Positions 1 through 64,000 of a DNA stretch of 64,000 nucleotides are shown here, piece after piece. Numbering within the stretch: the first letter of the stretch is position 1; each line of letters opens with the position of its first letter. The notes beneath the pieces are model-generated. The model searched no databases. It worked only from the letters and a program-made list of their open reading frames with translations, and had not been told where the DNA came from. Source of the stretch: Octopus vulgaris (Eukaryota). The translations under genes were made by a program, and so were the position numbers. The stretch covers positions 51,150,001-51,214,000 of the forward strand of contig OX597828.1 of NCBI GenBank assembly GCA_951406725.2, given 5' to 3'.

Positions 1-680
1 CATGACAGAGTCGGCCAGTATTTACACTGGACAATATGTCGGCATTATAAAATCAAAACAGCTGACAAATGGTATAAACATCGTCCTGAAGCTGTGACTG
101 AGGGAGAAAATGTGTCCATTCTGTGGGACTTCCCCGTGCAGACCGACAGGACTATAAAAGCCAATAAACCGGATATCATTATAAAAGATCAGACAAAAAG
201 GATGTGTTTATTAATTGACATGAGTATTCCCTGTGATCACAATATAGCGGCAAAAGAATTTGACAAGATTATTAAATATAAAGACCTGCTAATGGAAAGT
301 GAAAAAATGTGGCATCTCAAGGCGACTACAGTACCAGTGATTGTAGGATCTCTAGGAATGATAAAAAAGGCACTGAAACCTATTTGAAAATGATTCTAGG
401 CTTACCATCCCTACAGGAAGTGCAAAAAATCGTATTAACTGGAACGGCTCATGTACTGAGAAGAGCACTATCGCTGTGAAAATAACATCCATCCATGAAT
501 TTATTTTTTTATTAATTTTTAAATACATATGTTATCTGTGAATTTGCGCGTGTAATCTGGGAATGCATACAATGTCCTAGGTGTATGGAAAACCTAGGTG
601 TATGGAAAACACTCTGCCCTAGGTGTATGGAAAACACTCGGCGAGAAACGGAAGAAAATTTGAAGAAAGAAGGAAAAAAC
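1..680 (+). mobile_element. 3' fragment of R4/Dong-like non-LTR retrotransposon (RLE domain plus 3' UTR), truncated by window edge
   Basis: Translation HDRVGQYLHW...ILWDFPVQTDRTIKANKPDIIIKD...IDMSIP...KIIKYKDL matches the PD-(D/E)xK restriction-like endonuclease C-terminus of R2-superfamily elements; ends in (TAA)n at ~681-815. Confidence 0.85.
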
Positions 681-757
681 ATAACAATAATAATAATAAT
701 AATAATGATGATAATAATAATAATAATATTAATAATAATAATAATGATAATAATGAC

Positions 758-816
<59 letters not shown>

Positions 817-818
<2 letters not shown>

Positions 819-955
819 TGCTCTGATGCAGTACCAGGTTGTGGCACTCATGGCTTCTCATCTTAACTGATTGGAAGTGTTATCACGTACATTGTTTTGT
901 CTTGGTATAAAATATGGGCCACAGCAAATATTCTGCTCAATACCACAGATTTGCA
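817..955 (+). mobile_element. Partial copy (5' part) of the ~550-bp (TAA)n-associated non-coding element
   Basis: Near-identical to the start of the copy at 24779-25335. Confidence 0.8.
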
Positions 956-1257
956 TGAGCATGACCGCAGCTCTGAGTTGAAACTAAAATAGAAAAAATA
1001 AAAAATCCCCACCCTTTTTTAAATATCTCTCCAACGTTTTCAAAGCGTATACTAGTTAACTGACTTAACGAAAACCAAGTGTGTCAAGGTACATAACTCT
1101 CAATAATACTTTTAGAGTGACTTCCCTTAGATTACTATCTTCGTGATACGCTCTTTATCGAGCGTGTGTTAACGTGAACTTCAGCAGATAATTGTTTTCG
1201 TACTTTGTCTTCTCTATAATGTACACACACACACACACATACACACGCACACACACA

Positions 1258-1298
<41 letters not shown>

Positions 1299-1369
1299 AC
1301 ACACGCACACACACACACGCACATACACACACACACACGCACACACACACACACACACGTATATGTATA

Positions 1370-1575
1370 TACTTAAATCAAAGCTGGACATCTTCCTGTC
1401 AAGAGTCCCAGATGAACATACGTCACGGCAAGAGGTGCAAATGAGAGTAGCTATATCAAACTCCATTCTTCACCAAGTGCCACATATTAGACGAGGTTCT
1501 TTGTAATAACAGTGTAGCACAAAACGGCGGTGCATCAGCATGGCCGCAGCTCTGAGCTGAAACTAGAGAAAAAAA
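1370..1575 (+). mobile_element. 3' end of a CR1/L2-like LINE
   Basis: Encodes LKSKLDIFLSRVPDE...RVAISNSILHQV, a typical APE-type LINE ORF2 C-terminus, followed by the tail ggcggtgcatcagcatggccgcagctctgagctgaaac. Clade is inferred. Confidence 0.65.
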
Positions 1576-1859
1576 ATATATATATATATATATACATATA
1601 TATAGATATATATATGTGTGTATATATATATATGTTTACATATATATATATATATATTTATATATATATTCTGTTGTGTTAGATTATAAGGCACAAAAAG
1701 AAAATGACTCTCCCCAAACAACAACAGAATATGCTTCATATATATATATATATACATATATATATAATTATTTGAGGGAATATTAATCCTAACTTACAGG
1801 GAAAAATTCAATTTAGAAATATTAAATCAAATTTCACACAATATAATATATATATATAT

Positions 1860-2185
<326 letters not shown>

Positions 2186-2189
2186 ATAT

Positions 2190-2355
2190 AGGCGCAAGTG
2201 TGGCTGTGTGGTAAGAAGCTTACTTCCCAACAACACGACTGCGGGTTCAGTCCTACTGCGTGGCACTTGCGACAAGTATTTTCTACTATAGCCGCTGGCC
2301 GACCAAAGCCCTGTGAGTGGATTCCTTAGATTGAAATTGAAAGAAGCCCGTGATA
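2190..2355 (+). mobile_element. SINE family A, 5' half (tRNA-like head)
   Basis: A-box-like tggctgtgtggt and B-box-like gggttcagtcc; matches the full copy at 47439-47860. Confidence 0.8.
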
Positions 2356-3037
2356 TATATATATATATATCAATTACATGGTATAAGAATTTTAGTTATA
2401 AGGAAACATTAGTATGACACTATCATATGAATCGACTTCTTACATCTGCCACTAATGGATGAGATATGTCGAGTAGAAAAGAACATCGAATATAAAATAA
2501 GTACGATTACGTCACTCAGTATTTACGAAGAAGCATAATTGACCCCTCAACCTATATTTTGGTTTATTCCAAAAAAGAAAAGAAATTATTAATGATACAC
2601 AGAAATAAACGTACATTCGTGTTTGCTTTGTCCTTTTGGGGAATTTGAAGGATACGGGAAGTTCCGATGGATGTTCATTTCCTGACATGTAGAATCAAAA
2701 TAATAGGGGAAGAACTGCCAGAGTTGTTCGAGCATAGACACAAATGGTCCCAAGAGTAGTCGATATCGTTACCTCCAATATTTAACCAACCCTAGAAATA
2801 TGAAAGGTAAATTTTGAAACTAGAATATAGAGAGCTGGAAGAAATCGCGCAAGGCATTTTCCAGGGCTCTCAAATTATGCCAATCCAGTCTTGAAGTGTC
2901 TGCTTCAGGCTGCTACGCTTTGAGTTCAAAATCTACCTGAATCAAATTTATCTTTTATTGAGGTGGATGAATAAATGTTCGTCGGATGACCACATACTTA
3001 CAATTACTCACACGCACACATGACACCTTAATGCGCG

Positions 3038-3071
<34 letters not shown>

Positions 3072-3331
3072 CACCAAACAAACAAAGAGAATATCGATTA
3101 TGTTTAGGGGCAAATGGAGCGATGTTTGATAGAAGACAGGACGAAAGAAACAAGGAAGGTTAGTATTCTGTAGATATTCTGTTTGGTAGCTAAAACAAAA
3201 AGGCAAATTTTGCTCGTGTATTACTTCTCTTAGATTATCATAATTCATTAATAGCCATATTTTATTTTCCCATTAAGCTGATGACGATTATTGAAACTAA
3301 AACTAGCTTGAAATGCTTTCCTCGATTTCCT

Positions 3332-3365
3332 GAAATTGATAAGTCATTAATGACTTATCAATTTC
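3332..3365. repeat. Perfect 34-bp palindrome
   Basis: gaaattgataagtcatt|aatgacttatcaatttc. Confidence 0.9.
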
Positions 3366-4164
3366 GGAGAATTCCTTACCTTGAGGCTACCTTCCTTTCT
3401 CTCCTGTTGTAGATCAAAACCAGATAATTTCGATGAATCGAAACTTTGTCTGGTTCGATATTGGATATAGCGTTATTCTTACATTTTCAATATTCATGTC
3501 ACTGGCTACTCTTCGTTGTACGCTTTATGTATGTATGCATGCATGTATGTATGCATGCATGTATGTATGCATGCATTTATGTATGTATGTATGTATGTAT
3601 GTATGTATGTATGTATGTATGTATGTATGCATGCATGTATGTATAAACACATCCATGTACTCACATACGCACATACAGGCTTACGTACATTTCATGCATG
3701 CATACATACATACATACATACATTTCATGCATGCATACATACATACATACATACATAAGTACGTATGTATGTATTTATGTATGTATGCATGCCTGCATGC
3801 ATGTAAGTATGTATAAGTATCGCTTCACTTCTGAGTTAGCAATATAATTTTACACCTCTTTCCTGTTCCACTGAATTCTTCATTTTTTTTCATATTTTGG
3901 GAGTTATTTCACTTTCTTCCGAAATTTAACAAAAATTTCTACATAGAAATTTTAATTTGAATTGCCATGGCAAAAAAACTTCTTCCCGCTCAACTTTAAC
4001 ACTCGACATTTAATGTCGTTTAATGTCTCTCGACATCATTCAGGTGAATGCGTAAATTAAAATTCAAAAGATGTGATGAGATAGCATATCTTGCTATCTG
4101 ACGGCTTTATACTGCCTAGGTAAACACGTATACTCCTTCAACTACAGAGTCCATATAATAGAGT

Positions 4165-4643
<479 letters not shown>

Positions 4644-5320
4644 TATAATTCATAATAATGGTACAAGATAGGCCACATCATTGTCAGGATTAAGCGTCAA
4701 AACGGCTCAAAAATCAAAGTTATCACTTATACACACTGGGGAATTCGAAGAAACGAGTAAATATAAAGGCAACTCACCAAATAACGATTAAATTAAATTA
4801 GCTGCAGAAATTAGTTACGACGTCACTCGTACCAAGATGTATCGGTCGTTGCCTTTCGTCTGCACAACATCGCTGGCATGGAGAGGGAAAGGCTGGTGGG
4901 CATGGGCGACTACTGTACTTCTAAAAAACAACCTTACCCGGTGTTGCGCTCCGCAGGGGAACTTTCTAAATGCAACCCCATGGCCATTCGTGACCAAAGG
5001 GAATCTTTACCCTTACATTTTATAAGTATATATAGACAGAGAAAGTCCACGCGAGAGAGAGAGAGATATGAAAAAACTGAGAGAGAAGAAAGAAGACAAG
5101 AGTGAAGTAATCAAGTAAAGTAGTGAGAGGAGAGACAGAGAAACGTAAATGGAGATGAAGAGATAGAAAAAGAAAAGCGAAGATAAGAGAGAAGGATGCA
5201 GAGGGAGTCAGAAAATGTAGGTGGAGAGAATAAGAGAAAGAGAAAGAAAAGAGATTGAATGGAGGAAGAGAAAGATATACGGCAGTAGGTAATATAAAAA
5301 GTAAATCGTAGTTTAATATA

Positions 5321-5364
<44 letters not shown>

Positions 5365-5366
5365 AC

Positions 5367-5691
5367 TTAAAGACTCCGCCGGTTACGACGACGAGGGTCC
5401 CAGCTGATACGATCAACGGAACAGCTTGCTCGTGAAATTAACGTGCAAATGGCTGAGCATTCCACAGACACGTGTACCCTTAACGTAGTTCTCGGGGATA
5501 ATCAGCGTGACACAGAGAGTGACAAGGCTGACCCTTTGAAGTACAAGTACAACTCATTTTTGCCAGCTGAGTGGACTGGAGCAACGTGAAATAAAGTGTC
5601 TTGCTCAAGGACACAACGCGTCGCCGGGAATCGAACTCACAACCTTACGATCATGAGCCGAATGCCCTAACCACTAAGCCACGCGCCCCCT

Positions 5692-5692
<1 letters not shown>
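5367..5692 (-). mobile_element. tRNA-derived SINE family D
   Basis: Head gcgcgtggcttagtggttaggg...gtgagttcgattcc plus core ttcacgttgctccagtccactcagct; recurs at 9540, 21430, 44300, 56370 and 60732. Confidence 0.8.
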
Positions 5693-5729
<37 letters not shown>

Positions 5730-5827
5730 GACGATAACAAAAGGAGTGATAAATAACAAGGAATAGTGGATCTTTGGTGCTATAAAGCCTTTAATTAATT
5801 AGTTAAGAAAGATGAAAGTTAGAGTGA

Positions 5828-5905
5828 GTTTTCAGCTGTTTCCTTATATCAGGCTGAGGTAAATATGTTTTTACCTCGTTGCAAATGATAGAGATCATCA
5901 GGAAG
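5828..5905 (-). ncRNA. Degenerate type I hammerhead-like motif
   Basis: Minus strand: CUGAUGA, extended stem II (includes gaggtaaa/tttacctc), GAAA, CAGCUG. The conserved U before the cleavage site is replaced by A and stem I is poor. Confidence 0.5.
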
Positions 5906-6132
5906 AAAAAGGCTCTATTCTCCTTTTCGTTTATCTTTGCCTTCTTCGTTCTGAGGAAGTCTATAGCTGGAGACGACGATCTCCTGGGGCTAAAAGCGTC
6001 AGTAACACCCACCCCAACTGGCTAGCCACATTCAGATGGCTAGTACACTTTACGTTAAATGCATATTTATAACCGTAAAACATCTATTCGAACGGACAGC
6101 CATGATGAAGTGGCTACAGATATTACCTATAC

Positions 6133-7231
6133 ATATTAGGCTGCCCGGAAAGTTTTGAGCGTTTTTTTTAATATGCAAAAGGGGATATAAATAATTGAAC
6201 TTTCAATAAATTTTATTCATTGAAATAATATCAATTATTATAAATGAAATTTGACATCTCTCAGTCAATTTAAACATTCCATCAGCATAAAGTTTGACTG
6301 GTTTTGAAGAAAAGGGTTATCTTAATGCATTTTGACACCATCTAAATCGTTAAATGATTTTTCTTGCAATGAGTTCTGTAGGATCAAAAACTAATGGTAG
6401 TCGGACGGCGCAATATCAGGAGAATATGGTGGATGGGTAAAATATCCTACCCAAGTTCATGTAACTTTGTTCGGGTAACCAAAGACACATGCTGTCGGGC
6501 ATTGGCTTGTTAGAACACTACCTCTTCCCTGTTGGCAGCCTCCGACCTCAATTCTTTATTTTTTGGTTCCAATTAGCCACCTGACTAAAGTACACAGGAT
6601 TATGGGTCAGGTTTTATGGGAGAAGTTCATAATAAATAATGCTTTTATGACCACACAAAATATAAAACATAACATTTTTGGCATGGATATTCCTTTTTGG
6701 TTGCTGCTTTTTTGGTATTGGTGGGGGCCCCTACGCAAACTCCAGGATATTTACCGTACTACGTTTTCGTACAGAAACCATTTTTCATCTCTAGTGACAA
6801 GTTGTTTTTAAAAAAAGCATGCTTTCACTCTGTTTCAAAAGCTTACAAACAGAATACCGGTCCAAGCAATTCTTTTTCTGAGAGTTTGTGAAGGACCCAT
6901 ACAATATAGCGAAAAAGTATTCCAGCTTCACTAGGTGTACATGAGCCGTACTTTTAGAAACTTCGAACTCCTCTGCAAGTTATCTATTCGTGATATTTGA
7001 GCTTTCTTCGGTTTTTACCTTCAAAACGTTATCCAGTTTTGAAGATCTTCCACTACGACTGTCTTCTTCCAAGCTAAACACTCCAGCTTTAAATTTTGCA
7101 AACCACCTTAGAAAAGTTGATTCGCTTTTAGAATCATCACCAGAACCATCACAAATGTTTTGCAAATCTTTGCAGCATGTTTTACAGTTTTTGAATGCTT
7201 AAAAATTCAGAACTTTCAGAAAAGCTTATAT
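6133..7231 (-). mobile_element. Decayed mariner (Tc1/mariner) DNA transposon
   Basis: Minus-strand motifs RWFAKFKAGVFSLEEDSRSGR, LVTRDEKW and HPPYSPDIAPSDYH with stops and frameshifts; degenerate TIRs at ~6135-6165 and ~7203-7230. Confidence 0.85.
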
Positions 7232-7264
7232 ACACACACACACACACACACACACGCACGCACG

Positions 7265-7306
<42 letters not shown>

Positions 7307-7465
7307 TGCACACACACACACACACGCACACACACACACACACACACACAACCCAGCTAGAGGAGGCGTCCTCCATGTTGAAGTGGCGATAGGCATTACT
7401 TCTCAGTATAGTTACAACTTCCATCTTTTCTAGCTGATTTGCTTATGTGTATATATGTATGTATT

Positions 7466-7499
<34 letters not shown>

Positions 7500-7578
7500 T
7501 GTATGTTTGTATGTATGCATGCATGTATGTATGTATGTATGTATGTATGTGTACGTGTCTGTATGTACAGATAGACAA

Positions 7579-7632
<54 letters not shown>

Positions 7633-8849
7633 AGACGAAACATGGAGAAATGAGTGTGACAGACAATAGCATAAGAGTAGCGGAAGAGCTTGGTCTTTCA
7701 TTAAGTGTCGACAACCGGAAACATGCAAAAACTAAAGAGAGTTGAATTTATGAAAGCTGCATTGAAACTAAAACACAAGGAGGCTTTTCCTGTGCGCAGA
7801 GCGTGTCTATTAAATCTCAGTCTATTAGCCCCTTGTGGGTAGTAAAGAAATATATTAAATCTCAGATGACAGATTCGCTTAAGTCAAAAAGACGGGGCCT
7901 TGTGAGCTGCACGTTTGCAATATTAATCAAATTTTCAATATTACTCAGTGATTCAGGATAAGGTCTCAATGTGAGGCTCAAGTTATTCACAACAAGGGCA
8001 TTGTATGACGACGTAAGCGTCGTTATTTTTGACTTTATCAATTGAGGTCAGTCGTTCTCAATACGAATCGTATTGTCTTTTTATCTTACGCAGCTGCTGA
8101 TATCGACGACCCGTATTTTCCCCATCACCACCATCACCACCACCACCACCAACACCACTTCAAACACTGTCACCTACACCACCAGCACCACCAGCACCAC
8201 CACCACCACCAGCACCAACATCATCATCGCTATAAATACCTGCACCAGAAAGTGAGTAAGAGATCACGTGTAAGATAGATAGAGAGTGAATGAGTGAACG
8301 AAACGAAGAGAGAGATAGAGAGGGGGGGGGGGAGAAAAACAGAAAGATAGAGAGTGGGGGATAGTAATGTGATTCTACTTAGGGAGACTAGGAGAGGTAG
8401 GAAGGTGAGAGGAAGAAGAGGAGGAAGAGAAAGAGAGGGAGTAGACAAAATAAAAGGGAGGTGACGGAAATGGGGTGGTTCTACGTAAAATACTACGTAT
8501 GACATAATACTGTGTATATATATATATATTTGTGTGTGTGTCGTGTGAATTACAATGCCAAAATATAAGTACATGCTATGCGTATATGTGTGTCTATGAG
8601 CGGATGTTTATAGCAATGTGAATATCTGAGCATGTATGTATCAACACGTACGAATCTCTGAGTGGCCAGATCGGTCGGTGAATATTTTGTTGAACAATGA
8701 ACAAAACGTAAGAGGCGAAACAGACAGAGACACCTCGAGAGATCAGCGGACATCAAATGGTGGATAATGGATTTAAGCTGCAGCTTCGGATATCGCGGTA
8801 AGTTTTGATCGTTCGATCATCTCCACAACACATCGCATACCAACCGACC

Positions 8850-9295
8850 GACCTACCTACCTAACTACGTACCTAACTATCAACCTACCTGCCTACCTAC
8901 CTACCTACCTACCTACCTACCTACCTACCTACCTACCTACCTACTTACCTACCTGCCTACCTACTTACCTACCTACCTATCTACCTACCTACCTACCTAC
9001 CTATCTACCTACCTACCAACCTACCTATCTACCTACTTACCTACACACCTTCTTACCTACCTACCTACCTACTTACCTACCTATCTACCTACCTACCTAC
9101 TTACCTACCTATCTACCTACCTACCTACCTACCTACCTACCTGCCTACCTACTTACCTACCTACCTACCTACCTACCTACTTACCTACCAACCTACCTAC
9201 ATACCTACCTACTTACCTACCAACCTACCTACTTACCTACTTACCTACCTACTTACCTACCGATCTACCTATCTACCTACATACCTACCTACCTA
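8850..9295. repeat. (CTAC)n tetranucleotide microsatellite
   Basis: Direct inspection. Confidence 0.95.
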
Positions 9296-9539
9296 TTCAT
9301 CTATTTGTTTGTCTCTCTTCTGTCTATGTATGTATGCATATATGTATGTATGCATGTTTGTTTGTTTGTATGTATGTATGTGTGCATCTATGAATGTGTA
9401 TGTATGTATGTATGTATGTATGTATGTATGTATGTATGTATGTATGTATGTATGTATGTATCTATCTATCTATCTCTAGCTATCCATCTGTTTATGTAAA
9501 TATGTATAAGTATGCATACATAGTACATAAATAAATGCA

Positions 9540-9785
9540 CCCTTTTAAAGCCTAGCCAGGCTCATGGGCCCAGTTTCCTGGTTTCTATGGCATATGTGTT
9601 CCCCAGCCGAACTTGACGCCAGTCCATCGCAGCGTTACTCATTTTTTGCCAGCTGAGTGGACTGGAGCAACGTGAAATGAAGTGTTTTGCTCAAGAACAC
9701 AACGCGTCGCCCGGTCCAGGAATCGAAACCATAATCTTACGATCATGATGCTGACACCCTAACCACTAAGCCACGCGCCTCCACT
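9540..9785 (-). mobile_element. SINE family D
   Basis: Reverse complement of the + copy at 60732-60945. Confidence 0.8.
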
Positions 9786-9837
9786 ACATACATATATACA
9801 TACATACATACAATACATACATACATACATACATACA

Positions 9838-9869
<32 letters not shown>

Positions 9870-9889
9870 ACTATTTAAATAAACATGCG

Positions 9890-9920
<31 letters not shown>

Positions 9921-10007
9921 ATATGAATTAGACTAGCTCGAGCTATATAAACAAGATTGAACAAACATACACAAAGTGTGTGTATTTGCTTTTGTTTATA
10001 TTTATAT

Positions 10008-10052
<45 letters not shown>

Positions 10053-10267
10053 CAGACAGACAGAGGGAAGAAGAGAGTGAGTGAGGAGATAGACACACAT
10101 ACACAGACAGAGACCGACAAACATAGAAACGCGTAATGATAAGTCCTAGTTTACTATTCAGCAGAAAATAGCGAAGTCTCTTAAAATAAAGCACAATGAT
10201 AGACTCTTCGCAAGTTTTGACGAAACAAAATTATTTCTGTTGGATCGTTTTGTAATACACTACATTT

Positions 10268-10332
<65 letters not shown>

Positions 10333-10718
10333 TATATATATATATATTTGTATGTGCAATTATATATATGTATATATCTTTAGAGTGTATAGACAATTTA
10401 TATATGTTTGTACGTAACTAAGTAAAGATCTGCATATGTGTGTATTTTAAAATCCATAACACATTCAGTTGGTTATCAGTGATCGTTTAGTTTGCCCGTA
10501 TTGTACCTTGACCCATAATAAAAATTAATGATGTTTCCTTTCTTTAGTTCATACCGATCCATTAAACAGTCGTTAATTATGGAATGCTCCCACTGTAAAA
10601 TTTAAAATTTTCTCTTCTCTTTGACGTATTTCAAGTGAAGAAATCACTCTCATCCTAATGTAAGTGTTTTGTCCATGGATACTTCACATCGATATAGAAG
10701 ACTGCAGGATTACCAATA

Positions 10719-10985
10719 GGAGGCGCAATGGCCCAGTGGTTAGGGCAGCGGACTCACGGTCGGAGGATCGCGGTTTGTGTGTGTTTATTGAGCGAAAACA
10801 CCTAAAGCGTCACGAGGCTCCGGCAGGGGGGGGCGACCCCTGTTGTACTCTTTCGCCTCAACATTCACTCTCTCTTCCTCTTTCTTGAGTAACGCTGCGA
10901 TGGACTGGGTCGGGGGGAACACTTACGCCATAGAAACCGGGAAACCGGACCCATGAGCCTGGCTAGGCTTGAAAAAGGCTCGTAA
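10719..10985 (+). mobile_element. SINE family C (internally deleted)
   Basis: ggaggcgcaatggcccagtggttagggcagcggactc head, matching 37272. Confidence 0.75.
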
Positions 10986-11400
10986 ATAAGAAAAATGGAT
11001 TACCAATACTTCATTTTGTGGCCTAATTTGGGTATCTCCGGCTTACTCAAGCTACCTTCGGCTACGTCCGGCTACCACTGTCTGTCTTCGGCTCTATTTT
11101 CAAATTAATGATACTAAGAATATATTACTCTCCTTATTTGTATTTAAGATTCTAATTTTTTTTTTATCCTACGGAAGCGGAAATATAGATCTGCAGCTGT
11201 TCCAGTCAACATTCTGCTGTTTAAGTGTCTATGTTTTGTTTTAAAATTGTCTCTCTATATCTTATATCTACTGCCAGAAGTTCTTCCTGTCGCCAATCCC
11301 TACTCGCTTCCACATAAGTCATTTTTTCCGGTAGGATTTAGAGATATGAACGCATAATGCACAAATATGCAACAGTGATACCACTTTAATGTCAACAATA

Positions 11401-11570
11401 GGCCTAGGAATGGCTGTGTGGTAAGTAACTTGCTTACGAACTACATAGTTCCTGGTTCGGTCCCACTACGTGACACCTTCGGCAAGTGTCTTCTGCTATT
11501 TCCTAGGGTTGACCAAAGCCTTGTGAGTGGATTTGGTATATATATATATATATACACACATATACATATG

Positions 11571-11619
<49 letters not shown>

Positions 11620-12310
11620 GTGTGTGTGTCTGTGTGTGTCTGTGTGTGTCCCCAACATAACTTGACAACCGATGCTGGTGTGCTTACGTCCCCGTAACTT
11701 GGCAGTTCGGCTAAAGGGACCCATAGAATTAGTTCTAGGCTTACAAAGAGTAAGTCCTGGGGTCGATTTACTCGACTAAAGGTGGTACACCAGCATGGCC
11801 ACAGTCAAATGACTGAAACAAGTAAAAGGTGCTATCCAATGGGACTCAACTCGGAACCATGTGGTTGTGAAGCAAGTTTCTTACCACACAGCAACGCCTG
11901 CGCCAATATAGGTGGCTGTGTGGTAAGAAACATGCTTCACAACCACATGGTTCCGAGTTCAGTCCCATTGGATAGCACCTTTTACTTGTTTCAGTCATTT
12001 GACTGTGGCCATGCTGGTGCACCGCCTTTAGTCGAGTAAACCGACCCCAGGACTTATTCTTTGTAAGCCTAGTACTTATTCTATCGTATGTATACGTTCG
12101 TGTGTCTGATTTTGCCTACCGCCCCCACCATCCATTGCTTCACACCCAATGCTGGTGTGTTTACATCCCCGTAACTTAACGGTTCGGCATAAGAGACCGA
12201 TATAATAAGTACAAGGCTTACAAAGAGGAAGTCCTGCAGTCGATGCGTTCGACCAAAGGTGGCGCTCCAGCATGGCCGCAGTCAAATGACTGAAACAAGT
12301 AAGAGAATAA
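11401..12310 (+). mobile_element. SINE family A cluster containing a ~175-bp-arm inverted duplication (11723-12084)
   Basis: Full copy at 11401-11828, an inverted head, a mirrored head and tail, and an extra tail at ~12095-12310. Confidence 0.8.
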
Positions 12311-12345
12311 ACGAAAGGAATAAAAGAACATACTTATAATTATTA

Positions 12346-12398
<53 letters not shown>

Positions 12399-12399
12399 A

Positions 12400-12720
12400 A
12401 TATGATTGCTTTGGTTCAGCTTTGGTCTTATTCTTAGTAGGTTTTACGTGGGTAGCGTGTTACTACATGTAACCTTAGGGATCCATAAGTTTTCAGAAGT
12501 CTTTGAAGTGTTTAGGACCCCACTGATAATTCTTGCTGTCCCTTTGAAGACAAACCTTCGGTAGGAGATCTACCGGACATTCTATTTCAATTTACTTCAG
12601 CCATTAGTCTGTATCTTGCCCTACTGTTCCCAACGCATCAATTATTATGGGCACGACCTTTACAGGTCGCATGTTCAAAATTCTTCCAATTTCAGATTTT
12701 TCTTCCTCTTTCTTTCCGAT
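12400..12720 (-). mobile_element. Short 3' fragment of an RLE non-LTR element
   Basis: EIGRILNMRPVKVVPIIIDALGTV resembles the RLE C-terminus; flanked by (TTA)n. Confidence 0.6.
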
Positions 12721-12761
12721 CGTTATCATCCTCCTCATCCTCATCATCATCATTATTATTA

Positions 12762-12822
<61 letters not shown>

Positions 12823-12926
12823 CATCATCATCATCATCATCATCATCACATCATCATCATCATCACCATCATCATCATCATCGTCGTCATCATCATCATC
12901 AATATTATTATTATTATTATTATTGA

Positions 12927-13471
12927 TTGAGAGAGCAGTGCATGCCATCAAAGTGACACTGGGGTAAAATATACGAAGCCCAGTATACCCATCATGACTA
13001 CCCGTCTGATAAGTGTACACCAGGCACATGCATCACAACCATATGTGCGTGACATGGTGATCTCATATCAAGATAAACAGCACATGACCTTGCAGGTGGG
13101 GCCCAGTTAGAATTTTCTTCAGGTTGAGTAGCCCATCCCGCTCAAAAGGTCCCTGAATAAGGGTTGTTTAAGGATGTTGAAAGAACCACCCATGTTTCCA
13201 GAGGTGAATTATTCAAACCCCAAAGAATCCCTCTCAACACATGGCTATGATGCTCCCCCACTACTTCTGCTCGTGATCAGAGATGCACATATCGTCAGCC
13301 ACTAAGGGACATGCTCAACTGGTTAAGGTCAAGCAACTGACAAGCAAATCTGTGGTATTGAGCAGAATATTTGCTGTAGCCCATCTTTTATACCAAGACA
13401 AAACAATGTACATGATAACACTTCCAATCAGTTAAGATCAGAAGCCATGAGAGCCACTGCCTGGTACTGCA

Positions 13472-13472
<1 letters not shown>
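12927..13472 (-). mobile_element. ~550-bp non-coding (TAA)n-targeted element, near full length
   Basis: Reverse complement of 24779-25335; (TTA)n on both sides. Deleted or partial copies follow at 13570-13720 and 13836-13985. Confidence 0.85.
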
Positions 13473-13535
<63 letters not shown>

Positions 13536-13750
13536 GTTATTATTATTATTATCATTTTTATTATTATTGAGTGCGATATCAGTGCATACCAGCTCAGTGA
13601 CCCTGAGGTAATATATACGAAGCCCATCTTTTATACCAAGACAAAACAATGTACATGATAACACTTCCAGTCAGTTAAGATCAGAAGCTATAAGATCCAC
13701 TGTAAGGTATTGCATCAGAGCATTTATTGCTACCCTCCTCCTCCTCCTCC

Positions 13751-13817
<67 letters not shown>

Positions 13818-14093
13818 TGTTATTATTATTAATATTGAGTGACAGAGCAGTGCATGCCATCAAAGTAACAATGGGTTAAAATCTACGATGTCCAATGTAC
13901 CCATCATGACTCCCCGGCTAATAAGGGTACACCAGACACATGCACCACAACCGTATGAGCGTTATATGATCTCATATCAAGATAAAAAAAAAACGCGTGA
14001 TTTTGTTAGTTTCCATTTGACACACTGCGGTCGCACTGCGATAGAATTGAAACAATTTTTTATTATCAAACATTTTTATTATCATCGTCGTCG

Positions 14094-14182
<89 letters not shown>

Positions 14183-14184
14183 GT

Positions 14185-15600
14185 TATTCTATGTTTGACT
14201 TTTGCGTTACATTTGCACAAGCTGGCTCCAAGTCTCACCCAGAGACCTCAAGAGACAACAAGTTGGAAGTTCGTGTTGGTGTTATGCCTAGGGTGCCATA
14301 TATTTGGTTTTGTACTTAGTGTTGTACTAGTGAATGCCTAAAAAACCATACGAAAATTGTGTTTGTTTTAAAACTTGAGATTACATAGAAAGTATTTTGC
14401 GTAGGATATGAGCAGTTCCCATGAGCACTATCTTTTGGCATTTTTGAGTTTCCTGGTATCTGCGTTAGGTAGCAATCAGCCCCTTTTGCTATCATTCCCA
14501 GGGCACCTATGACTACAGGTATTGTTTTAGTCTTCAGGTTCCACATTTTGCTGATTTCTATTTCAAGATCTTTATATTTGCTCAGTTTTTGGTAGGTCTT
14601 GACAGATACGTTTATATCGATTGGGACAGTCATATCAATGAGGAGGCATGTTCTTTGTTTGAAGTCTTTCAATATGATGCCTGGCCTATTTGCATCTATC
14701 TTTCTGTTAATTTGAATGGTGAAGTTCCAGAGGAGTGAGATGTGGTCATTTTCAAGCACTGGAGGTGGTTTGTGTTCCCACCAATTTTTTTTATGGTGCA
14801 AGTCCAGGCTTGTGAAAATTACCCAGTGAATATATTGTGCAGCTCTATCATGCCTGTTGAAGTACTCTGTAGGCGCGAGAAGACTGCACTTGGAGACAAT
14901 ATGATCAATGGTTTCATTTTGTTGTTGACATACTCGATATGTTGGGCGACTGACGTTCTTTAATATGTTGGCCTGGTAGTTCCTTGTAGGTAGGCATTGA
15001 TCTTGAGCTGCCAGGATAAACCCCTCTGTTTCAGATTTTAAGCCAGAGGCCATTAGCTATTGATGGGTGAGGGCTTTGTCAACATCTGCATTATTCGCTT
15101 TCTTTGGGTACTTGCCATTGAGAGGTTTTTCTTGCCATTTATCATTCAGAATATCTAAGGCCGCAGATTTAGCACGGGTTTTCATGCGCTTAGCTTTTTC
15201 TGTGCCTGTTTCTTGTATGTCTATCTCTAATTCCGAAATTTGTTTTATTCAGAATTCACTTAGATATTCCTTTGCCTGTTTTGTTACTGAGTATGATACT
15301 TTCTTGTGTTCATGTTTTGAGACAAGTTTTAACATCCAGTCCCCAGAGGTTTTGCAGGTAGGTGTCTAAGCCAATTGTAGCAATCTTCATTGTTATTGCC
15401 AGTTGCAAAAGACCACGGCCTCCCTCTTTTCTTGGCAGATAAAGTCGTTCTGTATCTGCCATAGGGTGGTGCATTCTATGCATTGTCAACGGTTTTCGTA
15501 TTTTTCTGTCAAGATTACATATTTCAGTAATTGACCAGTTAACGATATTGAAACAGTAAGTCACGACTGGTATGGCTAAAGTATTGATCACTTCGATCCT
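14185..15600 (-). mobile_element. 5'-truncated R4/Dong-like non-LTR retrotransposon (post-RT region, CCHC knuckle, RLE)
   Basis: ORFs 15310-15591 (RLYLPRKEGGRGL) and 14316-15053 (ETEGFILAAQDQ, degenerate CCHC YRVC..ETIDHIVSKC, RHD, KLSKYKDL); 3' end abuts (TTA)n. Confidence 0.9.
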
Positions 15601-15609
15601 GTTTCTCGC

Positions 15610-15962
15610 ATTGGCGTTGCTCGGATTTGTTTTCTTTTCGACCCTTTAGAATTGGAATTTTTGAAAAGTAAAACTTTTGCATTATGTAGTTTGTTATTCT
15701 CTTTAGGTGGCGACACAGTAGTCAAAAAATTGTAAAATAACTAGGGATTTTCATAGAAAAAAACACCAAATATAATTTTTGGTTTTAATAAGGTCAAATT
15801 TTAATTTTTTGTTCTATGGAATGAAGAGCAAGCCTTTTTCTATCATACTCTCAATTTTGGTCAACTTTCGCCGCAAGGTCTCGGAGGAGATAGTGTTAGT
15901 TGAAGGCTACCAAACCTGCCACACACACACAGACAACTCCAGGTTTATATATAAAGACTACA
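15610..15962. mobile_element. Possible non-autonomous Helitron/Helentron-like element
   Basis: Starts ggcgttgctcgg and ends acacacagacaactccaggtttatatataaagacta, resembling short rolling-circle-derived repeats; recalled similarity only. Confidence 0.3.
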
Positions 15963-16061
15963 TGCAATTTCATTCGTTTCCATGCAACTTAAGCTTCAAA
16001 CAGTTTTAAATACTATATATAACTCCTAGTTTTCAAACCGTTTTAAATAGTATATCTATCT

Positions 16062-16100
<39 letters not shown>

Positions 16101-16192
16101 CTATTTGTGTGTGTGTAGTGTGTGTGTGCGTGTGTGTACGTGCGTGTAATCACTCATATATATGCACACATAATTACAGTCCATGTACGTAA

Positions 16193-16380
16193 GGCAGCGA
16201 GCTAGCAGACACGTTAGCACGCCGGACAAAATGCTTAGCGGCATTTCATCCGTCTTTAGGTTCTGAAATCGTATTCTGCCGGTGTTGACTTTACCGTTCA
16301 TCCTTCCGGGGTCGATAAAGTAACTACCAGACGACTCTGACCCTACCCCAAATTTCCTTGCCTTGTGCCAAAATTTGAAA
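16193..16380 (+). mobile_element. SINE family B, diverged
   Basis: Homologous to 45220-45452. Confidence 0.7.
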
Positions 16381-16589
16381 TCCATATTTCATGTATGCAT
16401 TTCTCTGGTCCATTCACACGATTGATTTCTCTATAGAATGGTACAAGCATTAACGCAAAACCCAGCGGAAAGATCTGAGTCGCAACATGAATTTTCTATC
16501 GATTTTGTGTACGTTTATGAATCTTTCTATTAACCAGCGTTACAAATGTAGCGGAGCGATACCTGCTCGAAAAAAAAATAATACATATA

Positions 16590-17005
16590 TTGGCTGTGCG
16601 GTAAGTAGCTTGCTAACCAACCACATGGTTCCGGGTTCAGTCCCACTGCGTGGCATCTTGGGCAAGTGTATTCTGCTATAGCCCCAGGCCGACCAATGCC
16701 TTGTGAGTGGATTTGGTAGACGGAAACTGAAAGAAGCCTGTCGTATATATGTATATATATGTATTTATGTGTGTTTGTTTGTGTGTCTGTGTTTGTCCCC
16801 CCTAGCATTGCTTGACAACCGATGCTGGTGTGTTTACGTCCCCGTATCTTGGCGGTTCGGCAAAAGAGAACGATAGAATAAGTACTGGGCTTACAAAAGA
16901 ATAAGTCCCGGGGTCGAGTTGCTCGATTAAAGGCGGTGATCCAGCATGGCCGCAGTGAAATGACTGAAACAAGTAAAAGAGTAAAAGAGTAAAAGAGTAA
17001 AGAGA
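16590..17005 (+). mobile_element. SINE family A, near full length
   Basis: tRNA-like head, internal (TA/TG) tract, (gagtaaaa)n tail. Confidence 0.85.
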
Positions 17006-17273
17006 TATGCATATGAAAGAACGTCTGTAGAAAAACGGGGAAAAGGGAAGTTTTCGCGAACCATATCTTATTTTTGTTGCTGAGAACCAGCTAAGTTGAT
17101 CCATTTACGACGGGCTTCCCCAGCCAAAGGACTATAAAACATCTCGCAAAGAATGAAGAAATTTTGAAGTTTCATTGACGTTTGCTATCTGCTGAGTGTC
17201 TTTACATTATATACATACATACATACATACATATATAATACATATATACATACATACATATATATACATATAC

Positions 17274-17355
<82 letters not shown>

Positions 17356-17358
<3 letters not shown>

Positions 17359-17571
17359 ATGTAAAGTATAGAAGCCATCTTATCATGGCTAACCACATTG
17401 GGGAGGGGGTGTTACTGTAGCTTTATAGCCCCAAGAGATCTTCGTCTCTAGCTGGCTTTAGACACAATATGTCAGCTAGAGACGAAGATCTCTTGGGGCT
17501 ATAAAGCTACAGTAACACCCCCTCCCCAATGTGGTTAGCCATGATAAGATGGCTTCTATACTTTACATTAT
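17356..17571. repeat. Apparently perfect inverted repeat: 99-bp arms, 18-bp spacer, in (TA)n
   Basis: 17356-17454 is the reverse complement of 17473-17571. Confidence 0.95.
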
Positions 17572-17613
17572 CGAGCGATTACTGTTTCAATCTCATTCTG
17601 AGATTTAATTATG

Positions 17614-17664
<51 letters not shown>

Positions 17665-17733
17665 TATAAGCATTTTTTGTGTAATAAGATAAAAAAAACA
17701 AGGCTGTGTAGATATTAGAACATTTATAGATAG

Positions 17734-17785
17734 GTCTTACAGCTGTTTTTAGGATATCTATTAATAATATCCCTTCATCGGAGAC
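17734..17785 (-). ncRNA. Type I hammerhead-like motif (U4C; G12 lost)
   Basis: GUCU-CCGAUGA-aGGGAUAU..AUAUCCU-aAAAA-CAGCUG-UA-AGAC: stems I and II and palindromic stem III present, but GAAA reads AAAA. Confidence 0.6.
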
Positions 17786-18904
17786 GGTGTGAGAGTCATA
17801 GTTAGTTTAGATGCGATACAAAATAGAGTGAGGTGGAGGAAAGAAAATAGATGCAAGATATGTATGGGTATTGAAGTTGTAAATCCGTTTTATAGGCATA
17901 ATGGTATACATGCAATATTCCAATATCCTATGAGTAATGTCCAAAAGTCCAACAGAGCTTAATATGATTTCTTCCAAATATAGAGCTTATAAGCAATGTA
18001 AGATTCCCTTAGGAGTGAGATCCAGCAGATTTTTAAACTTGGTTATTCCCAGTAGGGAATTTATGTACAGTGTTGTAGAGTCAAAGGTTTGTATTTAAAG
18101 TGACCTAAAAATAGGGAGTGTATTAGTAAGGTCAAATCGAAAACAAGAAGTGAGGAGTGAAGAAAAGAGAAAAAAAAAGGAAGAGAAAAATGAGAAGAGA
18201 AAGAAACAATGAAAGAGAAAGGAGAGAGAAGAAGAAGAAGAAAGTAAGAAGAAGATTACTAAAAAATAACAAAATAATAAAATAAATAAAAACCTTGAAG
18301 AGAAGGATAAAAGGAATAAAGAAAAAAGAAAAAAGGAAATGAAGATATAGATCAGTCAGTGGTCAGTGGAGATAATTTGAAAGTAATTCACCCTTTATAT
18401 TCCCACTCCTACTATATTGGCTGTTCCCTTGGATAACATTGGTGGCGTACAGAGGGGTGGTTGGTATGCATGAGCGACTACTGGTCTTCCATAAATAACC
18501 TTGCACGGAGGGGAACCTTCTTAGTGCAATCCCATGGTCGTTCATGAGGTAAGGGTCTCTTTAATCTTTACCCATAACAGTAATAACTAAACAGTGTATT
18601 GTGCGTTTTATTGTGTTTATGTCATGCACAGTATTTCCAGGAACTTGATACAAACTGTTTGTAGTACAAAGATGATTGTGAACTACTCACTTACGGCATG
18701 ATTCACTGATGTGAAAGACACTAGCAGAACACCTAAGTTTAGAGATGCCAAAGCGAAGTGTTTGATACTATTATAATATTTGTGTGACTGTGGTTAGAAT
18801 ATTGTCGAGATCCAAAGTCTAAAGATAGCCTATTCATTCAAAATGTGTATTGTGTATTTGTGTGCGTTGATGAGTGCGTATATATATATTATAGAAATTA
18901 TATG

Positions 18905-18953
<49 letters not shown>

Positions 18954-19447
18954 GTGTATATAAACGTATGTGTGTGAGTGTGTGTGTGTACACATATAGA
19001 ATGAGAATACATGAGTATATGTGCTTGTGTGTTTGTGTGTGTTTATGAGAGATTTCCATGAGTTTAAGAGTACGTTTTACACGTATACATACTAGAATAG
19101 GGCCAGATTTTGTGCTACAAATCTTATAAGATTTCAGACAGAAGTTGTATTGTATACATACAATTCCCTTGCATACAAACAAATATGAGCTGCATTGAAG
19201 TATTTATATAAATATCGGGGAATAATTATGTGATACACTCTGTGAATACATATAACTAATATGGAACACAAGCGTGGAATTGGTACATAGGATACTTTTA
19301 AACTCATATAGAAATTTGTAAGAAATCTGTTTGTAAAAAGACGAAAAAGATTCCATATCTATGGAATAATAAATATATGAAGGCATTTATCTTTTTACAC
19401 TTCTGAACCAATACACACACATTCATATATATGCATGTATGTATGTG

Positions 19448-19557
<110 letters not shown>

Positions 19558-19721
19558 AAAAGTAATTAAGATTCAAGTGAGTTCTGTTGAATTCACATGA
19601 ATGAGGTACTTAACATAGATGCACCAGAAATCTATATGGTATTAACCATAAGATAATGCGGAGTGATTATAAGCAAGAAAAAAGCAACAAAAATGGATCA
19701 ATATTTCGGTACAATTGTTTC

Positions 19722-19844
<123 letters not shown>

Positions 19845-19991
19845 TATATACATATATATTGGTATATATGTTAATATATATTCATATACATACATAGATG
19901 CATAGGCACTACATACATTTCTATACTTATATCTACCTATTCATATTATATTTATATATGTATATGTGTGTGTACCAATGTGTTTGTATGT

Positions 19992-20870
19992 GTACGGAGA
20001 TACCCAAAAGAAACCGGAATTTCGCAATATTATTTTATTCAATTAGTTTTACATGTTTAGACTTTTATCACCTTCAACGTATTCCCCATTTGACACAATG
20101 CGTCTGTCCAGCCGCGTTTTCCACTATTCTAAGCAGTGCAGAAACTCTTGCGAAGTGATACCTTTTAACGCATCTGTGGGTTTTTTTCTCCACTTCTTCC
20201 ATATTTACAAATTCCATAGCATCAGCCTGCGTCACCTGTGATGACCTTCGAAAAAATGTCCGGATCAATTTCCAACTGTTCTTTCATTTCACGACACGCA
20301 TTCATCTGTGACTTATTTTTGATCTTCCATGAGCAAACAGGCACAAATTTTGCTGTAACTCTTTTTATTCGCAATTCCTCCTTCAAAATTCTTTGGCAGA
20401 TGCTCCAGGATGCACCAGTTATATCAACGAGTTCATCAAATTTTTGGTGAAGGTCCTCCAAGATAATTTCATGAATTCTCATGATGTGTTCACGAGGTCG
20501 ACGATCGTCCTGAACGAGGTTGTTCTTCAAGCGACAACTGACCATTCCTAAACCGTTGAAACCATTCGTAAACTTTTGTTTTGTTTATGACAGCGTCGTT
20601 GTAAGCAGTGGGAAGCATGACAGCCGGTTTTGACCGCCGTTTTCTTCTGCAGAAAATAAAATTTCACTGAAGAACGCTGTTCCTTCGTTTAAGCCATCAG
20701 AAGAAACGATGAAAACCAAAGTCGCACCATGTGGCAGAGCGACCGCGCAGAAAGACGCCTGTTGGCAGGCTGAGGCCTGGCGGTTTCATCGAGTGGCTTC
20801 CAGTGACGGAAGCATGAACTGCAGAGGGCTTGTCCCACAAAAATCATTTCCAGTTACTTTTGGGTACGAT
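19992..20870 (-). mobile_element. Internally deleted mariner transposon
   Basis: ORF 20222-20545 with KRVTAKFVP and FSKVITGD motifs; TIR-like ends tacccaaaagaaaccggaatt / tttccagttacttttgggtac. Confidence 0.8.
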
Positions 20871-20994
20871 TTTATATCTGTGTTAAACCGAATAATAACG
20901 ATGAGATTGCAGCTGGAAATGCTCAAATGACATGAGGTGAAAGGAAAAATAAATTGAAAGGTATAATGAATAAACGCTCTAATAGGTCAAAACA

Positions 20995-21028
<34 letters not shown>

Positions 21029-21429
21029 ACACACGCACATACGTACGTATGTATGTATGTATGTATGTATGTATGTATGTATGTATGTGTATATGTATAT
21101 ATGAATGTATCTATAGGATGTCCTAAAAATGTATACAAAGGTTAAATGATTATAAATAGAATATTTATTAGAATAAATACCATTTTCAAATTTTAGTAGA
21201 ATTTACAGAGAGAATTTAGTGTTTCACGAATTCTTGCTTTAAAAATGATGCCTGCTTTCTCTGGTCTTGGCTGTGCTGATAATCTGGAAAAATGAAATCT
21301 CAAGTATCAAAAAGCATTACTTTCGAGTTTATACGCATTATTTGACAATGGTTAACCTGCATTCGCCAAAAGTTGCCGGTCTTGTACTATAAACATTATC
21401 TTTTTTATTGGGAATCCCCTTTAAAAAAT

Positions 21430-21615
21430 CTAGGGATGTGTTCCCCCAGCTGGACGGGACGCAGCGTTACTCATTTTTGCCAGCTGAGTGGACTGGAGCA
21501 ACGTGAAATGAAGTGTTTTGCTCAAGAACACAACGCGTCGCCCGGTCCAGGAATCGAAACCACAATCTTACGATCATGTTGCTGACACCCTAACCACTAA
21601 GCCAGGCGCCTCCAC
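21430..21615 (-). mobile_element. SINE family D
   Basis: Near-identical to 9600-9785. Confidence 0.8.
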
Positions 21616-22592
21616 ATAAATGTGGTTATAGCATTTTGGAAAGATCAAGTTTTAAAACTATCGCTTTTGAGTAATAGCTTGATGAAATTTTGCCATCCCG
21701 CTCGGCAAATCACACACTTTATTGATGAGAAATAACTATGATTACGTGGCATTTACGTATTCTGAAGATTTCTTTTGACAAAAGTGTTGATTGGTCTCGT
21801 ATCTCCACTTTACTTCTCGTAACTGGATGGTCACGTACCTCTACAACCTTTATACTCTAATGACGTCTAATCTGCGCAGCTGACTCCTCTTGTACTTCTA
21901 CTACTCACAGACCTCAAACTCAATCTCTCTTCATTCTTGTTGCATTCATCCCTCCCACCACACTGACCAATATGCCTGCTCCCTCCTACCCAGGACCTCA
22001 GTCTACTGGAACGTTTACCTTGCTCATGTTCTTCCTTGCAAATTTTGGCTAGCAACATTGTAAACTGAACATTTAAAACGTCTATTTAATCAGTTTCGAA
22101 TGGCCTGATAGTCATGTGAGCAATGCCCCTTTCTTTTTGACTAAGCGATTAAAATAACATAAATACAGTAAAGGAGAATCTGTGTTCAAGGACCCTCTAA
22201 AACAATGATGATGTTGGTCTAGATAAAAAACGGAAGTAATATCCAGAATAAAAGGTAAAAGGTTGCTTATCATATGTTTGCTGATCGAACAGGTCTTTGA
22301 TAACAGTGATTCCGTCATGATGAGGTCATCATACGCAGGAACGTGTAGGTTACGTTATTTAAAACCTGCATCCTCTTATCATTACTTTAGTTAGTAGGGT
22401 ATGAATTGGAGAAAGACATGGCTGTTATTTGTAGAAGTAGCAAAAACATAAAAGTCTGACATGTAATATGAAATATTTCCGCAAAACATTTATATAGATA
22501 TGAGTACAGAATTAAAGCCGAATAATAATAATAATAATGATAATAATAATAATAATAATAATAAAAGTAAAAATAATAATGATAATAATAAC

Positions 22593-22638
<46 letters not shown>

Positions 22639-22643
22639 TCAAA

Positions 22644-22717
<74 letters not shown>

Positions 22718-23914
22718 TAATAATGAGAAGAAGAAGAAGAACAACAACAACAACGATGTCAACATCGGATTAAAGAAATCAAGACAAGTAGCATTGATCA
22801 ACTTCAGCTGAGAATATATATTGTTTACAATATTTGACATTTCTTCCTAAATACAAAGATCTCTCTTGCAGACTTTATTCAAGAACAAATTTCAAAGTGG
22901 CAGTATGAGTGTTTTTTACAAATCTCACCTGCTCACAGACACACGTGTGTGAGTGTGTGTGTGTGCGTATACACACACATATATATATATATATAAAAAC
23001 ATATATAAGTAAATGAAAAATGAATTGTATATAAACGGCAGATGGAAAACGTTCGGCAAAAAGAGACTGATAGAATAATTACTAGGTTTACAAAGAATAA
23101 TTCCTGGGGTCGATTTGCTCGACTAAAGACGGTGCTCCAGTATGGCCGCATTCAAATGACTGAAGCAATTAAAAGAATAAAATAATATATACACACACAC
23201 AGACATAATTATCGGCTACACGTCACTACATAGATTCCTAAACAATGTGTCTCAGCGTGGTACAAATTACCAAAGAGCACACACTTGCGAATGACCTCGA
23301 AGGACTACAAATATCTCTGTAGTTTTCAGTACTTAGTTTTCACCATCGTTATGTTGGGGAATATTTTGATATACTCAAAAATCTTGGAACTTTCGAGTAT
23401 GTTATATCTGTTAGTGATGGTCACTCGACTATTCAGTCTTTATTAAGTAGTGGTTGATAAAGTGAGCTCTCGCTTAGTTCACACTTACGTCTGTCATTCT
23501 TCCGGTCGATATAGACATCCTTTACAAGTATATCAACGGACTCAGTTATGTGTCCGAAAATCACTTTCTGCCTCTTATGTAACTGTCTGGTTTCATAAAA
23601 CACTACAAACATGCGGTCATTACACCCCTCCCCGCCAACAATGTACAAGCAACAAGTGTCTCTTAACATTCATGAGAATAGCAAAGTGTTATAAGGACTA
23701 AATCTTTGGGGTGTAGATTTGTATAGTATTTAGAGCGTTGGACGAAAAGAGTTGAGACATATTATCAGGCTTTTTGCGTTTCAAGTTCAGATCCCATCAA
23801 AATCAAATATGCCTTCCATCCCTTCCAGAGTCAAAGATTAAAAAAATCAATCATTTTGATCGACAAAAACACTCCTAAAATAGACAATAATTATGTCTAA
23901 ATCTATCTTATAGT

Positions 23915-24106
23915 CGCCATGATAGATCGTTAGCCACTACATACATTTTTTCTCTCCTTGTTTTTTCTGTGTCCCTTTCTGTAGAAGAGCGTAGGCTCGA
24001 AACGTAAAAGATGTTTTCTATTCCTGAGCGTTATACTAATACATCAGTTTGTTTTGTACATCACCTGTCTCCCTCTTTTGTTTTTTTTTTTCGTAAACTC
24101 TCCCTA
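23915..24106 (+). mobile_element. Short non-coding element with variant hammerhead-like motif (23975-24010) and 11-bp flanking direct repeat
   Basis: cttt-CUGUAGA-a-GAGC gtag GCUC-GAAA-CG-UA-aaag; tatcttatagt at 23904-23914 and 24107-24117; second copy at ~34045-34185. Confidence 0.65.
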
Positions 24107-24723
24107 TATCTTATAGTATATATACATACTATAAGATATATTTACACTTAAATATATGGTGTTTCTTTGGTAGCATTAAAACTATATTTTGAGTTTTCTA
24201 TTAGGGTTTGAATCTACTGTAACCTGAAGTAGTATTAAACGTATTAAAACATAAGCTTAATTTAGATTAGCATATTTCAGATGTTTTGTTATCTTTTCAT
24301 AATGAAATAAGTTTCGAACTAATATCAAAGCAATTATACCACTTCCTTGATAGACAAACCTTTGCAAACACATTACTTAACCTATCCATAACCGAATGGT
24401 ATCTTAAATGCTATTCAGACTATCGCTGCAACAGTAGAACTCTACCAGGAAACCCACTGCTTCTAAATCCGCTTTATGGTCCGCTTCTAAATCGTTCATT
24501 TTGTTTTTTGTTGCCAATACCCAGGCTGAACTCAACGACTTTCTACGCTGAATATATCGCTCCGCAATTCTGCTCTAGTTCCTCATTTCACAGAATCTTC
24601 TTCTCCCCAGTAAATGAACAACTGCTGCTCAAAAAGCTCATACTGAAGATATTTGCATTACACCTGTACAGTTGTATGCATTGATCAATATTAAAAGATA
24701 TATAATGGCGGCGTATAATAATG

Positions 24724-24778
<55 letters not shown>

Positions 24779-24780
<2 letters not shown>

Positions 24781-25334
24781 GCCCTGATGCAGTACCAGGC
24801 AGTGGCTCTCATGGCTTCTGATCTTAACTGATTGGAAGTGTTATCATGTACATTGTTTTGTCTTGGTATAAAAGATGGGCTACAGCAAATATTCTGCTCA
24901 ATACCACAGATTTGCTTGTCAGTTGTTTGACCTTAACCAGTTGAGCATGTCCCCTAGTGGCTGACGATATGTGCATCTCTGATCACGAGCAGAAGTAGTG
25001 GGGGAGCATCATAGCCATGTGTTGAGAGGGATGCTTTGGGGTTTGAATAGTTCACCTCTGGAAACATGGGTGGTTCTTTCAACATCCTTAAACAACCCTT
25101 ATTCGGGGACCGTTTGAGCGGGATGGGCTACTCAACCTGAAGAAAATTCAAACTGGGCCCCACCTGCAAGGTCATGTGCTGTTTATCTTGATATGAGATC
25201 ACCATGTCGCGCACATATGGTTGTGATGCATGTGCCTGGTGTACCTTTATCAGACGGGTAGTCATGATGGGTATATTGGGCTTCGTATATTTTACCCCAG
25301 TGTCACTTTGATGGCATGAACTGCTCTCTCACTC

Positions 25335-25335
<1 letters not shown>
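24779..25335 (+). mobile_element. ~550-bp non-coding (TAA)n-targeted element, full length
   Basis: Four near-full copies in the window; (AAT)n on both flanks; no long ORF. Confidence 0.85.
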
Positions 25336-25419
<84 letters not shown>

Positions 25420-25440
25420 GTTATTATTATTATCATTGCG

Positions 25441-25750
25441 ATTACTACCTTCGCCTTAGCGAAGGTGGAGGTATTGTTTCCAGTCGTGTTTGTTTGTTTG
25501 TCTGTCGGTGGATAAGATATCTCAAGAACAGCTGGATGGATTCGAATGAAACTTTCAGGGATGTTTGGCCTTGTGATTGGCACGAACTAGTTAGATTTGG
25601 GGGTCGATCCCCCACCAGAGAAGTATTCTGAATCATTTTTCCGGTGTTTTAACTTAATTTATGACAGTGTTCGTGTTCGTTTTCAGTATTCTCGCTTGTG
25701 AGTACAGTCGAGTTTATTTCAGATAGTCTCATTTCGCATTTCTATCGGTG
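25441..25750 (+). mobile_element. Non-autonomous Helentron/DINE-like element, partial
   Basis: Terminal hairpin accttcgc-ctta-gcgaaggt, then a (gttt)n/gtct tract; homologous to the reverse complement of 31465-31870. Confidence 0.6.
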
Positions 25751-25936
25751 CAAACATCCAATTCACCAGAAAAAACTTCAGGAAAAATGTTTTTTTAAAT
25801 TAAAAAAAAAAAATCCTCTGACGCATTATTTGTACTGACGGAAGAATCATTCACATTTTTACAAAAAATATTTATGGGGGTGGGGGTCCCATAAGTTAAA
25901 TAGTTCCCACGAATCTGTTCCAAATAAATTTTTCCT

Positions 25937-26110
25937 TGTACTAAGCACTCTTGTTTTACGTTGGGCTAAGTACTCTTGTTTTTCGTTGGGCTAAGCACTC
26001 TTGTTTTTCGTTGGGCTAAGCACTCTTGTTTTTCATTGTACTAAGCACTCTTGTTAGTCCTCTTGTTTTTCGTTGTACTAAGCACTCTTGATAACATTCT
26101 TGTTTTTCGT
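25937..26110. repeat. 25-bp minisatellite, ~7 units with the last ones rearranged
   Basis: ctaagcactcttgtttttcgttggg units start at 25941, 25966, 25991, 26016 and 26041. Confidence 0.9.
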
Positions 26111-26279
26111 TCGAACGGATTTAGTGGGATTTTTTAAAACCCTAGAAGAACTTTCCTCTAGCTGGTGAAAACTGCACAACTACATCTGATATATTGTGAG
26201 CAGGGAATCGAATCCCTACCCCATTCTAGCGACGTGACCAACACACAGTTTGCTTCAGGCTGCAGAGCCATTCAGTTGT

Positions 26280-26462
26280 AGTATTATGTTGTTCTTGCTT
26301 ATTCTATATCTTACTCCAGAAAGGTTGACTTTCATCAGCATCAAGAGCTAATCTTTTACGTTTTTTACTGTCATTAATCTCTTGGTAAACTCTTTTTTGG
26401 TCGGTTCTAAACAATTTTTGCTGGTATTCTGTAACCCGTTGTTCAAACCTAGTTAGCTTCGC
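26280..26462 (-). mobile_element. Small internal fragment of an R4/Dong-like ORF
   Basis: QQKLFRTDQKRVYQEI...FWSKI resembles the pre-RT region of this clade. Confidence 0.55.
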
Positions 26463-26464
26463 TT

Positions 26465-26848
26465 TGCTTACCAACCACATGGTTCCGGGTTCAGTCCCAC
26501 TGCGTGGCATCTTGGGCAAGTGTCTTCTGCTATAACCCCGAGCCGACCAATGCCTTGTAAGTGGATTTGGTAGACGGAAACTGAAAGAAGCCTGTCGTAT
26601 ATATGTATATATATATATGTGTGTGTGTATGTGTTTGTGTGTCTGTGTTTGTCCCCCCTAGCATTGCTTGACAACCGATGCTGGTGTGTTTACGTCCCCG
26701 TATCTTGGCGGTTCGGCAAAAGAGACCGATAGAATAAGTACTGGGCTTACAAAAGAATAAGTCCCGGGGTCGAGTTGCTCGATTAAAGGCGGTGATCCAG
26801 CATGGCCGCAGTGAAATGACTGAAACAAGTAAAAGAGAGAAAGAGAGT
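26465..26848 (+). mobile_element. SINE family A (5'-clipped)
   Basis: Nearly identical to 16608-16980. Confidence 0.85.
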
Positions 26849-26978
26849 ATGTATGTGTTGCTTCAGTTCTTCAATTAAAACATTCAGGCCCTTTTGTATC
26901 TTCTTCCTAACCTTTTCGTATTTCCTTACATTCTTACACTCCCCATCATCATCATCATCATCATCATTATTATTATTA

Positions 26979-27052
<74 letters not shown>

Positions 27053-29060
27053 GCCTTTACACAGCTTGTAACTCTGGAGATGTACTAGAGTGTCAAATGT
27101 TCACTACCAGTGAACTAAAGTAACACCTCTTATTTTTCGAGTCACCTTCCGGAGTATTCAAGCGGTTCCAATCAGTGCTGTTTTCTGCAATTGCTCCACC
27201 CTTACTGCAGCCCCTATTTGCTCCACGTACTTTTCGAGATTTTTGCTCACTGTTCCCAGGGCTCCGACAATTATTGATAGTACTGCTACCTTTTTTAACA
27301 ACCACAACTGCTTAACTTCCCAAGCTAACCTGTCATATCTGTTGACTTTTCTTTCTTCCTTATCGCATGCCTTGTTGTCAGCTGGGCATGCAATATCTAT
27401 GATCCAGCATAGTTTGTTTTCTTTCTCAATTAAGACTATGTCCGGCTTCCTATTCTCAATCTCATGTTCGCACTGAATCATAAAATCCCATAGGATCTTT
27501 GCATTACTATTTTCGACAATGCCTTCAGGTTTGTGGTCGAACCAATTTTTTGCTCTGTCAAGTCCATACTTGTTGCAAAGTGTCCAGTGGACAAGCCTGG
27601 CTATATTGTCGTCATGTCTCTTATATTCCTTCTGGGCTAGTGGCGTACATTGGCCGGTAATATGCCATACAGTTTCACCGTCTTGTCTACAGATTCTGTA
27701 CTTATCACTTTCTGCGGTGTTGTCTATTCTGTATTTTATGTAGTTTGTTCTTAGTGCTTGCTCTTGGGCAGCACAGATTAGAGCCTCCATTTCCGGTTTT
27801 AAATCATTTTTAGTCATCTACAGCCGTCTTTTTTTCTCAGTCTGTCTTATCTTCAACAATACTATGAAATTTGCATGCATTCTTTTCTTTATCCACCTAT
27901 TTTCTGTTTCATCCGTTTTCTATTTCTTGTATAGTGCTTATCTTTGCAATCTTTCATCCTACACAAGTCTGATCTTCCTACTTCTAATAATAGCGGTTCT
28001 GTGGAATTTTTCATATACTATGCTATGTTGTATTCTTCTGCTTTAATGCTGTGTTTGCATCCAATAAGTCCTCTTCCCCCTCTTTTTCTTGGTACATACA
28101 GTCTGTTTGTGTCACTTTTTGGGTGGAGAACCCCCGTATCTAGTTAGCAACTTGCTTGTCTTTCTCTCTAAGCTGTTTAGTTCGTCTGCTGTCCATGAGA
28201 TTACCCCTGCTCCATATCTAAGGAGTGAAATCGCCCAGGTGTTGATAGCTTCGATCTTATTCCGTCCGTTTAATTTCGACTTAAGGATCAGTCTTTAGTC
28301 TGCGTAAGTACTCCACCTGAAATTTTTCTGTCATTTATTTCTCCATTAATTTATCCATTTCCAAAATCCCCAAGTACTTAGCCCGTCTCTTCTATCTGCT
28401 TCATAATCTCCCCCGACCGTATCATTAGTCCGTCCATACATTTGATTTTGCCTCTTTTCAATACGAACACACTACACTTTCTCAGTCCGAACTCCATTCT
28501 GATATCAGCACTGAAGGTATACACCGTATCGACGAGGGAACTGACCTGGGCTTCATCATTACCATAAAGTTTGAGGTCATCCATGAAAAGCAAATGGTTG
28601 ACTTTTTGTTGGTGACTTTTGAATACATACCCAGCTTTTGCTTTCCTCAGAATCAGTGTCAGTGGCATTAAGCACAGTAAAAAGAACAGTGGGGACAAGC
28701 TGTCCCCTTGGAAGATGCCCCTCCAAATTTCTACTGTCCCTAAACTTCTTCCGTATGCTGTCAGGTCCGTCCTCCACTTCGCCCTACTTTTTCCAAGCAA
28801 TCGCTCCACATTCGATGCAATCCCAAACAGGTTCATACACTCCATAATCCAAGAATGTGGAATCCTATCGTACGCCTTACGATAGTCGACAGCATGGCTA
28901 AGTTATTTTCCTCCTCTTGCAGTCTCTGAGTACAGTTTTATCTATCAAGACTTGATCTTTGGTACCTCTGCACTTACGCTTGCAATCCCTCTGCTCATGT
29001 GGCAGGATTCCATTTTTTTCTAGATATTTGTACATTGACTCTTCGAGTATTCCAGTCAAT
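27053..29060 (-). mobile_element. 5'-truncated R4/Dong-like non-LTR retrotransposon, second subfamily (RT, CCHC, RLE), pseudogenised
   Basis: RT motifs DYRKAYD, GIFQGDSLSPL and HLLFMDDLKLY (28378-28890); ETVWHITGQC, KPDIVLIEK, WIIDIACP (27158-27817); 3' end in (TTA)n. Confidence 0.92.
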
Positions 29061-29478
29061 GTCGTTGTTGTTGTTGTTGTTGTTGCTGTTGTTGTTGTTG
29101 TTATTATAATTATTTATTCTTTTAATCTCAGTTTTCTTTTGTAATTCCTGAAGTCTTGTATGCGTAGCGGGCTTGCTGCTTGCATCCTACGGTACCATGC
29201 GATATGTACTTTTCAAATGTCTAATTCTTTCCTCGTTGTTCTAGCTATGTAACGGAGGCAAACCGTCTGTACTAGTTGCTCTGGGAATTCTAATCCGATT
29301 TTCTTTTTATTCCACTTAATGCCATTTGATACTATTCGCAAGAACCAGCAATACTTAGCACTGTCTTCACCTTCATATAATTGGCACTATCTTCTTTCTT
29401 CATACAACTGGTACTATATTCACCTTCTTGATATAATTGGCACTATCTTCACCTTCTTCATGTAATTGGCATTATTAC

Positions 29479-29527
<49 letters not shown>

Positions 29528-29555
29528 GTTGTTGTTGTTGTTGTTGTTGTTGTTA

Positions 29556-29602
<47 letters not shown>

Positions 29603-29672
29603 GTTATTATTATTATTGTTGTTGTTGTTGTTGTTGTTATTAACATTATTATTATTATTATCATTATCATCA

Positions 29673-29707
<35 letters not shown>

Positions 29708-30221
29708 AATAATAATATTCTGTAGTCTCATTTTATCACATGCTTTCACTACACTACCGAGCAGTACATATTGATATTAATATATTAATGTATCGCTGCA
29801 TTTCGTCCGTCTTAATGTTTTGAGTTCAAATGCCACCGAACATGATTTTACCTCCCGGTGTCAATAAAATTAGTACCATTCGAGCACATAGATCAATGTA
29901 ATAAACTTATCCTTCTCCCGAAATTGGTGACCTTGTGCCAAAATTTGAACCCAAAGTGAAAGAGTCTCTAATGATAAAATTAGAAGGGATGATTATACTC
30001 CATTGATGAGGTAATTTTTGTTGCTGCTCTTTTATAGTTATGCCTAAAGGCTTTGGTTTTCAGACTATATATAATTTTAATAACGAAATATATCTAGCGT
30101 TATATTTCGACCTCTTTTATATATTCCCGTAGAACATGTGATTACTAATATAAATTGCACGGTTAATTGTTTCCAAAATGACAGTATGATACAAAATCAA
30201 ATATTTTTAGAAAATCTTATG

Positions 30222-30242
30222 TAACTCTTTTCTCTATTGCAG
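30222..30242 (+). promoter_or_regulatory. Candidate 3' splice acceptor of a 5'-UTR intron of the ZIP gene
   Basis: taactcttttctctattgcAG: branch-like taac, pyrimidine tract and CAG, 125 nt upstream of the ATG. Confidence 0.6.
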
Positions 30243-30367
30243 GTTCTCACCAGTTTGAAGAAAATATCCTGTACCTTGAAATTAAAAATGTTCCTGCGAA
30301 TAGTACAAGAAGCAAAAACGAAGAATATTAATTATAGGAACATCTTTGAAAACATTAACTAAGCACA

Positions 30368-31426
30368 ATGAATCCAATTGTTCTTTGCAAAATTATTGTA
30401 CTCATCATTGTATTTTTATCGACCATAACTGCTGGTTTGTTACCGTTTGTGATGCTGAAATTCTTGAAGCGAAAAGGAGAAGAACATTCTCCATCATTTA
30501 ATAACGCAAAGATAAAAATGATTCTCAGTTGCTTGAATACGTTTAGTGGAGGTGTCTTTTTAAGTGCTTGCTTCATTCATCTGCTCCCTGAGGTGCGCAA
30601 ACACATGCAGAAAATACTGCTGACGTTGAATATCAACACGAATTTTCCAGCAACGGAATTTATAACTATATTTGGCTTTTTCATTATTATAATGATGGAA
30701 CAATACGTTTCACTTTGCATTAGAAAGAATGATAAACACTCAAAAAACAATCAGGATCTTGATGAAAGCGAAACTGGATCTGGAAGCAGTATAAACGGGA
30801 AAAAAGCAGCCTTATACCTACCCGTAGAAGAATCGGATGACACAAATCGACTTGTTTCTCGTCGACTTTCCGTTTCTAGTGTTCATTCTGTAGAATCCAT
30901 GAGAAGTGAAATTCTCAAGCGGGTAGATGTGGACACGCACAATCATGTGCATTTCTCAAACGAAGAGAAAGAATCTAGTTTACGTTCAGTACTGTTGTTA
31001 CTAGCCTTGTCACTTCATACAATTTTTGACGGATTAACCGTCGGTTTGGAAAAGACAGTCAATAACGTCTGGTCGATGTTTACTGCAGTAATTATTCATA
31101 AAATATTAATTGGTTTCACACTTGGTCTGCAAATGTTTGAAAATGCTCAGTGGTCAGTGAGACGGACGATTTTTCTAATGTTTATTTTCTCTGTGATTTC
31201 CCCCATAGGTATTGTGATAGGTATTTTAATAGAAGACCTAAATGTTCAGAGCGTTTCTGAACACTTTGTGTCCGCACTCCTTAAAGCGTTGGCAACAGGT
31301 ACGTTCATGTACGTAACATTTTTTGAGATTCTGGGACGAGAGATTTCTCATGATGCAACACCATTGCAAATATTATTTGCTATCATCGGTTTTGGTATGA
31401 TGACAGAACTTGCATTTTTTGATTAA
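30368..31426 (+). CDS. ZIP (SLC39) zinc/metal transporter, subfamily II (ZIP1/2/3-like), 352 aa
   Basis: Uninterrupted ORF with ~8 hydrophobic segments in 3+5 layout, GGVFLSACFIHLLPE, His-containing loop (HNHVH), TM4 ALSLHTIFDGLTVG, TM5 HK, and ATGTFMYVTFFEIL. Confidence 0.95.
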   Translation: MNPIVLCKIIVLIIVFLSTITAGLLPFVMLKFLKRKGEEHSPSFNNAKIKMILSCLNTFSGGVFLSACFIHLLPEVRKHMQKILLTLNINTNFPATEFITIFGFFIIIMMEQYVSLCIRKNDKHSKNNQDLDESETGSGSSINGKKAALYLPVEESDDTNRLVSRRLSVSSVHSVESMRSEILKRVDVDTHNHVHFSNEEKESSLRSVLLLLALSLHTIFDGLTVGLEKTVNNVWSMFTAVIIHKILIGFTLGLQMFENAQWSVRRTIFLMFIFSVISPIGIVIGILIEDLNVQSVSEHFVSALLKALATGTFMYVTFFEILGREISHDATPLQILFAIIGFGMMTELAFFD

Positions 31427-31464
31427 GTTCAAGCAATCAAGGACATGGTGACGTAATATGAAAC

Positions 31465-31870
31465 GAAAGCACTCAAAGGACGCAAACCTTCGTCAAAGCA
31501 ACACCAACGTCCTCTCAACGATTAATTGGAGATGATTTTTAAAATGAAAATATCTGAAATAACATCGAATGCTCTCACAAACGAGAATACTAAAAATGAA
31601 CCCGACTGCTTTCATATACGAGAATACTAAAAATGAATCCGACTGCTCTCAAATATTAAGTGAAAGGACAGGAAAAATAATCCAGAATCCCTGTCCGGTA
31701 CGGGATCGATCCCAACATCTAATCACTTGGTGCCAATCACGAGGCCAAACATCCCTGAAAGTTTTATCCGAATCCATCCAGCAGTTCCTGAGATATCTTG
31801 TCCACGGACAGACAAACAAACAAACACGACAGAAACAATGCCTCCACCGTAAATAAGGGGGAGGTAATAA
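31465..31870 (-). mobile_element. Non-autonomous Helentron/DINE-like element just downstream of the ZIP stop codon
   Basis: Homologous to 25441-25750; subterminal hairpin, (gttt)n tract and short terminal stem; family assignment is from architecture. Confidence 0.6.
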
Positions 31871-32203
31871 CTACTTTTCCACTGATGGATTAGTTTATTT
31901 TTAGAATCGGACAAAATACTTGCAAGATTTATTTCGGTTTCTTACGTTACATTTTCATATACTGAGAACATCAACTTCACGTTTCGTCATTCCGGGATTC
32001 ATAAACTATTGTCAAGTATATTTTCACTGGATTAATGCATCATACACCAGTCTTCCAATTCCAATGTCTGTAGATGTGTAAAAAGCAATTATTTAATAAT
32101 TATTATTCAACGGTCTTAGTTTTGAGCGCTTTCACAAATGAACATAACTCTGTCTTTGGTACAACATTCATATACATATTTACACACATAGACACGCGTG
32201 CAG

Positions 32204-32254
<51 letters not shown>

Positions 32255-32586
32255 TATGTGTGTAAGATATAACAATCAGATTAAAGTATCAAGCAGAACC
32301 CACTGTAAGCATTCTAATCGAGGACTAGGCTGCCAGGTGCCAAATATAATTGAATTCCAAAGTAAGTTAAGTAGGAGAAAATCATGTGTATATACGTATA
32401 ATAATATTTCCATTGTGAAGCATATTATAAGCAAATTAAAGGAATCGTGTATAAAGCGTTTTAATATGAACTTATCTATCTGTGTGAAATTCTCTGGAGT
32501 ACAATTAGTTCATGAATTTGCTGAAAATTCATAATGCTGACGTAAATTGGGTCAAAGCCACGTCTAATGTAATATTATTATTATTA

Positions 32587-32630
<44 letters not shown>

Positions 32631-32656
32631 AATAATATTATTATTATTATTATTAA

Positions 32657-32701
<45 letters not shown>

Positions 32702-32721
32702 CATTGTTATTATTGTTGTTG

Positions 32722-32753
<32 letters not shown>

Positions 32754-32827
32754 GTTGTTGTTGTTGTTGTTATTATTATTATTATTATTATTGTTGTTGT
32801 TATTATTATTATTATTATTGTTGTTGC

Positions 32828-32899
<72 letters not shown>

Positions 32900-32900
<1 letters not shown>

Positions 32901-33450
32901 GAGTGAGAGAGCAGGGCAGGCCATCAAAGTGACACTGGTGTAAAATATACGAAGCCCAGTATACCCATCATGACTACCCGTCTGATAAGGGTACACTAGG
33001 CACATGCATCACAACCACATGTGCGCGAGATGGTGATTTCATATCAAGATAAACAGCGCATAACCTTGTAGGTGGGGCCCAGTTAGAATTTTCTTCTGGT
33101 CGAGTAACCTATCCCGCTCAAAAGGTCCTTGAATATGGGTTGTTTAAAGATGTTGAATGAAACACCCATGTTTCCAGAATTATTCAAACCCAAAAGAATT
33201 CCTCTCAACACACAACTATGATGCTCTCCCACTACTTCTGCTCGTGATCAGAGATGAACATATCGTCAGCCACTAAGGGACATGCTCAACTGGTTAAAGT
33301 CAAACAACTGACAAGCAAATCTGTGGTATTGAGCAGAATATTTGCTGTAGCCCATCTTTTATACCAAGACAAAACAATATACATGATAACACTTCCAATC
33401 AGTTAAGATCAGAAGCCATTAGAGCCACTGCCTGGTACTGCATCAGGGCT
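32900..33450 (-). mobile_element. ~550-bp non-coding (TAA)n-targeted element
   Basis: Reverse complement of 24779-25335; (TTA)n flanks. Confidence 0.85.
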
Positions 33451-33713
33451 ATTATTATTATTATTATTATTATTATTTTATTATTGATAGTAGTAGTAGT
33501 AGTATTATTATAGCACGCGGAGCAAAATACTTTGTGGCATTTCTTCTCAGTTCTGAGTTCAAATTCCTCCTTTTGTGGTCGATAAATTAAGATCAAGTGA
33601 AATGTTGGGGTCCATGTAATCGATTACTTCTCTCCTTCAAACTTTCAGGCCCCTTGTATCTTTAGCAGAAATGATTATTAATATAGTTGTTGTTGCTGTT
33701 GTTGTCGTTGTTG

Positions 33714-33772
<59 letters not shown>

Positions 33773-34044
33773 GTTATTATTATTATAATTATTGTTGTTG
33801 CTGCTGTTGTTGTTGTTGTTGTTGTTCAGGCGCCGAGCTGGAAAAATCCTTAGCACTCCCGGGAAAATGCTTAGCAGCATTTCGTCCGTATTTACGTTTT
33901 GACTTCAAATGCCGCTCAGTTGAGTTCGCCTTCATCCTTTTGGAGTCCGTGAAAGAGTCCGTGTGTATTTCTGTGTGTCTGCGTGTGTATGTGTGTGTGT
34001 GTGTATGTACACACACACACACACACGCGCATATACACACACAT

Positions 34045-34185
34045 ATGTGTTCCTTTCTGTGGAAGAGCGTAGGCTCGAAACATTAAAGACCTTTTCAATT
34101 CCCGAGCGTTATACTAATACATCTGTTTGTTTTCTATACCACCTGTCTTCGTCTTTTGTTTTTTTCGTGAATTCTCCCCCTATAT
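34045..34185 (+). mobile_element. Second copy of the short element with variant hammerhead-like motif (34053-34088)
   Basis: ctttctgtggaagagcgtaggctcgaaacattaaag...ctccccctata aligns with 23970-24106. Confidence 0.65.
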
Positions 34186-35724
34186 AAAATCACACACTAT
34201 ATCTGTCTCTTATCCCACACATTTCCCTATACTCTCAGAATCTAATATAACACCTGATCCGACATAACTCTGGAACTTCCCGTCCCCCATTCTGTGTGTC
34301 GTATCCTAACAATTCTACGCTCCCGTTTTTTCCATTCCTTTGCACTTTACCCAACTGAAATTTCTCAATCCATTTGTTTCTTCTGCAGAGGTGGACTTCC
34401 CTAAGTTGAAACTAGACATGTTTTATGTCAATCTCCTAGGTCCCAAACCGTCATCGAACATTCCTCTACCCTTCTTGCAAAGCATATTGAAGAAACGATA
34501 GTTGAGCAACATAAGTAGCCAAGGTTTCAGAGTGAGAGAAAACGCGATGTTTTAACATTCATCCTTCTGTGATGTTTAGCGGCAACGGTTGTGAATTAAA
34601 TTCATCTGTTACGACTAGTCGTGGATGGATATTAAATATTATCTAAAAATATATTAAACGTAATTAACAGATACTAATAAATACCTATATTGTTGATAAG
34701 GAAATGTTTGTGAAGTCCTATTATATTATTGTCAAACATAATCTTATTTTAGATACATTTTTTATCGGGAAACCATGTGATTCTCGACGTACCATGTGAC
34801 CTCATTACTAAAGTATGATAGATGCAAGGTCGGCTAGTATAATTCCATGTGATATTGTAATCAAATAAATGATTACAATGAACCTAGCTTGATGTTTAGC
34901 TTATATTTTGCTGAACATTTTAAAATACATATTTAATCGTGTATAGGATATCTCACCAAGATAACGTAGTAGTATTCTGCAGAATTTTATATAGGACGAA
35001 TGTATTTGCAGAAACACAGTGACACGACTGCACTGTATTAAGAAATCGTGACCCAATAAGTAAAACTTGCTCACATCACCCGAATGGGACAGGTATGTAG
35101 ACAAACACTCGTCTAATTTTACACGGCATATAAAAATAAACCAATCACCTGAGGGAGCGTTATGTGACCTCATTAATTACTTTTTGGTAAAAATGTAAAC
35201 ATCTATACTTAAGAGAATCCACTTACACTTTTTAATATTCCTTTAGACATACACCGATCCTTTCACTAACACGTCTATTAAAAAACAAACACACGAAATT
35301 TCTATTTCTCTCTGAGACTTTGTCCTAATATAAGTGATTAGGAATTGTGTATTAAAGACCCATTGCAGCGTATAATACACAAACTTTCTTAATTTGCCAC
35401 CAGGTTTCAAATTCCTGTCGGAGTTGTTTCGTGAATCAACATTTGTTTAAAGAGAAAATAATAAAGAATATATATTTTCTTAACTAACTGCGTTGTTTAA
35501 TGCTCGGGTCACTGGTTTCAGTCATTCACGTATGTGTGTGTGTGTATGTGTATGCAGGTACTTATATATGCGTTTATTGTATTCGAACTATTTGTGTTTA
35601 CCTAGAGAGAGTGTAATACTTCATTCCAGCACACAATATTTAGAAAAATAGGTGACAAACATCCAGTGATCTTGCAACAAGCAAATTAGCTAGTTACAAA
35701 ATTTCTATAAGACATGAAAGTCTC

Positions 35725-35787
35725 GGACGTGGTCCACCGCTGAGTAGAGCACGAATAGCTCGAAACCTGATGGTCTGGTCGTCGTCC
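35725..35787 (+). ncRNA. Candidate extended type I hammerhead with non-canonical core (CUGAGUA)
   Basis: Stem I accg/tggt plus distal ggacg/cgtcc; stem II GAGC-acgaaua-GCUC; GAAA; stem III ACC-ugau-GGU; GUC triplet. Confidence 0.55.
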
Positions 35788-35809
35788 TTGAGATGTTAGG
35801 GTTCGCTCC

Positions 35810-35811
<2 letters not shown>

Positions 35812-35841
<30 letters not shown>

Positions 35842-36392
35842 TGTATGTATGTATGTATGTATGTATGTATGTATGTATGTATTGTATCTATCTATCTATG
35901 TATTTATGTATGTGTGTGTATGTATGTATGTAGTTATGTATGTGTGCATGTATGCATGTATGTATTTATGTATGTATGTATGTATGTATGTAGTTATGTA
36001 TGTATGCATGTATGTATGCATGTATGTATGTATTTATGTATGTATGTATGTATTTATGTATGTATGTTTTTATGTATGTATGTATGTATGTATGTATGAG
36101 TACGTATGTATGTATATGTATGTATGTATATATTTATGTATCTATTTATGTATGTATGTATGTATGTATGTATGTATTTATGTATGTATGTATGTATGTA
36201 TGTATTTATGTATGTATGTATGTATGTATTTATCTATGTATGTATGTATTTATGTATCTATGTATGTATGTATTTATGTATGTATGTATGTATTTATGTA
36301 TGTATGTGTGTGTATGTATGTATGTATGTATGTATGTATGCATGTATGTATGTGTGTGTATGTATGTAGGTATATTCTATCTATCTATCTAA

Positions 36393-36461
<69 letters not shown>

Positions 36462-36481
36462 AATCTATCTATTTATCTCTG

Positions 36482-36506
<25 letters not shown>
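35812..36506. repeat. Compound (TATG)n/(TATC)n/(TA)n microsatellite
   Basis: Direct inspection. Confidence 0.95.
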
Positions 36507-36512
<6 letters not shown>

Positions 36513-36681
36513 TAGATTTAATTTAAAAACATATTTTTGTTACTCTTCATTTGTCTTGCTCGCTTACATTTCTGGTGTTTGCTAAATTTTCTAGAGAACA
36601 ATTCTTAGTGGTAAGATCATAGCGGATCTATTTCTAGCATTAAGGTGTCCACATATCGGTATTCCCTCTTATATGTATCTA

Positions 36682-36722
<41 letters not shown>

Positions 36723-36769
36723 CGTGTGTGTGTGTGTGTGTGTGTCTATATACATTCTTTTATTCTTTT

Positions 36770-37110
36770 ATGTTTCACCCATGAGGATGCGGCCATGCTG
36801 GGGCATCGCACGTGTAATCACCTCTTAATTGGCCAATTCTATGGGTTTTACTTTTGATGAAGTGGGGAGTTCGATACCGCTGCCCTTTCTTGAGTTTCTT
36901 GCCTTGATATTGGTTCATCTGGGATCTTGGATAGCAAGTAGTCAAGTTCTTCCCTTGAAAACATCTACTCCCACTCCATGGAGAATCTTCAGATGTTCTG
37001 GCAAGGAGTTAAATATCTGTGGGTTAGCGAATCCCAAGCTATTGCAGTACATGAACCTCACCTTAGATGAGACACCTGAGACTTTTGGAACGGCAGTGAC
37101 GTCCATTACG
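36770..37110 (-). mobile_element. 3' fragment of a CR1/L2-like LINE
   Basis: Minus strand encodes YCNSLGFANPQIFNSLPEHLKILHGVGVDVFK and ends in gcgatgccccagcatggccgc, like 1370-1575. Confidence 0.6.
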
Positions 37111-37136
37111 TATATATGTAAATTTTTTTTATGCCC

Positions 37137-37248
<112 letters not shown>

Positions 37249-37271
37249 TGTGTGTGTGTGTGTGTGTGTGT

Positions 37272-37510
37272 GGAGGCGCAATGGCCCAGTAGTTAGGACA
37301 GCGGACTCGCAGTTGTAGGATCGCGGTTTCGATTCCCAGACTGGGCGTTGTGAGTGTTTATTGAGGGAAAACACCTAAAGGTCCACGAGGCACCAGCAGT
37401 GGGTGGTGGCGATCTCTGCTGTACTCTTTCGCCACAACTTTCTGTCTCTCTTTTTTCAGTTGGCCTGCTCGCTTAGCCAGCGGGGTGGCATCATCTGAAG
37501 GTTAAAACAA
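37272..37510 (+). mobile_element. SINE family C
   Basis: tRNA-like head with A and B boxes; homologous to 10719 and 4370-4540. Confidence 0.8.
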
Positions 37511-38902
37511 TCTATTGCGGACGCTTGGCATCAAATCAAGAGATTAGCAAACGGAGCAAGTTAGTGCCTCCTCCCATTTCCCTTCGCACCCATCATACTT
37601 TACAGCCTCGTCCCGTTTGATTTCCACTAGTTCGCAGCAGTAAAAAAAGTAATCGGGAACAATAATTTCATGACAATGGAGGTGAAAATGGTTGAGACGT
37701 TGGTACGATAATACAAATCTAATCTAAGAAGATTCAGATGTTGGGTCCAACAATCGGATAAATGCAACATCTGTGATAGAGATTATATTGAACAGCAGTA
37801 TTATATACAGGACGGTTGCTGTGCCGACGTGTGCAATTTTAAACTGAGTTAGTTAATGATTTATGCTCACTTTTCCATTATTTTCGCTAAAGCCGTCATA
37901 ATTTAAAATAATGAGAAGTTGACTATCATCGTTTTTCAAATGGTGGCTTGGCTAGAAGCTCTGAGTATCATTATCATACAATCGTTTTGTGCCGATAAAC
38001 AATTGATGTGGCTCGGAAAAATAAAAAAATAAAATCAGTAAGCGATTAAAGAAAACTAATTAAAATAAAGGGGAGCAGAAAATGAATTGGTCCAGATTAC
38101 AGCTGAATAGGATACGGGAACCATTCAAGGAATCATTCATGATAGGCAGCTGCTAAAACTTCACAGGCCGACTGATAAATAAATGATTTCACATAATGAA
38201 ACACTGTACTACAAAATTAACATTTGGATGAAGCGATTATATTTTGATATTAAGTAGGAGTAGCACAAACCACCATATACACATATATGTTTGTGCGCCT
38301 GTGTGTATCTCTCAAAATCAGCGCGTGTGTGTATATATATATTTTTCTTCCGTTTCAAATTATGATAAATAAGGATTTCAAACTCTGGCTCAGAGGCAAT
38401 AATTTTAGAGGTGGGGAGGATTAGTCATTATGTTGACACCAGTATTTAACTGGTGCTTTATCGACTCCGAAGGGATGAAGAGCAATGTCAGCTTTAGCAG
38501 AATATGAACTCAGAACATAACGAATGGAAAAAATGCCACGAGCTTTTTCTCCAGTGCACTCCTATCTGTTCTGCTAGTAATCCCTTTTCAATGGCTTCAA
38601 ATTTTGGATCAACACCAGCAGCTTTAGGGGAAAGCGGATAACTAGATTTCACCAACCCCAGTGCTCCACTGGTACTTACTTTATTGTCTCCGAAATGATG
38701 GAAGTCAAAAACAACCTGGGTGGAATTTGAACAATAAATCTGATAGTTCTTATCTGGAACCAGCGAGGGAGCAGAAGCTCGATTTTTCCCTGATAGCCAC
38801 CATAAAATCAAACGTCTGTTTCTTGAATAAATGCTGGGTGGGGGTGGGGTATTTTGGATAGTGATTTGTTGGATAGCATCCTTTTTGGTTATACGGAAGG
38901 AA

Positions 38903-39312
38903 CGAGCTGGTAGAAACGTTAGCAGGCCGAGCGAAATGCTTAACGGTATTTCGTCTGTCGTTACATTCTGAGTTCAAATTCCGCCGAGGTCGACTTTGCC
39001 TTTTATCCTTTCGGGGTCGATTAAATAATTACTAGTTACGCACTGGGGTCGATATAATCGATTTAATCCGTTTGTCTGTCCCTATTTGTTCTCTCTGTGT
39101 TTAGGCCCTTGTGAGTTATAAAGAAATAGGTATTTCGTCTGCTACTACGTGCTGAGTTCAAATGCCACCGAAGTCGACTTTGCCTTTCATTCTTTCGGGA
39201 TCGATTAAATAAGTACCAGTTACGCACTGGGGTCATTGTAATCGACTTAATGCCTTTGTCTGTCCTTGTTTGTCCCCTCCATGTTTAGCCCCTTGTGGGC
39301 AATAAAGAAATG
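38903..39312 (+). mobile_element. SINE family B dimer with ~16-bp flanking direct repeat
   Basis: Two tandem units ending ...aaagaaat; tatacggaaggaacga on both sides. Confidence 0.8.
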
Positions 39313-39632
39313 TATACGGAAGGAACGAATTTAATTATAAGCTTGCTAGATCACTGCTGAGCTGGGAGTAACACCTCTCCACATTTTATTATCGTTACTG
39401 ATACCGTTCATAAACTCCAAATGCCAAGGCATCTATGAAAATAGTTGGTCCACGTTGGATTATACATTTTACCTGCTGGTGTCATATTCATGACTGCTAA
39501 TAGTATCAACTATCCAACATCTATAATTGTGAAGTCTGAAAAAATGCAGAAAAATTTAGAGTTGAAGGGAAATAACTGTAGGCATTAAAGGGAAATAAAT
39601 ACACATTTAAAATAGGAGTTATATATATATAT

Positions 39633-39851
39633 TTCTTTACTACCCACAAGGAGCTAAACACAGAGGAGACAAACAAGGACAGACAAAGGGATTAAGTCGA
39701 CTACATCGACCCCAGTGCGTAACTGGTACTTAATTTATCGACCCCGAAAGGATGAAAGGCAAAGTCGACCTCGGCGGAATTTGAACTCGGAACGTAACGA
39801 CAGACGAAATACGCCTAAGAATTTCGCCCGGCGTGCTAACGTTTCTACCAG
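39633..39851 (-). mobile_element. SINE family B with ~20-bp flanking direct repeat
   Basis: aggagttatatatatatattt on both sides. Confidence 0.8.
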
Positions 39852-40089
39852 AGGAGTTATATATATATATTTACTGATCCCGTGACGCCTGAGTTGTAGC
39901 GAAGCAGGCGAAGTTAGAATACAATAAATTTGAAGTGAAGAAAATGCTAATCACTCACCTAATTGGAGACAAATTACAGAATGAGATCAGGATGTTAATT
40001 TTTAGCCATTCACTCTGAAGTGAGTTTCATTCTGTTTCATTCTGTTTAAAAAATTAAAAAATCCTAAAAGCAGGATGAATATTAAGTGT

Positions 40090-41250
40090 TCCTAATTTTT
40101 GACTCAGAACCAGTAGTTTTGCGGAGAGGACGAGTAAATATAAGGGCTCAACTGGTTATCAACCCCAAATGAAGAAAGTCGACGTTGGCAGCATTACAAT
40201 TCAGAACGTAAAGCAGGAAGAAATATTCGTAAGATTTTCGTCCGGTGCGCTAACAATTCTGCCTGCTCGCCAAAACAACAACAAACAAACAACAACAATA
40301 ACAACAACAACAATAACAACAACAACAATATTATCAAATTTTGGCACAAACCCAGCAGGATTTGGGAAGGGGCTAAGTAGAATAAATCGACCCTAGTGTT
40401 TGACTGGTACTATTTCATCGGGCCCAAAAGGTTAAAAGTCAAAATCGACGTCGGCGGAATTTGAACTCAGAATATAAAAACGGACGAATTGTCGCTAAGC
40501 GTTTTAACCGCCTTGCTAACGACTTTCCCAGCCCTACGTCTTTATAATGATTTCAAATTTGGGCACAAAACCAGCTATTTCGGGAGAGGGAATATGGCGA
40601 TTACATTGACTCCAGTACCCAACTGGTCCTTATTTGATCGAGCCCGAGAGAACGAAAAGCAAAGTTGACCTCGGCGGAATTTGAATTCAGTAGGTAGAGA
40701 ACGAAATGATGCTAAGCATTTTGTCCGATGTTCTTACCAATTCTGCCAACTCGCCGCTGTAAAAACAACAACAACAACAACAGCAGCAGCAGCAACAACA
40801 ACAACAACAACAGCAACAATAACAACAACAACAGCAACAACAACAACAACAATCCTTAGTAGTATAGTCTCAAGGCCTGAAATTTGGGAGAGGATATAGT
40901 CGATTTTATCGACGATATTACACAACTGGTACTTATTTCATCGACCCTGAAATGACGAAAGGCAGAACCAACCCCGGCGGAATTTGATCTCAGAACGTAA
41001 AGACGGACGAAATGCCGCTAAGCATTCTCTTCTGACGCGGTAAAGATGATGACGACATCGATGGTGAAGACGATGACGATGAAGGATGGTGATGATGATG
41101 ATGATGGTGATAATTGATAATAATTCTTCGCACTAAAGGTACAATGCTGGAAATTTTGGAGAAAGGGGTTAAGTCGATTACATCGACTCCAATGATCGAC
41201 GGGTAAATATTTATTATCGACACAGGAAGGATGAATGCCAGTTTGACTAA
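40090..41250 (-). mobile_element. Head-to-tail run of 5-6 diverged family B-related SINEs separated by (ACA)n/(GAT)n
   Basis: Repeated actggtactta..atcgaccc..gtcgacctcggcggaatttgaactcagaa blocks. Confidence 0.7.
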
Positions 41251-41279
41251 TAAAATAATAGTCGACTAGTATAATAATA

Positions 41280-41326
<47 letters not shown>

Positions 41327-41361
41327 GGTGGTGGTGGTGATGATGATGATGATAATGATGA

Positions 41362-41395
<34 letters not shown>

Positions 41396-41442
41396 GGTGG
41401 TGGTGGTGGTGGTGGTGGTGATGATGATGATGATAATGATGA

Positions 41443-41476
<34 letters not shown>

Positions 41477-41487
41477 GGTGGTGGTGG

Positions 41488-41533
<46 letters not shown>

Positions 41534-41639
41534 GGTGGTGGTGGTGGTGGTGGTGGTGGTGATGATGATGATGGTGATGATGATGATGGTGGTGGTGGTG
41601 GTGATGATGATGATGATGTTGATGATGATGATGATGATG

Positions 41640-42162
41640 GAAAGATAGATGCAAATAGGCCAGATATCATATTGAAACACTTCAGACAAAATACCTGCCT
41701 CCTCATTGATATGACTGTCCCAATCGATATAAACGTATCAGTCAAGACCTACCAAGAACTGAGTAAATGTAAAGATCTTGAAATAGAAATTGGCAAAATG
41801 TGGAACCTGAAGACTGAAACAATACCTGTTGTCATAGGTGCCCTGGGAATGACAGCAAAAGGGGCTGATTGCTAGCTAACTCAGATATCAGGAAACCCAA
41901 AAATGGCAGAAATTCAAAAGATAGTGCTCATGGGAACTACTCATATCCTACTCAAAATACCTTCTAAGTAATCTCAAGTTTTAAAACAAACATAAGTTTC
42001 GTATGGTTTTTTAAACATTCACTAGTACAACACTCAGTACTAAACCAAATACATGGCACCCTAGGCATAACACCAACATGAACTTCCAGCTTGTTGTCTC
42101 TTGAGGTCTCTGGGTAAGACTTGGAGCCAACTTGTACAAATGTAAAGCAAAAGTCAAACATA
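41640..42162 (+). mobile_element. R4/Dong-like 3' fragment (same subfamily as 14185-15600)
   Basis: RLE C-terminus CLLIDMTVPIDINVSVK plus the same 3' UTR. Confidence 0.85.
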
Positions 42163-42163
42163 T

Positions 42164-42194
<31 letters not shown>

Positions 42195-42229
42195 GCAGCA
42201 GCAGCAACAACAACAACAACAACAACAAC

Positions 42230-42272
<43 letters not shown>

Positions 42273-42274
<2 letters not shown>

Positions 42275-42642
42275 TGATGTATCAATACCGGCTGATGACA
42301 ACGTGTCTCTAAAAGAAATGGAGAAACTCTCAAAATACAAAGACCTGGAAATAGAGGTAACTAGAATGTGGAATCTGAAAACAAAAACAATTCCTATCAT
42401 AGTAGGTGCATTAGGCATGATAAAAAAATATTCAGACAAATACATAACAAAAACACCAGGACTTACAAACACATATAACATACAGAAAATTGCACTACTA
42501 GGCACTGCATACATCCTACGCAGAACACTTTCCATACAATAACCATCAGAGCATCACAACAAATCACAGCACATACCGAAGGCACACAGAGCTGCGCTCG
42601 GTAGTGAAGTGAAAGCACGCTATAAAAATAAAACTACTGAAT
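42273..42642 (+). mobile_element. R4/Dong-like 3' fragment, another subfamily
   Basis: IDVSIPADDNVSLKEMEKLSKYKDLEIEV...IQKIALLGTAYILRRTLS; (TAA)n on both flanks. Confidence 0.85.
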
Positions 42643-42667
42643 AATAATAATAATAATAATAATATTT

Positions 42668-43221
42668 TGCCCTGATGCAGTAGCAGACAGCGGCTCTCGT
42701 GGCTTCTCATCTTAACTTATTGGAAGTGTTATCATGTACATAGTTTTGTCCTGGTATAAAAGATGGGCTACAGCAAATATTCTGCTCAATACCATAGATT
42801 TGCTTGTCAGTTGTTTGACCTTAGCTAGTTGAGCATGTCCCCTAGCGGCGGCTGATGATATGTGCATCTCTGATCACGAGCAGAAGTAGTGGGGGAGCAT
42901 CATAGTTGTGTGTTGAAAAGAATTCTTGGAGGTTTGGACGATTCACGTTTGGGAACATGTGTGGTTAGTTCAACATCCTGAAACAATCATTATTCAGGAA
43001 CCTTTTGAGTGGGATGGGCTACTCGACCCGAAGACAATTCTAACTGGGCTCCACATGCAAATCATGCGCTGTTTATCTTGGTATGAGATCACCATGACAC
43101 GCACGCGGTTGTGATGCATGTGCCTGGTGTACTCTTATCAGACGGGTAGTCATGATGGATATATTGGGCTTTGTATATTTTATCCCAGTGTCACTTTGAT
43201 GGCATGCACTGCTCTCTCACT

Positions 43222-43223
<2 letters not shown>
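42668..43223 (+). mobile_element. ~550-bp non-coding (TAA)n-targeted element, more diverged
   Basis: Aligns with 24779-25335. Confidence 0.85.
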
Positions 43224-43299
<76 letters not shown>

Positions 43300-43304
<5 letters not shown>

Positions 43305-44087
43305 CAAAATCAATCCATTGATCATGTTGTCTCCAAGTGCAGTCTAACAAAATGAAACCATTGATCATGTTGTCTCCAAGTGCAGTCTTCTAGCGCCTAC
43401 AGAGTATCTCAACAGGCATGATAGAGCTGCACAATATATTCACTGGGTAATCTGCAAAAACCTGGATTTGCCCCATGAAAAAAACTGGTGGGAACACAAA
43501 CCACCCCAGTGCTTGAAAATGACCACATCTCACTCCTCTGGAACTTCCCCATTCAAAGTGACAGAAAGATAGATGCAAATAGGCCAGACATCATATTTAA
43601 AGACTTCAGAAAAAGAACATACCTCCTCATTGATATGACTGTCCCAATCGATATAAACGTATCTGTCAAGACCTACCAAAAACTGAGCAAATATAAAGAT
43701 CTTGAAATAGAAATCAGCAAAATGTGGAACCTGAAGACTAAAACAATACCTGTTGTCATAGGTGCCCTGGGAATGATGGCAAAAGGGGCTGATTGCTACC
43801 TAACTCAGATACCAGGAAACTCAAAAATGGCAGAAATTAAAAAAATAGTGCTCATGGGAACTGCTCATATCCTTCGCAAAATACTTTCTATGTAACCTCA
43901 CGTTTTAAAACAAACATAATTTATTTGTTTTAGACATCCACTAGTACAACACCAAAAAGAAAAACAACCAAGTATATGGCACACTAGGCATAACAACAAC
44001 GTGAACTTCCAATCTGGTGTCTCTTGAGGTCTCCGGGTGAGACTTGGAGCCAACTTATACAAATATAAAGCAAAAGTCAAACATAGA
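43300..44087 (+). mobile_element. R4/Dong-like 3' fragment (CCHC part plus RLE)
   Basis: ORF 43488-43895 (ANRPDIIFKD...KLSKYKDL); ~45-bp tandem duplication at the 5' junction; (TAA)n flanks. Confidence 0.88.
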
Positions 44088-44119
44088 ATAATAATAATAA
44101 TGATAATTTTTTTATTTGA

Positions 44120-44453
44120 CCCCCTTCGGTCGGACACTGACCATGGGTTTGCACCTAGAGAGTTACCCTCTGAGGCACAAGTCTGGGCAAGGTTGTTTTA
44201 TGGAAGACCAGCAGTCGCCCATGCATACCGGCCTCCCCTCTCCACGTCACCGTTGTTGTCCAAGGGAAAGGCAAGGGCCGATACAGCTTGGCACCTGTGA
44301 CGTCGCAGCTCATTTCTACAGCTGAGTGAACTGGAGCAACGTGAAATAAAGTGTCTTGCTCAAGAACACAACACGCAGCCCGGTCCGGGATTCGAGCTCA
44401 CAACCTCACGATCGTAAGCTTGATGCTCTAACCACTGAGCCACGCGCCTTCAC
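44120..44453 (-). mobile_element. SINE with family D head and a different tail
   Basis: Head and core as at 5560-5690; tail related to 4815-5010 and 18410-18570. Confidence 0.7.
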
Positions 44454-44459
44454 TTAATG

Positions 44460-44527
<68 letters not shown>

Positions 44528-45009
44528 TAATAATAATAATCGCTTCTATTATCGACACAATGACTAAAATTTTTGGATGATTCTTGACAATACTTGAGAT
44601 CAAATAATCGTTATTACTTTTTTTTTGTCTTTTTGTTTCGATATGAAACTTTTGCAAGTAAATCTAATGGAATAATGGAAATTTTCGTTTTCGATGTGAA
44701 TCGAAAATATATTTTAAGAAAACTGAAAGACTGACTGAATTCCACGAGGACTTCAAGATGGTTTGATAAGCCTTATTATAAATGAAAAACTTATAGATGT
44801 ATTAAAATTAAGTTTCTTTGTTTTTAGCTATTTTTATTCACCTCAGATGGCACAGTTGATAAAAAAAAGGATTATTAAATCTCGTAGACTATATTTGAGA
44901 TATTGTAATTTACGGTATTTTTAAATTTGTGAATTATTCATGAGAGTTTTCAAATTTGTCCATCAATTTATAAATACATCACAATCGTCCGCCTTCACAG
45001 ATTACTGCA

Positions 45010-45540
45010 CATGGCTTAATATTTAAGTTATTGGGCTGACGACCTTCAGATCGTGAGTTCGATTCCTGGCGGCGCGTTGTGTCCTTGAGAATAACGCTTT
45101 ATTTTACGTAGCTCCAGTCCAAAAAATAGCAGTAACTGCATTTCAAAGGGCAAGCCTCCTCACATTCTGTGTCATCCTGAATCTCTTTGAGAACTATCGT
45201 ATGGGTACGCGTACGTATAGGCGGCGAGCTGGCAGAAACGTCAGCACGCCGGGCGAAATATTTAACGGTATTACGTCTGCCGTTACGTTGTGAGTTCAAA
45301 TTCCGCCGAGGTCGACTTTGCCTTTCATCCTTTCGGGGTTGATTAAATAAGCACCAGTTACGCACCGGGGTCGATATAATCGACTTAATCCGTGTGTTTG
45401 TCCCTATTTGTTCTCTCTGTGTTTAGCCCCTTGTGGGTAGTAATGAAATAAGTACGCGTACTTGTGGAATGTTCAGTTATTTGCATGTTAATTTCACGGA
45501 TTACCTGGAACCAGTGTCGTCGTTACGGACGGAGTGTCAG
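45010..45540 (+). mobile_element. Old family D SINE interrupted by a family B SINE (45220-45452)
   Basis: gtacgcgtac duplicated around the inner SINE; the outer tail continues at 45455-45540. Confidence 0.7.
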
Positions 45541-45939
45541 TGGTAGCGTTATTTAGCGAAGATAACAGATAAAAAAAATGGAGGCATACTAATTTTGAGG
45601 ATTATATTTATGATAAGGTCTCGTTAAGGTAATTTTAAACATGTGAATTATTCATGACGTTTTGGAATTTCTCCAGTGGATGCATCAAATTCATAATGAA
45701 GATTAATGGAAATTCAGGTAAACACACACACACCCTTATTCTCACACACGCACACACACACATATTTACAGACAATAAAAAGTACATAACTTCTATAAGA
45801 AGAACGTATTTTTGTTTACAGCAATAATTTCTGTAGAATCAAAAATATAAGTTGAGCACGGAACACTGAATATTGGACATTATTTTGGCAAAATGTTTTC
45901 TTCATAAGACCTTTTTTTCCTAACAGTTTTCACTGAAGT

Positions 45940-46450
45940 GCGCTTCATTGCCCATGGTGTCCGGTCGTCCGTTTTGGCGCTGTAGCATTAAGAACTTCTT
46001 GTCCTCTTCAATCTTCATCTGTCACAAAGCATCTGAATGAGCTATGTCAAAGAGATCGTCCATCATTTCCACAAAAAGTTCTCTTTTTTCTTTTTCTTGC
46101 CTGCAGTTCTAGTGAATTTTATTCTGTAAACCTTTCCATTCGTCATTGACTTTGAGTACCTTATCAACGCAGCAGTCAGTTCTTTGATAAGAATTCATGA
46201 CTTTTGCAAAAAAAACCCCAAAAAAACTGGAAACCTCTTGAATCACTAATGCTGCACTTTCCTTCGGTATAAGATTTACAGCTCTTTTATTGTAGAAAAA
46301 AAAAATCTCTTAAAATTTGCCGATTCGAAGGTAGTTTGGCTCCTACGATTTGATTGGAAATGGAACCAGCAGGAGTCACTTGAAAATCTTGTCTTAACTT
46401 GCGTGATGAAGTACTTGAAGAAGGTGATGCCATTTCACAGGTGTAGGAAG
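45940..46450 (-). pseudogene. N-terminal relic of a DNA transposase, possibly hAT superfamily (hATm-like)
   Basis: Minus strand GSISNQIVGAKLPSNRQIL and MMDDLFDIAHSDAL*QMKIEEDKKFLMLQRQNGRP with an in-frame stop; family recalled, not searched. Confidence 0.5.
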
Positions 46451-46744
46451 AACACCTCACAGAATCCACTTCGCACCTGTACAAACAGTTCTGAAAGAAA
46501 ATCATGAAAGAATTTGTCATGAAAGGCATCATATTTGGTCACAAAATATGTATACAAGGCGCATAACATTATAAAAACAGAGAGGTTATAAACATGGTAT
46601 TACACCTTTGTCAGGGTTACCAACACAACAGGAGAAGATGTATATCATAAAGCCCCGCAACAAAATGAACGAGTGCTTACAAGTTATTTCAAATATATTA
46701 ACTCATATTTACAAACGCGAACAAATCATATTAGTTCACTGGGA

Positions 46745-47190
46745 TCTGGCAGAATCGTTTGCATGGAGAGAAAAATGCAAAGCGGTATTTCGTTCGACGA
46801 GCTGGCAGAAACGTTAGCACGCCGGGCGAAATGCGTAGCCGTATTTCGTCTGCTGCTACGTTCTGAGTTCCAATTCCGCCGAGGTCGACTTTGTCTTTCA
46901 TCCTTTCGGGGTCGATTAAATAAGTACCAGTTACGCACTGGGGTCGATATAATCGACTTAATCCGTTTGTCTGTCCTTGTTTGTTCCTTCTATGTTTAGC
47001 CCCTTGTGGGTAGTAAAGAAATAGGTATTTCGTTCGTCTTTACGTTCTGAATTACAATTCCGCCGAGGTCGACTTTGCCTTTCATCGTTTCGAGGTCGAT
47101 AAAATAAGTACCAGTTATGCACTGGGGTCGATGTAATCTCCTGTTCCCCTCGCCACAAAGTTCAGCTCTTGTGCCTATTGTAGAAAGGAT
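46745..47190 (+). mobile_element. SINE family B tandem cluster
   Basis: Homologous to 38903-39312. Confidence 0.8.
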
Positions 47191-47438
47191 TACAGTAACC
47201 CCTTGCCATATCACCATTCGCCTATCACGGTTTACCATTTAAGCATACGTCGATTCCTCCGTGGTGGTATTTTGCCTTTATAATAAAATAAATATATACA
47301 AATGATAAAACAAAAGCATACAGTACAGTACTGTTTCTATTTCGCAGACTTTCACCTATCGCGGGGCGGGGTTTGGAACCTAACAGCCGCGATAGTCGAG
47401 GGATTACAGTAAAACAACAACAGCAAAAATGACTAATA

Positions 47439-47860
47439 GGCGCAGGAGTGGCTGTGTGGTAAGTAGCTTGTCTATCAACCACATGGTTCCGGGTTCAGTC
47501 CCACTGCGTGGCACCTTGGGCAAGTGTCTTCTACTATAGCCCCGGGCAAACCAAAGCCTTGTGAGTGGATTTGGTAGACGGAAACTGAAAGAAGCCCGTC
47601 GTATATATGTATATATATATATATGCGTGTGTGTGTTTGTGTGTCTGTGTTTGTCCACCTAGCATTGCTTGACAACCGATGCTGGTGTGTTTATGTCCCC
47701 GTCACTTAGCGGTTCGGCAAAAGAGACCGATAAAATAAGTACTGGGCTTACAAAAAAAAAAAAAGAATAAGTCCTGGGGTCGATTTGCTCGATTAAAGGC
47801 GGTGCTCCAGCATGGCCGCAGTCAAAATGACTGAAACAAGTAAAAGAGTAAAAGAGTAAA
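47439..47860 (+). mobile_element. SINE family A, full length, flanked by ~135-bp direct repeats
   Basis: ggcgcaggagtggctgtgtggt head to (gagtaaaa)n tail; 47300-47436 matches 47858-47993. Confidence 0.9.
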
Positions 47861-48369
47861 TGATAAAAAAAAGCATACAGTACAGTACTGTTTCTACTTC
47901 GCAGGCTTTCACCTATCGCGGGGCGGGGTTTGGAACCTAACACCCGCGATAGTCGAGGGATTACAGTAAAACAAACAACAGTAAAAATGACTAGGTTAGG
48001 AATAGCAATTATTTCTGGAAAATTAATTTATCTGCTACTAGAGCATGTTGAATATTTGTATATAGGGGGGGGTCCTTTGGCTGCATCTTAGCTCATTTAT
48101 ATTCATATTTATATTCATAGTTTCATGGTTCTTGGTTTAAAATCTCACGTATTACAAACAGCAAAAGATGAACAAAACTTAGCATTAATATAATCTATGA
48201 GAGGAGCTGTACTTCAACGCTAAAGAGAAATGGTAGTGATGGCAATGGTCTTGATAGTTTTGCTGGTGGTGGTAGTAGTGGCGGTTTAAGTGATGGTAGT
48301 AGAAGTGGTGATATTGGTGGTGGGTATTAGTAGGTGTGGCGTTGGTAGCGATTGTAATAGTGATGGTAT

Positions 48370-51300
48370 TGGTAGTGGTTTTGGTGCCGATAGCTTTTGT
48401 GTTGGTTGTAGTTTCAGTGGTAGTCCTGATTGTTAGTGATGTTGATGCTGGTAGTGGTGGTGGTGTTGGTAGTGGTGGTGGTGCTGATAGATTTTATGTT
48501 GGTTGTAGTTTCAGTGGTAGTACTGATTGTTAGCGATGTTGATGCTGGTAGTGGTGGTTGTGTTTGGTAGTGGTGGTGGTGCTGATAGATGTTATGTTGG
48601 TTGTAGTTTCAGTGGTAGTCCTGATTGTTAGCGATGTTGATGCTGGTAGTGGTGGTGGTGTTGGTAGTGGTGGTGGTGCTGATAGATTTTATGTTGGTTG
48701 TAGTTTCAGTGGTAATCCTGATTGTTAGTGATGTTGATGCTGGTAGTGGTGGTGGCGTTGGAAGTGGTGGTGGTGCTGATAGATTTTATGTTGGTTGTAG
48801 TTTCAGTGGTAGTACTGATTGTTAGCGATGTTGATGTTGGTAGTGGTGGTGGTGTTGGTAGTGGTGGTGGTGCTGATAGATTTTATGTCGGTTGTAGTAT
48901 CAGTGGTAGTCCTGATTGTTAGTGATGTTGATGCTGGTAGTCGTGGTGGTGTTGGTAGTGGTGGTGGTGCTGATAGATTTTATGTTGGTTGTAGTATCAG
49001 TGGTAGTCCTGATTGTTAGTGATGTTGATGCTGGTAGTGGTGGTGGTGTTGGTAGTGGTGGTGGTGCTGATAGATTTTATGTTGGTTGTAGTATCAGTGG
49101 TAGTCCTGATTGTTAGTGATGTTGATGCTGGTAGTCGTGGTGGTGTTGGTAGTGGTTTTGGTGCCGATAGCTTTTGTGTTGGTTGTAGTTTCAGTGGTAG
49201 TCCTGATTGTTAGTGATGTTGATGTTGGTAGTGGTGGTGGTGTTGGTAGTGGTTTTGGTGCTGATAGATTTTATGTTGGTTGTAGTATCAGTGGTAGTAC
49301 TGATTGTTAGTGATGTTGATGCTGGTAGTCGTGGTGGTGTTGGTAGTGGTGGTGGTGCTGATAGATTTTATGTTGGTTGTAGTATCAGTGGTAGTACTGA
49401 TTGTTAGTGATGTTGATGCTGGTAGTCGTGGTGGTGTTGGTAGTGGTGGTGGTGCTGATAGATTTTATGTTGGTTGTAGTATCAGTGGTAGTACTGATTG
49501 TTAGTGATGTTGATGCTGGTAGTGGTGGTGGTGTTGGTAGTGGTGGTGGTGCTGATAGATTTTATGTTGGTTGTAGTATCAGTGGTAGTACTGATTGTTA
49601 GTGATGTTGATGCTGGTAGTGGTGGTGGTGTTGGTAGTGGTGGTGGTGCTGATAGATTTTATGTTGGTTGTAGTATCAGTGGTAGTACTGATTGTTAGTG
49701 ATGTTGATGCTGGTAGTCGTGGTGGTGTTGGTAGTTGTTTTGGTGCCGATAGCTTTTGTGTTGGTTGTAGTTTCAGTGGTAGTCCTGATTGTTAGTGATG
49801 TTGATGTTGGTAGTGGTGGTGGTGTTGGTAGTGGTTTTGGTGCTGATAGATTTTATGTTGGTTGTAGTATCAGTGGTAGTACTGATTGTTAGTGATGTTG
49901 ATGCTGGTAGTGGTGGTGGTATTGGAAGTGGTGGTGGTGCTGATAGATTTTATGTTGGTTGTAGTATCAGTGGTAGTACTGATTGTTAGTGATGTTGATG
50001 CTGGTAGTCGTGGTGGTGTTGGATGTTATGTTGGTTGTAGTATCAGTGGTAGTCCTGATTGTTAGTGATGTTGATGCTGGTAGTGGTGGTGGTGTTGGTA
50101 GTGGTGGTGGTGCTGATAGATGTTATGTTGGTTGTAGTATCAGTGGTAGTACTGATTGTTAGTGATGTTGATGCTGGTAGTGGTGGTGGTGTTGGTAGTG
50201 GTGGTGGTGCTGATAGATTTTATGTTGGTTGTAGTTTCAGTGGTAGTCCTGATTGTTAGTGATGTTGATGCTGGTAGTGGTGGTGGTGTTGGTAGTGGTG
50301 GTGGTGCTGATAGATTTTATGTTGGTTGTAGTATCAGTGGTAGTACTGATTGTTAGTGATGTTGATGCTGGTAGTCGTGGTGGTGTTGGTAGTGGTGGTG
50401 GTGCTGATAGATTTTATGTTGGTTGTAGTATCAGTGGTAGTCCTGATTGTTAGTGATGTTGATGCTGGTAGTGGTGGTGTTGGTAGTGGTGGTGGTGCTG
50501 ATAGATGTTATGTTGGTTGTAGTTTCAGTGGTAGTCCTGATTGTTAGTGATGTTGATGTTGGTAGTGGTTGGGTTGTGTTGGTAGTGGTGGTGGTGCTGA
50601 TAGATTTTATGTTGGTTGTAGTTTCAGTGGTAGTACTGATTGTTAGTGATGTTGATGCTGGTAGTCGTGGTGGTGTTGGTAGTGGTGGTGGTGCTGATAG
50701 ATTTTATGTTGGTTGTAGTATCAGTGGTAGTACTGATTGTTAGTGATGTTGATGCTGGTAGTGGTGGTTGTGTTGGTAGTGTTGGTAGTGGTGGTGGTGC
50801 TGATAGATTTTATGTTGGTTGTAGTTTCAGTGGTAGTCCTGATTGTTAGTGATGTTGATGCTGGTAGTGGTGGTTGTGTTGGTAGTGGTGGTGGTGCTGA
50901 TAGATGTTATGTTGGTTGTAGTTTCAGTGGTAGTCCTGATTGTTAGTGATGTTGATGCTGGTAGTGGTGGTTGTGTTGGTAGTGGTGGTGGTGCTGATAG
51001 ATTTTATGTTGGTTGTAGTTTCAGTGGTAGTCCTGATTGTTAGTGATGTTGATGCTGGTAGTGGTGGTGGTGTTGGTAGTGGTGGTGGTGCTGATAGATT
51101 TTGTGTTGGTTGTAGTTTCAGTGGTAGTCCTGATTGTTAGTGATGTTGATGCTGGTAGTGGTGGTGGTGTTGGTAGTGGTGGTGGTGCTGATAGATTTTA
51201 TGTTGGTTGTAGTTTCAGTGGTAGTACTGATTGTTAGTGATGTTGATGCTGGTAGTGGTGGTGGTGTTGGTAGTGGTGGTGGTGCTGATAGATTTATGTT

Positions 51301-54300
51301 GGTTGTAGTATCAGTGGTAGTACTGATTGTTAGTGATGTTGATGCTGGTAGTGGTGGTGGTGTTGGTAGTGGTGGTGGTGCTGATAGATTTTATGTTGGT
51401 TGTAGTATCAGTGGTAGTACTGATTGTTAGTGATGTTGATGCTGGTAGTGGTGGTGGTGTTGGTAGTGGTGGTGGTGCTGATAGATTTTATGTTGGTTGT
51501 AGTATCAGTGGTAGTACTGATTGTTAGTGATGTTGATGCTGGTAGTGGTGGTGGTGTTGGTAGTGGTGGTGGTGCTGATAGTGGTGGTGGTGCTGATAGA
51601 TGTTATGTTGGTTGTAGTATCAGTGGTAGTACTGATTGTTAGTGATGTTGATGCTTGTAGTGGTGGTAGTGGTGGTGGTGTTGGTAGTGGTGGTGGTGCT
51701 GATAGATTTTATGTTGGTTGTAGTATCAGTGGTAGTACTGATTGTTAGTGATGTTGATGCTGGTAGTGGTGGTGGTGTTGGTAGTGGTGGTGGTGCTGAT
51801 AGATGTTATGTTGGTTGTAGTATCAGTGGTAGTACTGATTGTTAGTGATGTTGATGTTGGTAGTGGTGGTGGTGTTGGTAGTGGTGGTGGTGCTGATAGA
51901 TTTTATGTCGGTTGTAGTTTCAGTGGTAGTCCTGATTGTTAGTGATGTTGATGCTGGTAGTAGTAGTGGTCGTGTGTTGGTAGTGGTGGTGGTGCTGATA
52001 GATTTTATGTTGGTTGTAGTATCAGTGGTAGTACTGATTGTTAGTGATGTTGATGCTGGTAGTGGTGGTGGTGTTGGTAGTGGTGGTGGTGCTGATAGAT
52101 TTTATGTTGGTTGTAGTATCAGTGGTAGTACTGATTGTTAGTGATGTTGATGCTGGTAGTGGTGGTGGTGTTGGTAGTGGTGGTGGTGCTGATAGATTTT
52201 ATGTTGGTTGTAGTATCAGTGGTAGTACTGATTGTTAGTGATGTTGATGCTGGTAGTCGTGGTGGTGTTGGTAGTGGTGGTGGTGCTGATAGATGTTATG
52301 TTGGTTGTAGTATCAGTGGTAGTACTGATTGTTAGTGATGTTGATGCTGGTAGTGGTGGTTGTGTTGGTAGTGGTGGTGGTGCTGATAGATGTTATGTTG
52401 GTTGTAGTTTCAGTGGTAGTCCTGATTGTTAGTGATGTTGATGCTGGTAGTGGTGGTGGTGTTGGTAGTGGTGGTGGTGCTGATAGATTTTATGTTGGTT
52501 GTAGTATCAGTGGTAGTACTGATTGTTAGTGATGTTGATGCTGGTAGTGGTGGTGGTGTTGGTAGTGGTGGTGGTGCTGATAGATTTATGTTGGTTGTAG
52601 TATCAGTGGTAGTACTGATTGTTAGTGATGTTGATGCTGGTAGTCGTGGTGGTGTTGGTAGTGGTGGTGGTGCTGATAGATGTTATGTTGGTTGTAGTTT
52701 CAGTGGTAGTACTGATTGTTAGTGATGTTGATGTTGGTAGTGGTGGTGGTGTTGGTAGTGGTGGTGGTGCTGATAGATTTTATGTCGGTTGTAGTTTCAG
52801 TGGTAGTCCTGATTGTTAGTGATGTTGATGCTGGTAGTGGTGGTGGTGTTGGTAGTGGTGGTGGTGCTGATAGATTTTATGGTTGGTAGTTTACTGGTAT
52901 TACTGATTGTTAGTGATGTTGATGTTGGTAGTGGTGGTGGTGTTGGTAGTGGTGGTGGTGCTGATAGATTTTATGTCGGTTGTATGTTCAGTGGTAGTAC
53001 TGATTGTTAGCGATGTTGATGTTGGTAGTCGTGGTGGTGTTGGTAGTGGTGGTGGTGCTGATAGATTTTATGTTGGTTGTAGTTTCAGTGGTAGTCCTGA
53101 TTGTTAGTGATGTTGATGTTGGTAGTGGTGGTGGTGTTGGTAGTGGTGGTGGTGCTGATAGATTTTATGTTGGTTGTAGTATCAGTGGTAGTACTGATTG
53201 TTAGTGATGTTGATGCTGGTAGTGGTGGTGGTGTTGGTAGTGGTGGTGGTGCTGATAGATTTTATGTCGGTTGTAGTTTCAGTGGTAGTCCTGATTGTTA
53301 GCGATGTTGATGTTGGTAGTGGTGGTGGTGTTGGTAGTGGTGGTGGTGCTGATAGATTTTATGTTGGTTGTAGTTTCAGTGGTAGTACTGATTGTTAGCG
53401 TGATGTTGATGTTGGTAGTGGTGGTGGTGTTGGTAGTGGTGGTGGTGCTGATAGATTTTATGTTGGTTGTAGTATCAGTGGTAGTACTGATTGTTAGTGA
53501 TGTTGATGTTGGTAGTGGTGGTGGTGTTGGAAGTGGTGGTGGTGCTGATAGATTTTATGTTGGTTGTAGTTTCAGTGGTAGTACTGATTGTTAGTGATGT
53601 TGATGCTGGTAGTGGTGGTGGTGTTGGTAGTGGTGGTGGTGCTGATAGATGTTATGTTGGTTGTAGTTTCAGTGGTAGTACTGATTGTTAGCGATGTTGA
53701 TGTTGGTAGTGGTGGTGGTGTTGGTAGTGGTGGTGGTGCTGATAGATTTTATGTTGGTTGTAGTTTCAGTGGTAGTACTGATTGTTAGCGATGTTGATGT
53801 TAGTAGTGGTGGTGGTGTTGGTAGTGGTGGTGGTGCTGATAGATTTTATGTCGGTTGTAGTTTCAGTGGTAGTCCTGATTGTTAGCGATGTTGATGTTGG
53901 TAGTGGTGGTGGTGTTGGAAGTGGTGGTGGTGCTGATAGATTTTATGTTGGTTGTAGTATCAGTGGTAGTACTGATTGTTAGTGATGTTGATGTTGGTTG
54001 GTAGTGGTGGTGGTGTTGGTAGTGGTGGTGGTGCTGATAGATTTTATGTTGGTTGTAGTTTCAGTGGTAGTCCTGATTGTTAGCGATGTTGATGTTGGTA
54101 GTGGTGGTGGTGTTGGTAGTGGTGGTGGTGCTGATAGATTTTATGTTGGTTGTAGTATCAGTGGTAGTACTGATTGTTAGCGATGTTGATGTTGGTAGTG
54201 GTGGTGGCGTTGGAAGTGGTGGTGGTGCTGATAGATTTTATGTCGGTTGTAGTTTCAGTGGTAGTACTGATTGTTAGCGATGTTGATGTTGGTAGTGGTG

Positions 54301-55645
54301 GTGGTGTTGGAAGTGGTGGTGGTGCTGATAGATTTTATGTTGGTTGTAGTATCAGTGGTAGTACTGATTGTTAGTGATGTTGATGTTGGTAGTGGTGGTG
54401 GTGTTGGTAGTGGTGGTGGTGCTGATAGATGTTATGTCGGTTGTAGTTTCAGTGGTAGTACTGATTGTTAGCGATGTTGATGTTGGTAGTGGTGGTGGTG
54501 TTGGTAGTGGTGGTGGTGCTGATAGATTTTATGTTGGTTGTAGTTTCAGTGGTAGTACTGATTGTTAGCGATGTTGATGTTGGTAGTGGTGGTGGTGTTG
54601 GTAGTGGTGGTGGTGCTGATAGATTTTATGTTGGTTGTAGTATCAGTGGTAGTACTGATTGTTAGTGATGTTGATGTTGGTAGTGGTGGTGGTGTTGGTA
54701 GTGGTGGTGGTGCTGATAGATTTTATGTTGGTTGTAGTTTCAGTGGTAGTACTGATTGTTAGCGATGTTGATGTTGGTAGTGGTGGTGGTGTTGGAAGTG
54801 GTGGTGGTGCTGATAGATGTTATGTTGGTTGTAGTTTCAGTGGTAGTACTGATTGTTAGTGATGTTGATGTTGGTAGTGGTGGTGGTGTTGGTAGTGGTG
54901 GTGGTGCTGATAGATTTTATGTTGGTTGTAGTTTCAGTGGTAGTACTGATTGTTAGCGATGTTGATGTTGGTAGTGGTGGTGGTGTTGGTAGTGGTGGTG
55001 GTGCTGATAGATTTTATGTCGGTTGTAGTTTCAGTGGTAGTACTGATTGTTAGCGATGTTGATGCTGGTAGTCGTGGTGGTGTTGGTAGTGGTGGTGGTG
55101 CTGATAGATTTTATGTTGGTTGTAGTATCAGTGGTAGTACTGATTGTTAGCGATGTTGATGTTGGTAGTGGTGGTGGTGTTGGTAGTGGTGGTGGTGCTG
55201 ATAGATTTTATGTCGGTTGTAGTTTCAGTGGTAGTCCTGATTGTTAGCGATGTTGATGTTGGTAGTGGTGGTGGTGTTGGTAGTGGTGGTGGTGCTGATA
55301 GATTTTATGTTGGTTGTAGTATCAGTGGTAGTACTGATTGTTAGCGATGTTGATGTTGGTAGTGGTGGTGGTGTTGGAAGTGGTGGTGGTGCTGATAGAT
55401 TTTATGTTGGTTGTAGTTTCAGTGGTAGTACTGATTGTTAGCGATGTTGATGCTGGTAGTGGTGGTGGCGTTGGAAGTGGTGGTGGTGCTGATAGATTTT
55501 ATGTTGGTTGTAGTATCAGTGGTAGTACTGATTGTTAGCGATGTTGATGTTGGTAGTGGTGGTGGCGTTGGAAGTGGTGGTGGTGCTGATAGATTTTATG
55601 TGGTTGTAGTTTCAGTGTAGTACTGATTGTTAGCGATGTTGATGT
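48370..55645. repeat. 97-bp satellite array, ~75 units, strongly G/T-biased on +
   Basis: Unit gatgttgatgctggtagtggtggtggtgttggtagtggtggtggtgctgatagattttatgttggttgtagtatcagtggtagtactgattgttagt; ORF-track starts recur every 97 bp. Confidence 0.97.
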
Positions 55646-56139
55646 GGTGTGGGGCGGGATGGTAGTGACTTTTGTGTGCGCCAATGAAAGTTATTCATTC
55701 AAGTGTTAGCTTGATGAAGTCATTGACCAGAAGTGGCATCTGGGAATTCAGAAGCAATAAATTTGGCAAGAGCTGGTTGCTGGTGGTGGTGGTGGTGGTG
55801 GTGGTGGTGTTGGTGGTGGTGGTGGTGGTGGAGGAGAAGCGAGATGATGTTAAACAGAAAATATCTAATGACTGTGTAACAATGAACAAATAAGTGTAAA
55901 CATACTAAACAGCTGTCGATAAGTTACAAAACAAAATATTCAATTAACAAACAAATACAAAGTAATTAAATGAATCACATTTTCTATTGTCCTTTAATTA
56001 GGGTAACATAAACACAAGTGAAAATGTTCGGTGTATGCATGTGTGTGTTTATATGTATGTTAGTGTGTGTATGTATGCGTGTGTGTTTGTGTGTACGTGA
56101 GTGTATCTTTGTTGAAAACGATTTTATTATTTTCCCAAT

Positions 56140-56620
56140 CAGTTCCTCGCGTGGCACCTTGGGTGAAGGCGTCTCCTGCTATAAATTCGGGCCGAAGAAA
56201 GCCTTGTGACTAGATCTGGTAGACGGAAACTGAAAGGAGTCAGTCGTATATATATATGTGTGTGTGTGTTTGTCCACCACTACCACGTGTGTTTACGTTC
56301 CTGTAAGTTAGCGCTTCGACAAGAGAGTTCGATAGAATAAGTACTAGACTTAGAATAAGTCCTATGCAATCAACAGAACAGTGGCTGAGCAGTCTGCCGA
56401 CCACGTTTACCCTTAACATAGTTCTCAGGGAGATTCAGCGTGACGCTGAATGGGACAAGGCCCTTTGAAATACAGGTACAACACATTTTTGTTGGCTGAA
56501 TGGATTGGAGCAATGTGAAATAAAGTGTCTTGCTGAAGGAAACATCAGGTTGCCGCGAATTGAACTCGTGACCTTACGATCGTGAGACAAATACATTAAC
56601 CATTAAGCCACGTCGCTTCA
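56140..56620. mobile_element. Old family A SINE (+) fused tail-to-tail with a family D SINE (-)
   Basis: Diverged matches to both families. Confidence 0.65.
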
Positions 56621-56736
56621 CATTAACAAGCATACAATGTACATAAATAAATCACATTTTCTATTGTCCTTTAATTAGAACACTATAAACATACATAAAA
56701 ATGATCAGAGTATGCATCTGTGTGTTTATGTTTGTT

Positions 56737-57035
56737 AGGCGCAGGAGTAGCTGTGTAGTAAGTAGCTTGCTTACTAACCACATGGTTCCGGGTTCAGTCC
56801 CACTGTGTGGCACCTTGGGCAAGTGTCTTCTACTATAGCCTCGAGCCAAAGAATTGTTCTCAAGAAATAATCCAACACAACCAAGAACGTAAGCGAGCAG
56901 GACAAATGAAAAATAACGAAAAAATAGATTAACTCTATACAATTGTTTCAGCGTTAATACATAATGTAATTTTATTTACATAAATATTTTCGAATCTTCA
57001 GTAGAGTACATCAAAATATAAGTAAAATTAAATTA

Positions 57036-57112
<77 letters not shown>

Positions 57113-57350
57113 TGTGTATGTGTATATATATGTTTGTGTGTCTGTGTTTGTCTCCCCAACATCGATTGACAACCGATGCTGGTGTGTTTATGTCCCCGTA
57201 ACTTAGTGGTTCTGCAAAAACGACCCATAGAATAAGTACTAGGCTTAGAAAGAATAAGTTCTGGGGTCGATTTGCTCGACTAAAGGCGGTGCTCCAGCAT
57301 GGTCACAGTCAAATGACTGAAAGCAAATAAACGAGTAAAAGAGTAAGGAG
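56737..57350 (+). mobile_element. Family A SINE interrupted by a hammerhead-bearing insert (~56850-57040)
   Basis: Head 56737-56849, tail 57110-57350, with unrelated sequence and (TA)n between. Confidence 0.8.
56932..57007 (-). ncRNA. Type I hammerhead motif, intact core
   Basis: ACUCUA-CUGAAGA-long imperfect stem II-GAAA-CAAUUG-UA-UAGAGU; 6-bp stem I, palindromic stem III ACAAUUGU; the base of stem II is mismatched. Confidence 0.7.
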
Positions 57351-58193
57351 TAGCGTGTATGTGTATGCGCGTTTGTTTTTGCATGTGCGTGAATGTGTGT
57401 ATGCTGAAAACAATTTTATTATCTACCAGCAAATTTATTTTCCCTTACTTCATCCCTCATTTGAGATATGAGAGTTAATGTATACATAAATATAACTCTG
57501 CCGTTGTACATTTTGCCCAATATTCTTTTAAAACTTAAACCACGTCGAGAATAAAACAACCGACACACACACTATCGCCTCTACTAACAAACATTCCGCA
57601 TCCCTGCATAGAGCAACGGTCGCGGATCTGAGACTAGGATTTGCTGCGAAAGGGGATCAGGAAAAGGAGTTTAGTTCTTCAGACTCCTTACACGGATTCA
57701 CGATTAGATTTGAACAGTGCACTACAAGTTCCAGTACATCACACGTCAGCACTTATATAACTTGGATAAAAAAAAATAGTATTAAAATTAAAAACAAGCC
57801 GAGACAGTTATGAAACCATTTAATTATTTTGCACACAGGTGACTTAATTGATTTCTGTGGACCAAATATTGTGCAATATTTCGATCGAAAACATTGCAGC
57901 CAGTGTGGTGGAACAGTCCATATTACTGATAATTATTTTATCGACCCAAACACGGCATTGTCTAATTTCTCACATCATACGCCACCACACCTAACCTCTA
58001 TTTACTTTGTTTATCATAGAGAGGAGTCTAGCATATCAAATGATATTGGTTACACTGATGTGACTCAATTTGCTTTGTTAATGAAAATCATTTGATTCAT
58101 GTCTGACAAGCTGATATCTAGAATAAACTGTCCTATTCTGTACCACCATATTCCATTAAAAGTTATGTTAGCACGAGCGCGAATAAACACTGA

Positions 58194-58253
<60 letters not shown>

Positions 58254-58258
58254 CATAC

Positions 58259-58329
<71 letters not shown>

Positions 58330-58337
58330 TATATGCA

Positions 58338-58838
58338 CGGGCGACGAGCTGGCAGAAACGTTAGCACGCCGGGCGAAAAGCGTAGCCGTATTTCGTCTGC
58401 CGTTACGTTGTGAGTTGAAATTCCGCCGAGGTCGACTTTGCCTTTCATCCTTTCGGGGTCGATAAATTAAGTACCAGTTACGCACTGGGGTCGATGTAAT
58501 CGACTTAATACTTAGGTCTGTCCTCGTTTGTCCCCTCTGTGTTTAGCCCCTTGTGGGTAATAAAGAAATATGTACTTCGTCTGCCGTTACATTCTGAGTT
58601 CAACTTCCGCCGAGGCCGACTTTGCGTGTTTGTTTCTGTGACTGTGTTTGTCTTCCACAACATCGCTTGACAACCGCTGCTGGTGTGTTTACGTCCCCGT
58701 AACTTAGCGGTTCGGCAAAAGAGACCGAAAGAACTAGGCTTACAAAGAATAAGTCCTGGGGTCGAATTGCTGGACTAAAGGCGGTGCTCCAGCATGGCTA
58801 CAGTCAAAAGACTGAATCAAGTAAAAGAGTAAAGAGAA
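58338..58838 (+). mobile_element. SINE family B (plus partial second unit) joined to a family A tail
   Basis: Matches 45220-45452, then 47640-47860. Confidence 0.8.
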
Positions 58839-58901
58839 TATATATATATATGAATAAATAAATAAATGGAGTTGAACGAAGATGTTAACAGAATTCCTTT
58901 A

Positions 58902-58983
58902 CTCTCGACATATGTTTCGAAGACAACATGGTTTTATTCCAAAGGAATAAACGGTGCAAGATGCAATCTTCTCATCAGGAAAG
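58902..58983 (-). ncRNA. Type I hammerhead ribozyme motif, canonical core
   Basis: CUUUC-CUGAUGA-GAAGA..(extended)..UCUUC-GAAA-CAUAUG-UC-GAGAG; palindromic stem III ACAUAUGU; GUC site. Confidence 0.85.
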
Positions 58984-59632
58984 AAAGGGAGCCTCTCTCA
59001 ACAACAAGACAAAACAATAATTGCGATGACTGCCTACGTGGTAAACAAAACGATAATAAGTGTTTAAAAAAACCGTTAGTAGAATTGACGTCAAAGTTAG
59101 ATAGTAGGAAGAGAAGAGTTAAAGGAATAATAAGTAGGGAACAAGTAGAGAGGGAGGGATGCGTTGATTAAAAGAATGTTCAAACGCTTAGGAAAGAATT
59201 TCTCTATTGAAGTGGAGTGCACGTTCAAGCTATAATGACTATCGAAATCATTTATATGAGTAAAAAGTATGTTTCTGCCAGTGTTTACATTTATACTTAT
59301 AGAAAAATCGTAAAATGTAAACACTGGCAGAAACATACTTTTTACTCATATAAATGATTTCGATAGTCATTATAGCTTGAACAATTAGCTTAACGTGCAC
59401 TCCACTTCAATAGAGAAATTCTTTCCTAAGCGTTTGAACATTCTTTTAATCAACGCATCCCTCCCTCTCTACTTTTCCCTACTTATTATTCCTTTAACTC
59501 TTCTCTTCCTACTATCTAACTTTGACGTCAATTCTACTAACGGTTTTTTTAAACACTTATTATCGTTTTGTTTACCACGTAGGCAGTCATCGCAATTATT
59601 GTTTTGTCTTGTTGTTGAGAGAGGCTCCCTTT

Positions 59633-59714
59633 CTTTCCTGATGAGAAGATTGCATCTTGCACCGTTTATTCCTTTGGAATAAAACCATGTTGTCTTCGAA
59701 ATATATGTCGAGAA
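59633..59714 (+). ncRNA. Type I hammerhead ribozyme motif (mirror copy)
   Basis: CTGATGA 59638-59644, GAAA 59698-59701, GTC 59707-59709; stem III carries a C>U change giving a U-G wobble. Confidence 0.82.
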
Positions 59715-60106
59715 TAAAGGAATTTTGTTAACATCTTCGTTCAACTCCATTTATTTATTTATTCATATATAACACACAAATTTCTGCACATGAACCCGGA
59801 GTTTCTACCCTTGGACAGGTCGCTTCAACCGTGTTTCTGACGTGAATTTGCTACCCTGGTATCGGTTCATCGAATTTTCCATGTTGACGGTAAACTTAGG
59901 ACAATTCATTCACCTATCTATATATATATATATATATACAAAATTAGAAAATGGAGAAACATACTTAAATCAATCAAAGATCAACCATCAGATAATACCC
60001 AATCAATACTTTATTACACCATTACATAACAGCAAAACATTATACAAAATATATTGTAAATATAATTAGACAAGGAAATAGAAATATAAAATATAATTAT
60101 ATCATA

Positions 60107-60217
60107 TCTGACAGCTGTTTCGGCCGTGAGGACAAGTATGCCTCATTTAACATATAAGCCATATAAGGCAGGTATAAATGAAACATTAACAAGGATGTCC
60201 CACGGCCTCTTCAGAGA
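60107..60217 (-). ncRNA. Type I hammerhead ribozyme motif with very long stem II
   Basis: UCU-CUGAAGA-GGCCGUG GGACA..(~60 nt)..UGUCC u CACGGCC-GAAA-CAGCUG-UC-AGA; inside a (TA)n-flanked insert at ~59940-60615. Confidence 0.85.
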
Positions 60218-60614
60218 ATTTAATTTAATATAAGTGTGAAAAAAAAATTTTTTACATATAAATATAAAAATATAAAATATAAAAATGTGTGCATAGACAC
60301 TCATAATACTACACATATATATATTCACATTAATACAATAATACAAAATAAACAAAATATATCAATATACATTAACAAACACAGTTATTCTACATATTGG
60401 ACTCCTAGTTCCATAACTAACCTCAAGGAAAATATATACACACTCACATTTAAATTTAAATCAGACATATATACATAGAAATAATAAAAAAACACACAGT
60501 TCAGTTCATAAAATTATAACCCTACAAAAAGTCAATAAAAATTACTATTAATATTATTATTAATAATAATAATAATAATAATAATAAACCATGACTGTAA
60601 ATACATCAACCATG

Positions 60615-60726
<112 letters not shown>

Positions 60727-60731
60727 GTGTG

Positions 60732-60945
60732 AGGAGGCGCGTGGCTTAGTGGTTACGGTGTCAGCATCATGATCGTAAGATTGTGGTTTCGATTCCTGGA
60801 CCGGCGACGCGTTGTGTTCTTGAGAAAACACATCATTTCACGTTGCTCCAATCCACTCAGCTATTAAAAATGAGTAACGCTGCGATGTGCTGGTGTCCCG
60901 TCCAGCTGGGGAACTCATAGGCCATTGAAACCGGGAAACCGGGCT
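60732..60945 (+). mobile_element. SINE family D
   Basis: tRNA-like A box tggcttagtggtta and B box ggtttcgattcc. Confidence 0.8.
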
Positions 60946-61395
60946 TATGTATGTATTTCTTAGTAAGTGTAGGAGTGGCTGTGTGGTAAGAAGCTTAAAT
61001 CCCACTGTGCATGCGTTTCGTTGTCAATGTGCCTCATACCACCAATTGAAGTTACCACACGAGTTTGAAGCTGGTCAAATAGTGATTAAGAAAGAGGCTC
61101 AACTGTAAGGTAAGACTTTTGATTTTGGGGTCCAGTGGGGGCTTGTTGTTTGCCGTAATTATTTTTTTTTACAAACAAGAAATCCTCACTGGATTCTGGA
61201 CTCTGGTCTGCCTGCGGTTGAGTGAATAGTTTTTCTCACTTAATTGTGAGAATTGGTGTTTGGGGCCGTTCTCATTTTTCAAATTTTTTTTCACTTTTAG
61301 TGAATAGTTTTTTTCAAAAATTATGAGAATTCACCGACATCTCTTACCAATTCTTTTGTTCCGAGTTGTGGGGTTCCAGGTTGAAGTTGGATTAC

Positions 61396-61473
<78 letters not shown>

Positions 61474-61504
61474 GTGTGTGTGTGTGTATGTATGTATGTA
61501 TTTC

Positions 61505-61712
61505 GTGTCTGTGTTTGTCACCCCACCTTCGCTTGACAGCTAGAGTTGATGTTTACGTCCCCGTAAATTAGCGGTTCGAAAAAAGACATCGATAGAATAA
61601 GTTCTAAGCTTACAAACAATAAGTTCTGGGGTCGATTTGTTTGACTAAAGGCGGTGCTCCGGCATGGCCGCACTTAAATGACTGAAACAATTGAAAGAAG
61701 AAAAGAATAAGA
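61505..61712 (+). mobile_element. SINE family A tail (head remnant at ~60968-61000)
   Basis: Matches 47640-47860. Confidence 0.75.
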
Positions 61713-62197
61713 ATGTGTATATATGAGATTACATACATAACGTTGATAAAAATAGTATAAATCAGATACAAGCTGGTAGTTATCATAATTTCCTTCATTG
61801 GCAGTACCACATCAAACGTAAATTCTTTTAGGTACCCCAAGGAGAAATTACTCTATCGAGTCACATGATATTGCATGTATTAGAAGACTGAAAATCTAAT
61901 TCTCAAATCTAATTTCGGAAATACTCTGAAAGAATTTCGCTCGGTCTGTAGATGTCTTTGTATTATTTTATGGCTGTCCAATTGGATAGGTACCAGAAAC
62001 TTGAAACTAAGAAGGCTCGAACATTCATGCATCTACTTTACGCCTTTTCAGATAAGTCTTGGAAAGAACGCCCTACCATGGTGTCCTTAAACATTAAGCT
62101 GATGTGGAATACAGAAACGTAATGTCGGATGCACTATTAAAGCCTGTTAAGTTCCATCCTCGTGTTATACGTGTATGTATGTATGTATGTATGTATG

Positions 62198-62231
<34 letters not shown>

Positions 62232-62500
62232 TGTATGTATGTATTATGTATGTATATGTGAGTGCATGCGTGCGTGTGTTTAGCGTATTTCGAGTAGAAA
62301 CTCGTGACAGGCGTTCAAGAGCACATACGCCGTTGTGTGGATATCGAATATTATTATACCTCTGAATATTTTCATGTATGGATATACATGCGGAAATCTT
62401 TCTCCGTAAGATTACTATGATAATAGTAATAATAATAACAACAACAATAATAATAATAATGATAATAATAATAATAATAATAATGATGATGATGATGATG

Positions 62501-62539
<39 letters not shown>

Positions 62540-62575
62540 TTGATAATAATAATAATAATAATAATAATAATATTG

Positions 62576-62652
<77 letters not shown>

Positions 62653-62656
62653 AATG

Positions 62657-62758
<102 letters not shown>

Positions 62759-62764
62759 GTACAT

Positions 62765-62935
62765 GGAACAAATAAGGCTACAATAAGAGTGGAGCACTTG
62801 CAGAAAACGGTACAGCTTGGAATCGCTCGAATATTCCGGATGTTGCTCGAAAAATACGGAGCGTTACCTTAGTTCACTCGTAATGAACAGCTGACACCGT
62901 AGTACATCTCCAGTGTTAGTAGCTGTGCAAACATA
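62765..62935 (+). mobile_element. Extreme 3' end of the R4/Dong-like subfamily seen at 27053
   Basis: ATIRVEHLQKTVQLGIARIFR plus a 3' UTR matching the reverse complement of 27055-27225; (TAA)n flanks. Confidence 0.75.
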
Positions 62936-62954
62936 ATAAAATAATAATAATAAT

Positions 62955-63342
62955 CCATTCTACTAAAGGCACAAGGCCTGAAAATTGTGGGGAGGGGACT
63001 AGTCAACCCGAATGCGTGACTAGTACTTAATTTATCGACCCCGAATGGATGAAAGGCGAAGTCGACCGCGGCAACATTTGAACTCAGAACGTAACGGCAG
63101 ACGAAATGCCTATTTCTTTACTACCCACAAGGGGCTAAACACAGAGGGGGCAAACAAGGACAGACAAACGGATTAAGTCGATTACATCGACTCCAGTGTG
63201 TAACTGGTACTTATTTCATCGACCCCGCAAAGATAAAAGGCAAAGTCGACCTCGGCGGAATTGGAACTCAGAACTTAGCGGCAGACGAAACATTGCTAAG
63301 CATTTCGCCCGGCGTGCTATCGATTTGGCCAGAACCGCCGTC
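62955..63342 (-). mobile_element. SINE family B dimer
   Basis: Reverse complement of 46795-47190. Confidence 0.8.
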
Positions 63343-63722
63343 TTTTGATAATAATGATAATATTAGTGATAATAATTTTTGGTTTGTTAATCGTTAGCAC
63401 CACACAACACAGGAGTGTACTTATTGGAATGATGGGAGGCATTGAGATGGTAAAATCAGAAATAATAAGCAGTTTCTAATAGTACTTCATCCGATGAAGC
63501 ACACGCAGGCAGCTGCCGTTGAACAATATTCAAATACATACTAATTATTCAGAGTAATCCTTCATAACGTTCAGTGAATATGAACCGGGCAACTTAAAGC
63601 TGATGTGGGGTGCAGAAACATAGTGCCGTGATGCATTATTAAAGCTTGTTTAACTTCCATCCGCGTGTTATACATGTATGTATATGTATATATATATATA
63701 TATCTATATATATATATATGTA

Positions 63723-63877
63723 CTTTATTAAAAGCAGCAGAAAATTCAACAAAACCTGTTACTCTGAGTTTCACATTGCCGTTCGTCGGACAGTTTTTAG
63801 CAAAAACTGTCCGACGAACGGCAACGTGAAACTCAGAGTAACAAGTTTTGTTGAATTTTCTGCTGCTTTAAATAAAG
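63723..63877. repeat. Fold-back inverted repeat (76-bp arms, 3-bp spacer) carrying two divergent hammerhead motifs
   Basis: + copy 63803-63849: aaaacUGU-CCGACGA-ACG gcaa CGU-GAAA-CUC a GAG-UA-ACAaguuuu; mirror copy on - at 63751-63797; (TA)n flanks. Confidence 0.9.
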
Positions 63878-63945
63878 CATATTACTCTACCACTGGTATT
63901 GAGTACTCTGTTTTCCACCTTGTTTCACATTTATGTGTTTACTCC

Positions 63946-64000
<55 letters not shown>

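Follow-up and report, generated by a model that had tools for sequence, protein, structure and literature searches.

The hairpin at 58845-59771 of the window (the whole 64,000-nucleotide stretch of the Octopus vulgaris genome analysed here) is, by its sequence, the 3' end of a Penelope-like element (PLE) of high copy number with a reverse transcriptase (RT) and, at its C-terminus, a GIY-YIG domain, Hydra-like in type, that lies in a (TA)n tract. With a probability of roughly 85%, we read it as a dead-end, 5'-truncated Hydra-like Penelope insertion that likely arose by double priming at two fixed sites of the element RNA ca. 147 nt apart, its two copies likely being joined head-to-head at two shared bases. 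The parent family, the (TA)n target, the two fixed end sites and the presence of one arm at each of them are directly visible, and the locus itself is real but ordinary, one stub among thousands.

Self-alignment of the window returned an inverted repeat whose arms pair over ca. 450 bp (Table 1), and the fold predicted for this interval pairs 898 of its 927 nt at -775 kcal/mol. The hairpin of ca. 930 bp with near-perfect arms that had been described in an earlier, sequence-only reading of this DNA is indeed borne out, the arms differing by three substitutions (58891/59725, 58902/59714 and 58914/59702) and three indels (1 nt at 59142, 1 nt at 59293 and 12 nt, 59383-59394, absent from the left arm). 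In substitutions they are 0.7% apart (99.3% alike), compared to at least 3.3% (median 6.4%) from any other copy, and they have three variants in common that are absent from all other sampled copies. The right copy extends 15 nt further 5' than the left one, and the 20-bp spacer that the same reading had noted (59293-59312) is present but is not foreign DNA, consisting of family sequence in this 5' overhang. Likewise, the ca. 150 bp of unpaired sequence reported between the right arm and (TA)n are there and measure 147 bp (59772-59918); in full or tandem copies, this tail continues into the 5' leader, ca. 60 nt before the ORF start. A dispersed SINE-like repeat lies at 58336-58834, with several further copies nearby, and the insertion sits in the (TA)n tract closing it. 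An antisense ORF at 58866-59171 was considered as a gene and rejected; the letters of its start, read on the other strand, belong to the predicted helix strand whose partner is the real start codon.

Table 1. Features of the palindromic insertion and its target, in window positions.
Feature	Position	Strand	Description
(TA)n target, left side	58838..58851	.	at the end of a dispersed repeat
Left arm	58845..59296	-	inverted, 5'-truncated copy of the element 3' end; stops at end site 1 without a tail, joined to (TA)n; end point is that of tail-less arms elsewhere
Type I hammerhead, left arm	58896..58988	-	catalytic core intact; helix III of 2 bp with a palindromic loop; cut predicted after 58907
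Spacer	59293..59312	.	part of the right copy that overhangs 5'; junction 59295-59296, where both copies share 2 nt; 13-nt unpaired loop 59297-59309
Right arm	59295..59771 (paired part from 59310)	+	5'-truncated copy of the element 3' end (ORF end and pLTR), up to end site 1
ORF end	59316..59357	+	final 13 codons plus stop codon of the RT-GIY-YIG ORF, CxH motif first; in copy L035, an identical peptide closes the ORF
Type I hammerhead, right arm	59628..59720	+	core intact; predicted cut after 59709
Start-codon helix, 5' strand	59742..59751	+	in full-length RNA, it would pair around the start codon of the ORF; 10 pairs kept in 8/8 sequences; partner missing in this insertion
Tail, ~147 bp	59772..59918	+	stretch from end site 1 to end site 2; right side only
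Second predicted helix (tail with 5' leader), 5' strand	59858..59867	+	encloses end site 2; partner missing in this insertion
(TA)n target, right side	59919..59938	.	

The suggestion that this structure is an inverted, truncated pair of Penelope-type pLTRs with a one-sided tail proved correct, and its coding parent was found. With the right arm and tail as query, a first look at the 2.8-Gb genome gave 3,083 candidates, of which the best 40 were scored and all 40 match arm and tail at 90-100%, while an exact hammerhead pattern has 1,065 matches in the genome and its reversed control none. The motifs YRDD, DKT, GIY-YIG-like and CxxC..E..N..CxH are present in longer copies and fit the published Hydra alignment by eye, and a single ORF with both RT and C-terminal GIY-YIG, the hallmark of EN+ PLEs, clearly places the family among them on motif evidence. 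Pfam matches are weak and confined to fragments (RVT_1, E 0.036; GIY-YIG, E 0.015), with no relevant match for whole ORFs, and a PDB search by sequence gave no match. Tandem or partial-tandem copies that form pLTRs (L067-L070, L073-L075 and L077-L079) are spaced by 3.16 kb (L074) and 3.62 kb. At C20:23.33-23.36 Mb (L073-L075), near-full copies of the window family, both tandem and inverted, make up an array of 25 kb, and several of these copies end at a third site inside the tail. A young sister family has many near-identical copies with intact 899-aa ORFs and 3.62-kb head-to-tail tandems (L077-L082 and L113-L142, on many contigs) and was probably active recently.

Within the EN+ PLEs, the family resembles the Hydra clade as defined by motifs in section 11 of PMC8557442. 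With members of that clade, including Hydra-1_Obim and Penelope-13_HM, it shares the C-terminal GIY-YIG, DKT, the CxxC and CxH motifs around E and N, the lack of CCHH and the (TA)n target, which nearly all 3' ends inspected in both octopus families enter. DKT is found in 5/5 family ORFs, and CxxC and CxH without CCHH in all ORFs that reach the C-terminus. Compared to the clade as described in that section, the family differs in its RWL for RWK (in the three ORFs that reach there), in an ORF of ca. 900 aa and a unit of 3.2-3.6 kb where Hydra elements have ca. 700 aa and less than 3 kb, in a long and branched hammerhead helix II with a 2-bp helix III and in the CxCX5C linker, absent from all five ORFs and replaced by 143-168 Asn/Ser-rich low-complexity residues with 0-1 Cys. 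We therefore file the family as Hydra-like and not as a textbook member of the clade. Asn-rich inserts between RT and EN have been described for rotifer Penelopes (PMC3846280). Among the best 120 of 425 database homologues (median 706 aa, 30-43% identity), DK[TS] occurs in 120/120, CxCX5C in 112/120 and RWK in 92/120. In a midpoint-rooted tree of the five ORFs with the best 60 of these 120, a set that holds no named clade references, the five form one long branch (1.6) beside proteins of the CxCX5C type. By-eye comparison of the N-terminus suggests that Hydra-1_Obim is a different family.

The layout of the window insertion recurs throughout the family. A tail-blind sample of 30 loci, drawn like the others from the 30-40 best-scoring matches and not from random copies, comprises 26 distinct insertions including that of the window, and 14 of the 25 others are head-to-head. 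In eleven of these 14 pairs, one arm stops at site 1 (59771) and its partner at site 2 (59918); no pair has a tail on both arms or both arms at site 1, and three are ambiguous (L101, L102 and L107); the 11 single arms are divided into six with and five without the tail. Sampling of the sister family (30 loci and six longer stretches) yielded a tail of ca. 155 bp, junctions that mostly overlap by 1-5 nt and 14 distinct pairs for which both ends could be seen, all of which have a tail-less, site-1 second arm, though this second arm is the only informative one because the query contained the tail. Among the first 100 listed hammerhead matches, seven divergent pairs within 2.3 kb contrast with no convergent one. 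Either arm can be the longer one, and in L085, L106, L108, L113, L121 and L130 it is the tail-less arm that reaches further 5', so that neither arm of these six pairs can have templated the other. L108 resembles classical twin priming in that its tail-only arm meets, without overlap, an inverted arm lacking the tail, and L065 and L082 start exactly after site 1, as if a first copy had halted at the second primer.

One tailed and one tail-less arm in each clean pair points to two primings on RNA. Both strands of a cut (TA)n target would prime DNA synthesis by the element's enzyme, one at each end site, and the template would be uncleaved element RNA, since the arms span the hammerhead cut, with both start sites located 3' of it. 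The two primings may be the work of one complex, and the two truncated cDNA copies would finally be joined head-to-head by microhomology, 2 nt in the window insertion. Poseidon has been reported to behave much like this in vitro: both strands undergo cutting and extension, a tail is bounded by two internal RT start sites, and the template is uncleaved RNA with no need for ribozyme cleavage (PMC11167929).

The best-surviving alternative, though an unlikely one, is that the first cDNA snapped back at the 2-nt overlap and copied itself, or that gene conversion later made the arms alike. Self-priming has been proposed for rotifer Penelopes (PMC3846280), and the 13-nt loop, the small overlap, the arm starts only 15 nt apart and the close likeness of the arms with their three private variants would all fit such an event. 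However, a snapped-back copy would extend into the tail, whereas the left arm goes no further than site 1 of the family, where (TA)n follows, and in at least the six pairs named above neither arm can have templated its partner. Near-equal arm starts occur in ca. 3 of ca. 35 pairs, which by a rough estimate is the chance level, and L092 has an equally small loop, yet its arms are 5.1% apart.

Both arms carry a type I hammerhead with CUGAUGA (59638-59644 on the plus and 58978-58972 on the minus strand), GAAA after a long helix II, and GUC (its last letter at 59709 and 58907, respectively) after a helix III of 2 bp whose loop is palindromic; both point outward. The earlier description of intact, canonical hammerheads pointing outward holds for the catalytic core and the orientation in both arms but not for the helices of the right arm, where two derived changes, at 59702 and 59714, make helix III and helix I weaker, respectively; the left hammerhead is closer to the family, and hammerhead topology appears in the centroid fold of the left arm only. 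Folds of the single arms are no better than those of shuffles (z -1.3 and -0.7), and an Rfam search of the window returned no hammerhead at gathering or E<=10, where only generic miRNA-like hairpins score. Our assignment is based on the letters of the core, on the pairing of the helices and on covariation between families. In 10 copies of the two families, the core is invariant, 6/31 pairs are changed on both sides, and 91.6% of helix cells are paired compared to 38-51% when the alignment is slid; both sides of the helix III palindrome have changed between the window family and its sister. As pairing holds with double-sided changes, the motif was kept in the master lineages. Rare changes among sampled copies, a count biased by the query, number 8/783 in the hammerhead core versus 394/21,271, which gives no decisive sign of purifying selection on the core in the copies. 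An intact pair is nothing special, since 48 of the 56 sampled arms that cover the core have it intact, and the hammerheads of the window are, in our reading, passengers of the pLTR.

Hammerhead cutting as the source of the 5' ends of copies was also considered and rejected, as no peak at the cut site stands out from neighbouring offsets. The 11 pattern matches at the cut correspond to 10 true 5' ends in nine insertions, while offsets of -7, -5, -3, +2 and +4 have 6, 14, 9, 12 and 36 matches and the subfamily-limited offset of +5 has one. Three mini-palindromes (L162, L164 and L166) have both arms starting at or up to 2 nt from the predicted cut, where the counts of single arms have no peak.

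The sequence-only reading had further proposed that the duplex masks the ribozyme and serves as a substrate for ADAR or Dicer. That the antisense arm is made first in either direction of transcription is right for the geometry of a read-through RNA, but a masked ribozyme or a dedicated substrate, while geometrically possible, is unsupported, the layout being a routine by-product of insertion in this family. There is perhaps little to mask, because single hammerheads of metazoan PLEs have been reported without detectable cleavage on their own (PMC4209133; PMC11167929); the outcome that the sequence-only reading named as speaking against it, a one-arm RNA that is not cleaved, is what published work already predicts. 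We consider it very unlikely that co-option has turned the hairpin into a regulatory RNA in which a ca. 450-bp read-through duplex locks the hammerheads and feeds ADAR or Dicer, even though this duplex is predicted to be extremely stable. Hyper-editing is described to hit mainly long near-perfect duplexes, with a very high rate in octopus and heavy editing of a lizard Penelope (PMC5625713), and rotifer Penelopes give rise to small RNAs (PMC3846280). Against co-option, about half of the sampled insertions have the same layout, cores are intact in most arms regardless while the right hammerhead of the window is already decaying, and the 533 rare changes in 66 arms have no A-to-G excess (51 A>G, 109 C>T) that would betray fixed A-to-I editing in the copies. 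A read-through duplex would, in our analysis, be a side effect that is likely edited incidentally if transcribed and not a function. Still harder to credit is a fold-back artefact of assembly or library preparation: long near-perfect palindromes are a known type of artefact, and no listed contig piece from four DNA-type runs spans the junction (the contigs are swamped by other copies), but a fold-back read would mirror tail and flank, whereas here six differences separate the arms, the left arm lacks the tail and ends at the family's site 1, and the flanks differ.

Double priming at two fixed sites of one RNA may have a structural counterpart. A consensus fold of eight pLTR-ORF junctions from both families has 50 pairs, seven of them with double changes (weak covariation, -0.59 kcal/mol), and predicts an RNA domain that encloses both end sites in unpaired linkers and whose closing helix, of 10 bp, lies on the start codon. 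The energy of this domain stands out in the young sister family (z -4.9) and gives no signal in the window family (z -0.5). The stub in the window is predicted to be immobile because the 3' strands of the domain and the ORF are missing. Tentatively, and with somewhat more doubt than trust, we suggest a derived Hydra-like lineage in which one enzyme complex would always prime twice, at sites ca. 150 nt apart within a single folded domain of the RNA that also conceals the start codon; the lineage would still target (TA)n after losing the linker with its proposed zinc-finger role in targeting.

Much of what the window insertion displays is already published, including the inverted 5' copy, the one-sided tail and hammerhead pairs on opposite strands. 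Insertion units of EN+ PLEs are described in PMC8557442 and PMC3846280 as bearing an inverted 5'-truncated copy and a one-sided tail of 30-40 bp, and ours are like them in the head-to-head copy, the tail at one end, the 5' truncation, the pLTR hammerhead and the short junction overlap but have the far longer tails given above. PMC8557442 lists Penelope-13_HM of the Hydra clade with a 5' copy in inverted orientation and with hammerheads on either strand. In Schistosoma PLEs, hammerhead pairs lie on opposite strands 100-700 bp apart (PMC4209133), and the window resembles them in this arrangement and in a helix III that is short and palindromic and, by prediction, would require a dimer; here, both this helix and its palindrome exist, so that our hammerheads, themselves predicted from sequence, are not of the minimal form treated in that paper. 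The two internal RT start sites that bound a tail, 3' of the hammerhead, at an AT-rich target are shared with Poseidon_Ac in vitro, whose sites as described in PMC11167929 lie close together inside the ORF, while those of the window family lie upstream of the start codon, ca. 150 nt apart, and border TA-like letters. What is new is modest and concerns the family: the long tail, the replaced linker and the long, branched helix II. We found no description of a ca. 150-bp tail or a linker-less Hydra-like family in the literature; repeat libraries (Repbase/Dfam) were outside this search, and the family may already be catalogued there.

Other features of the window include a 7.3-kb tandem array (48360-55667) with ca. 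75 copies of a 97-bp unit and a strong G/T strand skew, whose minus strand can in part be read as a Thr/Ser-rich, mucin-like peptide, the 97-bp period shifting the frame and stops occurring in every third unit. An uninterrupted 355-aa ORF at 30359-31423 (plus strand) matches ZIP zinc transporters (PF02535, E 1.6e-55). A 246-aa fragment at 14319-15056 (minus strand) has a CxxC..H..C motif and no Pfam match, and presumably resembles the C-terminal part of a non-LTR element with a restriction-like endonuclease.

For the biology of PLEs, the strict rule of one arm with and one without a long, mappable tail bears on how these elements make inverted insertions, and (TA)n targeting without a linker zinc finger speaks against the linker-mediated targeting suggested in PMC8557442. 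If double priming and the RNA domain prove true, the near-identical, intact sister family would be a ready test system for priming and targeting. For the octopus itself, the many genomic palindromes of this family could raise the dsRNA load of the genome.

What the first reader, a model, noticed from the sequence alone, without database searches (positions are those of the whole stretch)
63723..63948. Minimal fold-back made almost entirely of two back-to-back U4C hammerheads
Seen: 76-bp arms meet 3 nt apart, just upstream of each ribozyme. The core is CCGACGA, stem II is 3 bp with a GCAA (GNRA) loop, stem III is near-palindromic ACUC-A-GAGU, and the site is GUA. A ~70-bp tail and (TA)n flanks repeat the architecture at 58845 and 17356 in unrelated sequence, suggesting a shared insertion mechanism.
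Basis: partly seen in the sequence, partly recalled or inferred. Interest (0 to 1): 0.7.

Follow-up and report, generated by a model that had tools for sequence, protein, structure and literature searches.

The report
Mirrored stub of Penelope-like retrotransposon
This 226-base palindrome is one of more than a thousand head-to-head stubs of the tail end of a Penelope-like jumping gene; its two hammerhead motifs are mirror copies that would pair with each other rather than cut, and the odd U4C core marks older lineages of the family, while the intact young copies carry the normal core.

Summary
The feature is a minimal inverted insertion of a Hydra-clade Penelope-like element (3,361-nt unit, 711-aa RT plus GIY-YIG ORF) into (TA)n. 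At least 1,236 near-minimal fold-backs of this family exist in the genome. U4C is not fixed: 1,601 exact core motifs have C, 3,647 have U, 18 have A/G. All 38 arms scored beside intact ORFs are canonical; older-looking subfamilies carry C. Stem II is 2 bp family-wide, 3 bp only in some lineages. In any transcript one hammerhead is antisense and the other is buried in a 76-bp duplex, so the stub is likely inert. Two regularities are useful. Every cleanly scored inverted insertion has one tailed and one tail-less end (20 of 20 in pattern-selected loci). 5' ends pile up within 10 nt upstream of the ribozyme with a sharp edge at -8, and not at its cut site. Both fit twin priming at two internal RT start sites on an uncleaved RNA, running off a likely transcription start (inferred). 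The architecture is in print, and this scan already reported it for other families in this genome. Known kind; modest mechanistic value.

The parts
63680..63722 (.). Interrupted (TA)n target microsatellite, left flank
63723..63798 (-). Inverted arm: pLTR positions 1-76, ends at the family's short (tail-less) 3' end ...AATAAAG|TA
63751..63798 (-). Type I hammerhead motif, core CCGACGA 63789-63783, predicted cut after 63760; private C>T gives G-U in stem II
63799..63801 (+). Inversion junction AGC = family positions -3..-1 upstream of the right arm (one shared T with the left arm), inside the -10..-1 hot spot of 5' ends
63802..63877 (+). Direct arm: pLTR positions 1-76
63802..63849 (+). Type I hammerhead motif: core 63811-63817 (U4C at 63812), stem II/GNRA loop 63818-63827, GAAA 63828-63831, palindromic stem III 63831-63839, predicted cut after 63840; private G>A at 63844 breaks a stem I pair
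63878..63947 (+). 70-nt tail between the family's two fixed 3' ends; in full-length copies it runs on into the ORF leader
63948..63995 (.). (TA)n target microsatellite, right flank
17356..17614 (+). Unrelated fold-back: stub of a roughly 360-nt tandem hammerhead-bearing repeat (motif not included in this copy), about 45-nt tail, (TA)n flanks
58845..59916 (+). Unrelated larger fold-back with canonical CUGAUGA hammerheads and a long stem II at 59638 (+) and 58978 (-), about 145-nt tail, (TA)n flanks; parent not traced

Best explanation
The fold-back is the shortest insertion product of a Hydra-clade Penelope-like retrotransposon, likely made when the element's RT-endonuclease cut a (TA)n repeat, primed one cDNA from each DNA end at the two fixed internal start sites of an uncleaved RNA, ran off near that RNA's likely 5' end, and the two cDNAs were joined head to head. 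Shown: parent element with intact ORFs, two fixed 3' ends 70 nt apart, one of each per inverted insertion, (TA)n targets, variable junctions with a sharp edge at -8, no pile-up at the ribozyme cut site, lineage-restricted U4C. Inferred: that the two ends are RT start sites (by analogy to Frangieh 2024), that -8 is the transcription start, that joining uses short microhomologies, and that the stub's hammerheads are inactive passengers.
For: Walking upstream from copies of the arm reaches RT and GIY-YIG coding sequence. 20 fetched ORF loci gave 21 reading frames of 720+ codons and a 3,361-nt unit in partial tandems with inverted 5' copies; arm+tail is 93-95% identical to the window's. Hydra-clade motifs RWK, DKT, CxCX5C, CxxC, CxH all present (against Craig 2021). 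At least 1,236 near-minimal fold-backs genome-wide, reversed-pattern control 0. Long+short rule: 20 of 22 divergent pairs in pattern-selected loci, the other 2 with a partial tail; 18 of 24 in BLAST/ORF-selected loci, 5 with an internal junction, 1 unscorable; no long+long or short+short among 46; p = 2e-6 for 20 of 20. 17 of 19 in an overlapping sample. 5' ends of 100 arms chosen on positions 49-76 only: 31 at -10..-1, 4 at -59..-11, 26 beyond -60, 39 inside +1..49, of which 1 at 37-42, itself an internal deletion. Hairpin buries the sense motif.
Against: No RNA 5'-end data: only contigs were available, so the start site at -8 rests on DNA junctions and an initiator-like TCCATT (consensus recalled, not tested). 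ORF-bearing copies do not stop at -8: 0 of 20 junctions, 15 run more than 120 nt further upstream, 4 start at 70-78, 1 at 113, so long copies need a second kind of template (multi-unit or circular RNA). The two arms of 44 fold-backs differ mostly at CpG sites and do not show two source lineages, so two separate RNA templates are not shown. Pfam found no family in the ORF, and clade placement is by motifs and by eye, with no tree against reference PLEs.
Confidence: 0.8

Rival explanations
1. Same parent element, but the inversion arises by self-priming (fold-back of one cDNA or use of an antisense template, as Arkhipova 2013 proposed), and the -8 edge is an RT pause or a splice-acceptor effect (TTCCATTCTAG|C) rather than the RNA's 5' end.
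For: Many junctions are centred on short palindromes (CTAG, GAATTC, TTAA). Arms of one insertion share a lineage. Arkhipova 2013 reads junction palindromes as self-priming. In D. virilis the intron's 3' end maps to helix I of the hammerhead.
Against: Many junctions are asymmetric, for example -6/+34, +1/+30, -9/+20. Self-priming gives no reason for the second arm always to end at the other fixed site. A pause should also stop RT on its second pass in tandems, but 0 of 20 ORF-bearing copies stop there. The AG is replaced by AA in older subfamilies whose fold-backs turn at a similar place. Copies keep the bases upstream of the AG, so templates were unspliced there.
Confidence: 0.15
2. The stub is itself a small non-autonomous, MITE-like or retrozyme-like element that is transcribed and re-mobilised as a unit, with working ribozymes.
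For: Over 1,200 near-minimal fold-backs, with recurring junction types. Non-coding hammerhead repeats mobilised by PLEs are described (Li 2026 abstract), and the 17356 family looks like one.
Against: Junctions form a continuum from -8 to +43 and beyond -120. Diagnostic bases follow the coding lineages. No tandem monomers of the stub were seen in the loci read. The sense motif is paired over its whole length in any read-through RNA. Recurring junctions are explained by the CTAG palindrome.
Confidence: 0.04
3. Assembly artefact or chance palindrome.
For: Palindromes beside (TA)n are hard to assemble.
Against: Arms differ at 3 sites and in length, the same layout recurs over 1,200 times with control 0, and contigs of public runs show the same two 3' ends followed by TA.
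Confidence: 0.01

Closest known systems
Hydra-clade EN+ Penelope-like elements (Craig et al. 2021, PMC8557442; passages, section 11 and supplement parts read), including Hydra-1_Obim and Hydra-2_Amil
   Same: C-terminal GIY-YIG, RWK, DKT, CxCX5C, CxxC and CxH motifs; (TA)n targets; partial tandems, inverted 5'-truncated copy and one-sided tail; hammerhead with a 4-bp palindromic stem III and 1-nt loop. Hydra-2_Amil has the same stem I (ctgt/acag), stem III (actc-n-gagt) and cut base.
   Different: Unit 3.36 kb against under 3 kb for most; tail 70 nt against 30-40; stem II cut to 2-3 bp; U4C in older lineages, whereas all 26 Hydra rows of File S2 have CUGA (their descriptor could not find CCGA). 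The Hydra-1_Obim hammerhead and length differ, so this is another family.
Poseidon element of Anolis, PAc (Frangieh et al. 2024, PMC11167929; parts 1-2 of 4 read)
   Same: Two internal RT start sites define the tail; both strands of AT-rich DNA are cut and extended; uncleaved RNA is the main substrate; no ends at the hammerhead cut site.
   Different: Other clade. In PAc the hammerhead and start sites overlap the ORF start; here they lie upstream of it. In the parts read, the paper gives no one-long-one-short count and no upstream run-off edge.
PLE hammerheads (Cervera and de la Pena 2014, PMC4209133; parts 1-2 of 4 read)
   Same: Type I motif in the pLTR, palindromic stem III suited to dimers, extra base after A9, opposite-strand pairs 100-700 bp apart noted as truncated PLEs.
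   Different: Their metazoan motifs have a long stem II; the core variant they report is U3-A8, not U4C.
U4C viroid hammerhead (Ambros and Flores 1998; not read, known only through Perreault 2011, PMC3088659, passages)
   Same: The same core change, reported to lower cleavage considerably in vitro yet allow infectivity.
   Different: A single viroid variant, against a retroelement lineage with at least 1,601 genomic copies.

Membership tests
EN+ Penelope-like element insertion | Parent with a single ORF, RT plus C-terminal GIY-YIG-type endonuclease | tested here: met
   711-aa ORF with FDIIDFYPSI, MGAYDGAE, YRDD, GVVY...YTG; Pfam gave no hit on it, only on homolog P0002 (GIY-YIG, E 1e-5)
EN+ Penelope-like element insertion | Partial tandems forming pLTRs, inverted 5'-truncated copy | tested here: met
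EN+ Penelope-like element insertion | Tail at one end only | tested here: met
   no long+long or short+short among 46 pairs; 70 nt rather than 30-40
Hydra clade | RWK, DKT, CxCX5C linker, CxxC and CxH around E/N | tested here: met
   positions 37, 113, 562, 667, 695
Hydra clade | (TA)n target and hammerhead in the pLTR | tested here: met
Hydra clade | Groups with Hydra in an RT phylogeny | not tested
   reference sequences compared by eye only
Hydra clade | Generally under 3 kb | tested here: not met
   unit 3,361 nt; a tendency in the paper, with one listed member at 3,045 bp including an inverted copy
Type I hammerhead ribozyme | Three stems around the core, in type I order | tested here: met
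   recurrent variation among 226 arms is at 4, N7, loop 2, 11.1, loop 3 and the stem I mismatch, plus lower CpG-type noise (positions 6-24 partly constrained by the search pattern; no compensatory pair changes seen)
Type I hammerhead ribozyme | Canonical core CUGANGA | tested here: not met
   CCGACGA in both arms; canonical in the young lineage
Type I hammerhead ribozyme | Self-cleavage | not testable with these tools
   monomer fold -0.6 kcal/mol against MFE -4.8; stem III dimer -7.4
Non-LTR retrozyme | Tandem non-coding monomers of a few hundred nt | tested here: not met
   the repeating unit is the 3.36-kb coding element

The most novel reading that the evidence does not exclude
The family is a natural experiment on what PLE hammerheads are for. 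Lineages with the weakened U4C core spread to over 1,600 copies almost only as run-off stubs from linear, uncleaved RNA, while the lineage that regained U4 makes about ten times more longer-than-unit tandems (71 of 3,647 against 3 of 1,601) because a working ribozyme yields the circular or multimeric template that full-length, transcribable copies need.
Probability: 0.15. Interest if true: 0.65.

Novelty: new member of a known kind. Interest (0 to 1): 0.3.

Why it matters
As a sequence feature it is ordinary debris of a Penelope-like element. Its value is as a footprint. The full PLE insertion cycle and the role of PLE hammerheads are still open (Craig 2021; Frangieh 2024). A young family with intact ORFs, two fixed start sites always used one per end, a sharp 5' edge and two natural ribozyme alleles gives exact predictions for an in vitro or cap-mapping test. 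It also shows that searches requiring CUGANGA would miss about 30% of this family's exact core motifs.

Tried and rejected
Rfam gathering scan: nothing. Pfam on ORF pieces and the whole ORF: nothing. First guess of Nematis or Neptune clade rejected after the alignment and text of Craig 2021. One search gave 0 junctions for U4C because that lineage has a different base after the tail; corrected (3 hits), and a fourth (L204) escapes the exact pattern. One search's 5'-extent routine was faulty (local alignment not anchored); its bins were discarded and redone. Test for two different RNA templates per fold-back: no signal, differences are mostly CpG-type. Arm-to-arm divergence as a clock did not separate the lineages (1.9% in 9 C4 pairs, 1.8% in 11 U4 pairs). 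Share of arms reaching beyond -60 by lineage: 8 of 36 C4, 19 of 43 U4, p = 0.057, not significant. Depletion of ends at the cut site is not significant (1 of 39, 4.8 expected, p = 0.08); only the absence of a pile-up is claimed. Expression: no RNA holder listed; contigs only, so no start, end or strand. Ambros and Flores 1998 was not held. Look-up of earlier findings by sequence found nothing. The 58845 family was not traced to a parent. Not-in-print statements rest on five paper searches only (hammerhead plus U4C as a whole word gave 1 paper). Unseen supplements of Cervera 2014 and Li 2026 may list CCGA cores.

Full report
Observation. The palindrome is as described: 76-bp arms at 63723-63798 and 63802-63877 with three mismatches, a 3-nt spacer, a 70-nt one-sided tail and (TA)n on both sides. 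Each arm, read outward, holds a type I hammerhead with core CCGACGA, a GCAA-capped stem II, GAAA, the palindrome ACTC-A-GAGT and a GUA site. These were the only two hits of a both-strand scan of the window (its stem II limit missed the long-stem motifs at 58978 and 59638 found). Rfam reports nothing. The RNA folds into one hairpin of -125.4 kcal/mol, z -21.

It is a repeat. A DNA search of the own genome (2.8 Gb) with arm plus tail gave 1,237 candidates, of which 40 were scored, at 97-100% identity. The host is likely an octopus; this is an inference from genome size, repeat content and earlier scan notes and is not pinned to any assembly. Exact-pattern counts over the whole genome, each with a reversed control of 0: 8,102 for arm positions 49-76; 3,647 core motifs with U4, 1,601 with C4, 18 with A or G; 1,236 fold-backs whose arms meet within 20 nt. 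The window's layout is therefore common.

Parent element. Copies end at the same 3' points but extend variably 5'. Walking upstream led through about 1 kb of 3' UTR into GIY-YIG and RT coding sequence. A protein search found 5,712 candidates, 150 scored, many with 727-codon open frames. Twenty of these loci were fetched; they hold 21 frames of 720 or more codons, with mean nucleotide distance 0.7% among the 17 of equal length, arranged as partial tandems of a 3,361-nt unit with inverted 5' copies. In tandems the hammerhead arm and tail run directly into the ORF leader, so the window's sequence is the pLTR end. The 711-aa protein has RWK, DKT, CxCX5C, CxxC and CxH, the Hydra-clade marks listed by Craig et al. 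2021. Its RT3-4 region resembles their Hydra rows by eye, and the hammerhead shares stem I, stem III and cut base with Hydra-2_Amil. It has 1,074 homologs among 7,996 scored candidates, the best at 58% identity, nearly all unnamed. Pfam names nothing in it.

U4C. It is neither fixed nor random decay. C4 is about 90 times commoner than A/G at that site and is linked to other bases: among 193 arms, U4 goes with A11.1 and A44 (76), C4 with G or T at 11.1 and G44 (63 and 33). All 38 arms scored in the ORF loci are CUGAUGA. The six C4-lineage loci examined gave only broken or partial ORF pieces, 87-93% identical to the young protein, or none. In a tree of 34 of 110 tailed arms, the U4/A11.1 group is nested (96/89) among C4 arms, and the most divergent subfamily is C4 except one copy that fits CpG decay. 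The root is a midpoint and the bootstrap had not settled. So C4 is probably the older state here and U4 a reversion; CpG-type changes run about four times faster than others between paired arms, which makes that reversion easy. The T>C change is also in contigs of runs coded as organisms A, B and C (7, 80 and 51 contigs; none in shallow D). Among 226 arms the recurrent variants fall at position 4, N7, loop 2 (GCAA/GGAA), 11.1, loop 3 and the stem I mismatch, which fits a kept structure, though the tail is conserved too and part of the motif was in the search pattern. Perreault 2011 cites U4C as much slower in vitro but viable in a viroid. Hammerhead-to-ORF junctions number 71 for U4 and 3 for C4: odds ratio 10.6, p 1e-8 against the core counts. 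The patterns differ slightly, divergent junctions are missed, and lineage age is a confound.

How the stub forms. Two regularities stand out. First, the family has two 3' ends, after position 76 and after about 147, also seen in run contigs. Of 46 divergent pairs none was long+long or short+short; 38 were long+short, 20 of them in loci chosen without regard to ends (p 2e-6). An overlapping sample gave 17 of 19, the rest with partial tails. [quoted passage not shown] One start site per DNA end explains the rule (inference). Second, 5' ends of the first 100 listed arms selected on positions 49-76 fall 31 at -10..-1, 4 at -59..-11, 26 beyond -60 and 39 inside the arm. Six end exactly at -8, one doubtful case at -9, none from -10 to -20, although an AT-rich stretch just upstream offers better microhomology. 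There is no pile at the cut site (1 row at 37-42, an internal deletion). Templates were thus uncleaved, as for PAc, and the simplest reading of the edge is the RNA's 5' end at an initiator-like TCCATT (consensus recalled; D. virilis Penelope has an internal promoter in its pLTR). Priming in the leader of such an RNA gives cDNAs of about 84 and 155 nt, which joined head to head give this stub. Against a single template: 0 of 20 ORF-bearing junctions stop at -8 and 15 run much further, so long copies come from multi-unit or circular RNA. Self-priming, proposed by Arkhipova 2013, remains a rival, and the arms do not prove two templates.

Function of this copy. In any transcript one motif is antisense and the other is fully paired to it. 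The monomer fold is marginal (-0.6 kcal/mol) and stem III suits a dimer (-7.4). The + strand copy has a private G>A at 63844 in stem I. The stub is most likely inert; if transcribed it would be 76 bp of double-stranded RNA.

Neighbours. The 17356 fold-back belongs to a family with 1,560 candidates (40 scored) that continues as a roughly 360-nt tandem unit with its own hammerhead-like core. The 58845 fold-back has canonical cores with a long stem II.

Verdict. A new family member of a known kind, with an architecture in print (Craig 2021; Cervera 2014; Arkhipova 2013) and already reported by this scan for other families of this genome. The U4C lineage and the two quantitative rules add modest, testable value. 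Papers seen: PMC4209133 parts 1-2 of 4; PMC11167929 parts 1-2 of 4; PMC8557442 passages, section 11, supplement parts 2 and 54 and two supplement searches; PMC3088659, PMC2377424, PMC3846280, PMC13282606 passages; Li 2026 abstract and outline.

Noticed in passing
window 17356-17614; loci L255-L274: Stub of a young roughly 360-nt tandem repeat whose hammerhead-like core reads TTGACGA in most loci shown and CTGACGA in two; retrozyme-like and likely PLE-mobilised.
   Followed up: partly
window 58845-59916: Large fold-back of another family with canonical CUGAUGA hammerheads, a stem II of about 50 nt and palindromic stem III; parent not traced.
   Followed up: partly
L079:2914-2966: In the young U4 lineage the predicted MFE pairs the core (UCUGA) with the stem III strand (UCAGA), an inactive fold that C4 would prevent; prediction only.
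   Followed up: no
window 63818-63827: The stem II plus loop ACGGCAACGT is identical to the loop-2 entry of Nematostella Penelope-2_NV in Craig File S2, as if the basal 7-bp stem II had been lost here; 10 nt, could be chance.
   Followed up: no
L081, L083, L084, L087: Four of 20 full-length copies begin at positions 70-78, almost exactly one unit upstream of the short 3' end.
   Followed up: no
L079:2992-2996 and 3063-3067: The template just past each fixed end has partial complementarity to (TA)n (CATAT; TCTA or TGTA), a possible primer-annealing aid.
   Followed up: no
G000:C1 fold-backs: A frequent junction, GCTAGAATCTAGC, would gain a second base of microhomology if RT added a C opposite a cap at -8; suggestive only.
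   Followed up: no
L091:367-1707 (-): A second, distant PLE family (35-48% amino-acid identity) lies next to a tandem of this one.
   Followed up: no
window 12850-13472, 24753-25409, 32832-33477, 38907-39233, 46802-47131, 63003-63332: Dispersed SINE-like repeats in both orientations and long (AAT)n arrays dominate the window.
   Followed up: no
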